NCBI RefSeq assembly: GCF_024521635.1
Contig: NW_026250409.1
Coordinates: 434,001-498,000 of the forward strand
Direction: 5' to 3'
Source: Tricharina praecox
Lineage: Eukaryota
Length of the DNA: 64,000 nt
Shown: in pieces, positions 1 to 64,000 of the stretch
How the letters are laid out: each line of letters opens with the position of its first letter
Position numbering within the stretch: position 1 is the first letter of the stretch
Notes under the pieces: model-generated
Database searches by the model: none
Told to the model about the DNA's origin: nothing
The model's input: the letters and a program-made list of their open reading frames with translations, nothing else
Position numbers and translations under genes: made by a program

Positions 1-2662
1 CGTTCGTTACACCTCCGCCATTCCCTCGCCGTTTCTCTGCTATTCATTCTTCACTCGCAACTCCTTTCTCGATCATTCTCCTCGTCAAATTCAACCCAAC
101 CGACGACCATTCGTGCGGACCTACCAAAACGCTAAGCATCTCTGTGCGTGGGGTTTTCAGTTCTCCACCGAAACTTGGGTGTTTTGAGGACATCGATTTC
201 GTATATAGTGGGATCGCAAGGACGAGTGACGAACATGTGAAGTACCCAGCCGGAGCCATACATCGGGGGCTTGGGTGTTCCACCTGTAGGCTGTAGGCAG
301 CAAGACGACAAGGCCAGGCTCCAGGGTACCGGAGTACGCAGAATGGCCACGATGGGCTGTCAGTGTTGAATGCGCCGGCCATGGCATACCTAATGGCGCC
401 AGAACAATCCATTATCCTGCCGGCTTTGAGGGTTGCTCCCGACACCGGACGGATATCGGTATTCTTCGTTGCGTACTCACGGCCACCTGCGACTCTGCGA
501 GCACTCTCCACTACCAGCCGTGAATGTGTAGCGGTAGTTGTGCACCGAGACCTGGTGTGGAGTGCTGGTAGCCGGCATGTATCGTCAAGTAGACAGTCGG
601 ATACGACAGCTTCTACGCACCACTGTTCCATTCTGGCCGTGGTTCTGTGGACCGTATTTTCGCCACATCCACAGTGCACACCAGACACGCTTCACTAGTG
701 AGCCAGAGAGCTAGACACGTCCTCCCAGCGAAGGGGAGTCGTTCGAATCTCGATCGTAGGGGGATCACGGGGTGTCCGTGTCGTTACGATGAATTGCCTT
801 CACATGAATCTGACGAAACGTCAGCAAACCGAAACGAACACAGCATGTGTACTATTCAACACTGGTAGATACTGCAGAGCTCGTGCTACGATCCCGTCCA
901 AATCACAGCAAAAAGCAAACACTATGTGCAGACTTCGACACTTATGTAGAGCAGAACCGACCCCGCCCATGGGCCCGGTAGCCGTATTTATGTAGAGTAT
1001 CTAGAGCCCCTTCAATCCTCAGGCTTCAGCCCCCGCCCCCACCTCTACATTGCCCGCACGCACGCAATCTTATCTTATCACAGTCGACGCCCTGCAAGAT
1101 GCCACCCACATCAGCATCAGAGGAGCCTAAAGGACCAAGTTCCAACTTTACCAGAGTACTCTATTACCATTCCATCCGAAGAAAACCCAAACCGCCGTCT
1201 TAATTTTCCGTCCAATTCATTTCTTTCATTTCTTTCGTCCCTTTCATCCCTCGGCCCCGCCAGAGTAAATCATACGAAATCATATGATTCCCCGAGCGTC
1301 CGCGGCCGGCTGCAATTTGCCTCTCTCTCTCTCTTTCTTTTTACCCCCTCCCCCATTCGGAATTTCCCAAAATCTGCCCTCTTGTAGTTAACCTACCTAC
1401 CCTTACTCTGGGTCTCTAGGTAGGTAGAGTACTGCCGGATCTTCGCGAAGGTAAGTTAGTCCCGAAGTGGGACTGCGGCGGCTAACTATGGCTATGGAAG
1501 TATCTACCGAGCTCTGAGCTCTCTCTCGTTTTCGTTCGGGAGGAGCCAGGAGGAGGAAAAGAGGGAAAAGAAAGAAAGTTTGCGTCCGCACCGACGAATT
1601 CAGCCTGCGTTCTCCGAATGCAGCGCGGCGGGGCGTACGGGGCGGGGCGTACGGTATGTGGTAGGTATGTGGGACGGTCGCGCACATGGCCCGGTGGTAC
1701 GGAAAGGCGTTCGAATCAGAATGTAGAGCAGGTACATAAGGACATGAGGGGTGGGGCATATAGGAACATACATACGTGCGGAGTACATACTTACGCACGC
1801 ACATGACGGCAGCGGCGGGCAGGAAGCGAATTGCGAATGTACTAGTTACTTTGCGGTACCAGTGTTTCCGTGAGTAGGTACCGGTGGGTATGGGTATGTG
1901 TGATGTCCCTTATCGTGATGTGATGTCTCGAGGCTTTGCAGGGGAAAGAACAAAATCCGAATCGGCAGCCAGCCAGCCAGCCAGGCAATAATCCTCCGCC
2001 GTATCACTGGACGAATACCAGCCAGTCATCAGTAAACTGAGTCTCCAGCTGAAAAGAAACAGAAAAAGAAAAAGAAGAAGGAAAAGGAAGATGTAAATCA
2101 AAAGAAACAAACAAACAAACAAGTGAAGAGACAACCAACCAACCAATGGCGTCAGTCCCCGACGAATTATCGACATGCGATCCGAATGCGGCAACGGGCT
2201 GTTTCTTGGGGGCCAAAAAAGCAATGTTTACCAGGACTTCCGGTCATCCCATCCTGAGATATCGTTAGATACATGACTCGGGGAGGCAGGTAAGTACTCT
2301 ACTTACATAGCAATGGGAAATACAACATTCCGCCTATTATTCCCATTCCCTTAGATCGTTCTGCCAATTTAACCTAAAGGAATTATGAAAATCATATTCG
2401 TCTCGCGCCTCCCCCTTCACCAGCCCAGTAGCATTCCGGTCCGTAAGGCTTCGTGGGATCATGGGCAAGCCTCAGGGTCGATATTCAACAACAACAACCG
2501 CAATATCCGCATTGGCATGAATGCTGGCCGCGATGGAACTCGGATTAAGCGCACTCGCCACCGACCGACCGGCAGGCATTCCCTCTCTCTCTCTCTCTTA
2601 ACCCTAATTCTCGGCCCTTAATCTCGCATACCAAATCCGGCGGCAAATGCTAAACCCCCGGA

Positions 2663-2704
2663 TTCAACGAGGGTTCAACGAGGGTTCAACGAGGGTTCAA
2701 CGAG
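2663..2704. repeat. 11-bp tandem repeat (TTCAACGAGGG) x~4
   Basis: Read directly from the sequence. Confidence 0.9.
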
Positions 2705-4525
2705 TAACCAACGGTTCTGTTCTGTGGCCAGGCGACGCCTCCCCCTGCGCATGGGGGATGGGATGAAGGATGGGGGATGGGATGGAATGCTGTCTCGTGT
2801 CTCGTCTGAGTTCTTCGCCGCTCAGATCAGTCTCGCCGTGCCATTGGCCTCTCGTTGGCCTCTCGCCTCGGCAGTTGCTGGAAGTTGCTGGTAATTTCCG
2901 GGTCCAGTGACCGCCGCTGGGTTGGGGTGGACGGGGAGACGGGGGACGAGGGGACGGGGGTGGAGGATTGTTGTTCCCTTCCTCCGGCGTGGGCTCCGGT
3001 ACAGTAGGTAGATGCTCAAACTGCCGACATCTAGATTCTACAATGTCCATGGACGGTGGACCATCGGGGACGGCTTCGGATCCGCGATCTTAGCGCTGCT
3101 GCTCCGGTACTGTGCTGTGCTGAGTTGGGCTTCCACCAAGGCACGATGTGATAGTAGATACCCACACAGCCGGAATGGAAGATATTCAGGAACGAGGGGT
3201 GTTGGACTTTGGTTGAATCAGGAGTATGATGTATGGTGCCTTCGGGAGCGGACTCCGGAGGGATCTAGGCACTAACTAACGAGTGTACGGTTGTGGTAGT
3301 GGTATGTAGTAGCGATGTAGTAGTGATGTTTGGGGGCAAGTAGGCGAGGGGTATTAGTTAAGCTTAAGCTTCCATGTGGTCTGTAGATCTTGGGGGCAGC
3401 CGTGGGCCGTGGGCCGTATCCGCATCCAACCCAGTGAACCCACCACAGCTTCGACAAAAACCAAAACCAAAACATTGAAACACCGACTGCCACTGCTCGA
3501 TAACTCAGAGAAACATGGAGTAATAGGTAGGTGTACTGGAACCTAGAAAGACTACTGTTCTAGGCCCGGTTACCCCAGGCTCCATCCGTGATCGTTGTCC
3601 ACCGACTATCCGAACCCACGACGTCAACACCAGTTAATGGAGGACTTTAAACACCCGATCCGGAAACGCGAGTGCTCTTCCGTGACTTCCCTTCGCATCC
3701 CATCCCATCCCATCCCTTCGCCTCGATCCCACTTGATCTGTCCTGTCCTCTCCTGTGCATCCTACTTCCCACTTAAGCACCAACTTCCAAGGTTCGAGCT
3801 CTTATCTGCAATCGAAACACGTAGGAGAAAAGCTAACCAACTTACTGGTCACTGCCGCTGCCGCTGCGGTGCGGATACATACCCTGCACACATCGATACC
3901 GGTACCTATGATGTATCCACTGCTGGCCGGTGGGGACATCCGAAGCACACCCCAAAGCACACAGTGCGGAATCGGAATGCCAAGCAGGGGGTGGGGGGAT
4001 GGACACGGGGGTTCGGATTCTTCAGAGATTCTTCAGAGCAGAGCTGGCTCTGGGGGTGGGGGTGTACATAAGGAACGCCTTCGTCGTCTTATTCGGTTTA
4101 GTGTTTAGTGAGTGGGTGAGTAAGTGAGCTCTGACGACCTCCATTCACCCCAAGCAAGCAAGCTATGATATGTCGGTATTTAAGAAGTACGTACCGTATG
4201 TCTGCAGAAGCTTCCTTCACTCGTCAGGATCGATCCGAACACGTACCCACTTCTACCTACCAACCTACCCAGTACCTACCGTCTGTACTACAACACTACA
4301 ACACTACAACGTTTTAAACCCGGGCCTTCCTCCGGCCTGCCTACAGCAAGCCACACCTCACGCACCCACCACGCACCCTCGACCCCCGATATCGGGGCTC
4401 GCCGGGAGTGCGGCGGCAACGCACGCACTCCCACTTCACCACTTCACCACTTCACCACGCATCTCGACTGACGACTGACGACGACAGGTACGTAAAGAAT
4501 GCCAGCCAGGTGCAGTACATACAGG

Positions 4526-4557
<32 letters not shown>

Positions 4558-5280
4558 GCAGGCAGGCACGCAGTCTCCTCCCATCCATCCTTCGGCGGTC
4601 CCCTTCCCTTCTCACCCAGCCACCATCCACACCATCCACACCTCTCCACCGCCGCACCCCACCCATCCCAGCCCACCACACCGCCGCACCCCAGCCCCCA
4701 ATCCCCAGCCAGCCCGAAGAACAGCAATTCCGGCCCTCGATTGGCTGGCGAGTACTACTCTAATACACCTACCCGCAGGAGACTCTGATCATATGAGTGA
4801 AAACCCACAGGCGAGTCGAGTCGTGCTGCACCCTACCGTACATAGAAGAGAAAAAAAAGAACAGCACATAGGTTCCGTCGCGGGCCCTTGTACTCTACAT
4901 GCCATGCTGCTGCTGCGGCGGTATGTATGGTGAATGCATCTCGCAGCAAGTAAAGCAGCAAGCAGTGTGCAGGTAGGCAGCGCCCTCGTTTCTTTTCCTT
5001 TCCCTTTTCTTTTCGAAATCCTCTATGAAGTACCTATGATAGAAGATGCCTTCTTCTTCTTCTTCTTTTGCTTGGCTCTCACTTACGGATGGTAGGCAAC
5101 GAATGTGAGGTAGATAGAGCCTAGAGAGATAGAGAGAGATGTGGTCCCGTATGTAGGAGAAAGTCCTTTCTTTTCCTTTCCTCTTATTTCTTTCCCCTCC
5201 GGAACCCACTTCCCCTCCGGAACCCACTTCCCCTCCCCGGCCCTCCCACACCCACCCCGGGACGAACCGCAAGACATCTG

Positions 5281-5340
5281 TACTGTACCTACTGTGCCTA
5301 CTGTGCCTACTGTGCCTACTGTGCCTACTGTGCCTACTGT
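5281..5340. repeat. 9-bp tandem repeat (GTGCCTACT)n
   Basis: Read directly; it produces the spurious TVPTVP/SRHSRH ORFs. Confidence 0.9.
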
Positions 5341-6103
5341 ATTGTACATACTGCTCGCATCGATTGGATTGGATTGGATTGATTGACTGATTGATTGATT
5401 GATTGGCAACACCGATTGTACCTGTTGATGTGGTGTGTGTGTGTGTGTGATTCATCGAAGTTCAGAGCTGAGCTGAGCTGGAACTCCAGTCTCCATCCCC
5501 TTCCTCTGCCCGTCCCCGTCAACCAGCAGACATATTCTTCTTTGTTTCTTCCTCACTCTCAATTACCAGTACTAGTGTAGTATATATCATCACCATCGTT
5601 CACGACAGACGTCGATACATACCTCATACGTACGAAAGCTACCCACCACCGCCTACCACCTTGCCCGACCTTCGCTTCGTTGGCGGCTCCTCCGTACATA
5701 CATACCCACATATACCGCCGCAGTGCCAGTGCAAATGGGTAGCTTGCCAATGGGTAGCTTGCCGATGGGGTGAGGGGGAGGGGTGTGGGCTGGTGGGGCT
5801 GGTGTGCGCGCCGACTGCGCTCCAGAGTCCAGAGTCTAGATAAGATCGGGAATTTATCCAGACCACTGGAAGCTCTGGAGACGAAAAGCCATGTGGTCTG
5901 GTCTGTGGTCTGGTCTGTTGATACCTACTATACCTACATGGTCCCCGGCTGCCGGGGGCGAGTAGCATAGAGTGATGAGTACTTGGTAAGACTAGAGTAG
6001 GTAGTGGAGTAGGGTGAGCGAGCGAGCGAGGAGCGGGAAGGAGCCTGGAGGCGGATGAAGACGGGGAGGAAGGAAGGAAGGGAGGAAGAAGGAAGGATGT
6101 ATA

Positions 6104-6170
6104 GAAGGAAGGAAGGAAGGAAGGAAGGAAGGAAGGAAGGAAGGAAGGAAGGAAGGAAGGAAGGAAGGAA
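6104..6170. repeat. (GGAA)n microsatellite
   Basis: Read directly. Confidence 0.95.
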
Positions 6171-7595
6171 GCAAGCGAAAAGGTGACATGGTGGAAAACG
6201 CGTGGCCGAGTGACCAACCTAACACGCAGGGTACATCAGTACATAGAGTACGGACGGATATCGGGTCCCTCGTAAGGTTCGATTCGAGCATCGTCTAGGT
6301 TAGAATACCCCGCTCACGGGCAAAAGCAAAATAAAAACATGATTTGTTTCTCCTTGTATGTAGAAATATGGGAAGGAAGGGAAAAAGATGAGGGGTGCAC
6401 GATGTGGGCGTCGAGCGAGCGCAAGCGCCCGGGCCCATGGTCAAAAAGAACAATTGCAAGTGACCCCCTCCTCCGCCCATTTTTGTTCGAGTAATTACGG
6501 GTAAAATTTCGACGTTCTAAGATTTCAAGGTTGTTGCCTCCTCCGTCAGCAACGTAGCTGCCTCTTGGAGGACGTGGTTGGCCGATTTTTCATTAAAATT
6601 CATATCACGGTTGCACGATGTTTGGATGAGCGGCAGTTGTGTTTGGTACTGCTGTTGCTGTTGTTGTTGCTACTGTTGTTGCTGTTGTTGCTGTTGGTGA
6701 TGATGTTGGTGATGATGGTGATGGTGATATTAATGACGATGATGCAGATGATGATGGTGGTGATGGTGGTGATAACTAATGATGATGACGGGGTGGTAGT
6801 GGTGGTAGTGGTGATGATGGTGGTGGAGGTGGTGAAGGTATCATAGATACCAGATAGCGGTGGTTATGGTTGGTTGGTGGCGGCAGGTGGTTAGCAAGTT
6901 AGCAAGTTAGCAACTTGTCAGTAGGTATTTTCTTTTCCTCGCATCCCGAAGAGTTGAGTGGATGAGCTTCCTTTTCGCGTCGACCGTCGTCCATTGACCG
7001 TCGTCCTCTCCCCCTCCAAGTTCCAAGTTCCAACCCCGCGGCGGTAAACACGGAATTTCCAAAATGAAGATATAGTCGGAATGTAACATTGAGGAAAAAA
7101 ATATACTTTCATTAAAGTACCTTGCTCCTCTCCCCCATCCATCCCTAAGGGCTTTCTCTCTCCTCTTTGGGGAGAAGGGAGAAGGGTGATTGCGGGTCTG
7201 GTCTCGTGGCGCGTACATACATACAAATCATACATACCGTACAGTACAGTACAGTACAGCGGTCAATCGGGATGTTGGATATATGCTCAGCTGCGTGAGC
7301 GCTACGATCCCCATCCCATCCTGCAAGGGACGGGGCGGGACTCCACACGCGTACGTACACTGCGTACATACACTGCGGACGGACGGGTCTCAGCGAGCGA
7401 GCGAGCGAGCAAGGTCAACCACCGATGTAGAGTATATATCAGAATCCGGAATCCGTGGGTTGCTGAATCCGAGCTGTGGGTGACGGATGCACCTCTCCCC
7501 CTCCCCTTCCATTCCCGCTTCCTCTAGATTGGACATATATTCCAGCCAACGTATGGGTTGTGTTTTACAATTGCTTTGCTTGCTTCAGAGTTGGG

Positions 7596-7675
7596 GGGAG
7601 GAAGGGGGGAGGAAGGGGGAGGAAGGGGGGAGGAAGGGGGAGGAAGGGGGGAGGAAGGGGGAGGAAGGGGGGAGG
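7596..7675. repeat. Polypurine (GGAGGAAGGGG)n minisatellite
   Basis: Read directly; units are 10-11 bp with a variable G-run. Confidence 0.85.
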
Positions 7676-7961
7676 TTTGGTGTAGGATGGTGGTGGTGGT
7701 GGTGGTGGTGGAAGGAGGGGTTTCGATGTGGGTAGGGGCCCACCGGGTGGGGGAGGGGGAGGGGGGATTGCGAGAGCGCGGATCTGATATTGCTGCATGT
7801 ACGAGTGTGAAGACGGAAGTGGTGAACCAAGCTGTCGGGAACGATAGGAAATTGGAAATTTGACCGGAGGATGGTTAGGGAGGAAGGTCAGTCTACTTCT
7901 GCTCAGGGAACAATTTAAGGAGTTTTAAAGTAAGTAAGTGCGTACATGCTTAATTGCTCTT

Positions 7962-7964
7962 TTT

Positions 7965-8021
<57 letters not shown>
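7962..8021. repeat. (TTTC)n microsatellite
   Basis: Read directly. Confidence 0.95.
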
Positions 8022-8024
<3 letters not shown>

Positions 8025-10287
8025 TTCTTTCTCATTCTCTTTCTTTCTTTTCCTTTCCGATTTATCTAGAGTATCTGCCTGACGGGTAAGTACGATAAGT
8101 GAGTACTCTAGGTGAATGAGCAGGTGAAGTGAGTAGGTGAATGGGTACTTGGTAGGCAAGTGGGTACTTGGGTAGGTGGTACCAGTACCTACGTGGGGTT
8201 TCTTCATCATTTCGCCTTCATTTCCGTATTGCCCGTAGTGTCGTTACTGCATCAAGAGGTTGTGTGGAGTGGTGGCCGGTTGGCTTCATGTGAAGTTGGA
8301 TTCGAAGCGGTTCGATATGATATGACAGCCCCCCCCCCCCCCCCATCGCCACGTTATTTCCGCTATCGGTCGAAATTCGAGAGTTTTTCGAGAAGTCCGT
8401 GCTCTGGAGTCCGATACGCGCCGGACAAGTCGAGTGCTGCGCGCTCAACACGCTGCATGCACAGCACGCCCGCAGAACACGCAGAACACGGGGTCACGAG
8501 TAGCGGTAGCGTAGTAGCCGGAAGCAAGTCACAACGCGCCTAACATGCATTGCGCGAATCATTGCGCTGTAGAGTAGGTAGGTGATGCTCCATGTGCTAG
8601 AGTAGAGTGGAGTAGAGCAGAGGAAAGGCCGAGTATGTAGGTGCACTACTACTCACATGGTACCTATAGTACTCTCCTTGTCGACCCTGCCGTGTCGTGC
8701 AGTACAAGCAAGAAGCAAGCAGGCATTGGCCGTGGCAGCAGAGGACTCGAACTGCCCCAATTGTAAAGCAAGTCCGCTACCACTCGCAGCCGCAGTGCGA
8801 CATCGATGCGATCATGATCCGTCAACACCGTGATGTCAGCCTCAGCATCGCCGAACATCCCGTATCTTAGCTCGTGGTCGAGTCCCTCCTTCGTCTCCTC
8901 CCACGCGAGAGCTCGAGGCGGGGGAGTGGGATCGGATGCGTATGCGTGGAGCGTATAACTAGTACAACACAAGCGAGGCTCGTGACGAGCTCGAGACGAG
9001 GAGGAGCAAGAAGAGGAAGAGGAAGAAGAAGGAGAATGAGAAGAAGAAGAGGATGACGATGATGAAGAAGGTGTTGTAGAGTACGCTACGCATACGGCAG
9101 GCCGGTCGATGGATCGGAAAGCAAGAAAGGAAGCACCTGCTCTCACTCCAGACATTCCAGGTACCAGGAACGCTTAGTCGAATCGGGAAACGATGGCGTT
9201 GCGTCGCTCGCTAGAGTGGAAACGCAACGTTTTGCTGGAATTCCCCACCACAACGCGACCACGACCACGACCCACCGCGACCACGACCACTGCCACCACC
9301 TCCACCACCACCATCAGCACCTCCACCACTCCACCACCACTAACTCCACCACCACCCAACTACAGCCAGCGACCAGCGGCCAGCGGACCAGCGACCGTGC
9401 GACCGTGCAACCGTTAAAGGCTAGTCAGCGAGACATGAGATGGGGATGATGGGGCGGATGAAGAATCGAGAAAGCGGGTTAAGCGAGCGAGTGGACAACG
9501 CAGAATTTTGCTGTACGTATGCTGCTGCGTATATGAGATGTAACGATACAGCTCCGGATCCCGAATCGATGGCTGGTGGTGGAGGTGGAGGGTAGACGTC
9601 GTCGACGTGTGTGGTGTGTGTGTGGCAGCCATTCTCCTACGTTGCCCTCGGCCTCACCCCTCCATGGCTTCATCACCAGCACAACTAACCAGCATCACCA
9701 TCGCCGGCATCACCAGTACCAGCGTCCATCGCTCTTTTTTTTTCTTTCTCTTTCTGATTTTTTTTTCCGAATTTTTTTTCCTCTCTCGCTCGCTGTCCTT
9801 CTTTTGTGCCGGGTTGGGGGATGCAGGAATCGAAAAAGGTGGTGTGGTGACTTTTGCAGTGACAACTGGCTCCAACAGGGATCCCGTTTTCGGGTTGGTT
9901 CGTCCCATTACTGATTTATTTTATTTTCGCGCATTTTTCGCTCTCGCTGTGATACGAGCTCGAGCATCGGTGGTAGTCACGCCTGTCCCTTTGCTGCCTG
10001 GACTGACTCGCGCTCTCTCGCTCACTCACCCGCTCACTCGCGCTCTCGCACTGCCTATCTTCCTCTCGCATGCGGCCTTGACGACATCATCATCGCACTA
10101 AGCTGTGAGCTGTACACTACTCGTACATACATGTCCTGTGTGTCCGCGCAGGCATCATCGGTTGTGTGCTACAATGCAACGTCAGGTAGAAGAGTCCCTC
10201 GGGCTCCGGGCTCGGCGAGGGGGGAGAGAGATAGATGAATGGATGGGGGCAGGATGGGGGGGGATTGCGGATGCTCTGGGGTGCGGA

Positions 10288-10390
10288 GATGAGCGTCAGA
10301 GAGATAGAGTACATGGAGCGTGAAGGATGCTAACGATGAGCGTCAGAGAGATAGAGTGGGCAGAGCGTGGAGGATGCTAAAGACGATGAG
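10288..10390. repeat. ~47-bp imperfect tandem duplication
   Basis: GATGAGCGTCAGAGAGATAGAGT...GAGCGTG(A/G)AGGATGCTAA occurs twice in tandem. Confidence 0.85.
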
Positions 10391-12461
10391 TGCCCACACG
10401 GTCAACGTGCCTGGGTATATGTGAGTTGTTGTCCTTAGAGTGGCTGGCCACACGTATGTACGTTCGAACTCGATGGATCATCGAAGGGGCCGTGGCCGCG
10501 GCCGGCACGGTACCTGCCTTGCCAGTACGTACCGGTAGTAAGCCTGACCTACCTATCTCGAGAGATCAAGCATCGGTGCCTGGCGCTGGTGCTGCTGGCT
10601 GGTTGGATGACTGGCTGGCTGGATGCTTGGTGCGTGTGTGCTTGGATGCTTGTATGTTTTGTATGCCCGTAGTTACCGTATGGTATGCTCGTATGCCCGT
10701 ATGCTTGGATGCCATGTCCGAGTGCTTGTGGTGAGCAGTGCCGTACCTCCCGCAAGCATTCTGACTCTGATACTCTCATCCGTATTAGTTGGTGGATGCC
10801 CGTGGATTGTTTGTACGGCTTCAAGTTGTCGCTCGTTGTTTGGGCTTCATGCTACGGACAGCGGTTGAAGACGCCTTCTATTCGATCGAAAAGCTCGACG
10901 TCGAGTTCCTAAGCGTGTTCCGCATGGGATTTTCTCGATGTCTGGCCATTCCGGTGGTTTCTTTTTTCGAATTATCCCTCGTCCCGCCGAGGTCCACCGC
11001 TTCCATCGTACGCCTCGTCTTGTTCGAGCTCCAGCCGACCAACTTCACGCCCACGCTCCAACTAGCCCTTCCGCTTTCTCGCGCCTTGTTTGGCTTGATC
11101 GGAATTGTTGGGTTTCCCCCCTCCCCGTCCCACTCCCCCTCCCCTCTTCCGCTCGTTCATTACCGACTCAACCCCCATCAGCTATCCTCCATCCATCCAT
11201 CCATCCATCTGATCCCTAGCTCCTTCCTCCTTCAACGTTGACTTTGCGCACTTCCCTCATCACGTATTCCCAGTGCCTTGGTAGCGGCGATTGACTGCGT
11301 GATACTGCTGCTGCTGCTGCGACTGCTGCTGCGACTGCTACCGCTTGCTACGGCACTGCATACTGCGGCTGCTAGAGTATCTCCAGTTCTGCGCAGATGC
11401 CGCAAAAACTGCTGTGCTGAGTTATCTATTCGGAAGTGTATTCGCTCCCTCACTCACCCAATTCAATTCAATTCTATTCAATCCGAATCAGCTGTTCTAA
11501 CCATTCAAAGATTCGGAACGGCTGCAAACCATCACCTCGGAAATCTCCTCGCTACGGCTCATCGTCCCCCTCCCCCGCTAAGGTTGGAGTATTTGACTGT
11601 AAAGCGAATTCCCGCTATAACTTTGTACCAAGTACCCGCCTCTTGCACTTTCCTCTTCCCCCGTCCATGTGCCCATCTCTCTTCGTTTCTTCCCCTCGAG
11701 CCAATCCTATTTAGTCCGTTCTGCTGGATCAAAGAAAGAAAGAAAAAGAAAGAAAGAAAGAAAGCAAAAAAAAAAAACATCAATCACGCTAAAACTTACG
11801 GAAAGAGAATTCAACAATCACCTCCACCTCTACCCTCCCTCCCTCCCCCCCTCACAAAATAAAATCCTAAATCGATTCCAAATCCAACAACCCACCCTTC
11901 TTCTCACTCTACCTTTTTCTCACCGCTATCACACACAAACCCCATTGCACCCCGGCCCTCCGCAAGCCCTGTTGTTCACTTCCCTTTCAGCAGCATCATC
12001 TCAAAAGCAAAGCAAATATTATTATTCCAACCCTCCTTTCTTTTTCACCAGCCCAATTGCGCTGATTTCCTCTTTGCCCTCCATCCCTCCATCCATCTTC
12101 AGCTCAGACAACTTCAAACAAGTCCCATTCCACTCAGGTTGGTTGAAAGTGAGGTTGCGCTCGTCCCGCCTTGCTCCCCCCCATTCCTCACAAACCCGGC
12201 CACCAGCCCTCCCCAAAACTACAAAAAAAAAACCCATCCCAAACTATCCACTACCCAAAAAAACTACCCACTACTACTACCACCACCACCACCGCTACCA
12301 CTACTAACACCACCCCCCCCCCCCCCCCCCCCCCCCCCTCCTGCCCACGCCTCACAACCACCCCCCTCCCCTCCCCTCCTCCCACCCACACCCCCCCCAG
12401 TCCGTACCTCATTCTATTCGCTCCCTTCCCTCCCTCCCTCTCTCCCCGGACTACATAATAT

Positions 12462-13862
12462 ATGCTGTCGCAATTGCGCACCGCCGTTGTTCCTCCTCCT
12501 CCACCATCTGCACACCAATTCACGCGTCACCCAAGACCTCCACCGTCACAGACCGTCCCCGGCTCACACTTATCACCGCTTGCTCCCGCGCCCCCACTAC
12601 AACTTCTGGTCAACGGTCACGCAAACGGCGCGTTGAGTAACAATTGGACGAGCGTCAATCACGACCCATACATACCGTTTCCCCACCACTCCGGCGCAAT
12701 GGCAGGCGGACCTCCTTGGACGGATGCGGAAAAGGTACGTAGTGATAGAAAGGACAGAAGGACGTTTGGCGCGGTTCGGCGCACTACAGCGGCGGCGGCG
12801 CCGGTGGTGGTAGTGGCGGCCCACCAGCGCCTAGGGAGACACGGTGTTTGCCCGTGTCGCCCGACATGCCGCTGACGTTGTGTGTCCTTCTTCGGCGTGG
12901 CGTTGGTGACCATGGTGGTGGCCGTGGTGGTGGTGGTTGTCGTGGTTGTTGTTGCAAGGAACGTTGATTGCTGACGCGCACCAAAAATTATTCGTGTACA
13001 CAACAGATCCAACTCTTGGTTGAAATCCTTAAGGACTGCGAGGTCGTCGCGCCGAATTGGCGCAACATCAGAGTCCCTTCTGGTCTGCGCTACCTCCCTC
13101 CTCCTCCCGCTCACCTCCCCCCAAACAGACTCGGAGCACCCTGCCTAATCGGTCCCCACCCCCGCTGACGCAAACATCCTATGTTCAGGGCGCACGAGTC
13201 TTCAGGCACAACAGATTTTCGCCCTCCTCACCACATCCCCGGATAACTCACCGGCAGCTTCCCCGACAGCTGTCTCGGCCCCCCCGCCGCCGCCGCCGCC
13301 TCCAGTGCAGCAGCAGCCGCCACCGCAACCGACAGCTGCCCCAACCCGTAAACGCTCGAATCCCTCGCAGAATCCCAATGCCCCTAAGCGCAAACGAGGC
13401 AGACCGTCCAAAGCAGATATCGCGCTACGAGAGCAATCGCAGGGTGGAACCTCTACTGCGACATGGCAGCCACAGATGTACACGCCCGACCAAGGTCGCG
13501 GAGGAGTTTCGTTGCTCGCGGCTGCCGTAGGAGGTGCCGCCGGTTCCCAACAGGGCTCGATACAGCAGCAGCTGAGCCAGTTGCCGCCATTGAAGAAGAA
13601 GAGGGGTCGACCCACGAAGGCGGAAATGGAGGCTAGGCGCGAGAGGGAGAGACTGGAGATTTTGGCCGCTCAGAGAGTACACGGTGGAGACCTCCCGGCG
13701 GATGTCGAGGAACAGGAACGACAGAAGCTCGAAACGGAGGAAGGACAGACACGCAGGCTCGGCAACGAATTGGAAGCAGAGCTGGCCGCTGCACAAGCCT
13801 TGGATATCGAGGATGATGATAGCGAAGAGGGCGGCGCCGATTCCCCGGATACGGAGGATTGA
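12462..13862 (+). CDS. Putative DNA-binding protein with a Myb/SANT-like segment and two AT-hooks (3 exons)
   Basis: Introns 12735-13006 (GTACGT..CAG) and 13083-13188 (GTCTGC..CAG) join WTDAEK|IQLLVEILKDCEVVAPNWRNIRVPS|GRTSLQAQQIF in frame. AT-hooks KRKRGRPSK and KKKRGRPTK, acidic tail. The start could instead be the ATG at 12699. Confidence 0.75.
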
Positions 13863-16800
13863 TCGCCGGCCAACCGGGTCACTTACTCGTCTAGCATACG
13901 GGTCCCAATGGCAGTAGCTCGCGTGGCAGAAACGTTCCTATAATTCGACCTTTTTCTTTTTTTCTTTTTTTTCTTTTTTCCTTTTTTCATTCCTCTTCGC
14001 ATTCCACTTCTACGACGAATGGTAGGGAGACGTGGTGCTTCTCATTAGGCGTCTGTGAATTACTAGAAAAAGAGGAAAATATTTCGGGGGAGGGGTGGGG
14101 AGGGGCTTTCTTTTTTCGCGTCTCTTTTTCTTTTCATTTTTTTTCTTTTCCTTCTTTTCCTTCCTACGCCGCGCTTGCACTGCAGTACTGACAGTCCCCG
14201 GTACTGCACTGCGCACGACTTGCCCTACTATTATTATTATTGCTCGCTCAGCATTTTTTCCTTGTTACTATTTCTATTCCTGGGCGGTTTTTTTTTAACG
14301 TGGCAGGAAGGGGGGCTCTTTTTTTTGTGCGAATCGGGTCGGCAGTCTGCTTTTTCATTTTCTTGATCTTTCTTCTTCTTCACCGTATCTGGAGGTTAAA
14401 GGCGCGAGAGTCTTTTTTTTTCTTCCTATTTTTTTTCTTTTTCTTTTTACATATATAAATGGCCTCTTCTTCACTTCTTTTACTTGGGTTTTGGGTTACC
14501 TCTTTTTCCTCTCTCTACTTTTGTTTCTTAGCTGTTGTAGTATGATGTGGATTTTTGGGTGAAGCTGGAGGAGGAGGAATGGGAGGAGGAAGAGGAAAAG
14601 GAAAAGGAAAAGGAAGAGGAACAGTAAGAGTAAGAGAATGAGAAGGAAAATGGTTGGATGGATGCCGGGAGGGAGGGAGGAAGGAAGGAAGGAAGGAAGG
14701 ATGGAAGGATGGAAATGCGGGTCAGGCCGGATGGTATGTGATACCAAGTGGGCGATTGATGGATGGGATACTCGAAGTACTTTCAGGAGCAGCCCCTCGG
14801 GGGTTCTTGGGACGGGGTGGGCCGGTGGACTTGGATTTCTTTTGTCTGACGAAAAAAGCGGACTTGCAAGGCCGGATATAACTAGGGTGCGTGTATTAGT
14901 AGGGACGGTGGAGAGGGGGGCTTGTTTTTTCTTGTCGATGAATTTTATGTTTTACGGTGATCCATGAAACGGCGGGGTTTTTTTTCCTTTTCCTTTTCCT
15001 TTTTCTCTTTTTCCTTTTCTTTTTTCCTTTTCTGTTTTCTTTTCATACAATTACTCTACTCTTAATGTTTTTCATGTCTGCGTGTGTCTCTGTCTGTCGA
15101 GAGGGGGATGATGGATTGAGTTTGAAGAAGAGCGGGGCCGGGACGGGGAGGGAGGAGTCGAGTGATCGCGGATACCTACCTACGAATTAATGGCACACGA
15201 TACGATTGGAGTCGAATAAGAATACCGAAAGGATCCTCTCCCCCACTTACATTCACATACACATACACTTATCTACTCAACCGAGCCCACTCTACCAGAT
15301 ACACGCCCGCACCTGGCCGGCTGGCTGACTTCGGAGTTGCAACATGTTCTTCCTTCATGCCACATACATACCTCCTACTTGCCTACTCTACCGGTTATTT
15401 GGAACCCGGAACAGTGCGCCGCCGTCCGTCAGGTAGTTACTTACTGTAGTTACGGCTCTGGAGTCTGGAGTCTGGAGTGTATATGCATGCAATATTCTCG
15501 AAACCAAGGATTACTCTAGATACTCTACTGAGTACTCTACTCTATACGGTACGCCGGCGGTGCCGATGTATATATAGTGTCCATCCCATGGACCATGGGC
15601 GCCGGGCAGCGGGCAGCAGGCCCACAGATGCGGGCCGAGATCTCGGTACCATAGGGACCTGCTGCTATCACCTACCGTATGTACGCGCTGTATGTATGTA
15701 GGGTGTAGATAGGGTGCATGCGGTCTGTGACCTGCGGCAACGTGTGAGTGCGGACGGAACACTCGGGCGGGGGGGAGGGGAAGGGAGGGGGGGCGAGGGG
15801 TTGCACAGCTACATACATCATCGGTACCCAGCTGGGTCACCGGACCGATTATTGAGCTGCGGAACACCTACAATCAGGCGTCGACGGGGCCCATGTCTGT
15901 ACCAGTCTGTACTGTGGGCAGCTCGGCCGACACCGCTCTAGTTCCGAACAAGATCCCCCCCTCCCCCGCGCCGTATGTATCATAGATGCATGCCGGATCC
16001 AGAAACATGGCCGCTTTCCCCCGCTTTCCGCTTTACCCGCCTCCAGCTCCCACCCGATGCGCCAGCGCGTCTATGTAAATATCGAGTACCGTACATACAA
16101 CATCCTATGGCGGCAAGTAAGCAAGTACTTGGTTCCTCGGTTACCTACTAAAGTGATCTGCGCTCGCTCGCGTGGTTGACGCAGGTACAGAGGCATACAT
16201 CGTACATACATACATGCCTCATACATACATAAACACATGGAAAGCGTGCAGATCCCCTGGACTACATACATCGTAGGTAGGTGGGTGAAACATATTTCGC
16301 CTGGAAATCACGCATCGTCTGCGCGAGATGGTATCCGGTCGGTGGCTGCGGATGGTAAGGTACCGGCCGGCGGTCTTCGTAGTCGTGCTTCGGCATGGCC
16401 CGTTGCCCCGTCTCCCCGTCGCTCCCGATGAATCGGGATCAGAGATCAGGGGCCAGGGGACTTGGAGACCGGAAGGTTATGTATGGCTCATGGCTCAGAC
16501 TTCCCTTCCTTCCATCCTTTCATCACCGGAATACCCACCTACCCAGCTTTGCGAAGTACCGTGTGATATGTAGAAAACGGCACCCCACCCCCCATAAGCG
16601 TGTTCGTGCAACCCTTCTCATGCACACTGCACAACGGCCTGCTTCCCGATCGCATCCGCCAGATAGATATGTAGATAAATATCCGCGGAAGCAGGCCGCC
16701 GCACGCTTCTGCATGCGCTGCATTGCATATGCTGTTTTCCGATACGATACGTACAATGCAGGTACCGGTGCGGATTATGGGTCTCACTCACGAGCGAGCG

Positions 16801-19057
16801 CGCGAGCGCTGGGGATGGTGATCCCGTTGCCCGGCTTCGTCTTGGTGCTTGTGAAGTGGATGGTCTCGGTCGATAACAGCAAGGGCCGGAACAAGCACCG
16901 TAGGCGCAGGTTGAAGGCATACCTATCGCGGCAGACGCCGAGACGCTGAGCCTCCCATCGCCCCCGGAGTCTGCGCACTTAGCACGCCGTGCGATGATAT
17001 ATAGCAGCATCACGAAAAGCAGAATATTGCCGCAGTCTGGCTACCTACCTACCCATTTCCACTTACCCACACCGATTTCAGAAGAAAGTTCCGCATCTTC
17101 TTCTTCTTCTTCTTCGCCGCCGGCCAAAATCGGTGGCGCCTGCGCTTAGCTAGCTATGGCACCACTGGGCTGGGCTGGAATGGAATAGCTGCCGCGACCA
17201 CGACGCCACTTATGCAAGTGTGGGCCCAGTTTCTCTGCCCGAGTGAGATGTTGTGACACAGTCCTATTGGGCGCAGAGCCTCAGCACCAAGCCTATGACA
17301 CCCCGGGGGGGAGGGGAGGGAGGCCTGTGGAAAGCCAATCGGCGCGCACAAGCGCCGAGAGGGACATGCCCCCCATCCCCTCATCCCCCCTCCCCCTCCC
17401 ATGGGCGGAGCATGTGGGTAGACATGTGGGGTCTTGGGTATGTACCTGCAGCCGAGATCGATCGATTCGAAGCTAGGGGGGCTGGCCGCGGAGCGGTGGA
17501 GATATTACTATGATACGGGTAATGCGTCGTCGCTACAGATCTGGACGCCCTTTTGCGTTATCTCGATAGCTACTTGGTTACGCCCAAGCAGATAACCGCT
17601 TAACCGCGTAACCGCCGACGGGGGGAGAGGGGGGTCTGCGTGAGCCATAGCTTCATGTGCCTGGCGATATATGTCCCTACATTCCTACTGTGGAGATGTG
17701 CGGTCGTACAGAGATTGGATTGTGATTAACCCTGGACTCGGATCGGCGGGCACTGGGAGTTGAGGGTGTGCACGGAGCGGGAAGTGATGTGGTGGTGGTG
17801 GTGGTGGTGGTGGTGGTGGTGGTGGTGTATGGTCGTAGTGCAGGAACCCAAGCTGCTCTTTTAACTCGTGCTGTGTCTTCCCTTCTCCGACGACGCACAT
17901 GCGTGCATCGAGGAGGGGACCAGTAAGGAAGCTTTACATGCAGTCGAGACACCTCAAGTTATTCACCGGAAGGACTAAATTCCGCTTGGAGGTCTTTGAA
18001 CCGCTGCAGACTCTGGGACAGATAATCGAATCGCTGTTCGCATCCGCTGGCTGATCTCCATGGTTTACTAGGTATTGTACATACTCGACGCTCGCTCACC
18101 ATGTATACTGTACGCGGGGCCCAGTCGCATCACAAATCAACCAACACCTTGTTCCGAATCAGCGATCAACTCTGCGGGGATACGTCTCGATCGATGAGAC
18201 TGGAGGGGGGTTGACGTTGCCGAACGAGCGGGAAGCAGGTGGGGGTTTGTGGTTGTCGTCAAGAGATCCAATCAGAAGCAGCGCATGCACAATGGCAAGT
18301 CCTGTTTCTTGGCGGAGAATCCCCTTAGCCGCCATCTCCGCCTTGCTCTGCAACGCGCTCTCCCCCGTCGTTCGTTCGGGATCTGGATCACCGCCGAGAA
18401 CACACCACACACACGCCCTCACACGCTGATTCACGCTCGCACGGAAGAGTACATGAGACGGATCGACCGACTGCCCAGCGAATTTCGAGAAGCCGACCCA
18501 GCACACTGTGAGCTGCTCTTCAGTCTGGCCTTGTCGGATAGCTTTCCTCGCACCCCCAGGCCACCCCCCTTGCGAGTGCGCTCCGGCCCTACACCCCCGA
18601 GACCTTCACCGCTCGGAACTTCGTTCTTTCTACCAACCTGCACCAACACCACTACCACTTCCCGCCTTCAACCTCCTCCTCCTCGCTCACGCCGCCACTA
18701 CACACCCACCCCTCATTCAACGCACGACTTTTTACCTCTTCAAAGCTACACACCACCCTCCTCCCAACAATTAGACTTCTACCAATAGTGCCAGCACGAC
18801 CCACACTTCTGCACGTTCGAACCACGAAATTACAAGAGACGAGTTTCACCACGGTGGAGAGGAGCTTGAACGTTGTCAACAGACAGAAGTGGAAGGAATA
18901 ACACATACATCTTCAAGGTGCGTACTCGGTCATTGGAGCGATCCCCCGTCGCGCGCGGTGTGTCTCGCGGTGGAGAGGAGGGAGGGAGAGAAAGAGAAAG
19001 AGATATATAGAGGTAGAAGGGGCTGCGGAATGCTGACTCGAGGTTGTCGTGGTTAGA

Positions 19058-22000
19058 ATGCCTAGTCCGAGTAGCAGAGAGGGAGGTAGACGAGATTCTG
19101 CGGACTCGTCGAGTTCGAGTTCGAAGAAGGAGTGTGAAGAATTGCCAGTCACTACCACTACCACTACTGTGACGGTCGGCCCGACGGGTGCTAAGATGCC
19201 GGCGGAATCATCGAACGCGCTGGCTGTTGGCGCTCAGGACGGAGGCAGCAGCAACGAGGGCGTGAACAGCACACCGAACTCACACACCACACCTTCGCAG
19301 TCACCACTACAGATTGTGGGCGCGTCGTCGAAAGGAGCGGAGAACGGAGAGGTGGAAGTCACTCAGACAGTCTGCAGCGCGACGCCACCGAACGGAAACG
19401 AAAGCGCTAAGAACAGCAGTTCCAAAGTTAACCCTTCTTCACATCAGGGGGGTTGTACTTCTCCTACGACTAAAGTTGGCGGCTCAACCACTTCCACACC
19501 CAACGACATAAAGACTTCAATGTCTCCCCCAGCAGAAAACGAGAATAGTCCCAGCGCTTCAGAACTCTCTTCAGATCGCGAACCCTCCCCCCCTCTCAAA
19601 ATGGAACCGAAGGAACAAAAATCGGGAAAGAAGTCTAAGGCTGTAGCAGCCCCAGTTGTTAAATACGAGCCTCCGCTATATGGCCACTTTCCAGATGCGA
19701 CGGCAGATGCGACCTCCACCTTCGAAGTCATCAAGCAGTGCATCTACTCGAGTAAGACGATCGGCGATTCAGGTCATGATTCCGAGACCATGTTTTGCGA
19801 GTGCGAGTCACGATTTGGTAAGTTTCGAGTGAATACGTTATGTTGATGGGCCGCACACTGACTTTTTCCGCAGTCGATGGGGTCAACCACGCCTGCGACG
19901 AGGATTCCGACTGCATAAATCGGCTTACTCTTATGGAGTGTACCGATGAGGGCTGCGGCTGCCACACCGAATGTCAGAACCAGCGATTCCAGAGGCGCGA
20001 TTATGCGGACATTTCGATCTTCAAAACGGACAAAAAGGGATATGGAGTCAGGGCCAACAGTGACATCCCGAAAGGCCGATTCATCTACGAATACGTTGGA
20101 GAGGTCATCGACGAGCCTCGATTTCGACAGCGGAACACCAAGTACCCCGGCATGGGAATCAAGCACTTTTACTTCATGTCTCTCGAGAAGGACCAGTTCA
20201 TTGATGCGACTATCAAGGGTGGACTTGCAAGATTCGTCAACCATTCGTGCAACCCCAATTGTGAGACGGAGAAGTGGGTGGTCGGCAATAAGTACAGAAT
20301 GGGAATCTTTGCGAGGCGCGATATTAAGGCTGGAGAGGAGCTGGTGTTCGATTACAACGTTGACAGATATGGAGCCGAGAAACAGCCATGTTACTGCGGG
20401 GAGCCGAATTGTCTTGGTTACATTGGAGGAAAAACGCAAACCAACAGCGCACCGAAATTGTCCGGCAACCTGATCGAGGCGCTCGGTATCGACGACGACG
20501 AATTGCCAACTAAAAAGTCCCGCCGCATCCGCAAGTCATCGGAAGACGAAGATGAAGAGTATCTCGCGAAGGCTAGTAGCCGAGATCTGGATTTCAAGAG
20601 TGTTGCTACCGTTATGAGCACACTCTCTAACACCAAGGAGAAGTGGATAGTGTCCAAACTTGTTGCGAGAATCCAGAGATGCGACGACGAGGCTGTTCTG
20701 GGAAGGGTATTGCAGTTCCACGGATACACCATCATCGGAAAATTCCTCACCCTCTACAAAGACGACGAGGTCATTGTTCTGGCGATCCTCAACATATTCA
20801 TCAGTTTCCCGAAGCTCACAAGGAACAAGATCTCCGCGGCAGGTATCGAGCCGCTGGTTGAAGAGTTCGCTTCCTCCCCGAACGAGGAAATCCAGACCAA
20901 GGCGAAGGAGCTTCTTGCCATGTGGAGTGCGTTGGAGACGTCCTACCGGATACCACGCCGATTGGCTGGGGAGCAGCCGGAACAGAACAGCTCTGTTTTC
21001 CTGGACCGCGGACGCGACTCTAGGTCGACCAGTGGCACCGAGTCCCCCAAGCGATCGCCGGAGAACTCTACGGAGCCCATCCCTCCATGGCTGCAGAAGA
21101 ACAAGCACTTCAACAAGCCAAATCCGAACTTCACCAGGCAACCGCCGAGTGGTCCACGTGCCGACCGTGGGTTCGGGGGCAACCGGGGTCACAATAACCG
21201 GAACAGCAAGTTTGCGCCGCGCCCACCATTCAGTGGTGCGAATTCGATACCAACTCCTGCCGGCGGCATGCGACTGCAGTCCGATCTTCCTTGGGGTTGG
21301 CACAAGGGATACAAGTATGGCGAATGTTACTACTACGCCAACGATGGTCGGGTCACCTGGGAGATGCCCAGGGATCCGGCCATTGCCGGACACCCTGTGC
21401 CGACGACCATTCCCCCCCCTCCGGCTAGACAGTTCGTCAAAATCCAGCAGAACGACATCCAGGCCTTGATCCTGGAGGCTGCGGCGTTTGCGGAGGCCAA
21501 GAGGAAGAGGGAAGAGGAGGAGGAGAAGGAGAAGCAGCGACAGGAACGCCGAGCGAAGCGGAAGGAGAAAGAAGCCAAACAGACCTACGACGCGGAGAAG
21601 ACACGGAAGTACTTGGCTATCGCGGTATGCAACCCTCACTCACCCACCCCTCTTGATGTATGGATCTAACTTGTAGCAGTTTGGGAAGCATGTGCCCAAC
21701 ATGGTCAACAAGTTCAACAAGGACCTTGGGAGCAACCCCAAGTCCGCGAAGGAGAACGTCAAGAAGTACGCTAAGGAGATCGTAGAGCTGCTGGTCGACA
21801 AGGAAATCCGGTACCACAAGCACGTGGTGGATCCTCTCAACGTGTGCGACGAGGCCAAGGTCGCCAAAGTCAAGCTGTTCGTCGACGAGTACGTCCGCAA
21901 GCTTATCGAGCGTCGCAAGGCCGCCCGCCAGCAGCAGCTCCAGCAGGGTGACGGTTCGAAGAGGAAGCGTGACGAGCCGGCCGGCATCTCGACCGAGGAC

Positions 22001-22198
22001 AATACCAAGCGTCGCAAGTCCCTGACCCCCCAGAAGGAGGCCGCGCCAACCACCCTCGTTGTTCCAGTGTCTGCCGCTTCCGCTTCCGCCTCCACTTCGC
22101 CGACGAGGAAGAGGAGCCACGAGGAGGAGGTCGAGGGAAGGGACATGTCCAAGCGCCGTAAGTCCCTGGATACCGGGGCCGGGGCTGGGGCCGTCTAA
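19058..22198 (+). CDS. SET2: Histone H3K36 methyltransferase Set2 (3 exons)
   Basis: AWS cysteines, SET motifs (ARFVNHSCNPN, GEELVFDY), post-SET CYCGEPNC, WW domain (LPWGW..YYYA..TWEMP) and a C-terminal SRI-like region. Introns 19818-19873 and 21625-21679. Confidence 0.95.
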
Positions 22199-22594
22199 AT
22201 GGCTTTGTGTCTGTGTGCTTGCTTGTTGCGTGTGTCGGGGAGGAAATTAATACCCTCGACAGAGTGGATACGGAACAAAGATGGGGATTTCATTTTCTTT
22301 TTTTCTTTAGTATTATTCTTTTGCATCCATCCATCCTTCTTCTTTTTCTTTTGTTTTTTTTTGTTGCAATGGAGTCGGAGTTGGGGCGAGCTGGGGCCGG
22401 ATTTGATTTGCTTTTTTCCATTTTCGGGGGAATAAAAATTACGTTCTCCGTTATGTTATGTTTTGGTTTTTTGCTTTCTCTTTCTCTCTTTTTTCTTTTT
22501 TTCTTTTGCTTGTTTTTTGTTTTAATGATATGGGCTACTATGGGAGGATGATGGGGCGAAGGGGATGGGCGATGGGCGAGTAGTGGACTGCATT

Positions 22595-22634
22595 GGACTG
22601 GACTGGACTGGACTGGACTGGACTGGACTGGACT
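22595..22634. repeat. (GGACT)n microsatellite
   Basis: Read directly. Confidence 0.9.
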
Positions 22635-23569
22635 GTTTGTACATTGCGCGCTGCAGTACGCCGTAAAATCATTTCCATGGACGACTGGGTGGGGACTGGG
22701 GACTGGGGAAGGGGACTGGGGACGAGTGACAGGAGGAGGGGCAGGACGAGGAGGAGGCGTCGGGGCAGGAGTACGTACATACTTCTTACATAACCTTCAA
22801 TTCTACCATATTTTCTTTGGTGAATGGGGTGGAGATGCATGTAGTTAAGGGATGGGAGCATTTCTTCTTTCTTTTATTTGTACATAGTCCTTTACATATA
22901 TCCTGGGCGTGTGTGTCGGGGTTTTTTTCGCTACAGTCGGTGGTGGGGTGAAGGGATTTATTTTTTGGGGTTTGATCTTATTTTTGTCTTTTGGGAGGGG
23001 CATTGCGGCGGGGAGTTTTTTTTTTTTTTGAATTTGAGTTTGAGTTTTTTGCTTTGTATGTATTTAAGATGTATGTAATTATACCTATTACGGGGAAAGA
23101 AAGGTAAGGGGGAGGGGCTAAGGAGGTGAAGAGGTGAGGGAGTGAGACTCGAGAGGGTGTCTAGGGTGAAGCAAGAGAAGGAGTACGCGGTGCATAGCGC
23201 GGATGGTGGCCACTGGCAATGTGGAGGAATGGATGTATCTAGGTTTGCGAAAATCGAAACTATGGAGCTTTAAGCTTTAAGCTTGATGCTGTGGGCCGGG
23301 GTGTGTTGCTAGATACCTTGTACTCGCGAGCTGGAATGGCCGTACGAAGCGGAGTGGAGTAGGAAAAGAAGAACATGGCGAACAGACGTGCGACGAGTGA
23401 TACCGCATGTTATCATTCGCTGTGTTGACTGCGAGTCTGCGGCCCTCCATTCAGCATGTACTCTAAATCCAGCCCCCTTGGCCTTCGTGTCGTTTCTTCC
23501 ATTACGTCTCGTAGCCTCGTTACCATCTATAAACCGCGATCATGACCCCCGTAGCAGACAAGTAGGCGA

Positions 23570-24460
23570 CTACTTCCCCAGCCCCAACATCCCTGCCCAC
23601 TCCCTCCACCCGCCCTCGACGCCCGCCTCCCAAGTAACCAGCCCCGCCGCCCTCAGTATCCCCTGACTCGCGACCGCTCTAACCACAGCACCAGCGCCCG
23701 CCAGCGCGGCCGCCCTAACATAATCGGTATCGAGCAGGATCCTGAGGGCCTCGACATTATTCACGACGACGGCCCAGCCGACGCTGCGCGCCGCCGCCGG
23801 CACGTCGTACTTCCAGATCACCATCAGGATCGGGAACAGCTTTGTGCATGAGGATACGAGCAGCGCGGTCGAAACCGCGTTCGGCCGCGGGAACCGCAAG
23901 AGGTAGAATGATAGCAGCCGGATCGTGAGGTGGAACAGGATCGACTCGGTGAAGCAGAGGGCGACTGTCTCACGCGCGCGCGTTAGTACGGGTCCGGCAT
24001 GGGGGGGGGGGGGGTGCGGCGCACGGAAGAATAGGTACTGGACAACGATGGGCATGCCGAGCAGCCTAGGGGTTTCCGCAGGAATGCTCTTCTCGATTCT
24101 CGCCCAGGTGAGATATACATCGAACAGCAGCAGCAGGACGCCGAGACGCTTGATGCTGCCGTCGAGGACGTCGTCCTTGCGGCCGCCCGCGAGGTGGTTG
24201 AACAGCAGGTGGCGGTACACCTGCGGCTTGATCAAGACCATGTCGATGAACAGCACGACGAAATCGTGCTCGACGTATTTATCCGCGAAGCGCTTGCACC
24301 GTGGGCATTGCGTGAGCCGCACGCCGCGCCCGAGCGAGCGGTCGTCTGCGCCCGAGTACGCGGTGAATAGTGAGTCGACTGGGAAGGAACATTCGATGCA
24401 GATGAAGAGGGGCGGGCCCGGTGGTGTCGACGGTGAGGAGGTGCTCGTCGTTGTGGCCAT
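23570..24460 (-). CDS. ARV1: Arv1 family sterol homeostasis / GPI-related ER membrane protein (2 exons)
   Basis: Arv1 homology domain ICIEC...LTQCPRCKRFADKYVEHDFVVLFIDMVLIKPQVYRHLLFN. In-frame 60-nt intron 24024-23965. Confidence 0.93.
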   Translation of the reverse strand: MATTTSTSSPSTPPGPPLFICIECSFPVDSLFTAYSGADDRSLGRGVRLTQCPRCKRFADKYVEHDFVVLFIDMVLIKPQVYRHLLFNHLAGGRKDDVLDGSIKRLGVLLLLFDVYLTWARIEKSIPAETPRLLGMPIVVQYLFFRAPHPPPPHAGPVLTRARETVALCFTESILFHLTIRLLSFYLLRFPRPNAVSTALLVSSCTKLFPILMVIWKYDVPAAARSVGWAVVVNNVEALRILLDTDYVRAAALAGAGAVVRAVASQGILRAAGLVTWEAGVEGGWREWAGMLGLGK

Positions 24461-25237
24461 TTTGGAGGAACTGAAGATGAGGTGACGTTGGGTTAAGCAC
24501 TTGGATGCAGGGGTGGACGCGTGGGTTCGGGCTTTGGAAGGAACCTTGGTGGTGGTCTGGACTCGGAACCCGCAAGGTCGTAGCATTCCTAACGTCTGGA
24601 CGATGGCTGGGTCTCCCTGAAGCCTACGGCATCCACCAGACACCCCCGGAATACAGAGAGTTTAAAGCACTTCGTCGCAGAGACATGACTAGAAGAAGTA
24701 TGAGGAGAACTACAATGTGCGCATTCACCGACTACAGCCCAAATATATTCCATCAACCAGAATCATCACCCCGAGCCCAACGCTAAAGCCCATCGAAAAC
24801 TTAATACCGACAGATCTCCTTCCTCCCACAACCAACAAACACAGAGTATCAAATAAGCCCCACCATACAATAACGAACCACCAGCGCGCCGCAAACGCCA
24901 TACCAATATTACACGAACCCTAGAAATAAACACCAAGCCAATATAAGGAAAGAACTCCCTCCTAAACACCGTGCACACGAAAGATGTCCGCAATAAGGAT
25001 ACAAAAGTAACGAAAGATGCCCGCGATTACAAAAGCAAAGAAAGCCGTAAAAAAAAGGAAACAGGCCGAGAGAGGAAGAAAGAAGAAAGAAGCCAGTACG
25101 CCCATCAATGTAGTAAGAAGCCTATCAAGATACAAAGGAAATGAAAGGAAATGAAAGTAATGTCCACTTATCCCCTCTCCAGATGAACACCAGAGTACTC
25201 ACGCCAGCTGACTACAACCATGACCGGACGACTGAAA

Positions 25238-28200
25238 TCATCTCGGACCCCTAAAAACACCTGGAAGCGAACCCGGCCTAAACTGCAAGCCAAATCTATT
25301 GAAACCTGGAGGGTGTGTCGGATTCGGTCCATTCGAGCCATTCGGGGCATTCGGGGCATTCGAGCCATTCAGGCCTGGGCGGTTTAGGCGGCCTGACGCC
25401 AGCGATGCTGGCATTGGCATTCGACTAGACACTGGCGTGCGCATTCGAGCGACGGGAGCAGAAGTCGGCACAGTCGGCACTGCCATTCGAGCCACGGGAG
25501 CGGGTGTCGCGGGGAATGGATTGGCCATAGACATCTGGTTTCCGAACATGGGCAACGTCGGCGGTGGGGCGACACTCTGCTGCAATAGCGAGTTGCGCGC
25601 CTCCTGCTCACGCGCCTCCTGCTCACTCTTGAGGATGGCGTCGGCCTCCTGGAGCTCTTCGGGGGTGAGAGTATCGTCGTTGTCCGGCCGGAAAGTCTCG
25701 GTATATGCAATGTCATACACGTACCCCTCCTCCTTGATCATACGATCGAGCACCAGATCCTTTCCCTCAAACTCTCGTAGATCCTGCTTCAAAACTTCAG
25801 CCGGAGGGCGGAAATGCTCCTTTCCTTTGCGAAAGGCTTCTCGCATTGGCGCCTTCATGTCCACGACACGGCTCTGGAGCTGCGCCTTGTACTGTGACGT
25901 ATTCCAAAGGGAGTCCTCAAAGGTTCCACCGGCGCGGAAGCGATAAACGTACACATGTCTCTTCTGGCCAAGACGGTAAGCCCTTCCAACAGCTTGTTGT
26001 TCCCACATCGGTGTCCACTTGTAGTCGAAAATTATCACTCTGTTGGCGCCTGGGAGATTGAGGCCCAATCCTCCAGCCTGTGTTGAGATCAGGAAAACGT
26101 CGCAGCCACCAGCATTGAAATCTTTCGTCGCTTTCTGACGAGTGCCCATCGCAGTCTTGCCATCCAGCCGGGACCAGCTCAGGTTCTTGCCGTTCACCTT
26201 GGTATTAGTGACAACCGACTCGAGAAGATCCAGCGTAGGGATTGAGTGACTAAAGACAAGAACTTTATCACCAAGGGCGATCGAATACAGCAGAATTTCA
26301 CTACCGTTCAGTTAGCCAGCAGAACTATCACACACAACCCGAGAGACCGGGCTCGTAGTAAACGTAGACCTGCAGCGAACGCTAAGTCGAAGCCTGTCGC
26401 CGAGAGTACGACCGTCGTGGCTGTCCTAGAAAGACAGCTCTCCCAGGTAGGTTCTCTCTTCCTGGCGCCAGACACGGCTCCACATTCGCTGCGAGTCAAG
26501 TTTCACGATAAGGGATAAGGGATATATAATTACCGAAAAGCAAGTAGCTTATAGCTGTGGTCGATTTTGCTACCAACCATCTCATCAAGCATCGGGCGCG
26601 CCCAAGCAATTACTTTGCCGGGGTCGCCGACAGCTACGATTTTACCGTCGATTTTGTCGTCAACCGGCATGTCATCATCCTCCTCCTGCTGCTCCGCCGG
26701 CGGAAGTGCTTTTTTATTAAGCCTCAGTTTCACCATATCATCTTCCAACTTGGGTTTTTCCCGTTCCTCTAAGCACTTAACGAACAGTATCGGGTGGCTG
26801 CATATCAACGACAACAGGTGGATGACGTCGAAAAAACCCGCCGAACTCGACACCAAATTTCGATCAGCCACGAATCGGGAATACATCTTCGTTTGCAGCT
26901 CAGTTAGAGGAAGAGACAGCATGAACTCGGTCTTTAGTGGCATTTCCGACATGATGACGTCGATGTCGGCTCTGCTGATCAGTGGAGCCAGATCCGACTT
27001 CAAGACCTGCAACAGTTTGAGACTGTGCCGTTTCTCCCCGCGAGTACTGTCGCAGTACAACCCATCCATGATTGGAACCATGAATTTATGTTTGAAGTCG
27101 TATTCCTTCCCAAGGTAGCCAGGGTGGATCCACTGTATCATTGCATAATACTCCGACAGGTGGTTCGAAATCGGGGATCCCGTCATCGCTATCCTGCTCT
27201 TGGACGTAAACAAGTTGGCAGCCTGGTTGAGCTGAGAGTTCTTGTTCTTGAGACAATGAGCCTCATCGGCGACAATGATATTCGGACCTTTGAGTAGAAT
27301 ATCGCAGATAGTACTATTCTTAGAGATGTAATCTCGAAACATGGAGTATCCTATGAGGAGGACCCCGCCATCTCGATCCCACTCCCCTAGAGACTTCAAT
27401 CTCTCGGGTGGGGATACCGCCGTTGTGATACAGTAAATCTTTCCAATGAACTCTTCGCGCAACTTTGACGGGGGGCCTTCGTCGTATGGGAGCCAGTTGT
27501 TGAACTCATCCACCCAATTATCGATTAATGTAGGGGGGCACATGATGAGAGTTTTGGATTTCTGGAGCTCCTTAGGAATCTGATCGCGCTTGTCCTCAGA
27601 TGCTCCAGCCTCAGCGAGAGTGTAGAGAAACGTAATCCTACGCAGAACATTAGAGCTCGTAATGAGTGGCAGTTAAGACGGCAGGCTCGGATCGAACCGA
27701 CTCATATCCATCGTCTCTACCGATAATAAACAAGACGAGGTGTCAACTTACACCTGCAGAGTCTTTCCCAATCCCATCGTATGTGCCAAAAGCGCGCCTG
27801 TTGGCTTTCCTGTCTTCAGTCCGGCCTCCACCATGGTAGTCCACAAGAATTGAATTCCCTTAACCTGATGTGGTTTGAGATGTTGGGCGATGTCTTTACG
27901 GACATCGATATCCCGGAATTTTTTCAAGTGTCCGAAGTTGATGGTCACTTTTCCGTTGTTGATGGCACCCCCCTTCGTCAGTGCCTGTCGCCTCCTTGCG
28001 AGATTCTTGTGGACAGAGTGGAGTTCAAGCTGAGTTTGAGTTGCAACTTTGTCCTCCACCAGTTCCTTGCGCCTACGAATCTGGCGGGTACTAGCGGGAA
28101 TATCCTTGTTATTCTCACTATCGTCCATGTTGTCGACGTCTAGGCGGCGCTTGTGACCGCGCCCTCGAGGGCCGACGGGAACATTGTCGTCTCTGTCTAT

Positions 28201-31098
28201 GTCCATCTTATCAAGGGGTGTATCCGCTTGTTTCGGATGACGCTCCGACGAACCAGGTCCTTTGTCGTTAGGAATTTTCAAGATCGTTTCCAAGATCCGA
28301 TCGAGATCCTGAATGAACTTCGTAAACGTCTTTATTTTCCCTAGATCATTTTTCTTGTCCGTCGTAAGCTTTTGATCTCCCTTAGCTTCTGGATCGCAGA
28401 ACCGCCATGCGATGTATAAGCGGCACACAGCTTTCCGAAGGAACATTTCGTGCTCAATTCCGGGTGTCGTTTGTCGGAGCCCCCTCAAGCAGAAGTTTAT
28501 TTCTCGAAACCACCCTTCGAAGTTGGTGGCCTTCAGCTCATCTAGCCTCATTTTCAATTGCCAGTTGAGCGTAACATCACCAGTAACGCAGAGCTCACGG
28601 AGCAAATTATAGTGGGGATCACCGGCGGGCGTTCCCGGCGAAGAAAGCAAATCCCGCAGTCGTTGATTCCGGGCCGCGTTGCCTTGGGGGGATGTCCTGC
28701 GCGATTCAGTGGGCTTCGATGCAACAGCGGGTATTGCATGCTTGGGGTCTTGTTCGGGGCCTGGACTTGGACTAGGCGTCGTTAGATCGATGAAAGTCCT
28801 GTGCCGCTGTGGAGACGAGCTGCCACGGGGCGCGTAAGAGCTGGCAAGCGGCGCTACGTTCTTGGGATTGGCCCTCTCGGTCGCCGTCTCGTCCTTATTT
28901 GGGTCGCTATCCTCCATGTCCGTGTCTGCACAATTGGGTGTGGGGGGTCGACGGCGGCGTTGACTCACAATACCATCGTCATCTTCATCGTAGTCGAGGT
29001 CGAGATCAAGGAGGTCGTGATCGGCCCCGATAGGTATGATTTCTTCATCTTCCACAATGAAATCATCCATTGGGTCTTCATCACTGGGGCTTTCCGCATT
29101 GGTATCCGAATCGCTGCCAAGGGAACCGGCTCCGTCCTCATCATCCGGATTTCTGTCAGGGGATCTAGGAGATTCGTCTCCATTCTCATCACTGGAACTT
29201 CTATCAGTCATCTTGCCGTCTCTCTGACTAACTTTCCTACCCGCGGGCAGTGGCCTAGCCGGTACATCTGGGCGCCTCATCACCGCCATTTTCCACCTGG
29301 TATATTCTATCTCCTCGACGGTGACTTGTAGGTTTCCCTTTATAACTTTACGCGCACAGTCCTTGTTGGGGTAGCCGGCATTCAAAAACGCGGGCCACAT
29401 CTTAAAAATGCGGGATTCCAGTTTGTCTATGCGATCATTTGCTTCGCGAATTTCCCGCTCCCGCTCTAAGCACTTGGACCACTTTGCATCCCTCCATATG
29501 TGGTACGCCTTCTCGGCCTCGAGCACGGGCAGCTTGGTGAGCTTCCATTGACGAATGAGTTCCTGGATGGCCTCATCGACCACATCCTGCAATTCTCCCT
29601 CCTGAAGAGCTGCGACAGAACGACGTTTGGACACTACCCCCTCCTTTGGCCCTCTTTCGGCCTCCATCTCCTTCCAAACATCCATATCGTATTCGCCCTC
29701 ATCTCCAGATTCGCCCCATGGGGGCACATCGTCATCAGCACCATCGATGTTCAGCCATTTCGCGAGGTAGTTAAATTCTCGGTTGCCGTTAGGGTCCAAC
29801 TTCGGATCAACTCCATTATCGGCGTGCCGAACGATCTGGACCGAGGTGGCCCCTGCATGCTGGATCGGACCGGAAGGCCAACGCAGAGAGAGAGACTCAG
29901 AGTTTTCGCGATGGACTCGAACGTGACTCGGCGACTCGACATCAAATACTGTGAAGGACTGTTGTTCGTGCTTCCTCAGGTAGGCCTCGCCATTATAATG
30001 TTTAATGGCTATCCGTAAATGATCTTTGTGCTGAGTCCGTATAAACTCCGTACTGGCAGCTCTAGTAGCGAAGCCCAAATCCCAATTCTCAATGATCAAG
30101 CCGTTGACCTTCAGCAAATGACGGATGCAGCGGTTAGCATACAATTCCATGCCCGGGTGTTGCTGTTGGTCACGTGAGATGACAAATTCATCTTCCTCCT
30201 GGTCCACGTCGATATCCGTCCCAACATCATCGGTGTACAGCAGGGTGTCTATCCTCTCCGCCTTTAGCGGCAAAAAGCGCTTGCGCATTGCACCTGCTGG
30301 CCTTGCCGCTTGAGTCGGTGACGCTGTCTTGGGGGGCGAGACACTCCTCTCAACAACCGGTTGAACTGGGTCCACCAAGACCGGTTGGATGCGTTTTAGC
30401 CCGGTGCGCTGCTCGACGAGTGGTGCTGCTGGCGCCGGCGGTGGAGACGGTGGTGGTTGTGGTGGATGTGCAGTCTCTCCGCCGGGAGCATCGGACATCT
30501 CCTCGTCGCCGATATGATTGGCAGAGCTAACCTCCTCCATGGCGTCCTCAGTCTCGACAACCATGTGATCATCTCCGCTGCCTGCCGACGGATTATCCAT
30601 TCGTGTCGCCTGCACAAAAATCTTCTGCCCCTGCCACTCCACCATCCTCATGACTCCCATTGATTCGTCACGTACGGCAGCCCACGGAGCCATCGCGTCC
30701 ATTCTAACCACCGGCGAAAAATCTTCGAGATTCCAGTCCGGCGCCAGCTTCAAAGGCTCATCATGACTTGGCTTCGGTTCGAAGCCATAGATGCGCTGTG
30801 CTGTGGAAAGCTCGTGACCCATTCTCTCCTCCTCGTACTGAGAGAACTTGTAACTGCGTCTCTTCAGCTGCGTAACAATCTCCATGATCCTCCCCCGAGG
30901 GTTGAGAGATGTGATTCCGAGATCGGTCTTCAAGTTCTCGAGGGTGACTGTGAACAAGAGAGTGCGACCGTCGACATCGTGTGCGCGCAGGGTGGCCTTG
31001 TCTTCGCCTCGCAGGTGTTCTGATAGAACCGAGATTACCTGCTCGGTCGTCCAGTCCACTGGGTCCACGTCGAATGAGTCGCGACGGGCGACCGACAT
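25238..31098 (-). CDS. SNF2-family (ATRX/ARIP4-like) chromatin-remodelling ATPase with an N-terminal SAM-like domain (3 exons)
   Basis: HLKPHQVKGIQFLW, LAHTMGLGKTLQV, DEAH, MTGSP, ISTQAGGLGLNL, QAVGRAYRLGQ. N-terminus DPVDWTTEQV..HDVDGRTLL..LKTDLGI is SAM-like. Introns 27751-27638 and 26533-26301 restore the frame. Confidence 0.92.
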
Positions 31099-32242
31099 TT
31101 TGGATCGTTGCTGGTATCAGTGAATGTAGTGATGGGGGTGGTGATGGTGGTGGTGTAGTAGGGTATCTGCGGTGGCGGTGGTGGTTCTTCTGAATGTCGG
31201 CGTGGGCGTGTAGTAGAAGGGATCAAAGTACTGTTGAAGTGGTGGAGGGTATCAAGAATTAGGTGAAACAAAGTAAGGAAGGAAGCTGTCAAGTGAGTGG
31301 TGGGGCAAAGGAGAGGGTCGAGGGAATTCGCGTCTTACGCGAGTGAACTATTAGGGTTAACAGAAAGTCACGACTCGCTAACTAGTGGGCATAGTCCATC
31401 CTAGAAACGATCTGATTGACGGAGATATCCAACAGTATAAGCGCAATGCTGATCCCAATATAGACTAGCTTACTTTGTACAAGTTAAACGCGCGCCTAAC
31501 TGCCGGACTGCCGAACTTGCTGTTTCACACCTTAGCGAAATCCGATCGTTTAGCGCTTTTCATTGGACAGTGTACTTCTCTCTCGCGGGCAGGCGAGACG
31601 CCGATTAGCTAGTCTCGCGGCGGTGGCTCTCTTTGTTGTGGACGTCGTGATCTACTTAGGTCTATAGACACGTCAATAAAATGATTTCCCCCCGATCGTT
31701 TAGGGCTCAACTCGGGACAGGCCGCGACACATTTCCTGGCTACAATGATCGGCTAGGTGTATATAATGACCCCTGTTTGCTGGCGACAGATGCCCAATGA
31801 TCGAGTGACGATCCATGAGAAGATGCTCACCAATATCACTGCTGGGACCACTGTTCTGCCCTAGCGGGAGGCAAACATTCCGTCTGTTCTATCCTACCTA
31901 TGGTATTGTCAAACATCACCTCTAGTCCCTATACTCTTCCCCCACGGGTTTGGAATTTGAAGCAAACCGCATATTGAAGCCTCAAGGTCGTAAAGAAGTG
32001 AAGATGAAATTATTAACACTAACAAAGTAAAGTACGCAAGTAAAGTGCAGGTAAGAACATAACTATGATACACTACTTGAACCAAACACCCTCCAATCCA
32101 CCCAATGACACCTGCCAGACGAAACTCCATCACTAAACAAACATCCCACAAGTTATGAAAAAGAAGAGAAGACAAACGCTGGAATACATCACACTGACAA
32201 AAGCAATGATAGCCCACACACACACAAACACGGTTCTCAGTA

Positions 32243-33419
32243 TTACGTGAACTGGCCATTCACCATTAGCGCCGGTGGTCGCTCGATCGGACTGAGACCC
32301 TCAAAGTGTAGTTTCTTCATCCGTTGCTCTTCGTCGGTCATCCCACGTTGACGCTGGTCGGAATCTTGGTCTTCGTCGCTGGACTCACTTTCGTCATCTG
32401 TGGTCAAGATTCCGGGGTCGGGTATTTGAATGTCCAGCTACAACCAAATCATCAATAGCATACTCGGGCATTGGGATGGAGTCGGCTATTACCTTCAGAA
32501 ACCCCGTTCTCCTCAAGGGAATGAATTTAGCGCCACCTTCCTTCTCGAGCTCCTCGTTGACCCTCTCCAGATACCGCTCAACATTTTCAATCCTGCGCTT
32601 CGCCTTGGTATCCACAATATCTTCATACATCCACAGCGTAAGCATCCCAACTACGCCCTCCATGATATTGGCACGGCTCCACGGGGTATGCGCCTCGTAC
32701 AGCTCGTCATTAACCCGCTTGATGACCTCTCGAAACCTAACCTCGCTCACGAAAGGCTCCAATATCTCAGGATAGACGTAGCTAAAGGCCGGCGAGAGAT
32801 CGCCAGAGTACATGTAATCCCTCCCAATGCGAATGATCCGCGTAGTCTCGTATTCCTTCGAGTCCGGCGGCACATGCGGATTTCGGTGGGGAAAGCAAGG
32901 ATGCCTCGAGTTCCACTCATTCCCATCGTCGTTGTCTTGCTCGTCGCCGCCCGCGACGGAGGAATGTTGAAGTGACGAATGCGACAGGTTTGACAGCGGT
33001 ACGCCCGGATGGTGGCCAGCTTCCAAATCGACGTCCTGAGCCAACTCTCCCGATCCGCGATCGAGCCATGTATGGTTCTGCTGCGGGTGTAGCTGCAGGT
33101 GTTGTTGGCGTTGCTGGTGTTGCTGGTGTTGCTGGTGTTGTTGTTGTCCATCCTGTTGTCCCTGAAACGGCAGCTTCATTTTCGACTCAAGGCTGTTTTG
33201 AGTCGCAGATGGCGACACGCCATCGACGGACAATCGCCGCGGACCCATCGTTTGTAGAGAAGGGGCGATCCGCGGCCCTTCGATCACTAGGACTGTGCTA
33301 TCGCGTTTGCCAGCGACGAGACCTTCCGAGGATGTCGAGAAATTGCCGCTGTGGCGGTTGAACGGGTGCGACTGTCGGCGTTGGCTGGCGGTCGTCGAGC
33401 GCGATCGGAGAAGGGTCAA
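32243..33419 (-). CDS. ERF4: Erf4/Golgin-A7 family Ras palmitoyltransferase subunit (2 exons; start uncertain)
   Basis: HPCFPHRNPHVP..TTRIIRIGRDY..P.FS.VYPEIL..FREVIKRVN..IPLRRTGFLK|LDIQIPDP. Intron 32492-32438. The first in-frame ATG is at 33248; the listed 5' end is the ORF-track TTG. Confidence 0.8.
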
Positions 33420-33779
33420 CCTCAGCGGGTGGTGCGATGAGGGTGGGTGGGAGGTTGGTGACGCCGTGGTGGAGGAGGGAGGCTGCGGGGGCGCACCACC
33501 GGATGGGTATATGTAAGCTGGTGAAGTTTGGTTGGTTGGATGATTGTGTATAACTGCCTGCTGCGCTCGAGATGGTCAGGGGGTTACGAGGAAGGCGGCC
33601 AACCAACCAACCAGCCAACCAGCTCGCTCGGCGGCGACACAGCGGATGCGGCTTGGCGTGACGCCAACCACAACTCGGCTGGCTGGCTGGCAGCTTTAGA
33701 TACGGCCTTCAATTCAACTCTCACAACAACAAACCCGCCTTACGAACCCCACCACCTCTCTCTACATATTCACAGCAAG

Positions 33780-34503
33780 ATGGGTTACAACTACTACACA
33801 GGGCTGACGACGGTGACTCTCGCCGTCGTAGTTGTCGGAGCCTGTATGTCGCGTCATCGCCCCTTAGACCAGCCTCCAGCCAGACAGCTAATGGATCGGG
33901 AACAGATATGCTCTTCAACGACGAAGGCGAGGACTTCAACGTCGGACGGTTCCTCGAGGAAACATCACCGTACACGTGGGCGACACTGGGAATCGCATTA
34001 TGTATTGGCCTCTCGGTCGCCGGCGCTGCATGGGGAATCTTCGTGACCGGCTCGTCCATCATCGGCGGAGGAGTACGCGCGCCTCGCATCAGGACGAAGA
34101 ACTTGATCTCCATTATTTTCTGTGAAGTTGTGGCCATCTACGGTGTCATCATGAGTGCGTCCCGTCGTTCCCCGTCCCACTCCACCCATCAGCTAACACT
34201 ACAATAGGCATCGTGTACTCAGCTAAGCTCGGCAACGTCTCCGGGGCGGATCTCTACGCGCCACAGAACTTCTACACGGGCTATGCGTTGTTCTGGGGAG
34301 GTCTCACGGTCGGAATGTGCAACATGGTGTGCGGTATCGCTGTGGGTATCACCGGCAGTTCCGCTGCCCTGGCCGACGCGAGTGATCCGGCGCTGTTCGT
34401 CAAGATCTTGATCATCGAGATCTTCGGGAGTGTGTTGGGCCTGTTCGGTCTCATCATTGGACTGCTGTTGGCGGGTAAGGCGGAAGACTTCAAGGCGTAC
34501 TAA
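33780..34503 (+). CDS. VMA16: V-ATPase proteolipid subunit c'' (3 exons)
   Basis: [46 protein letters not shown]. Introns 33844-33905 and 34155-34207. Confidence 0.96.
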
Positions 34504-34802
34504 GTGCGGAAATCGGGGTGGCTGGGACCGGAGAAGTGAGTGATCTCGATGCATGCGTGCTGGGGGGAGGAAGAGGGGGAGGGGAGAGAAGATAATCGCA
34601 CATGGTAATGGTGACGAGTAGGAAGGGGAATGTATGCCACGGTGCGGTTGGGCTTGCAGGCGTTACTATTGCTATTGCTGCTATGGTCTTTTGTGTATTA
34701 TGATTCCGGTTTGTTTCCTATGTCGCTGTCACTGTTTGCTTTGTGTATATCCAGAACTAGACGCAACCTTCTTCTCGCATCCATAGGCTAGTTATTCGTG
34801 CT

Positions 34803-35524
34803 CTAAAAGAACTTGACACCCATCTCGTCGCCAGTCCCGAACACTTGTGCCGACCCCCGCTTCACTAGTACCCCCAGGGCCTTCTTTAACACTGTCTCCT
34901 CTATCCCGTGGAACTCTGCCAGCCCAACCACTGTCAGCACTCCCCCTACAAACCACCCAGGGAAGAAACACACCTTGATCCAGCGTCAAATCGCCATGCG
35001 CGATTTCATACAGCGTAAGAACAGTGCCCTTCTGCCCCGTCGCATCGATCTGCGCATCCCATTAGCCCCTCCCACTCCAAACCTCGCCCTACCCGGCTCC
35101 CATGCACTCACCCAATCATATATAACATTCCCCCACTCTTCATGTCGTCTCCACAGCACGATGACGGTAGTCTTCTCCTTATCCGCCCACTCGGCGCCTC
35201 CCTCGGCCACCATGCCCTCAAGGACCTCCATAGCATCTTTAAGTTTCAGCTGGCGTCCGAGGGTAGCGTTACGGAACAGCTCCGTGTCGAGAGCGTCGGC
35301 TACGTGCAGCCGCCATAGTTTATGTGTGCGGCAGTACAGGTGGATAAACGAGATCCAGCCGGTGCGTTGCGCGGTCCAGGTTGCCGCGTTGGGCTGTGTG
35401 CGGGATGCGTGTTAGCTTGGTGCGAGACGGGAGATGAGGCGGCTTATCTAGTGAAGAAGGGAGGGAAGGAGTATAGTGGCGGGAAGATCGTGGTTGTGCT
35501 CGCGGGGCTCATGGCCGTCGACAT
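34803..35524 (-). CDS. VPS25: ESCRT-II subunit Vps25 (4 exons; intron 1 is AT-AC)
   Basis: Spliced product MSTAMSPAS..FPPLYSFPPFFTRQPN..W..I..YCR..LFRN..WRR.EEW..IYDWI..TG...TVLTLYEI..EFHG..L.KAL..L..G.AQVF..GVKFF. Introns 35447-35398 (AT-AC), 35111-35050 and 34973-34916. Confidence 0.93.
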
Positions 35525-35777
35525 CGTAAGTGTAGTGGGGAAGCTTGGTGGGTGCCTGGGAGCTACCTATGGGCGGATGTAACCGCACTAGATAGCAGGC
35601 GTGGCGCGCGTGGAGGATGCACGACTATCACTCTGCGCCAAACAAACGTAGTTTCACGAGATGGCAAGGAGAGATGGCACCACAGAGAAAATATATCGCA
35701 GCTCTATGCTAAAAATCGTCTCATATATTCGTACAAATCCCATGAAAGAAACCTCTTCACACCCTCTAATCCCACGT

Positions 35778-37325
35778 CTAATCGGTCAAGCAAACCCCAT
35801 CTACACATCCGAATCCTGCCGCGACACCGCCCTCTTCGCTCTCGTCGCTCTTCGTTCTAAGTAACCATCCCGCTTCCCTGTTCACCACCGGCTCACCTGT
35901 ATCCTGTCTAAAGAGTATAACACCATACACCCCCAACTCCCCAATCACGCCTCCCCTTACTATTTCACCGTTTCTAACAATCACGCCCTCCGCAGGCGGC
36001 GGCTGGATGAGCTCCATCAGGATATACCCACTCCACAGGTTCTCGTCCATACTTCTCAAGAAGTCTGGGATTTTCGCACGGTAGACATTGTTCCCGCCTC
36101 CCTCCCGCTGCGGCTTGAGGACATACTTCTCGGGCTCCTCAAAAGCCAGTTTCCTTGCGCGCAGGCCCTCCGGGGACGTATCCAGGGGGAAGATAGAAGT
36201 GAACGTCTTTCGGAGCAGGTCCAGATGGCTGGGCTGGGCGACGAAGCGCTCGAGCACGCCCGGCACGGCGAGTTCCTGCTGGACCTTCTTTGCGCCAGCC
36301 AGTTGCATCGCGGTTGTGGGGCACTTTATTGCTGCGCTGCGCTCTAGGTGGAGGCGTGCATCCCACTCCAATTGCGTGGGATAGTCATCAGGCCCGTAGC
36401 CAGCGCGGAAATAGACTGTGGAGATCTCGACATCCTGTGCCAATGCCGTGGTGTAGATGAGACGCCTGCTGCCGGACTCCAGGCGCGTACGTGTGGGAAC
36501 TTCGGAGAGCGCGATGCGGTGGGTTTTGACGTTGTGGTTCTCGAGTAATGCGTATTCGAGCCAGCGCTGGTCGAAGGCGTTGCGTTCTCCTGGCTGCACG
36601 ATGAAGAGGATTCCTTTCTCCCTTCCCGATTTAGTAGGGCCGTAATATTCATCCGCCTTTGCTAGACCTGAGGCAAGTTCCGCCGCCGCAGGGTTGAGCG
36701 GGATGGACTCGAGTGAAAGCTGCGGGGTGGGAGGGTATGCCCCCGAGCGCACAAGGAACCGGTGGAGCTCTGAAACCCGCGACGCCAGTCCTCCGAACGA
36801 CGAGGCGATGGTGTTGAATTCCACTTGGTGGATAACCGGCTCATCCTCAGGCGTTGGACGGTGGAGCATGTAGTCGCTTCTGAAGAGTCCGAGACACCAC
36901 TCGTGCGCGAACCCTTCCTCCTTGGCCTTGATGTAGACGTCGAATAGCGCTTTCATGAAGGTGTCCACCGCCGCAAGACTGTGTTCCAGCTTTCTTTAGT
37001 GTTCCGGGAGAGACATGTAGCTGACAGCACAGGGAGGACGCACTCACTCTGTCACTACCTTTCCCAGCCACTCCGTATCGTTCGCTATCGCGGCGTAGAC
37101 ATAGTTATAGGCCTCCTGCACCCGACGGCCGTATTCGAAGCATTCCCGCGGGAAAAGCGAGGGGTATAGGGAGACCGGGGCGGCGGTTGAGAGGGCGTTG
37201 TTGGGATTTGCGGCGAAGGCAGGTGGTGGCCGTACGGTCAGGCCATGAGCGAGCGAGTAGTCGGTGAAGGCGGTCTGGAGGTGGGCCAGGGCTTCGGCGG
37301 TGGTTTCTGGTGGGTAATTGGCCAT
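35778..37325 (-). CDS. GSH2: Glutathione synthetase, eukaryotic type (2 exons)
   Basis: LGLFRSDYM, QVEFNTIASSFGGL, ERNAFDQR, YFRAGY, VLKPQREGGGNN, EGGVAAGFG. Intron 37047-36979. Confidence 0.97.
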
Positions 37326-37667
37326 TGCTGTGCTGTGCGTCTATCTCCGGCGTGGTATGTAACTGGAACTGTTACTTCTCTGCTTCGTCTTCTCTGGGGT
37401 TAAAGCTGTGACAATAAATACAATCACTAATGCGGGGGAGGGGTATTATACACTCCGCTGCTTAGAAATGTAATGGTGCAGGACAATTGAAACCCGGGGG
37501 CAGGGAACAGGGGTCAAAGCGAGAGCTCAACTCGAGTCTAACGTGCTTAGCTTTCTGGCAACAGACCCTCGCTCTCCTTCTCCCTTTCCTAGTTCGCCCA
37601 CAGCTCCCATTTGTCCCACAACACCACAAACAACTACCCAACTACTATTCCCACATCCTCCAGCACC

Positions 37668-38775
37668 ATGGGTTTCTTCAGCAAGAAAGAAAAGTCCGAA
37701 AAAGCCGACGAAGACAGCCGCTCCGCGCTCTTTGGCAACCGCAAAGCTGGAGAGACAGCTGCTGGCCAAAACCCCTACTCAGCCCCTCCTCCCCCGTACC
37801 AGCCGCAAGCTCCCAATGCAAGCCACGGTGGCCCTCCCGCACCCGTCGACCGCAACCGCGATGCCCTCTTCGGCAACCGACCTCAGCCACAGCACTCGCA
37901 CTCTGCCCCTCCTGTTCAGGGCGGCGCGTATGCCCGTCCCGATGGATATGCACCCAGCTCGGGGGGTTACGGCCAGAGCTCCGGTGGCTACAGCAACAAC
38001 AGCAACGCGGACCGCCAGATGACGGAGGAGGAAGAGGAGGAGGAGGACGTTGAGGCCGTGAAGCAGCAGATCCGCTTCACCAAGCAGGAGTCCGTCGCCT
38101 CGTCTCGCAATGCGTTGCGTGTTGCCGCGCAGGCTGAGGAGACGGGCCGCAACACCCTCGCCCGCCTCGGACAACAGGGAGAGCGGCTGTACAACACGGA
38201 AAAGAATCTCGATGTTGCGGCCTCGCATAACCGTGTTGCCGAGGAAAAGGCGAGAGAGCTCAAGACGCTCAATGGATCCATGTTCGCCATCCACGTCAAG
38301 AATCCGATGAAGAGTAAGTCGCGTGCGCAGGCTGAGGAGAAGAAGATCCTTGACCGCCACGAGACGGAGCGGGAGGAGCGCGAGAGAACCAGGCAGTTCG
38401 GGTATGAGAGTCGGGATCGTGTGGGCAAGGCGTTGAATGGTGGCCCAGGCGGTAGCTATGCAGGAAAGACCCAGATGAGCATGGCCGAGCGCAGCAAGTA
38501 CCAGTTCGAGGCCGATGAGAGTGATGACGAGAAGGAGCGCGAGATCCACAACAACTTGGATCAGCTTTCCGCTATTACCGGAAGGCTGAAGGGGCTTGCG
38601 ATGGCCACTGGCGAAGAAGTCGACAGACAGAACCACCAGATTGATAAGATCATGAAGAAGGTAAACTATCCCCCGCCTGACCACGACAAGAATAGCTGGC
38701 TAACTTCTCTCACAGAGCGACCATGTCGACAACCAGATTGCACTTACGCACAACCGGATCAAGAAGATCCACTAG
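37668..38775 (+). CDS. SEC9: Plasma-membrane t-SNARE Sec9 (SNAP-25-like; 2 exons)
   Basis: Two SNARE motifs (IRFTKQESVASSRNALR..LGQQGERL..ELKTLN.SMFA and EIHNNLDQL..LKGLA..EVDRQN). Intron 38661-38715. Confidence 0.95.
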
Positions 38776-39171
38776 ATCTACCAGATCTACCTGTGCATCT
38801 GCATCTGCATTTTTGGAATTTGGTGTTTTCAATGGAAGCGTGCATGAGCATTTATCTTTCTGTTTCTCTTTCCCGTTCGTTGGAGTAGTTCGAGTAGCAT
38901 AGCATAGCATACTTGCTCATGTGGTTTTGTGTCTTTTTCTTTTCTTTTCGTAGGTCGAGATTTAATAATTTGGTATCGGTGTATTTGGAAGAATGATTGT
39001 GGGCCCATTCTTCCTACCAGCACACCACGTGATGATTTGTGGTTCAGACCTCAATCAGTGATCCGTCCAAACTCTCATGCAAGGGGGACGGGATGCTTGG
39101 ACTTGGCTCCTCCCCTTCCACTAAAAGCAATCTACCCAGGCAGTCAAACGGCTGGCTGATTTTATTGTTTA

Positions 39172-42100
39172 CGGCAAACGTCTATAATGCCATAGTTTTT
39201 GGCACAGTAGTCTAATATGCCATAGTTTTGTTCGACGTTTCAACCACAGCACCACTCCACCCACCACGCAAACCCACTGTCGCGAGCGATGGAAGAGCTG
39301 TCGGCGAGAGGAGAAAGTTAAAAAGGACTCCTGTCGGCCTGGAGTTGGCAAAAAGCCCTTGCGAAACCACCACCACTAAAACACCCGTCTACTTGCCAAT
39401 ATCTCTCCAGACCGGGAAGCGGGTCGACAGAGGGAGAACACACAAGGGGAGAGAGGATATAGATGTTGATCGTCCATTCTGTACACGATGAGATAGGAAG
39501 AAGAAGAAGAAGCAGACGACGGAGAGGGCAGGCGACTTTCTGGCCCCGCCAACGTTTATGCTCACTACCTACCCTTGTAAAAAAAAGGGGTTTTTTTTTA
39601 AATAGTGGAGCGACTGTTGTGCCATTATTTTCAAACCCGTAGGAAAAGTAAATACTACATCGTGATAGTTGAAAATTATACACATGTCAAATTATTGACC
39701 TATAGAAGCCACTCAAAACATTGTACATTTCGTATTGGATTTATAAACATGTTGCAAGTTTTTAACGGACGGAGTGGATATACAGTTCACAGGCTTTTCC
39801 TGTGAAACTTGGAAGCCGTAGTACAAGTGATCCCGATTATAGAGAGTTAAATGGCCGGCAATTAGACATATTTACAGAATTACTTCGAGTTTTTTTTCAA
39901 TATGTTGCAAATCTCTCCTATGTAGTTAAAATAAAGCGTTTAAGTGCATTAAAACGTTGCAGCATCGTTTTCTTGGTATTTTTAACCCATTTTTGAACCA
40001 TTTTTGAACTGTTGAAACTTGGGAGCAGGAGTGCAAAGTGTGAATATCAGAGATGAATCGGGACCCTTAGCCTTGAAACTGGGCTCGGGTTTCCTCGCTT
40101 ATGCAGCATTTTTCACATTGGTCTTGAAGCACTAAGCACATATGGATTTATATTCTACTCTATAGTATATAGTACTACCTACGGGGCCAACAGGCAGTAT
40201 CCAGAGCGGGCCAGCAGGCTGGCACATACTGCTGCTAGCCCTGCTGCAACTGACCCTCGACTTGCTAGATGCATTGTGATAGAGAGATAGAGGAGCTTTC
40301 GGCGGGAGGAATGGTTGCACCGAGAAGAAGGTTGCACCGAGAGGAGGGGTTGTGCCGAGAGGAGGGTTGCGGCGAGGATACAGTTGCGGCCAGAAAAGCT
40401 ATAAGAGAGAGAAGCTATTAGCGAGAGTAGGAGCTGCGGCGGGAGGAGGGGTGGCGCCGAGAGGAAGGTTGCGCCGAGAGGAAAGTTGCGCCGAGAGGAG
40501 GGGCTGTGCCGAGATGATGTATTGCGCCGAGGGGAATGGAGAATAGAGTTGCTGCTAGAAAAGCTGTTTGAGCAAGAAGCTATCAGCGAGGATAGAGTTG
40601 CGGCAAGAAGTTGCGGCAAGAATAGAGTTGCGCGGAGAGTACATAGCAGTTGCGGCGAGGGTGGAGATGCAGCAAAGCTAGCTATAAAAGAGAGAAACTA
40701 TCAGCGGGAGTAGTAGTTGCAGCAGGAGTAGAATGGCAGCGGGAGAAGTAGTTATATGAGTAAGGAGATATCAGCGGGCGTAGCAGTAGCAGTAAGGTGG
40801 AGGGTGGGGGGGGGGGGGGAGGGTAATCACAGAGGGGCCAGCAGGGCGAGCAGCAGTAGGAAGGAGACGGTATCTGCAGTGGTCTGGCAGAACTAGAAGC
40901 ACGGTAGTTAGTAGGGTAAGGAGCAGTAGGGAGGGGGGGTATACACAGCGCAGTCGGTGCTGTATCCATGTTAGCAAGAGGGGATTTCTTAGGCGTATAC
41001 AGTAATATATCAGCGGCGAGTCCAGCAGGGTGAGTAATAGTAGCAGTAGGGGGCGGGGGGCGATCACTATGTGTTGCGCCGAGAGTAGAATTGCAGCGTG
41101 AGAAGCAATGAGAGAGAAGCTATCAGCGAGAGTAGCGTTAGCGGCGGGAGTATATAGCAGTTGCAGCGGGAGTATGAGCTGGAGCCCTATGAGAGTAGCT
41201 ATCAGCGGGAGTAGTAGTAGGAGCTTTGTGATGGGAGTAGGAGCTATGTCAGAGAAGCATCAGAGAGAGTAGTAGTTGCGGCGGGAGGGGGAATAGCAAT
41301 TGCGGCGGGAGGAGGAGCTATGCTGAGATATGAGCTATCAGCGGGAATAGCAGTTGCAGTTGTAACTGGAGTAGTAGTAGTAGCAGTGGCAGGGGGAGTA
41401 GAATTGCGGCGGGGGAGGAGTTGCGGCGGGGGAGGAGTTGCGGCGGGTGTAGAAGCTATATGAGAGTGGAAATATCAGCGGCAGTAGTAATTGCGGCGGG
41501 AGGGGGAATAGCAGTTGCGGCGAGGGGGGTGATAGCAGTTGCGGTGGGAGTGGGAATAGCAGTTGCGGGGGGAGGAGGAGATGTAGGGGGGGGAGTTATG
41601 GGGGGACGAGGAGTTGTGGGAGAAGAAGAAGAAGAAAAAGAAGAAGAGGCAGATGGCTAAGAGAGCATACGACCCCGCCATGCCGACCATGCCCGCCAAC
41701 GTTGGTACCCTCTACTAACCACATTCGTCTTCTCCCACCGACAGGAGTCCTCCTTCACTTCCTCCTCTTGTCGACATCTCATCCCACAGCTCCTGAGTCA
41801 TTTCACCAATTGACTGACTCATTCCTGGAGTCATTTCACGGATTGGCTCAGTCATTCCTGTTCGATGACTAGTGTCATTTCACGAACTGACTAAGTCATT
41901 CCTAGAGTCATTTACCGGACTGACTAAGTCACTCCTAGAGTCATCTCGGGGATTGACTCAGTCATTCTTACTCCCTCCCGTGGCAGCTCGCTCATCGCTC
42001 CCCACACCGGAAAACAGTGGAAAAATGCCAAGACAACGTTTAAATTGTCGAAACGTGACGACAACGGTAGAAAAATGCCAAGAAAACGCTGAAGTGAGCA

Positions 42101-42640
42101 CCAACGATATATCTCGAACTTGTGTTTTTATATTTCCACCAGTTCCTGTTTACTTAAGCGTTAGATCAACGTATGACAAATTCACACATTGTCTGGCTTT
42201 TTGCCGAGTTTACAATTTAAAATGGGTGTACTGTCTATCATCATATTATTTCCGCATCGTTTTACGTGGCTCACGTGATTCTAGATGCAATAGTTGCGGA
42301 ATAGTTGCGCAATACCGCGGGGCCGCTTGTGAAATCTAATGATCGCGCGACCATTTCCCAACCCACCGCTCACGTTTATAAAACCCCCCTTTTTTACAAG
42401 GGTAGGTAAGTACTAACCACATCCGCTTCCTCCCACCGACAAGTCCTTTCGCTTCCTCCTCTCGCTCCCTCCTCTCACCGACAGCTCTTCCATCGCTCGC
42501 CACAGTGGGTTTGCGTAGTGGATTGTGGTGGTGGTTTTAAGCGGTGGTTGGTTTAATTGGTGGTGGGGTTGAAACGTCGAACAAAACTATGGCATTATAG
42601 ACTACTGTGCCAAAAACTATGGCATTATAGACGTTTGCCG
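39172..42640. mobile_element. Non-autonomous DNA transposon with long inverted ends (MULE/foldback-like)
   Basis: 74-bp terminal inverted repeats with 2 mismatches, further inverted blocks inside, and a candidate 9-bp target-site duplication TATTGTTTA / TTCTGTTTA (7 of 9 match). No transposase ORF recognised. Confidence 0.85.
41791..41965. repeat. Five ~33-bp tandem units inside the element
   Basis: Approximate consensus TCCTAGAGTCATTTCACGGA(T/C)TGACT(A/C)AGTCAT, units starting at 41791, 41823, 41856, 41900 and 41933. Confidence 0.85.
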
Positions 42641-44055
42641 TTCTGTTTAACCCCCCTCCCGAGCACAAACTCGGCATCTCTACGGGGGGGAAACGTATTC
42701 ATAGAAATCCCCCCAAAAAGCCCTCCACCCGTGGGGATTCGGGAATAGAGAACTTCGAGATTCTCTCGATGTAGAGTACCTGCCAGATGACAAATAAAAG
42801 TTCCCACGTCAACACAATCCCACACTCCGAGAATCCACGTTTCTCGTGGCGGATAGGTAAGTAAGTAAGTAGGTTGCCCGAGCTCACCAACATCGCTCGG
42901 GTGAGAGCTCAGAGCTCAGAGCGACGTTGACTCTTGAGTAATCACGGGCATTTTCCGCATCTACATACTTACACATCGGACTGCAAGATGCTGACAAGAC
43001 CGCAAATCTGCGATTACGTACGAGTTGGAGATTCGTAACGTAACGCACGGGGGAGCTGAGAGCCCGTGCTACCATAAGTTACTCAAGTGGCGAGCGCTCA
43101 CGCTCTAGCACTCGCACCCACAGCCGCTCACTCGCAGTGATCTGTGGTCGGGTGTAAGGTTCTCACTGGATAAAAGTCCTGTAGGGAAGGGGAGGGAAAG
43201 GTTTCTATGGTGTAATCACCACAACCTACTACTGCATGCGAAATAGATTGGTGCTCTCTCTCTGGGATAGAAAACTCAATCCTGTCACTTCGCTGCCCAT
43301 CCTACCGGTACCCGGCAGGACTCTCTCCCGTAGAGAATCGGCTGGATAGGTACATAGGGAGGATATAGTAGGTATCTCGCTTGGTTACTGTCAGTTAGTC
43401 CTGTGCACAAACACGCGGGTGGGTAAATTCCAAATGTGGAGTTTTGGCAGAGTTTGGCAAGTGATAAGCCCGTATAAGCCCGTCTTGTATGATGTCGATC
43501 TGTCAGCACCAACCACCAGAAGCACTTAGATATATAGTATCTACTTCTTCTCCTGTCAATGGAATTGCGAAGAAGGCGAAGGCGAAGGCGGGAGGGACCG
43601 AAATAGCTATGTGATGGACGGGCGGATGGATAGATGGGCCGATGAGATGTCTGTTTTCGTGTTTGTATGTGTGATATGTGCTACTACTATGTGCTAAGAA
43701 GGATGATCATATACCTATACGAAGCGGTGGTTGGTTTAGCTCAGCCTTACAACTGCCCTGGCCCTGACGGCACGGCCGCACGGCCGCACGTTAGCACTCA
43801 CTCACTCGGCTGTGCCCTGGACTCAACTTCCAAGAGCTGAGCGTACCGTACCGGTATACACCGAAATATTTAGGCAGCGTGATGCTCTGCTCACCGGACG
43901 CTGGATGTTCTGTTCTGTACTGCGAGTATTTAACGTCTTGGGTGCCGTCCAGCAGGTATCAGTATCAGTATCAGTATCATTGCATCCACCGCATCTCCCT
44001 CCACCTCACACAACTAGCCCTTCCACACACCCCCACAAGCCCACGAGCAAGCAGG

Positions 44056-44640
44056 ATGCACTTCATCGTCCCTCTCCCGCTCCTCCTTTCGTTCATCACA
44101 CTAGCCGTTTCCCTAGTCCTCCCACGGACCACCACCTCCTCCACCTCCACCCTCGAGGCGACCACCGACCGTCTAATCTTCTCGACCCCCCTCGCCACCT
44201 TCCTCACCTCCAAAACCACTCTCTCCACCACCACCACCACCCCCTCCGAAACCTTCGACTGGAGTACCGACGGCTGTTCCAGCCCCCTAAAATCCAACGG
44301 GGGTTTCAACTTCGTTGACTCTTGCACGCGGCACGACTTTGGCTACCGCAACTACAAACTGCAGGGACGTTTTTCCGAAGCGGCCCGCAAAAGGATTGAT
44401 GGCGTGTTCCGGCAGGACCTGGAGGACGAGTGCAGAAAGCTCGGGTTCATGAGGTTTCTGAGGTGTCAGAGACTTGCTGAGGTGTATTATACTAGTGTGA
44501 GGAGGTTTGGAGATGTGGAGACGGAGGGGGTGCAGGGTCTGGAGGATGTGGTCGGGTTGGTGGGGGATGTGTTGGATAGAAGGGCGGTGGAGGTGGAGGG
44601 GGAGAAGGGGGAGATTGCGGTCGAGAAGTCGGTGGTTTGA
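44056..44640 (+). CDS. Secreted fungal/actinobacterial-type (group XIV) phospholipase A2
   Basis: Signal peptide MHFIVPLPLLLSFITLAVS; motifs FDWSTDGCS, FNF..SC.RHDFGYRNYK.Q.RF, RID..F..DL...C and A.VYY..VR.FG. No intron. Confidence 0.9.
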   Translation: MHFIVPLPLLLSFITLAVSLVLPRTTTSSTSTLEATTDRLIFSTPLATFLTSKTTLSTTTTTPSETFDWSTDGCSSPLKSNGGFNFVDSCTRHDFGYRNYKLQGRFSEAARKRIDGVFRQDLEDECRKLGFMRFLRCQRLAEVYYTSVRRFGDVETEGVQGLEDVVGLVGDVLDRRAVEVEGEKGEIAVEKSVV

Positions 44641-45210
44641 ACGGTGCTCTCTGTTTGTGTATGAAGCATTTGGAAAGGTGTTTTAGTTTCTGGGTAGAAC
44701 AGATTTCACGATTATATGTATCAAGTAATGTCACGAATTATACGAAAATGGCTATAGACCCGTCAAAGTGCTACTCATCCATAGTGTGGCTCACAAAATT
44801 CCAAGATTCGAAGACCCCAAGACACCGGTACCTTCATACAAGGGGTCATTCCCGGCGAGGAAGGTCTTAGGTCGCCCGGTGACGTGACGTCGAGTCGTGA
44901 TGCTTGCTTGCATGCTCGGTGAGCTCTACCGTACTCTAGTCTCTCGGCAGCACGCAAAATGTATGTCAATACGGTACTCAACACAACACAACACCTGTTA
45001 TGCAGTAAGGAACGGGGGGTGTTGCGCACACCCTGCTTAGCCGCTGACATGTTTGTAGTTTGGTCCACCAGCCTGGATTGTGCACGTGAATTTTAAGACG
45101 AGTCATGTTCTGTGCTTATTCCCGGTTTGAGCAAGAACGACAGCCTATCCCCTGGATCGTAGAAATCCGAGATCTTGATACGATTGAACCTTTCAACATG
45201 TTGAGGCTCT

Positions 45211-45807
45211 GGGATTACCGGTGACAATAAACGACCAGTGAAGAAGAGTAAAACTGTCAGGAAGGCTAGAGAGGCATTTGAGGATGTTCTTGAGATGGAA
45301 CTGGCAGTCTCTGCCTGTTTTGATGACTACAACCACCATATGGGTGGGATTGATATTGCCGACCAGATACGGAATTACCACGATACGCAACTTACTTCCT
45401 GACGAACATCGTGGCCTGTGCGGTTTTGAGCAATTGACACAATGATCACCAACGCGTATGTTATCTTCCCTGCTGTCGAGGAGACCCCAACGCTCTCCCA
45501 CAAAGAGTTTCGGCTTCAGTAATTCTTATGACACCTGACCGAAGCACTGCTTCAAAACCACAACTATCAACCACCGGATCGAAGCGACAGATCGACACAG
45601 CGTTGACTACCCTATCGGCTGGCCGTAGCCATGATCTTGGAAATATTCCTAAGCATTTTCTTGAGTGAGTAGGATACTGGTGTTGCCGTTGGGTTAATCG
45701 CGGAGAAGGTGCAACCAAGAATTTACCGAAAATTGTTGGGCCTAGAGTCAGTGTGATCTACCGATTTGTATGAAGGAAGAGCGCAACTGCTTTAAAGTAT
45801 TTTATGA
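45211..45807 (+). pseudogene. piggyBac transposase fossil (C-terminal part)
   Basis: The frame from 45241 reads ..FDDYNHHMGGIDIADQIRNYHDTQLTS*RTSWPVRF*AIDTMITNAYVI..SHKEFRLQ*. A frameshifted Cys-rich tail follows (WCCRW..QCDLPICMKEERNCFKVFY). Confidence 0.85.
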
Positions 45808-46393
45808 GTCTTGGAGTGTTCGGATGGCTGATGTTGGTCTTTGTCGAGGACTTGGTGGATGGGAGCAGATTATTTCGGTCATGAGAGCGGGAACTGCTGG
45901 AATAAGTTGCCCCACCACAAAGTTGTAACAAAATAGAAATGTTTATTTGCATCTTCTCTAAATTACTATCTAAGAATATTATGGGGTTTCAATCTCTGTA
46001 TTGTGGGGGTGTGCTAGAAAGTGGTACGGATTTTGCGGTCGATTGCAACCGCAAACGAGCTACGGTCCAGGGGATAGGTTGAAGTGCACAGGAACCAGAG
46101 TCATCTTGCACGTAACAAGCATGTAGCGGAGACGATAGCATACCATAGCCTCTAGCCTCTAGAAAAACAGCTACCAGTCCAGTATCAACACTGAAGTTTT
46201 CGCCGTAACAAAAAATACGAAACTCATCCAGTTCCAACTAGCAACTACCAACTCCGTCCCCAACCAACCAACCAACAAACAAACCGCCCGCTTTACCCAA
46301 AAACAAAACAAAAACAAAACAAAAAACACAAACTCCGTAAAGAAAAGAAAAGAAAGAAAAGAAAACCCCGCGTCGTGTCGATACATAAGCCGC

Positions 46394-46404
46394 GCTCCTG
46401 CTCT

Positions 46405-46440
<36 letters not shown>
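46394..46440. repeat. (CTCCTG)n hexanucleotide repeat
   Basis: Read directly. Confidence 0.9.
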
Positions 46441-46474
46441 CGGTATACCGTACTCTACTCTACTCTACTCCACT

Positions 46475-49405
46475 CTACATCTCTATGAACCTCCTTACCC
46501 ACGCCCTGCTCGCGGTTTCCTCCTTGTACGAAATCTTCGTGGCGATACTCTCTGGCCGCTTGACGAGCACTGCCGTCAGGGGCTCCAGGATCCGCTCCAG
46601 GATTGCGGCCATCTGCTTCTTCTTGTCGCCTTCCTGCTTGTTCACTAGGATCTCGAGCAGCTCTTGGATGAACCCCATCAGGTTCACGAAGACGATGGCG
46701 TGCGTTTGCCCGCCCTGTTCGGGGAGGCGGTCGAGGACCTGTAGTGGAGTGGTCATTAGCTGTGTGTAACTAGTAGTGGGAGGGTTTGAGAGCTCGCACC
46801 TCTTCAGCGGCTTTACTGTCCCCGCCAGCGGCGACAACCTCCGTCCAAAACGTAGCGGGGATAACACCGTCCCTGAGGCCGGCCAACCAGCGCAAAAACA
46901 CCGCCACGACGGCCTCAACCTGTTCCTCCATGGTAACGTCTTCATCATCAGGGCGCAGAGCGACTCTCACACAGTTCTCATCATCAAACTCGCGGTCCGT
47001 ATCGAGCGCCTCCCAGACGCCGACCTCGACCGCGCGCCTCCTGTCGGCATCCTTCGCGTGCCCCCACGTATCGGCGCGCACCGGCCACCCGGGGTGCGCA
47101 AACCAGCGCTTTTCCTCGATCCTTTCATCAGGGCCTAGGGTACTGACTACGTCGGCGACGCAGTCGCAGATGAACTGCGTGATGCGGTAGATCTCGCGCG
47201 GCGCGGAGTATAGCGGGCCTTCCTTCAGCTCCTCCTTGCGTTTTCTGTACCCTCGGTACCCGCCGGCGCCCTCCGGGATCCGCACAAGCTCTTTGAGCGT
47301 CGTCCCGTACGAAGAGTATAGCCACGTTGCCGAGATCGGGAGGAAAACGTCTCTACCGCCGTCGACCCGGAGGACCAGCACGTCGTCTAGGATTTCCGAG
47401 CCATCGTTTAGGTCCAGCACCTGCTGCGCCGTGTCGATGAGGAGGGTGAGGGAGATGTTGACGACGTCGCCCGGCTCGAGTTCGGCGGTTTGCTTGGTGT
47501 CTTTGGCAGCAGCATTGCGGTCCGAGAATTCCACGTTGATCCACGGCTTGCAGATGGCTTCTTTCGCGCTGCCGTCAGGCGCGGGCCTACCAACGAAGTG
47601 GATCTTCGCTTTCGAGGTCCCCGTGTTTGCCACCGTAACCGTCCGCTGTTTACGCTCCCAAAACCTGACCTCGCCGAGATCGACCACGTCTCCGGCACCG
47701 TTGGATGTTCCGGTTCCATCCGGCTGCTCGATGATGATAGTGATGACCGGCTTCCGCTCGTTCTCGAGCTTATCGACCTCTTTCGCCACCTCAGCATGGA
47801 CCTTCGCGCGCTGCTCCGGATCCACCGCCGGAAACGTGAGCATAAACGTTGCAGAAACCGGCTTGTGATCGGACGAAGAAACGTTCTGATGGGCAGTATA
47901 CAATTTTTGCTCGAGTTTGATCTCCCCGAACGGCGTTTGCACGGATGACGTGGGCTCGTCAAAGATGGGCGGCACTTCTTTCCGGCGCTCCTGGCGAATA
48001 ATCGGAGACTCCGCTCTGGAAACTACCAAGTCCTCCTCGTCCGAATCATCATCGTAGACAGTCTCGAACAAGAGCTCCTCCTTGATAACGTCCGAGATGG
48101 CGGCGCCTTCGGAAACGCTGTAGGCTCGATCCCGCTTCTCCTCCGGCTCCTTCGTCTTCTCTCGGGGCGGCTCCTTGACCCTCCACAGAATCCTATCACA
48201 CCAGCTGGGTGTCCGCGCCTTCTCACTGCTATCCCACACCCCAACCGTTCCCACATCGTATTTATACGTTGGAAGAAACGTCACGCCACCTTCCTTATAG
48301 TCGGCGAACGCCTTCCCCTCCCGCCGCTGCTTCAGCAGCTGATCATGCTTCAACAAGCTATTCAGCGTTCCCTGGAGCGTTGGGTTATCATTATTCAGCG
48401 CGGTCGGTTTCCTCGCCAACTTCTGCGGGGCCGGCCATTTCTCTCCCTGGCCCAGCACGGGCGACGGGGCCGGCGACATATCCGCATGGGTCGGGGGCAG
48501 ATCCTTCGGCATATGCGGTTCGAGCAGAGCTCTAACATCGGCATTATCCAGATCGATCCTATAGTTGAGATCGCCACACCACAGGACGACATCCGCCACA
48601 TCCAGGCCCTCCGGCACAGGCGCTTTAACCTCGTTCGCCCCCGCCAGCCCAACCACCTCCTTCCCAGGCGCCTCAAACACCATCCGGCTCGAGATCTGCG
48701 CCGCGTCCCAGTTCCGGCGGTCGACGGCGTTGGCGAACGCCGCAAGGTGGCAGTTCACTATCGATAGTCGCAGCGCGTCGCCGAGCACGAGCCGCACGCC
48801 GCATGCCCCCTTGTTGCCAGCGTACCCCATCAACCCGGTACCGACGGTAGTCGTCGACACGCTGCTGATCACCGGCAGGACCGTGGGCGAGACGTATACC
48901 AGCAGCAGCATCCCGATCAGCTGCGTTGAGGCGACACATTCGTAGCCGGGCGGGAGCGCGGCCTTTCACTTTATCAGCCACCACCCCACCACCCCACCAC
49001 CCAAAACACCCAGCGGGAGGAAGTTACCTGCACATGCGCCTTCCACGTAAGCGCCGTTTTCGGATCCGTGTATCTCAAGAAGCTACTAGTCTGCGCAAGA
49101 TCAACGACCTCCTGCAGAGCAAGTACATATATATCCGTAGCCGTGTTCTCCTCCGCTCCGCCGAGCTCCGGCAGCCACTCGCGCACGTCCCCCCAGCACT
49201 GGAAGTTGCCTATATTCCAGGAGCCGACTTTGACGGCGATGCGGCGCGGCGAGAGGTACTCGGGCCGGCGCGAGAGCATGCGGCGCGCTGCGTACGTCGG
49301 TGCGTCTTGGTTCTGCAGCGGGTGTGGTGGCCCGGAGCTGGATGCTGGGTGCTGCTCCTCGGAGTCGGAGTCGCTGGCGCCCCAGGAGCCGGGCATCGTC
49401 GCCAT
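46475..49405 (-). CDS. OCRL/INPP5B-like inositol polyphosphate 5-phosphatase (3 exons)
   Basis: GSWNI, LALQEVV, GNKGAC, NCHLAA, WCGDLNYRI, PTYKYD, PSWCDRILW, SSDHKPV, followed by ASH-like and degenerate RhoGAP-like regions. Introns 49027-48963 (AAG acceptor) and 46799-46739. Confidence 0.92.
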
Positions 49406-49966
49406 GGTTTGGTGCGGGATGGGGTGGGGGTGGGGTGGGGTGTATAGTGTGGTTATCGCGGTGTATGGTTATCGTGCGACGAGACGAGACGAGACGAGAC
49501 GGCCGAGGCGCGGTGGTGATGGACGGACGGACTCGGGGATGGAGGCATTCAAGGCATGGTATGCAGACAGGTACTATATCTAGGCTATGTACAGCCGGGA
49601 CAGAGCTAGGTACTTTGTATAGTAGTGGACTACTTTACCTCCCTGGTCCGTAATACGTCACGCCAGGCTCCTACAGTAGAGTACACACATGGGCTCGGCG
49701 TTTCTTTCCCACAGGCACACAGAGGAAGTGATAGATCGTGATCCATATCTTATAAACGAGAAACACCATGACCATCACCACCCGACCGTCACCACCCGAC
49801 CATGACCACCATCACCATAACCACCACCACTACCTGCGGACTCGCAGAAAAAACGCAAGAGAAAAGACATGAAGAATGATGAGTCCCCCTTTCGCCGTAA
49901 AGACACAAAAAAAAGAAGAAAAAAAAGAAGAAAAACACCAGGCAAGCAACCGGTAACGCAACGTAA

Positions 49967-50107
49967 CAAAACAAAAACAAAACAAAACAAAAAACAAAAA
50001 CAAAAACAAAAACAAAAACAACAACAAAAACAAAAACAAAAACAAAAACAAAAACAAAAACAAAAACAAAAACAAAAACAAAAACAAAAACAAAAACAAA
50101 AACAAAA
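49967..50107. repeat. (CAAAAA)n hexanucleotide microsatellite downstream of POP2
   Basis: Read directly; it produces the spurious KQKQ/FCFC ORFs. Confidence 0.95.
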
Positions 50108-50436
50108 TACAAAAGAAAAACACGCAACGACATGCATGAAAAGAAAGAAAATGAACCGGAGAAGAAAAAATGAAAAACCTCCCAATATCCCGTTACTACA
50201 GATCTCAACTATCCCGTTCACTTCTCCCCCGCCTGTCTGCGAAACTACCAAGAAGCGAAAAGCAAAGATAGTAGCCACGACGACCGGCAGCAGCAATTAG
50301 AAAGTGCACGCTCTTATCCACAGACAACAAGTTTCTATGACAGAAAAGATGAAAACAAAGAGGGGTAGAAATATTTCCATCAACACCGATGATGACATTT
50401 TCCGAGTTTTTTTGTGGCTTGTGGTTTTGCTCGTAA

Positions 50437-52115
50437 CTACATTCCCTTGCCGAAACCAGGTGTGTACCCGGGAGTACCAGGTGTTCCATTCCGGCCAGGT
50501 GTGCTGTTGTTATCTGGAGTACCCTGGGTTCCCTGCTGACTGCCATTCATGGTGGGGGTCTTTGGAGGATTTGGGGCACTGCCGGCATTGCTACTGGCTC
50601 CGTTGCTGCCAGCGGTACCATTCGCGAGCGGCATTGGGCTATTACCGTTCAATCCCCAAACTTGGCCGCTATTCACAAACGCAATCGTCGTCAGCCTATC
50701 ACCGCCCGTATCACAGTTGACATTGAGGAAACATACAGGTACAGCGCGTCGTCAATCTTTCCTTCAAAGTAGCGTTGCCTCATCGCGAAGAAGATCATGC
50801 CAGTAAGCAACGAGTCGCTTCCGGCCTGATGCTGCGGGCCTATCCGCGGTATTCCCATCTCCTCCGCAATATCCTGCAAGCCGCCTTTGAGGTTCCGACA
50901 GCTCTTCATGAGGTACTTGATATCGTACAGACTGGGGAAGAACGTCTTGAGCTTGATCCGGAAGTCGGCCTCCTCCTTCGGCAGCGGGGTGCAGCTCATG
51001 ATCTTGACCAGATATCCAAAGTCGTAGCCCGAGTGGAACGAGATCCACTTGACCTCGTCGAGCATGACGAGTCCCGACGTTATGAGGAGTTCGCCAAACT
51101 TGAAGACATCGATGCCATGGCTGGTGTGCTTGCCGAAGTCGATCCCCGATTTGGTCAGCAGATCGATCGAGTCCTGCGCGTACATGTCCTCGTCGAGGTT
51201 GAAGCGAAAGTTGAACTGCCAGGTAGAAACCGATCCATCCACCTTGGCAAGGTCGCCGTTCTCGTCTGCCAGCGTGATTCCGAGTTGTATGATCTTGAGC
51301 ATGTCGACATTGCATCGCAGCGTCTGGTAATGGTAATCCGCCTTGCTTGGGAACTTTCCTATTGGCCGCGCAACGATCCCCGGGAATTCCGTGTCCTGTC
51401 ACCCATCAACTCCTCAGCATCACACTGCCAGCACCACCACCAAAGTCCCAGGGATGCGAATACCCACCATCGCAACATACGGGTACTGTTCGACCAGATC
51501 TCTCAGCACGCCCATCTCCGCCTCCAGATTCTCCTTCCACACCTCCCTGATGACGCCCTCCCCACTCGCGGCCTGAGCGGCCGCCTGCGCGGCCGCCTGC
51601 GCCCTCGGATCCGCACCGACACCGACACCACCAATGCTCCTCGCCACGACGCCCCCGAGTCCGCCGGCAGACACGGCGCCGGACAGCGAGCCGTTCATGG
51701 CCGTGCTCCGCTGATGGGAGAGGATGCTGAGCAGACTCTTTTCTTGCTGTGCCTGCTGTGATGACCGTGCTGCCGCCTGGGCCTGCGCCTGCTGCTGGGC
51801 TTGTACCTGGGCGTAGAGCTGTGCTTGGTGATGGACATTGTGCTGCTGCTGCTGATGGGTATTCGCGTGTTGCTGGAACCTGTCGGGCACCAATCAGCCA
51901 CCGATCCGCAGAGAGGAGCGGGGGCAAGGGAATAGCAGGCGGGGATCGGGATTGGTTAGGATAGCAGTGTTGCTGAGTCGGCAGCGAATTCGGATGCGAA
52001 CATACCTGTCACGGTCCAGCAGGCTATGCCCGACATGCTGCATACCGGCCTGCTGTGGGAACGGCGGAGGATGCATGCCGGGGCCATAATTGTTTGCTCG
52101 GGAGGGTGGCGGCAT
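50437..52115 (-). CDS. POP2: CCR4-NOT deadenylase subunit Pop2/Caf1 (4 exons)
   Basis: IREVW..YVAM|DTEFPG, YQTLRCNVD.LKIIQLG, TWQFNF, SFHSGYDFGY, HQAGSDSLLT. Introns 52005-51880, 51467-51396 and 50736-50669. Confidence 0.96.
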
Positions 52116-53170
52116 AGCGGTAGAGGAGGTGGTGAGGAGTATATGTGGTTCGGAAGTGCGTTTCTATTCGTGAAGTGGGTAGGATGCTAGTATCTAAGGT
52201 CGAGGAGGTGAGCATATAGGGATTGAGCCGCTACAGCTTTCCGGGGGGGCTGCTGTCGTTGGGGTTGGGTCTTCGCAGGGGTATCGGAGTGGTTGGTGGT
52301 GATGGCGGTGGTGGCGGTGGAGGTGGAGGTGAGCGGTGGTGGTGGTGTTGAGGGAGTATGCGTGCGACACCACGAGACTGGGGGGTGGTGGCCGTCGAGG
52401 ATGATTGCGGTTGTGTCGACTTTCGAGCGGGAGTGGAGGTTAGGTCTAGAGTAGTGGGTGTTGGTGGGGCTAGGCGTGGAGGGAGAGAGAGAAGAACTTG
52501 GTCGTTGCTTCGGAGGATCTGAGCCGATTTGTCGGGTCGATGGGGCTTAAAGTATGGTGGTGAAGGTTGCTCAACGTACTTCCACCTCTCGTCACCGAAT
52601 GAACAGCTGAAAAGGATATCTTCAAACGAGGCTTTTGCTTACATACGCCATTGACGCTCACAATAGACATATGAGATCCCGTAGAGCACATAAAAGAGTC
52701 AGCCAAACTCCGGCCACAAGACAGTTCTGGCCCTTCTCCATGTCTTGGCACCCATCCATTCCCACCACAGGTCAAACAAAGTCGAGACTGGCTGAACAGG
52801 CAAAATGGCCACTCTCGACACGGTCCTAGAAGAAGTCGACACCGTCACTCATCGCGGTGCCGTGCCGAATTGACTCGGGATGAGAACCGGTCCGAAACCC
52901 GTGCAGGCCCAACTTCCAAGGTTCCGATCACCCTAAGCACCACTGGACAGGTACATCCACTTCCGTGCACTAGGATAGTTAGGAGCATGGTAAACTAAGC
53001 ACCGTACCCCGACAGCGGGGAGCAAGTAGCAACCACCTCGACCGGCCCGCATCACGCCCACGCCTCCAACTCACCAAGTTCCGCTCCACCTCCATCCACC
53101 CTCCTTCCACCACCCCACCACCCTCCTCCACCACCCCATCGCCTTCCAGTTCCCCGCCCACCCCCGCACA

Positions 53171-54055
53171 ATGCCACAATCCGCCACGCGCGACACGATC
53201 GCCTACAGCGTCCTGTCACGGTACCTCCCGACACTCAGCCACATCATCACGACGGCGTCGTTCTGCCACATCTACCGAGGAGCGTTCGACACCTCAGCCG
53301 CCGGAGGTGGCACGTTCAGCTGGGAGAAGAAAGAGATCAGCGGCTCTTTATTCCTCGCCGCCACTTCCAACCCCATCACCGGGTGTGAAGACTACCACCT
53401 GATAATCCTGAACCGGCAAAGCGTGAACAACTTCATCTGGACGCTGTCGTCGACAGAGTCGATCGAGGACGACGGCGAGCATCTGGTGCTGTCGCATACC
53501 TCGGGCTTCACGCCCACGCCGAAAGCGGAGCTCCAGCCCGGCTACGATATCGATGCGTTCTCGTGCTGGGGAATTTGGGTCTTTCCAAACCCGAGCGTCG
53601 GCGACGAGCGCAGTAGGATGCTCGAGGCGGTTATGCTGTGCGCGAAGCGCGCGGAGGAGAATAAGAAACGGCCGCAGCCACCACAAGCACAACCGCAAGC
53701 ACCACCCCCACCAGCAGCAGCACAGGCTCCCCCCGCGCCCCCCCTCAACACCGCTCCCTCGGCCCTGGGGGGCTACAGCATAATGGACCAGATCTTCCCT
53801 CAATCACAGGCGCAGGGTGTCATATCAGCGCCGAGTCCATCGCAGTATGCGCCGCCTGTGCCGGTGGGACTGGCGGGGCAACAAACGTTCTCGCCACCGT
53901 ACCCGACGCCGCAGGTGATGCACCAGGAGATGCCGGTGGATAATACGGGGAACCATCAGGGAGGGAATGGAGGTGGAGGGAATGGTGCTGGTGGAGATAT
54001 ATTGGGGCGTCTGTTTGAGAATGCGAGGCAGCGCGGACCGGTGGGTGGGTGTTAG
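53171..54055 (+). CDS. DCP1: mRNA decapping activator Dcp1 (EVH1-like domain)
   Basis: SVLSRY.P.LSHIITTASFCHIY..WEKKEISGSLFL..LIILNRQSVNNF..WGIWVF, then a Pro/Gln-rich tail ending ILGRLF. Confidence 0.85.
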   Translation: MPQSATRDTIAYSVLSRYLPTLSHIITTASFCHIYRGAFDTSAAGGGTFSWEKKEISGSLFLAATSNPITGCEDYHLIILNRQSVNNFIWTLSSTESIEDDGEHLVLSHTSGFTPTPKAELQPGYDIDAFSCWGIWVFPNPSVGDERSRMLEAVMLCAKRAEENKKRPQPPQAQPQAPPPPAAAQAPPAPPLNTAPSALGGYSIMDQIFPQSQAQGVISAPSPSQYAPPVPVGLAGQQTFSPPYPTPQVMHQEMPVDNTGNHQGGNGGGGNGAGGDILGRLFENARQRGPVGGC

Positions 54056-55337
54056 GTGCTGCTGGAAAGCTGACCAGCGGGGAACTGTGGGAACTGTGGG
54101 GACCATGCGGAGGGGGAGGTTGTAACTCGGAGATACCACTGTCTGGCTCGTACTTCTTCTTCTTCTCCTTCTTATTCTTAGGTATTCTTATTCTTCTATG
54201 TAGTAGCTGCTTGGAGGTTCTGTCGAGCATGAATGATCTGGTGGGGGAGTTTACGGAGTCTGTTTTAAGGCAAGGCAAGGAAATACCTTCACAGGAAGGA
54301 AGGGCGTACAATAACAAGCCCAAGTTTACGAAGTACGAACTCATTATTTTTTCCATCATCCATCTATTCCCAACCATCCGTCTGCCCATCCGCCCGCCCG
54401 TCCGCAGGCCGCCCGCTCATCGCCATCGCCATACCGTATCTCGCATTCAGTTAGTTAGTTCCCTCAATACAGCCCCGAGGGGCGCTTTTTGCAAATAAAA
54501 CAAACAGGAGGCATTACAAAAGCACACATAAAAACATAAAAACAAGGGCTATAAAAAATATATCAATAAGTCAATAAAGAAAAGAAAAGGAAAAGAAAAG
54601 AAAAGGAACATCCGTAAAACACAAATCAATCAATCAATCATAAACATGTAGAAAAAAGAAAAAAGAAAAAGAAAAAAACAGAAGGGGAAAGGAAGAAAGG
54701 GGAAGGGGGGAATCATTAAACGAGTGCTACATAGAAGAAATCAGGACTCATACAACCAACCCCGTCGGTACCAAAACGCGTAAAATAAAAGGGTATCCAT
54801 CCTCTCAAAACAGCCTCAACCGGCCCGGTATTTTGCAGGACAGCAAACGAGAAGCATAAGAACGGTGATGGCAAGAAAGGAGAAAAAAAGGTATATAGAA
54901 AAAGCACACTCCCCCTCACCCCCAAGAGCGTTCACACACACCCCCCCGCCAGCCAAACACGTAGGAACGTTCCTAATATCATAAAAAACGAAAAGAAAAA
55001 AAAAGAAAGAAAAAAGAACAATCCGCTTCCCATGAGAAACAAAGAAAATGGAAGATAGGAAAGACAGAGGAACAGCAGAAGAAGAAACAGATACACAAAA
55101 GTCCGTTCGCAGACACTTATCAGAACAGAAGCCATCATAACATAATGCTCCTCCCACGATATCTTGCTCTCTTCCCCTTTGTACCTTCTCCCCCCAAAAC
55201 CAATCATCATCATACTTCACTTAATCGCAAAAGAGAATGCGGGTGTTGGCAAATCTCTACGGTTGCCCGAGTCTCGAGTTACCACACACCCTCCTACCCT
55301 CCTACCCTCCCCTTAAACTCTTGTCCCGCCGGGCAAC

Positions 55338-57858
<2,521 letters not shown>

Positions 57859-60800
57859 GATTCGTGAAAAATAGAGGGCTGAGTATCCAACACACCTCCG
57901 AACAAGCCGAGTGTGAACGGGCGCGGGTGTGGGACGAGGGGGGTAGGTGTACTGGCGGGGGGGCCGTTTTCAAGCCGAACTTGTTTCCAGACCGAATCGA
58001 AGTGTGTCGCTTGTTGCTCACTCCGTCTTTCGCTCAAGATGTCCGAGAAGGAGGTTCGAGTTACTCGGTAGAGGGAATCGCGAAAAGAGGGTAAGATAGG
58101 TGCTCGAGGATTTTGAACAAGAGAGCTGCGAGGAGGCAGGGGGGAGGGGGGTAAGCCGGGTTCGTAGAGTGAGCGGGAAGCGGTCGTCGAGGAGGAAGTG
58201 GGTGGGAGACGGAGGGTGAGTGTGAAAGCGAGGTGGAGAAGTTTGACGGGGTGTAGGGCGAAGGGTGTTTCTCGACTTACTTCAGAGTGGATGGAGTGAA
58301 AGGGGGGAGGAGGGGGGGAGTTGCTGGTGGTGGTAGTTGGTGGGTGGGTGGTGGTTAGGTGGTTAGAGTAGGTGGTTGAATAATGAATAGGTACTTGGGT
58401 AGGACGTCGCGCAGGCAATTGCAAGTCGACCGCAAGTTAACACTTTCGATAACAGAAAATGGAGGTCCGTGCGTTTTTAAGACTAGAATTCATGTAACCA
58501 ACCGAAAGAACGGGAGAAGTTCTTATGTGAAGCAAGTTGGTTTGAGGTCTTTGGAGAGGTGCCAACTGTGGAGACAATGATAGGACGGGAGGGCTGAGGT
58601 GAGGGCTGAGTTGCGATGCAGGATATCCGAAGTGACGGTGGAGGAGGAGGTTAGGGCGATGTCGAAGATGAAGGCAAGAGAGGAGGAGGTGGAGGAGGAG
58701 GAGGAGGAGGTCGAATAGAAGAGGAGGAGCTGTTGTGGTTGGAGGAGGGGAAGCGTCTCAGGTCTCAGTTCCTTGTCACTTGCACTCACTCACTCACTTG
58801 CTTGCCCACTCAGTCAATCACTCACTCAACCCCTCCTCCTTATCCTCATCCTCCTCCATATATCCAGTAGGCCAACATGTTTCGAGGAAAGCGATTCGAT
58901 ACATACAGTAACCAAGCTGTAGGTTTGTGTCTGTAGATCTGAGTCTGTCCGTCTGTCTGTCCACCTGCTCACTCCACCTGCTCACTCCGCATCTCCGCCA
59001 TTTGCTGCCGCATTGAGGGTGGCGATATATCGATTGATCGATTGATTGCAGTGTGGGGATACATGAAGTACTCTACCCAGATGGATGGACGGACGAGACG
59101 CGATGGGAAGACGCACCCGAGCCTCACGAAGGAAAAAGGCACCCACACGAGCAGAGTATAGAGTATAGAGTATTTACCTAGATTGTTCTTCACCTTCACG
59201 TGGCATCCCGTTCTACCTATTCCCGTTCCCATTTCCATTCCCATGTGTAGCTATTCCCATTCCCGCCCGCCCGTCCCCCCCAGCACACGCCACGAGCCAT
59301 GGGCCATGTGAGCACATCTACACGATTTGCCTGGTAACTTCGAAGCACCTAGCCGACGTGTGTACGGCACTCAGCTTATGTTGGGGAATTTGATCCGGCC
59401 TAGGTCACTTGGCAGTTGTGGAGTTGAGGTGCATACAGGATACAGCTGCATTAACTCTAACCTCCCCTATTTCCGGACCGGCCATAAGTATTGAGCGTGT
59501 ATGTCACCGTTCACAGTTCACTTCCTCTTCCATGAAGTTCTCCTGGTCCTCCACCACTCCGGCTCCCGGGCTTCGGCTCCCTCGCAGGCTCGCACGCACG
59601 CACATAACCACTCTATACATATCCTTAGCATACCCACTCGCATCTCATCGCTTGGTGTAACGGCAGCGGGCGGCAACGGCAACGGCAGCGAGCGTCCTGA
59701 AACGAAACGAAACGGCAACCTTGTTTCTGCCAAACTGCTTGGGTGCTTGAATGTGCTTGGTTGGGTGCTTGGTCCGATGGCGATGGGCATTGGCATGTGG
59801 CATAGCACGGTCAGCGCTTGTGCTTTAACGCCATCGCAATAAATAGCTCCCGACACGACAGTGTCTATGCGCGCGGTATAGAGTAATATGGTAGGTAGGT
59901 AGAGGAGCGATGCGATGGATGGACGGATGGCAGATGCAGGGACGGTTGTGTATACGCATTACCTGCCTTCGTCCGTTTGGGTACCGTGCGTAAGCAGTAA
60001 TCGGTCTGTCTGGAATTCCTACGCCTTCGGAATACCGCCACAACTCCAAGGTACGGCACGATACCATACCTACCATACGCAGTCCTGGGTATCCATCATA
60101 TCCATCGTATATTGAAATATCAAACTCAACCGAGCTCGAAATTACCTCACCCGAACGGGCACGGGCACGGACACGGGCACGACGAATTCAGCCTCCCTTT
60201 CTCCCTGATGCCTAACAGGTAGTTAGCGGAGAAAAATTTATCGCATGGCTTGAAGGCTCGAAGGCTCCGTGCGCGGCTTACCACCGTCCACCGCCCGCTC
60301 GGGACGTCAGAGTACAGGCGAAGACCGGCCGGGCCGCTGCCTTGAGTAGATAACCGTTTTGTTTGTTTTGGTGTGGTCCTGTCAGAAAATGGAGGAAGAA
60401 AAAAAATCACTGTCAGCATTCGGTGGAGACTCTTCGAGGCCTTCTAAATTCCCATGGGCCCAATCCTGGGTAAAGTACATATCTAGAGTATTACTATACT
60501 CTACCGGTAGAGTGGTGTAGATGAGGATGACGCGGGACCGTTGACTTTACATACTTGACTTGACCCGACTTGACTTGACACGGTATTACTAGTATACCGG
60601 CAAGACGGTGTAATCAGCAATCAGCACGTCGCTGACTGGCTCCTGCCGAAGAGAGCTCGGAAGCTCAGAGCTCGAGCTCGAGCCGCGTAAGCGGTGCATG
60701 GGAGTAAGTCCGGTATCTACAATACAATACAATGAAATACAATGGATACACAGCGGCGGGAGTCCGTGGCTGCAGTTAGAATTACGCCTACCTATCGTAT

Positions 60801-61908
60801 CTATACTAGTAGTAATAGAGTAGAGTAGTTGTCGAAAGTCTCTCTAGACGTGAACATCAATGATGCTGAACCGTCCGGAATTTTACCATTCGTCATGGCT
60901 CTTGAAATCACAGATGTGCGTGCGTGCGTATTGTGTTGTGCCCAGCTTCCCGATCGTATGTATACGTCATATCTAAGCTCAACAGCCTCTAGACCGGACC
61001 GGACCAGCAGCTTTCGTTTCGTTTCGAGCTTGAGGTATCGATCCCTCTTTTCACCAGGAGGAGGCGAGTATGAGGTAGTGATCATGAATCCCAAGCCCAA
61101 CTTGGCGGATCCACCACACACACAGACGTATGGCATGTTCCGCTCCGTTTCGATGCGTGCATACACTCCGAAACCCAAGACGTCTCAACTTGACTATGTA
61201 CCTCTTCTGAGTCTTCTCTTTGTCTCACGTTGTAACCTCCGTGAGTGAGAGGTACCCAGAACCTACTGCTGTTAGTTACTGGTAGTATAAAAGTAGGTAT
61301 TCTAGGTGGTAGACTGGTAGTAGGTAGTGCCGCCGTACCAACAAGGGCGGTCGTTACCGCAGTGAAAAGTACGGATCTGCGATTCCGTATGGTGGCCGAG
61401 GATTTAAAGATAGCAATACAAAGTAGCTATTAGCCGCACAGTATACATAGTACAGGTAGATACGTACCTCGGCGAGACGCGGTGGGTATATAGGCAGGTA
61501 CTGAGACCGGGAAGTGGTTCAGTTGGCGGACTCGAACTGCACTTTTTCTCCGTCGTTATAGACGAGGTATTGTACAGTACACATCACTTGGCACACTCAC
61601 CTGGGACAGGCGTTTCCAGTATTTGCGGTTTATCCTGTCCTTCCACGGAAGGAAACCTGCAGATGCAGATGCAGCGGGACGGTGGGCAACACAGAGCAAC
61701 CATCGAGCATTCGGTAACACGGTCCCGAACACCAGGACACCGTTCATCTCGCAGAAACCCAGAAATTCCCCATCTTATTACGCAAGTAGAACAGAATCGA
61801 ACCCCAAAACGCCAGTATGGTACCACCACCACCACCGATCCTCCCCCTCTAAGCAAGACTTTTGCGTCCCGTGGACATGGACCCGTGGGTGGGTGGGTGG
61901 GTAGGTGG

Positions 61909-62445
61909 CTATATATCGTCGAGCTCCATAGTCGCCTCCGCCCCCTCCTCCTCGGCATTCTTCGCCGCCTCCTCCTCCTTCTTCTGTGCCTCAGCCTTAA
62001 TCGCCGCGCGGGCCGCCGCATTGGCGTCCTTAACCTTCTCGACCCTCGCCGCTATTTTCTGCTGACGTTTCGACAACGGCGCAGTGGCGACATCTATCCC
62101 ACCCGTTCATCAGCACTCTCCCCCTTCCCCATCCCCCTCCCCTTCCCTCTCCCGCACAAGCATCCAGAACGTACCTTCCATAACCACCTCTCCCTTCATC
62201 TTCAGCAGCTCCTCAGCGGCAGCGACCTTCTTCCGCTCGGCAGCGTAGAGCTTGTTGCGCTGAACCTTCTTGACGCGCTTGGACGAGACGCCGGCGCCGC
62301 GCAGGATCCCCGAGAACTCGGTGCCGATGATGGCGTGCGGCTTGTCGCCGCGCGCCGCGCGAGACTTCGTCCGCAGCGAGGTGCGCTTGTGCGCTAGGTC
62401 TCGCCGGTTCGATGTCGTCGGGAGGTTGCAGTTGTGAAGGCCCAT
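61909..62445 (-). CDS. Small basic protein resembling the 60S biogenesis factor Alb1 (2 exons)
   Basis: VSSKRVKKVQRNKLYAAERK resembles the Alb1 SKKRAKK.ERN..YA..RK motif; the protein ends MELDDI. Intron 62174-62094. Confidence 0.65.
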
Positions 62446-63524
62446 TTTGAATTGTTTGTTGGAGAAGTGGGAGTGGGTTGCTGGTGGGGGTGGTGGAAGG
62501 TCGAGATTGGAGGTGGAAGGTCGAGATTGCAGGCGGAAAGTTTTGGGGATTCGACTTTTACACGCAGGGATGCTGGTGGGGAAGCTTTTGGTGCGGAGGT
62601 TGCCGAGAGGGCTAGCCGCCTCTGGACGGGCGCGAGTTCGGGGGACGAGTGACTCTTGGTAGGATTATCTGCCTTCTTCGAGACTTGTCGCTCTCCAGTG
62701 TTACAGCGCTCCTATTCTCGTCCGGGCTGGCCCATCTGAATGCACAGAACCAGGGTGAATGGCTTCCTAGGCAACCCGGGACGCGTGCTGGAGAAACTAT
62801 TTCCTCTTAGACAGCATACCCCGCCTCTCTTTGGTGTTGGCCTTCTCCTCCTCCGTGTGACGATGCCGCGGCCATGGGCATTCGGGCTCCGGATAAATCT
62901 GACAACCAAACTATTGTGTACAATCCACCTGCAATGGGGCAGTTTTTACAGTCTATCCGGCAGGGCACTCGGGAGGCTGTGACTGGACGAAATAATGGAT
63001 TCCTTCGAACTTGGACTGGCTTTGACGGTAATTGGTGATGATCTTGTCCCGTTCTTACTGGAGGATGGCCAAGTACCTCGATATGTACCAGTACGGATCT
63101 GTACAGTCAAAGTCCATAGAGCCTGAGAGCACATCACGAAGCGGGTCTGATAGCCCTATATAATATTTTACCATAACAGCCATCCGAAGTGCCCATATCA
63201 CAATTTGCAGTTCCTGCTAAAATTTACGCACCACGGTGTTTCTACGACGAAGTTTTTAAGATGATCTTATTCACGAATCGTCCGCTTCCGAGTGCTGTGC
63301 CATGACGAATCGGTTTCTCCAGGCAGGGAAACTGCCCCACTAAGTGGGGGCGCTGGGCGGGGTTGGTTCAACCTGCACTGCTCCAGTGCCGTGTCAACAG
63401 TGACGGGCCCAAGTTGAGAACATCCCTTGACAACTATAGTTACATAACTGCTCCTCCACCTCCTCCTTCTATCTCCATTCATATCCCGCAGATACAGTAC
63501 CTACCTCCAGTGTCCACCTCAACG

Positions 63525-64000
63525 ATGGAGTACGATACCAGCACCCGTAAGTCCCCCCTATGTAGTTCCATCCTCACCCGTAATGCATGCATGCGTGGCT
63601 AACTCACACTCCGCGCCTACAGCTCCGTACCGGACCTCCGACCAGACCTCGTTCGCATACGTTTCCGCGCGCGATCGGTGGCCCGTGATCCTGACGCAAG
63701 CGATTGACGACGTGTTCCGCACGACGCGCGACCACACGGATCCCGAAAAGATCGCCGAGGGAAAGCGCATCGTCGAGAAGCTGGCAAAGCTCAAATACGA
63801 AGTGCAGCATGACCGGGTTCTGTCGTATGTCTTCCTCGTTCGATGCTGGGGAGTGGATGTAGGAGAAGGGGGTTGCGGATGCTAATGATGATGGTGATGG
63901 TGATGCACAGGCCAATCGAGGATGATGGCGCCGCAGATGTGAAGATATACAATGACGAGCTGGAACAGCTCGGAAGCCCCAAGTGGTTCAATGTCTCCTG
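63525..64000 (+). CDS. DUF89/ARMT1-type damage-control phosphatase (5' part; runs off the window)
   Basis: TSD.TSFAY.SARDRWPVILTQAIDD..I...LAKLKYEVQHDR.L.PIEDDG..YN.EL..W.NVS. Introns 63547-63622 and 63825-63910. Confidence 0.88.

Follow-up and report, generated by a model that had tools for sequence, protein, structure and literature searches.

Intron 1 of the VPS25 gene of Tricharina praecox begins with AT and ends with AC, and it is very probably a constitutive, obligatory intron of the U2-dependent (type II) AT-AC class, removed by the major spliceosome. Both termini are present in the genomic DNA, the exact junction left by their removal is present in RNA-derived contigs, and the AT/AC pair is conserved in relatives together with a CTAAC box. 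That the major spliceosome is responsible is what we infer from the signals of the intron and from two published surveys.

Structure of the VPS25 gene and reading frame of intron 1

The window, that is, the whole stretch of 64,000 nucleotides that was analysed, carries VPS25 on its minus strand. The gene has the following parts (a slash marks the border between exon and intron):

35448..35524, minus strand: exon 1; ATG at 35524-35522; end ...TTC CCT CCC TTC TTC ACT AG, phase 2
35442..35450, minus strand: 5' splice site TAG/ATAAGC of intron 1; matches the U2-type AT-AC consensus at 5/6
35398..35447, minus strand: intron 1, 50 nt, AT...AC; phase 2, within the Arg codon AG/A
35411..35416, minus strand: putative branch-site box GCTAAC of intron 1; 14 nt separate the branch A from the 3' end of the intron
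35398..35399, minus strand: 3' terminal AC of intron 1 (...CCCGCAC); kept in 9/9 AT-AC loci
35394..35396, minus strand: CAG of exon 2, coding for the Gln of QPN; contains the AG that the initial annotation took for a 'competing' acceptor, out of frame
35112..35397, minus strand: exon 2 (ESCRT-II domain); starts A CAG CCC AAC; covered by contigs of runs X3, X4 and X5
35050..35111, minus strand: intron 2, 62 nt, GT-AG (GTGAGT...GCTAAT...CAG); joint in contigs of X3, X4 and X5
34974..35049, minus strand: exon 3; from contig cover and the spliced product
34916..34973, minus strand: intron 3, 58 nt, GT-AG (GTGTGT...GCTGAC...CAG); joint in contigs of X3, X4 and X5
34803..34915, minus strand: exon 4, including the stop codon TAG at 34805-34803; from the spliced product

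The sequence details of intron 1 given in the initial annotation (termini, branch box, frame and stop) all proved correct on re-reading. With ATAAGC following exon 1, the unspliced frame reads AGA TAA and therefore stops at once, and between the FPPFFT codons and this TAA there is neither a GT nor a GC. Excision of 35447-35398 keeps the frame, ACT AG being joined to A CAG CCC, and gives the conserved FPPFFT-R-QPN. Joining the AT donor to the CAG located 4 nt downstream shifts the frame, with a stop after 56 residues.

The four exons make a CDS of 552 nt and a product of 183 aa, identical at 183/183 residues to the public T. praecox protein (P0153; XP_051341126.1 / KAI5854684.1), from which it follows that the public model already uses the AT-AC junction and that the window belongs to this species or to a strain nearly identical to it. 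Exon 2 alone (35396-35112) matches the Pfam ESCRT-II profile PF05871 from profile position 11 onwards, with E = 1.1e-27 and 97.4 bits for a cut-off of 27. When homologues were searched for with exon 2, none of the 31 candidates fell into the 'longer' length class, and five fell into the 'near' class. The pattern QP[NVHSTA] was found in 114 of 152 Vps25 homologues, most of which have FPPFFT-x-QPN, or a near variant, just before QP; in the product of the window this motif, FPPFFT-x-QPN, is contiguous only once 35447-35398 is removed.

The neighbours of VPS25 are a glutathione synthetase gene, which lies upstream in the same orientation, and a V-ATPase proteolipid (ATP-synt_C) gene, located downstream at 33662-34503 on the plus strand and converging on VPS25.

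The junction in RNA-derived contigs and the termini in DNA contigs

The DNA of the window was found in soil-metagenome runs and in three small runs of other studies, and the contigs were compared with the window over 34650-35750. No run is on record as RNA, and the labels RNA for X4 and X5 and DNA for X3 are only guesses. The comparison concerns assembled contigs and not raw reads, so that rare isoforms, intron retention and expression level are invisible in it.

We found the joint of intron 1, 35396->35447, a skip of 50 nt, in one contig of X3 (study P2) and in one of X4 (study P3). The sides of these contigs at the joint are 101 and 69 letters long, with 0 letters other than those of the window, and their cover of exon 1 extends to 35547 (X3) and 35515 (X4). 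One base of the joint is ambiguous: it can be placed as AT...AC (35447-35398) or, if shifted by one, as TA...CA, and none of the relatives examined resolves this 1-nt ambiguity. Introns 2 and 3 (35050-35111 and 34916-34973; CT..AC on the plus strand, hence GT..AG on that of the gene) are missing as well, both from these two contigs and from one of X5 (study P4). Apart from the three missing introns, the X3 and X4 contigs have the same sequence as the genome, and we therefore take them to derive from spliced RNA. The X5 contig, whose cover stops at 35397, neither supports nor contradicts the joint of intron 1; the stretch 35575-35685, uncovered in X3 to X5, carries no meaning.

The junction ...ttcactag^acagcccaac..., which the initial annotation had predicted, is thus carried by contigs of two runs, each of a different study, and since these RNA-derived contigs carry exactly what was predicted, chance is no longer in question. 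The genomic termini, for which an independent check had been proposed, have the same letters in a DNA contig of another metagenome sample (X2). This contig covers 35287-35636, has intron 1 unchanged and carries just two differences from the window, at 35511 and 35570, so that an assembly error confined to one data set does not account for the termini.

The X4 and X5 contigs with spliced VPS25 continue past 34650 toward the V-ATPase proteolipid gene. This run-on could correspond to overlapping 3' ends of convergent transcripts, or to a mere assembly join.

AT-AC introns at the same site in relatives

A scan of metagenome contigs gave 69 VPS25 loci; 57 were examined, in which the match begins at residue 1 or 2 of the query, and the 12 others, matching only later parts of the query, were set aside. 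Eight loci (L001-L003 and L043-L047, with five distinct intron sequences) read AG/AT...CTAAC...AC/A at the same codon position. Their introns are 52-60 nt long, with diverged interiors, an upstream exon ending in AG, and CTAAC 14-15 nt from the 3' end. This box is invariant in all nine AT-AC loci (the window and these eight) and in the GT-AG relative L004. The initial annotation had suggested comparing the two termini among related fungi, and AT and AC are kept as a pair in these eight further loci. The donors agree with /ATAAGT at 6/6 positions in L001 and L002, at 5/6 in L003 and at 3/6 in L043-L047.

Two of these groups leave no room for a canonical solution: there is no GT anywhere within the intron of L043-L047, and no AG follows the AC in L001 and L002, which have CAA there. 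In addition, L006, a cDNA-like contig of 1049 nt that is 83-93% identical to L043/L046, lacks all four of their introns. Its junction reads ...ACAAG^ACAG..., which is the same junction in a third related organism.

Some of these loci have features of their own. The AT-AC donor of L043 (1441-1500), as well as that of L044, L045 and L047, is ATATCATT, which agrees with the U12 consensus at 7/8 positions, and that of L046 is ATATCATC, with 6/8; beside these U12-like donors, the branch box of L043-L047 is a U2-like ACTAAC. An extra short intron is present after ...NRNLNRR in L043 (1644-1697) and L046 (1641-1693), at a place inside the continuous exon 2 of the window, and it is absent from L006.

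Other intron states and gene models at the site

Three loci that are Wilcoxina-like, L004, L005 and L060 (82% identical to Wilcoxina mikolae P0158 over exon 2), read ACT CGT CAA/GTACGC...TCTAAC...CATTAG/CCC AAC. Their intron is GT-AG, both ends lie 4 nt downstream, and the Gln codon has moved into exon 1 (L004:1440-1500). In more distant fungi (L023, L024, L050 and L052-L057), a GT-AG intron in phase 2 interrupts the Thr codon of FPPFFT, 3 nt upstream of the AT-AC site. Three intron positions therefore occur within 7 nt across lineages, and in 34 of the 57 loci the site is without an intron.

Four called proteins start with ..HT/QP.. and lack FPPFFT: P0007, P0164 (Sphaerosporella brunnea, partial), P0001 and P0006. 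The first of these is the Geopyxis carbonaria protein KAI5800124.1, a public model of 199 aa that reads ...NYRHT/QPN. Since Thr is encoded by ACN, the ..HT/QP.. models appear, as far as their protein sequences tell, to read through the 3' end of an intron that ends in AC. The Geopyxis carbonaria model thus looks mis-modelled at its N-terminus, most likely because the intron ends in AC. The initial annotation had stated that predictors restricted to GT-AG would mis-model this gene; this is not the case for the public T. praecox protein, which is correct, and the statement seems to hold for Geopyxis carbonaria and for the three other called proteins without FPPFFT.

Two further kinds of models were noticed. 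P0156, P0160, P0159 and P0009 (among them Morchella snyderi, M. sextelata and Sphaerosporella brunnea) have FPPFFT-R-Y-PN and not R-Q-PN, and the position of this Y is precisely the junction codon; the models may be at fault around a non-canonical intron, or the substitution may be real. P0011, a Pyronema-like called protein, starts with LLS/QPN, and if its Ser codon is AGY, the intron of that lineage would end here in AG.

Evolutionary history of the site

A tree of Vps25, a single gene, was made from 23 sequences, without the junction codon. In it, the Pyronemataceae rows group together (support 88/82), and within them (Pyronema,(L004,Wilcoxina)) stands beside ((two Sphaerosporella rows),(window, L001, L003)). 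The lineage of L006 groups with Pezizaceae (91/85), and Geopyxis with P0006. According to the NCBI taxonomy, Tricharina (Pezizales), Wilcoxina and Sphaerosporella are Pyronemataceae, and Geopyxis belongs to Tarzettaceae. The AT-AC form, or its AC trace, is thus present in at least three separated lineages, and the GT-AG form shifted by 4 nt is nested among them. This distribution favours AT-AC as the older state within Pezizales, which the Wilcoxina-like lineage would have replaced with a GT-AG intron shifted 4 nt downstream; a tree that unites all AT-AC/AC rows and excludes L004 is not rejected (AU p = 0.0635, with 12 rows of known state and outgroups).

The alignment of the two forms places the intronic TAA GC of the window opposite the exonic CAA of L004, followed by its donor GT, and the exonic CAG of the window opposite the acceptor TAG of L004. 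With a T-to-C change at +2, the AT donor would be lost and TAA would become a codon for Gln, and the GC...AG pair then available 4 nt further on would yield the same protein. This suggests a short path from AT-AC to the shifted GT-AG intron.

Which spliceosome removes the intron

The donor of the window, ATAAGC, matches /ATAAGT at 5/6 positions; written over eight positions, ATAAGCCG, it agrees with the U12 consensus /ATATCCTT at only 4/8, and does not qualify as a U12 donor. Nor does the branch box AAGCTAAC qualify as a U12 branch site, with 4/8 to TCCTTAAC. The ordinary fungal branch consensus is CTRAC/TACTAAC. The initial annotation had described these signals as U2-like and not U12-like, and we agree with this description, given the donor scores and the CTAAC branch box. 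The U2-type AT-AC introns are described as having a strong /ATAAGT consensus (PMC5029451), and the passage of Sheth et al. (2006, PMC1557818) that defines them relies on a donor that fits the U2-type consensus save at +1. The VPS25 intron has AT and AC in the genome, is removed precisely in the RNA-derived contigs, has a donor that fits except at +1, and has a U2-type branch box at a usable distance from its 3' end. Within the 64-kb window, Rfam gave 0 matches, a result that is uninformative on the minor snRNA genes of the genome.

A mechanism can be proposed as follows. U1 would recognise TAG/AUAAGC, which fits the usual donor at all intron positions but +1 and +6, and the GCUAAC box would pair with U2. 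The presumed branching adenosine, 14 nt before the 3' end, would attack the 5' A. At the second step, the A in first position would pair with the C in last position, in place of the G-G contact, and this putative A-C contact of the first and last intron bases would explain that the AC is used and the AG 4 nt downstream is not. Removal of the 50 nt would then join ACT AG to A CAG CCC and restore FPPFFT-R-QPN. The part of this scheme in which A...C replaces G...G is suggested by a yeast experiment cited in PMC5029451, and otherwise by general knowledge of splicing.

Several other processes should be considered. The intron might be of the U12-type, Pezizales having kept a minor spliceosome or a remnant of it: the AT-AC termini and a branch site 14-15 nt from the 3' end would be in keeping with this, as would the donors of L043-L047, close as they are to /ATATCCTT (7/8 or 6/8 for ATATCATT/ATATCATC). 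However, the donors of the window, of L001/L002 and of L003 reach only 4/8, and they break the rule, given in the relevant part of PMC2846911, that the U12 donor RTATCCTT tolerates only C-to-T at +5 or +6. Moreover, every branch box is CTAAC, 4/8 to TCCTTAAC, and two surveys report for Ascomycota, in the parts cited here, no convincing minor introns and no minor snRNAs (PMC10639083, PMC11347168). We therefore consider a U12-type intron very unlikely. The U12-like donors of L043-L047, with 3/6 to /ATAAGT, are not accounted for by the U2 reading. As ATATCATT is found at the same site as the ATAAGC of the window, in a lineage near Pezizaceae, these donors provide a lead for the survival of minor-type introns: some Pezizales might have an activity like that of the minor spliceosome, or else U12-like donors might be read by their major spliceosome, and the VPS25 intron might be a surviving minor-type intron in Dikarya, to which we would give only a slight chance.

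Could the junction be formed without any spliceosome, or not be formed at all? An endonuclease and a ligase, for example, excise introns of the HAC1 type, AT-AC termini are not a normal substrate of the spliceosome, and such a non-spliceosomal route was left open by Gould et al. for an AT-AC isoform of yeast RPL30 (PMC5029451, part cited). Nevertheless, the conserved AG/ATAAG donor context, the invariant CTAAC 14-15 nt from the 3' end and a length of 50-60 nt, as is typical for fungal introns, seen over nine loci, are spliceosomal signals, and the homologous intron of L004 is now an ordinary GT-AG intron with the same CTAAC box, which makes this route hardly credible. An artefact deserves mention in that non-canonical junctions from single data sets are often artefacts; it could consist in a template switch of the reverse transcriptase, in wrongly assembled termini or in a copy of the gene that is dead. 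Here, however, the termini are identical in the DNA contig of a second sample and AT/AC is present in eight loci of other organisms; the junction is found in contigs of two studies, with a joint at which only one base is shared; and the product, with its frame preserved, is identical to the public protein. An artefact is thus extremely improbable. A different proposal concerns the reason for which AT-AC is maintained. According to the initial annotation, competition with the CAG 4 nt downstream could give an out-of-frame, non-productive isoform and so set the level of Vps25, and hence of ESCRT-II. An AG is indeed found 4 nt past the AC in the window, in L003 and in L043-L047 (AC/ACAG), and its use would shift the frame. 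On the other hand, L001 and L002 have AC/ACAA, so that the AG is absent from two of the nine AT-AC loci, and where present it is merely the end of the Gln codon CAG. Yeast genetics also counts against competition, an A at intron position +1 disfavouring an AG acceptor. Finally, the X3 and X4 contigs contain the productive junction only and no alternative one, though rare variants are dropped from contigs. We tend to discard this regulatory role as unlikely, and retain removal of a constitutive intron by the major spliceosome as the preferred reading.

What is new

Knowledge of the U2-type AT-AC class goes back to the 1990s, and the public T. praecox gene model already implies the junction, so that nothing is overturned by the present analysis. 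What is new is the confirmation at the RNA level, by RNA-derived contigs, of an obligatory AT-AC intron in a gene of Dikarya, as well as its retention in several lineages of Pezizales, with a relative in which the intron has a slid, GT-AG form. A literature search for Vps25 together with AT-AC returned no paper; supplementary lists of fungal AT-AC introns may contain the VPS25 intron.

The case is of interest in three respects. It concerns a conserved single-copy gene in which an AT-AC intron is naturally present, fixed and obligatory, within a phylum reported to have the major spliceosome only. The loci form a comparative series, in which the A...C pair is kept in several relatives while the interior changes and one relative has most likely moved to GT-AG, with both ends shifted by 4 nt, and this series is relevant both to the contact between first and last intron bases and to intron sliding. 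Lastly, VPS25 is a gene that predictors restricted to GT-AG get wrong, as in Geopyxis carbonaria and several called proteins.

Comparison with known systems

U2-dependent AT-AC introns have been shown for human SCN4A and SCN5A, the genome-wide counts of the U2-type being 15 in human, 6 in mouse and 3 in fly, and they have been hypothesised for xylanase genes of filamentous fungi (Sheth et al. 2006, PMC1557818, parts cited). AT-AC introns that are not of the U12-type are also listed for species without minor snRNAs (PMC2846911), and AT-AC is rare in the fungal annotations considered in PMC7072748. The VPS25 intron resembles those of SCN4A and SCN5A by its AT/AC termini, its U2-type donor (/ATAAGC here), the lack of U12 boxes, and the conservation of the termini between species. 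It differs in that the need for major snRNAs was shown by experiment for the sodium-channel introns as described in the source, whereas the VPS25 intron, 50 nt long and with a fungal CTAAC box, is assigned to the class from its sequence; its host lineage, furthermore, is reported to lack the minor spliceosome altogether.

In S. cerevisiae, an engineered AT-AC intron is spliced, the G1-to-A mutation being suppressed when C replaces the last G (Parker and Siliciano 1993, as cited in PMC5029451). The same logic of pairing between first and last bases would apply to VPS25, also in an ascomycete reported to have the major spliceosome only; unlike this laboratory-made intron, that of VPS25 is natural, fixed, obligatory for the protein and present in several lineages. 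The only endogenous AT-AC case reported for S. cerevisiae in the part cited of Gould et al. (2016, PMC5029451) is an isoform of RPL30. Its AT-AC junction is natural, like that of VPS25, and its host is likewise an ascomycete, in which the minor spliceosome is reported to be missing. However, this isoform represents about 1-2% of transcripts, its atypical donor is unlike /ATAAGT, and its mechanism was left open, whereas in VPS25 no route other than the AT-AC junction is productive, this junction is the form found in the assembled contigs, and its donor is near the U2-type AT-AC consensus.

With U12-type AT-AC introns, the VPS25 intron shares the terminal dinucleotides and the short distance from the branch to the 3' end. 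It differs from them by its donor (4/8) and its branch box (4/8), and by a host phylum reported, in the survey parts cited above, to have no minor snRNAs.

A conversion of an AT-AC intron into a U2 GT-AG intron by a shift of splice sites has been described between Trichinella and C. elegans (Bartschat and Samuelsson 2010, PMC2846911, part cited). The GT-AG introns of L004, L005 and L060 are similar, in that both ends have moved and the protein is unchanged. In the nematode case, the starting intron was U12-type and the shift was of three codons, whereas in VPS25 both states are U2-like, the shift is 4 nt, and the Gln codon changes sides, from CAG in exon 2 in the one state to CAA in exon 1 in the other.
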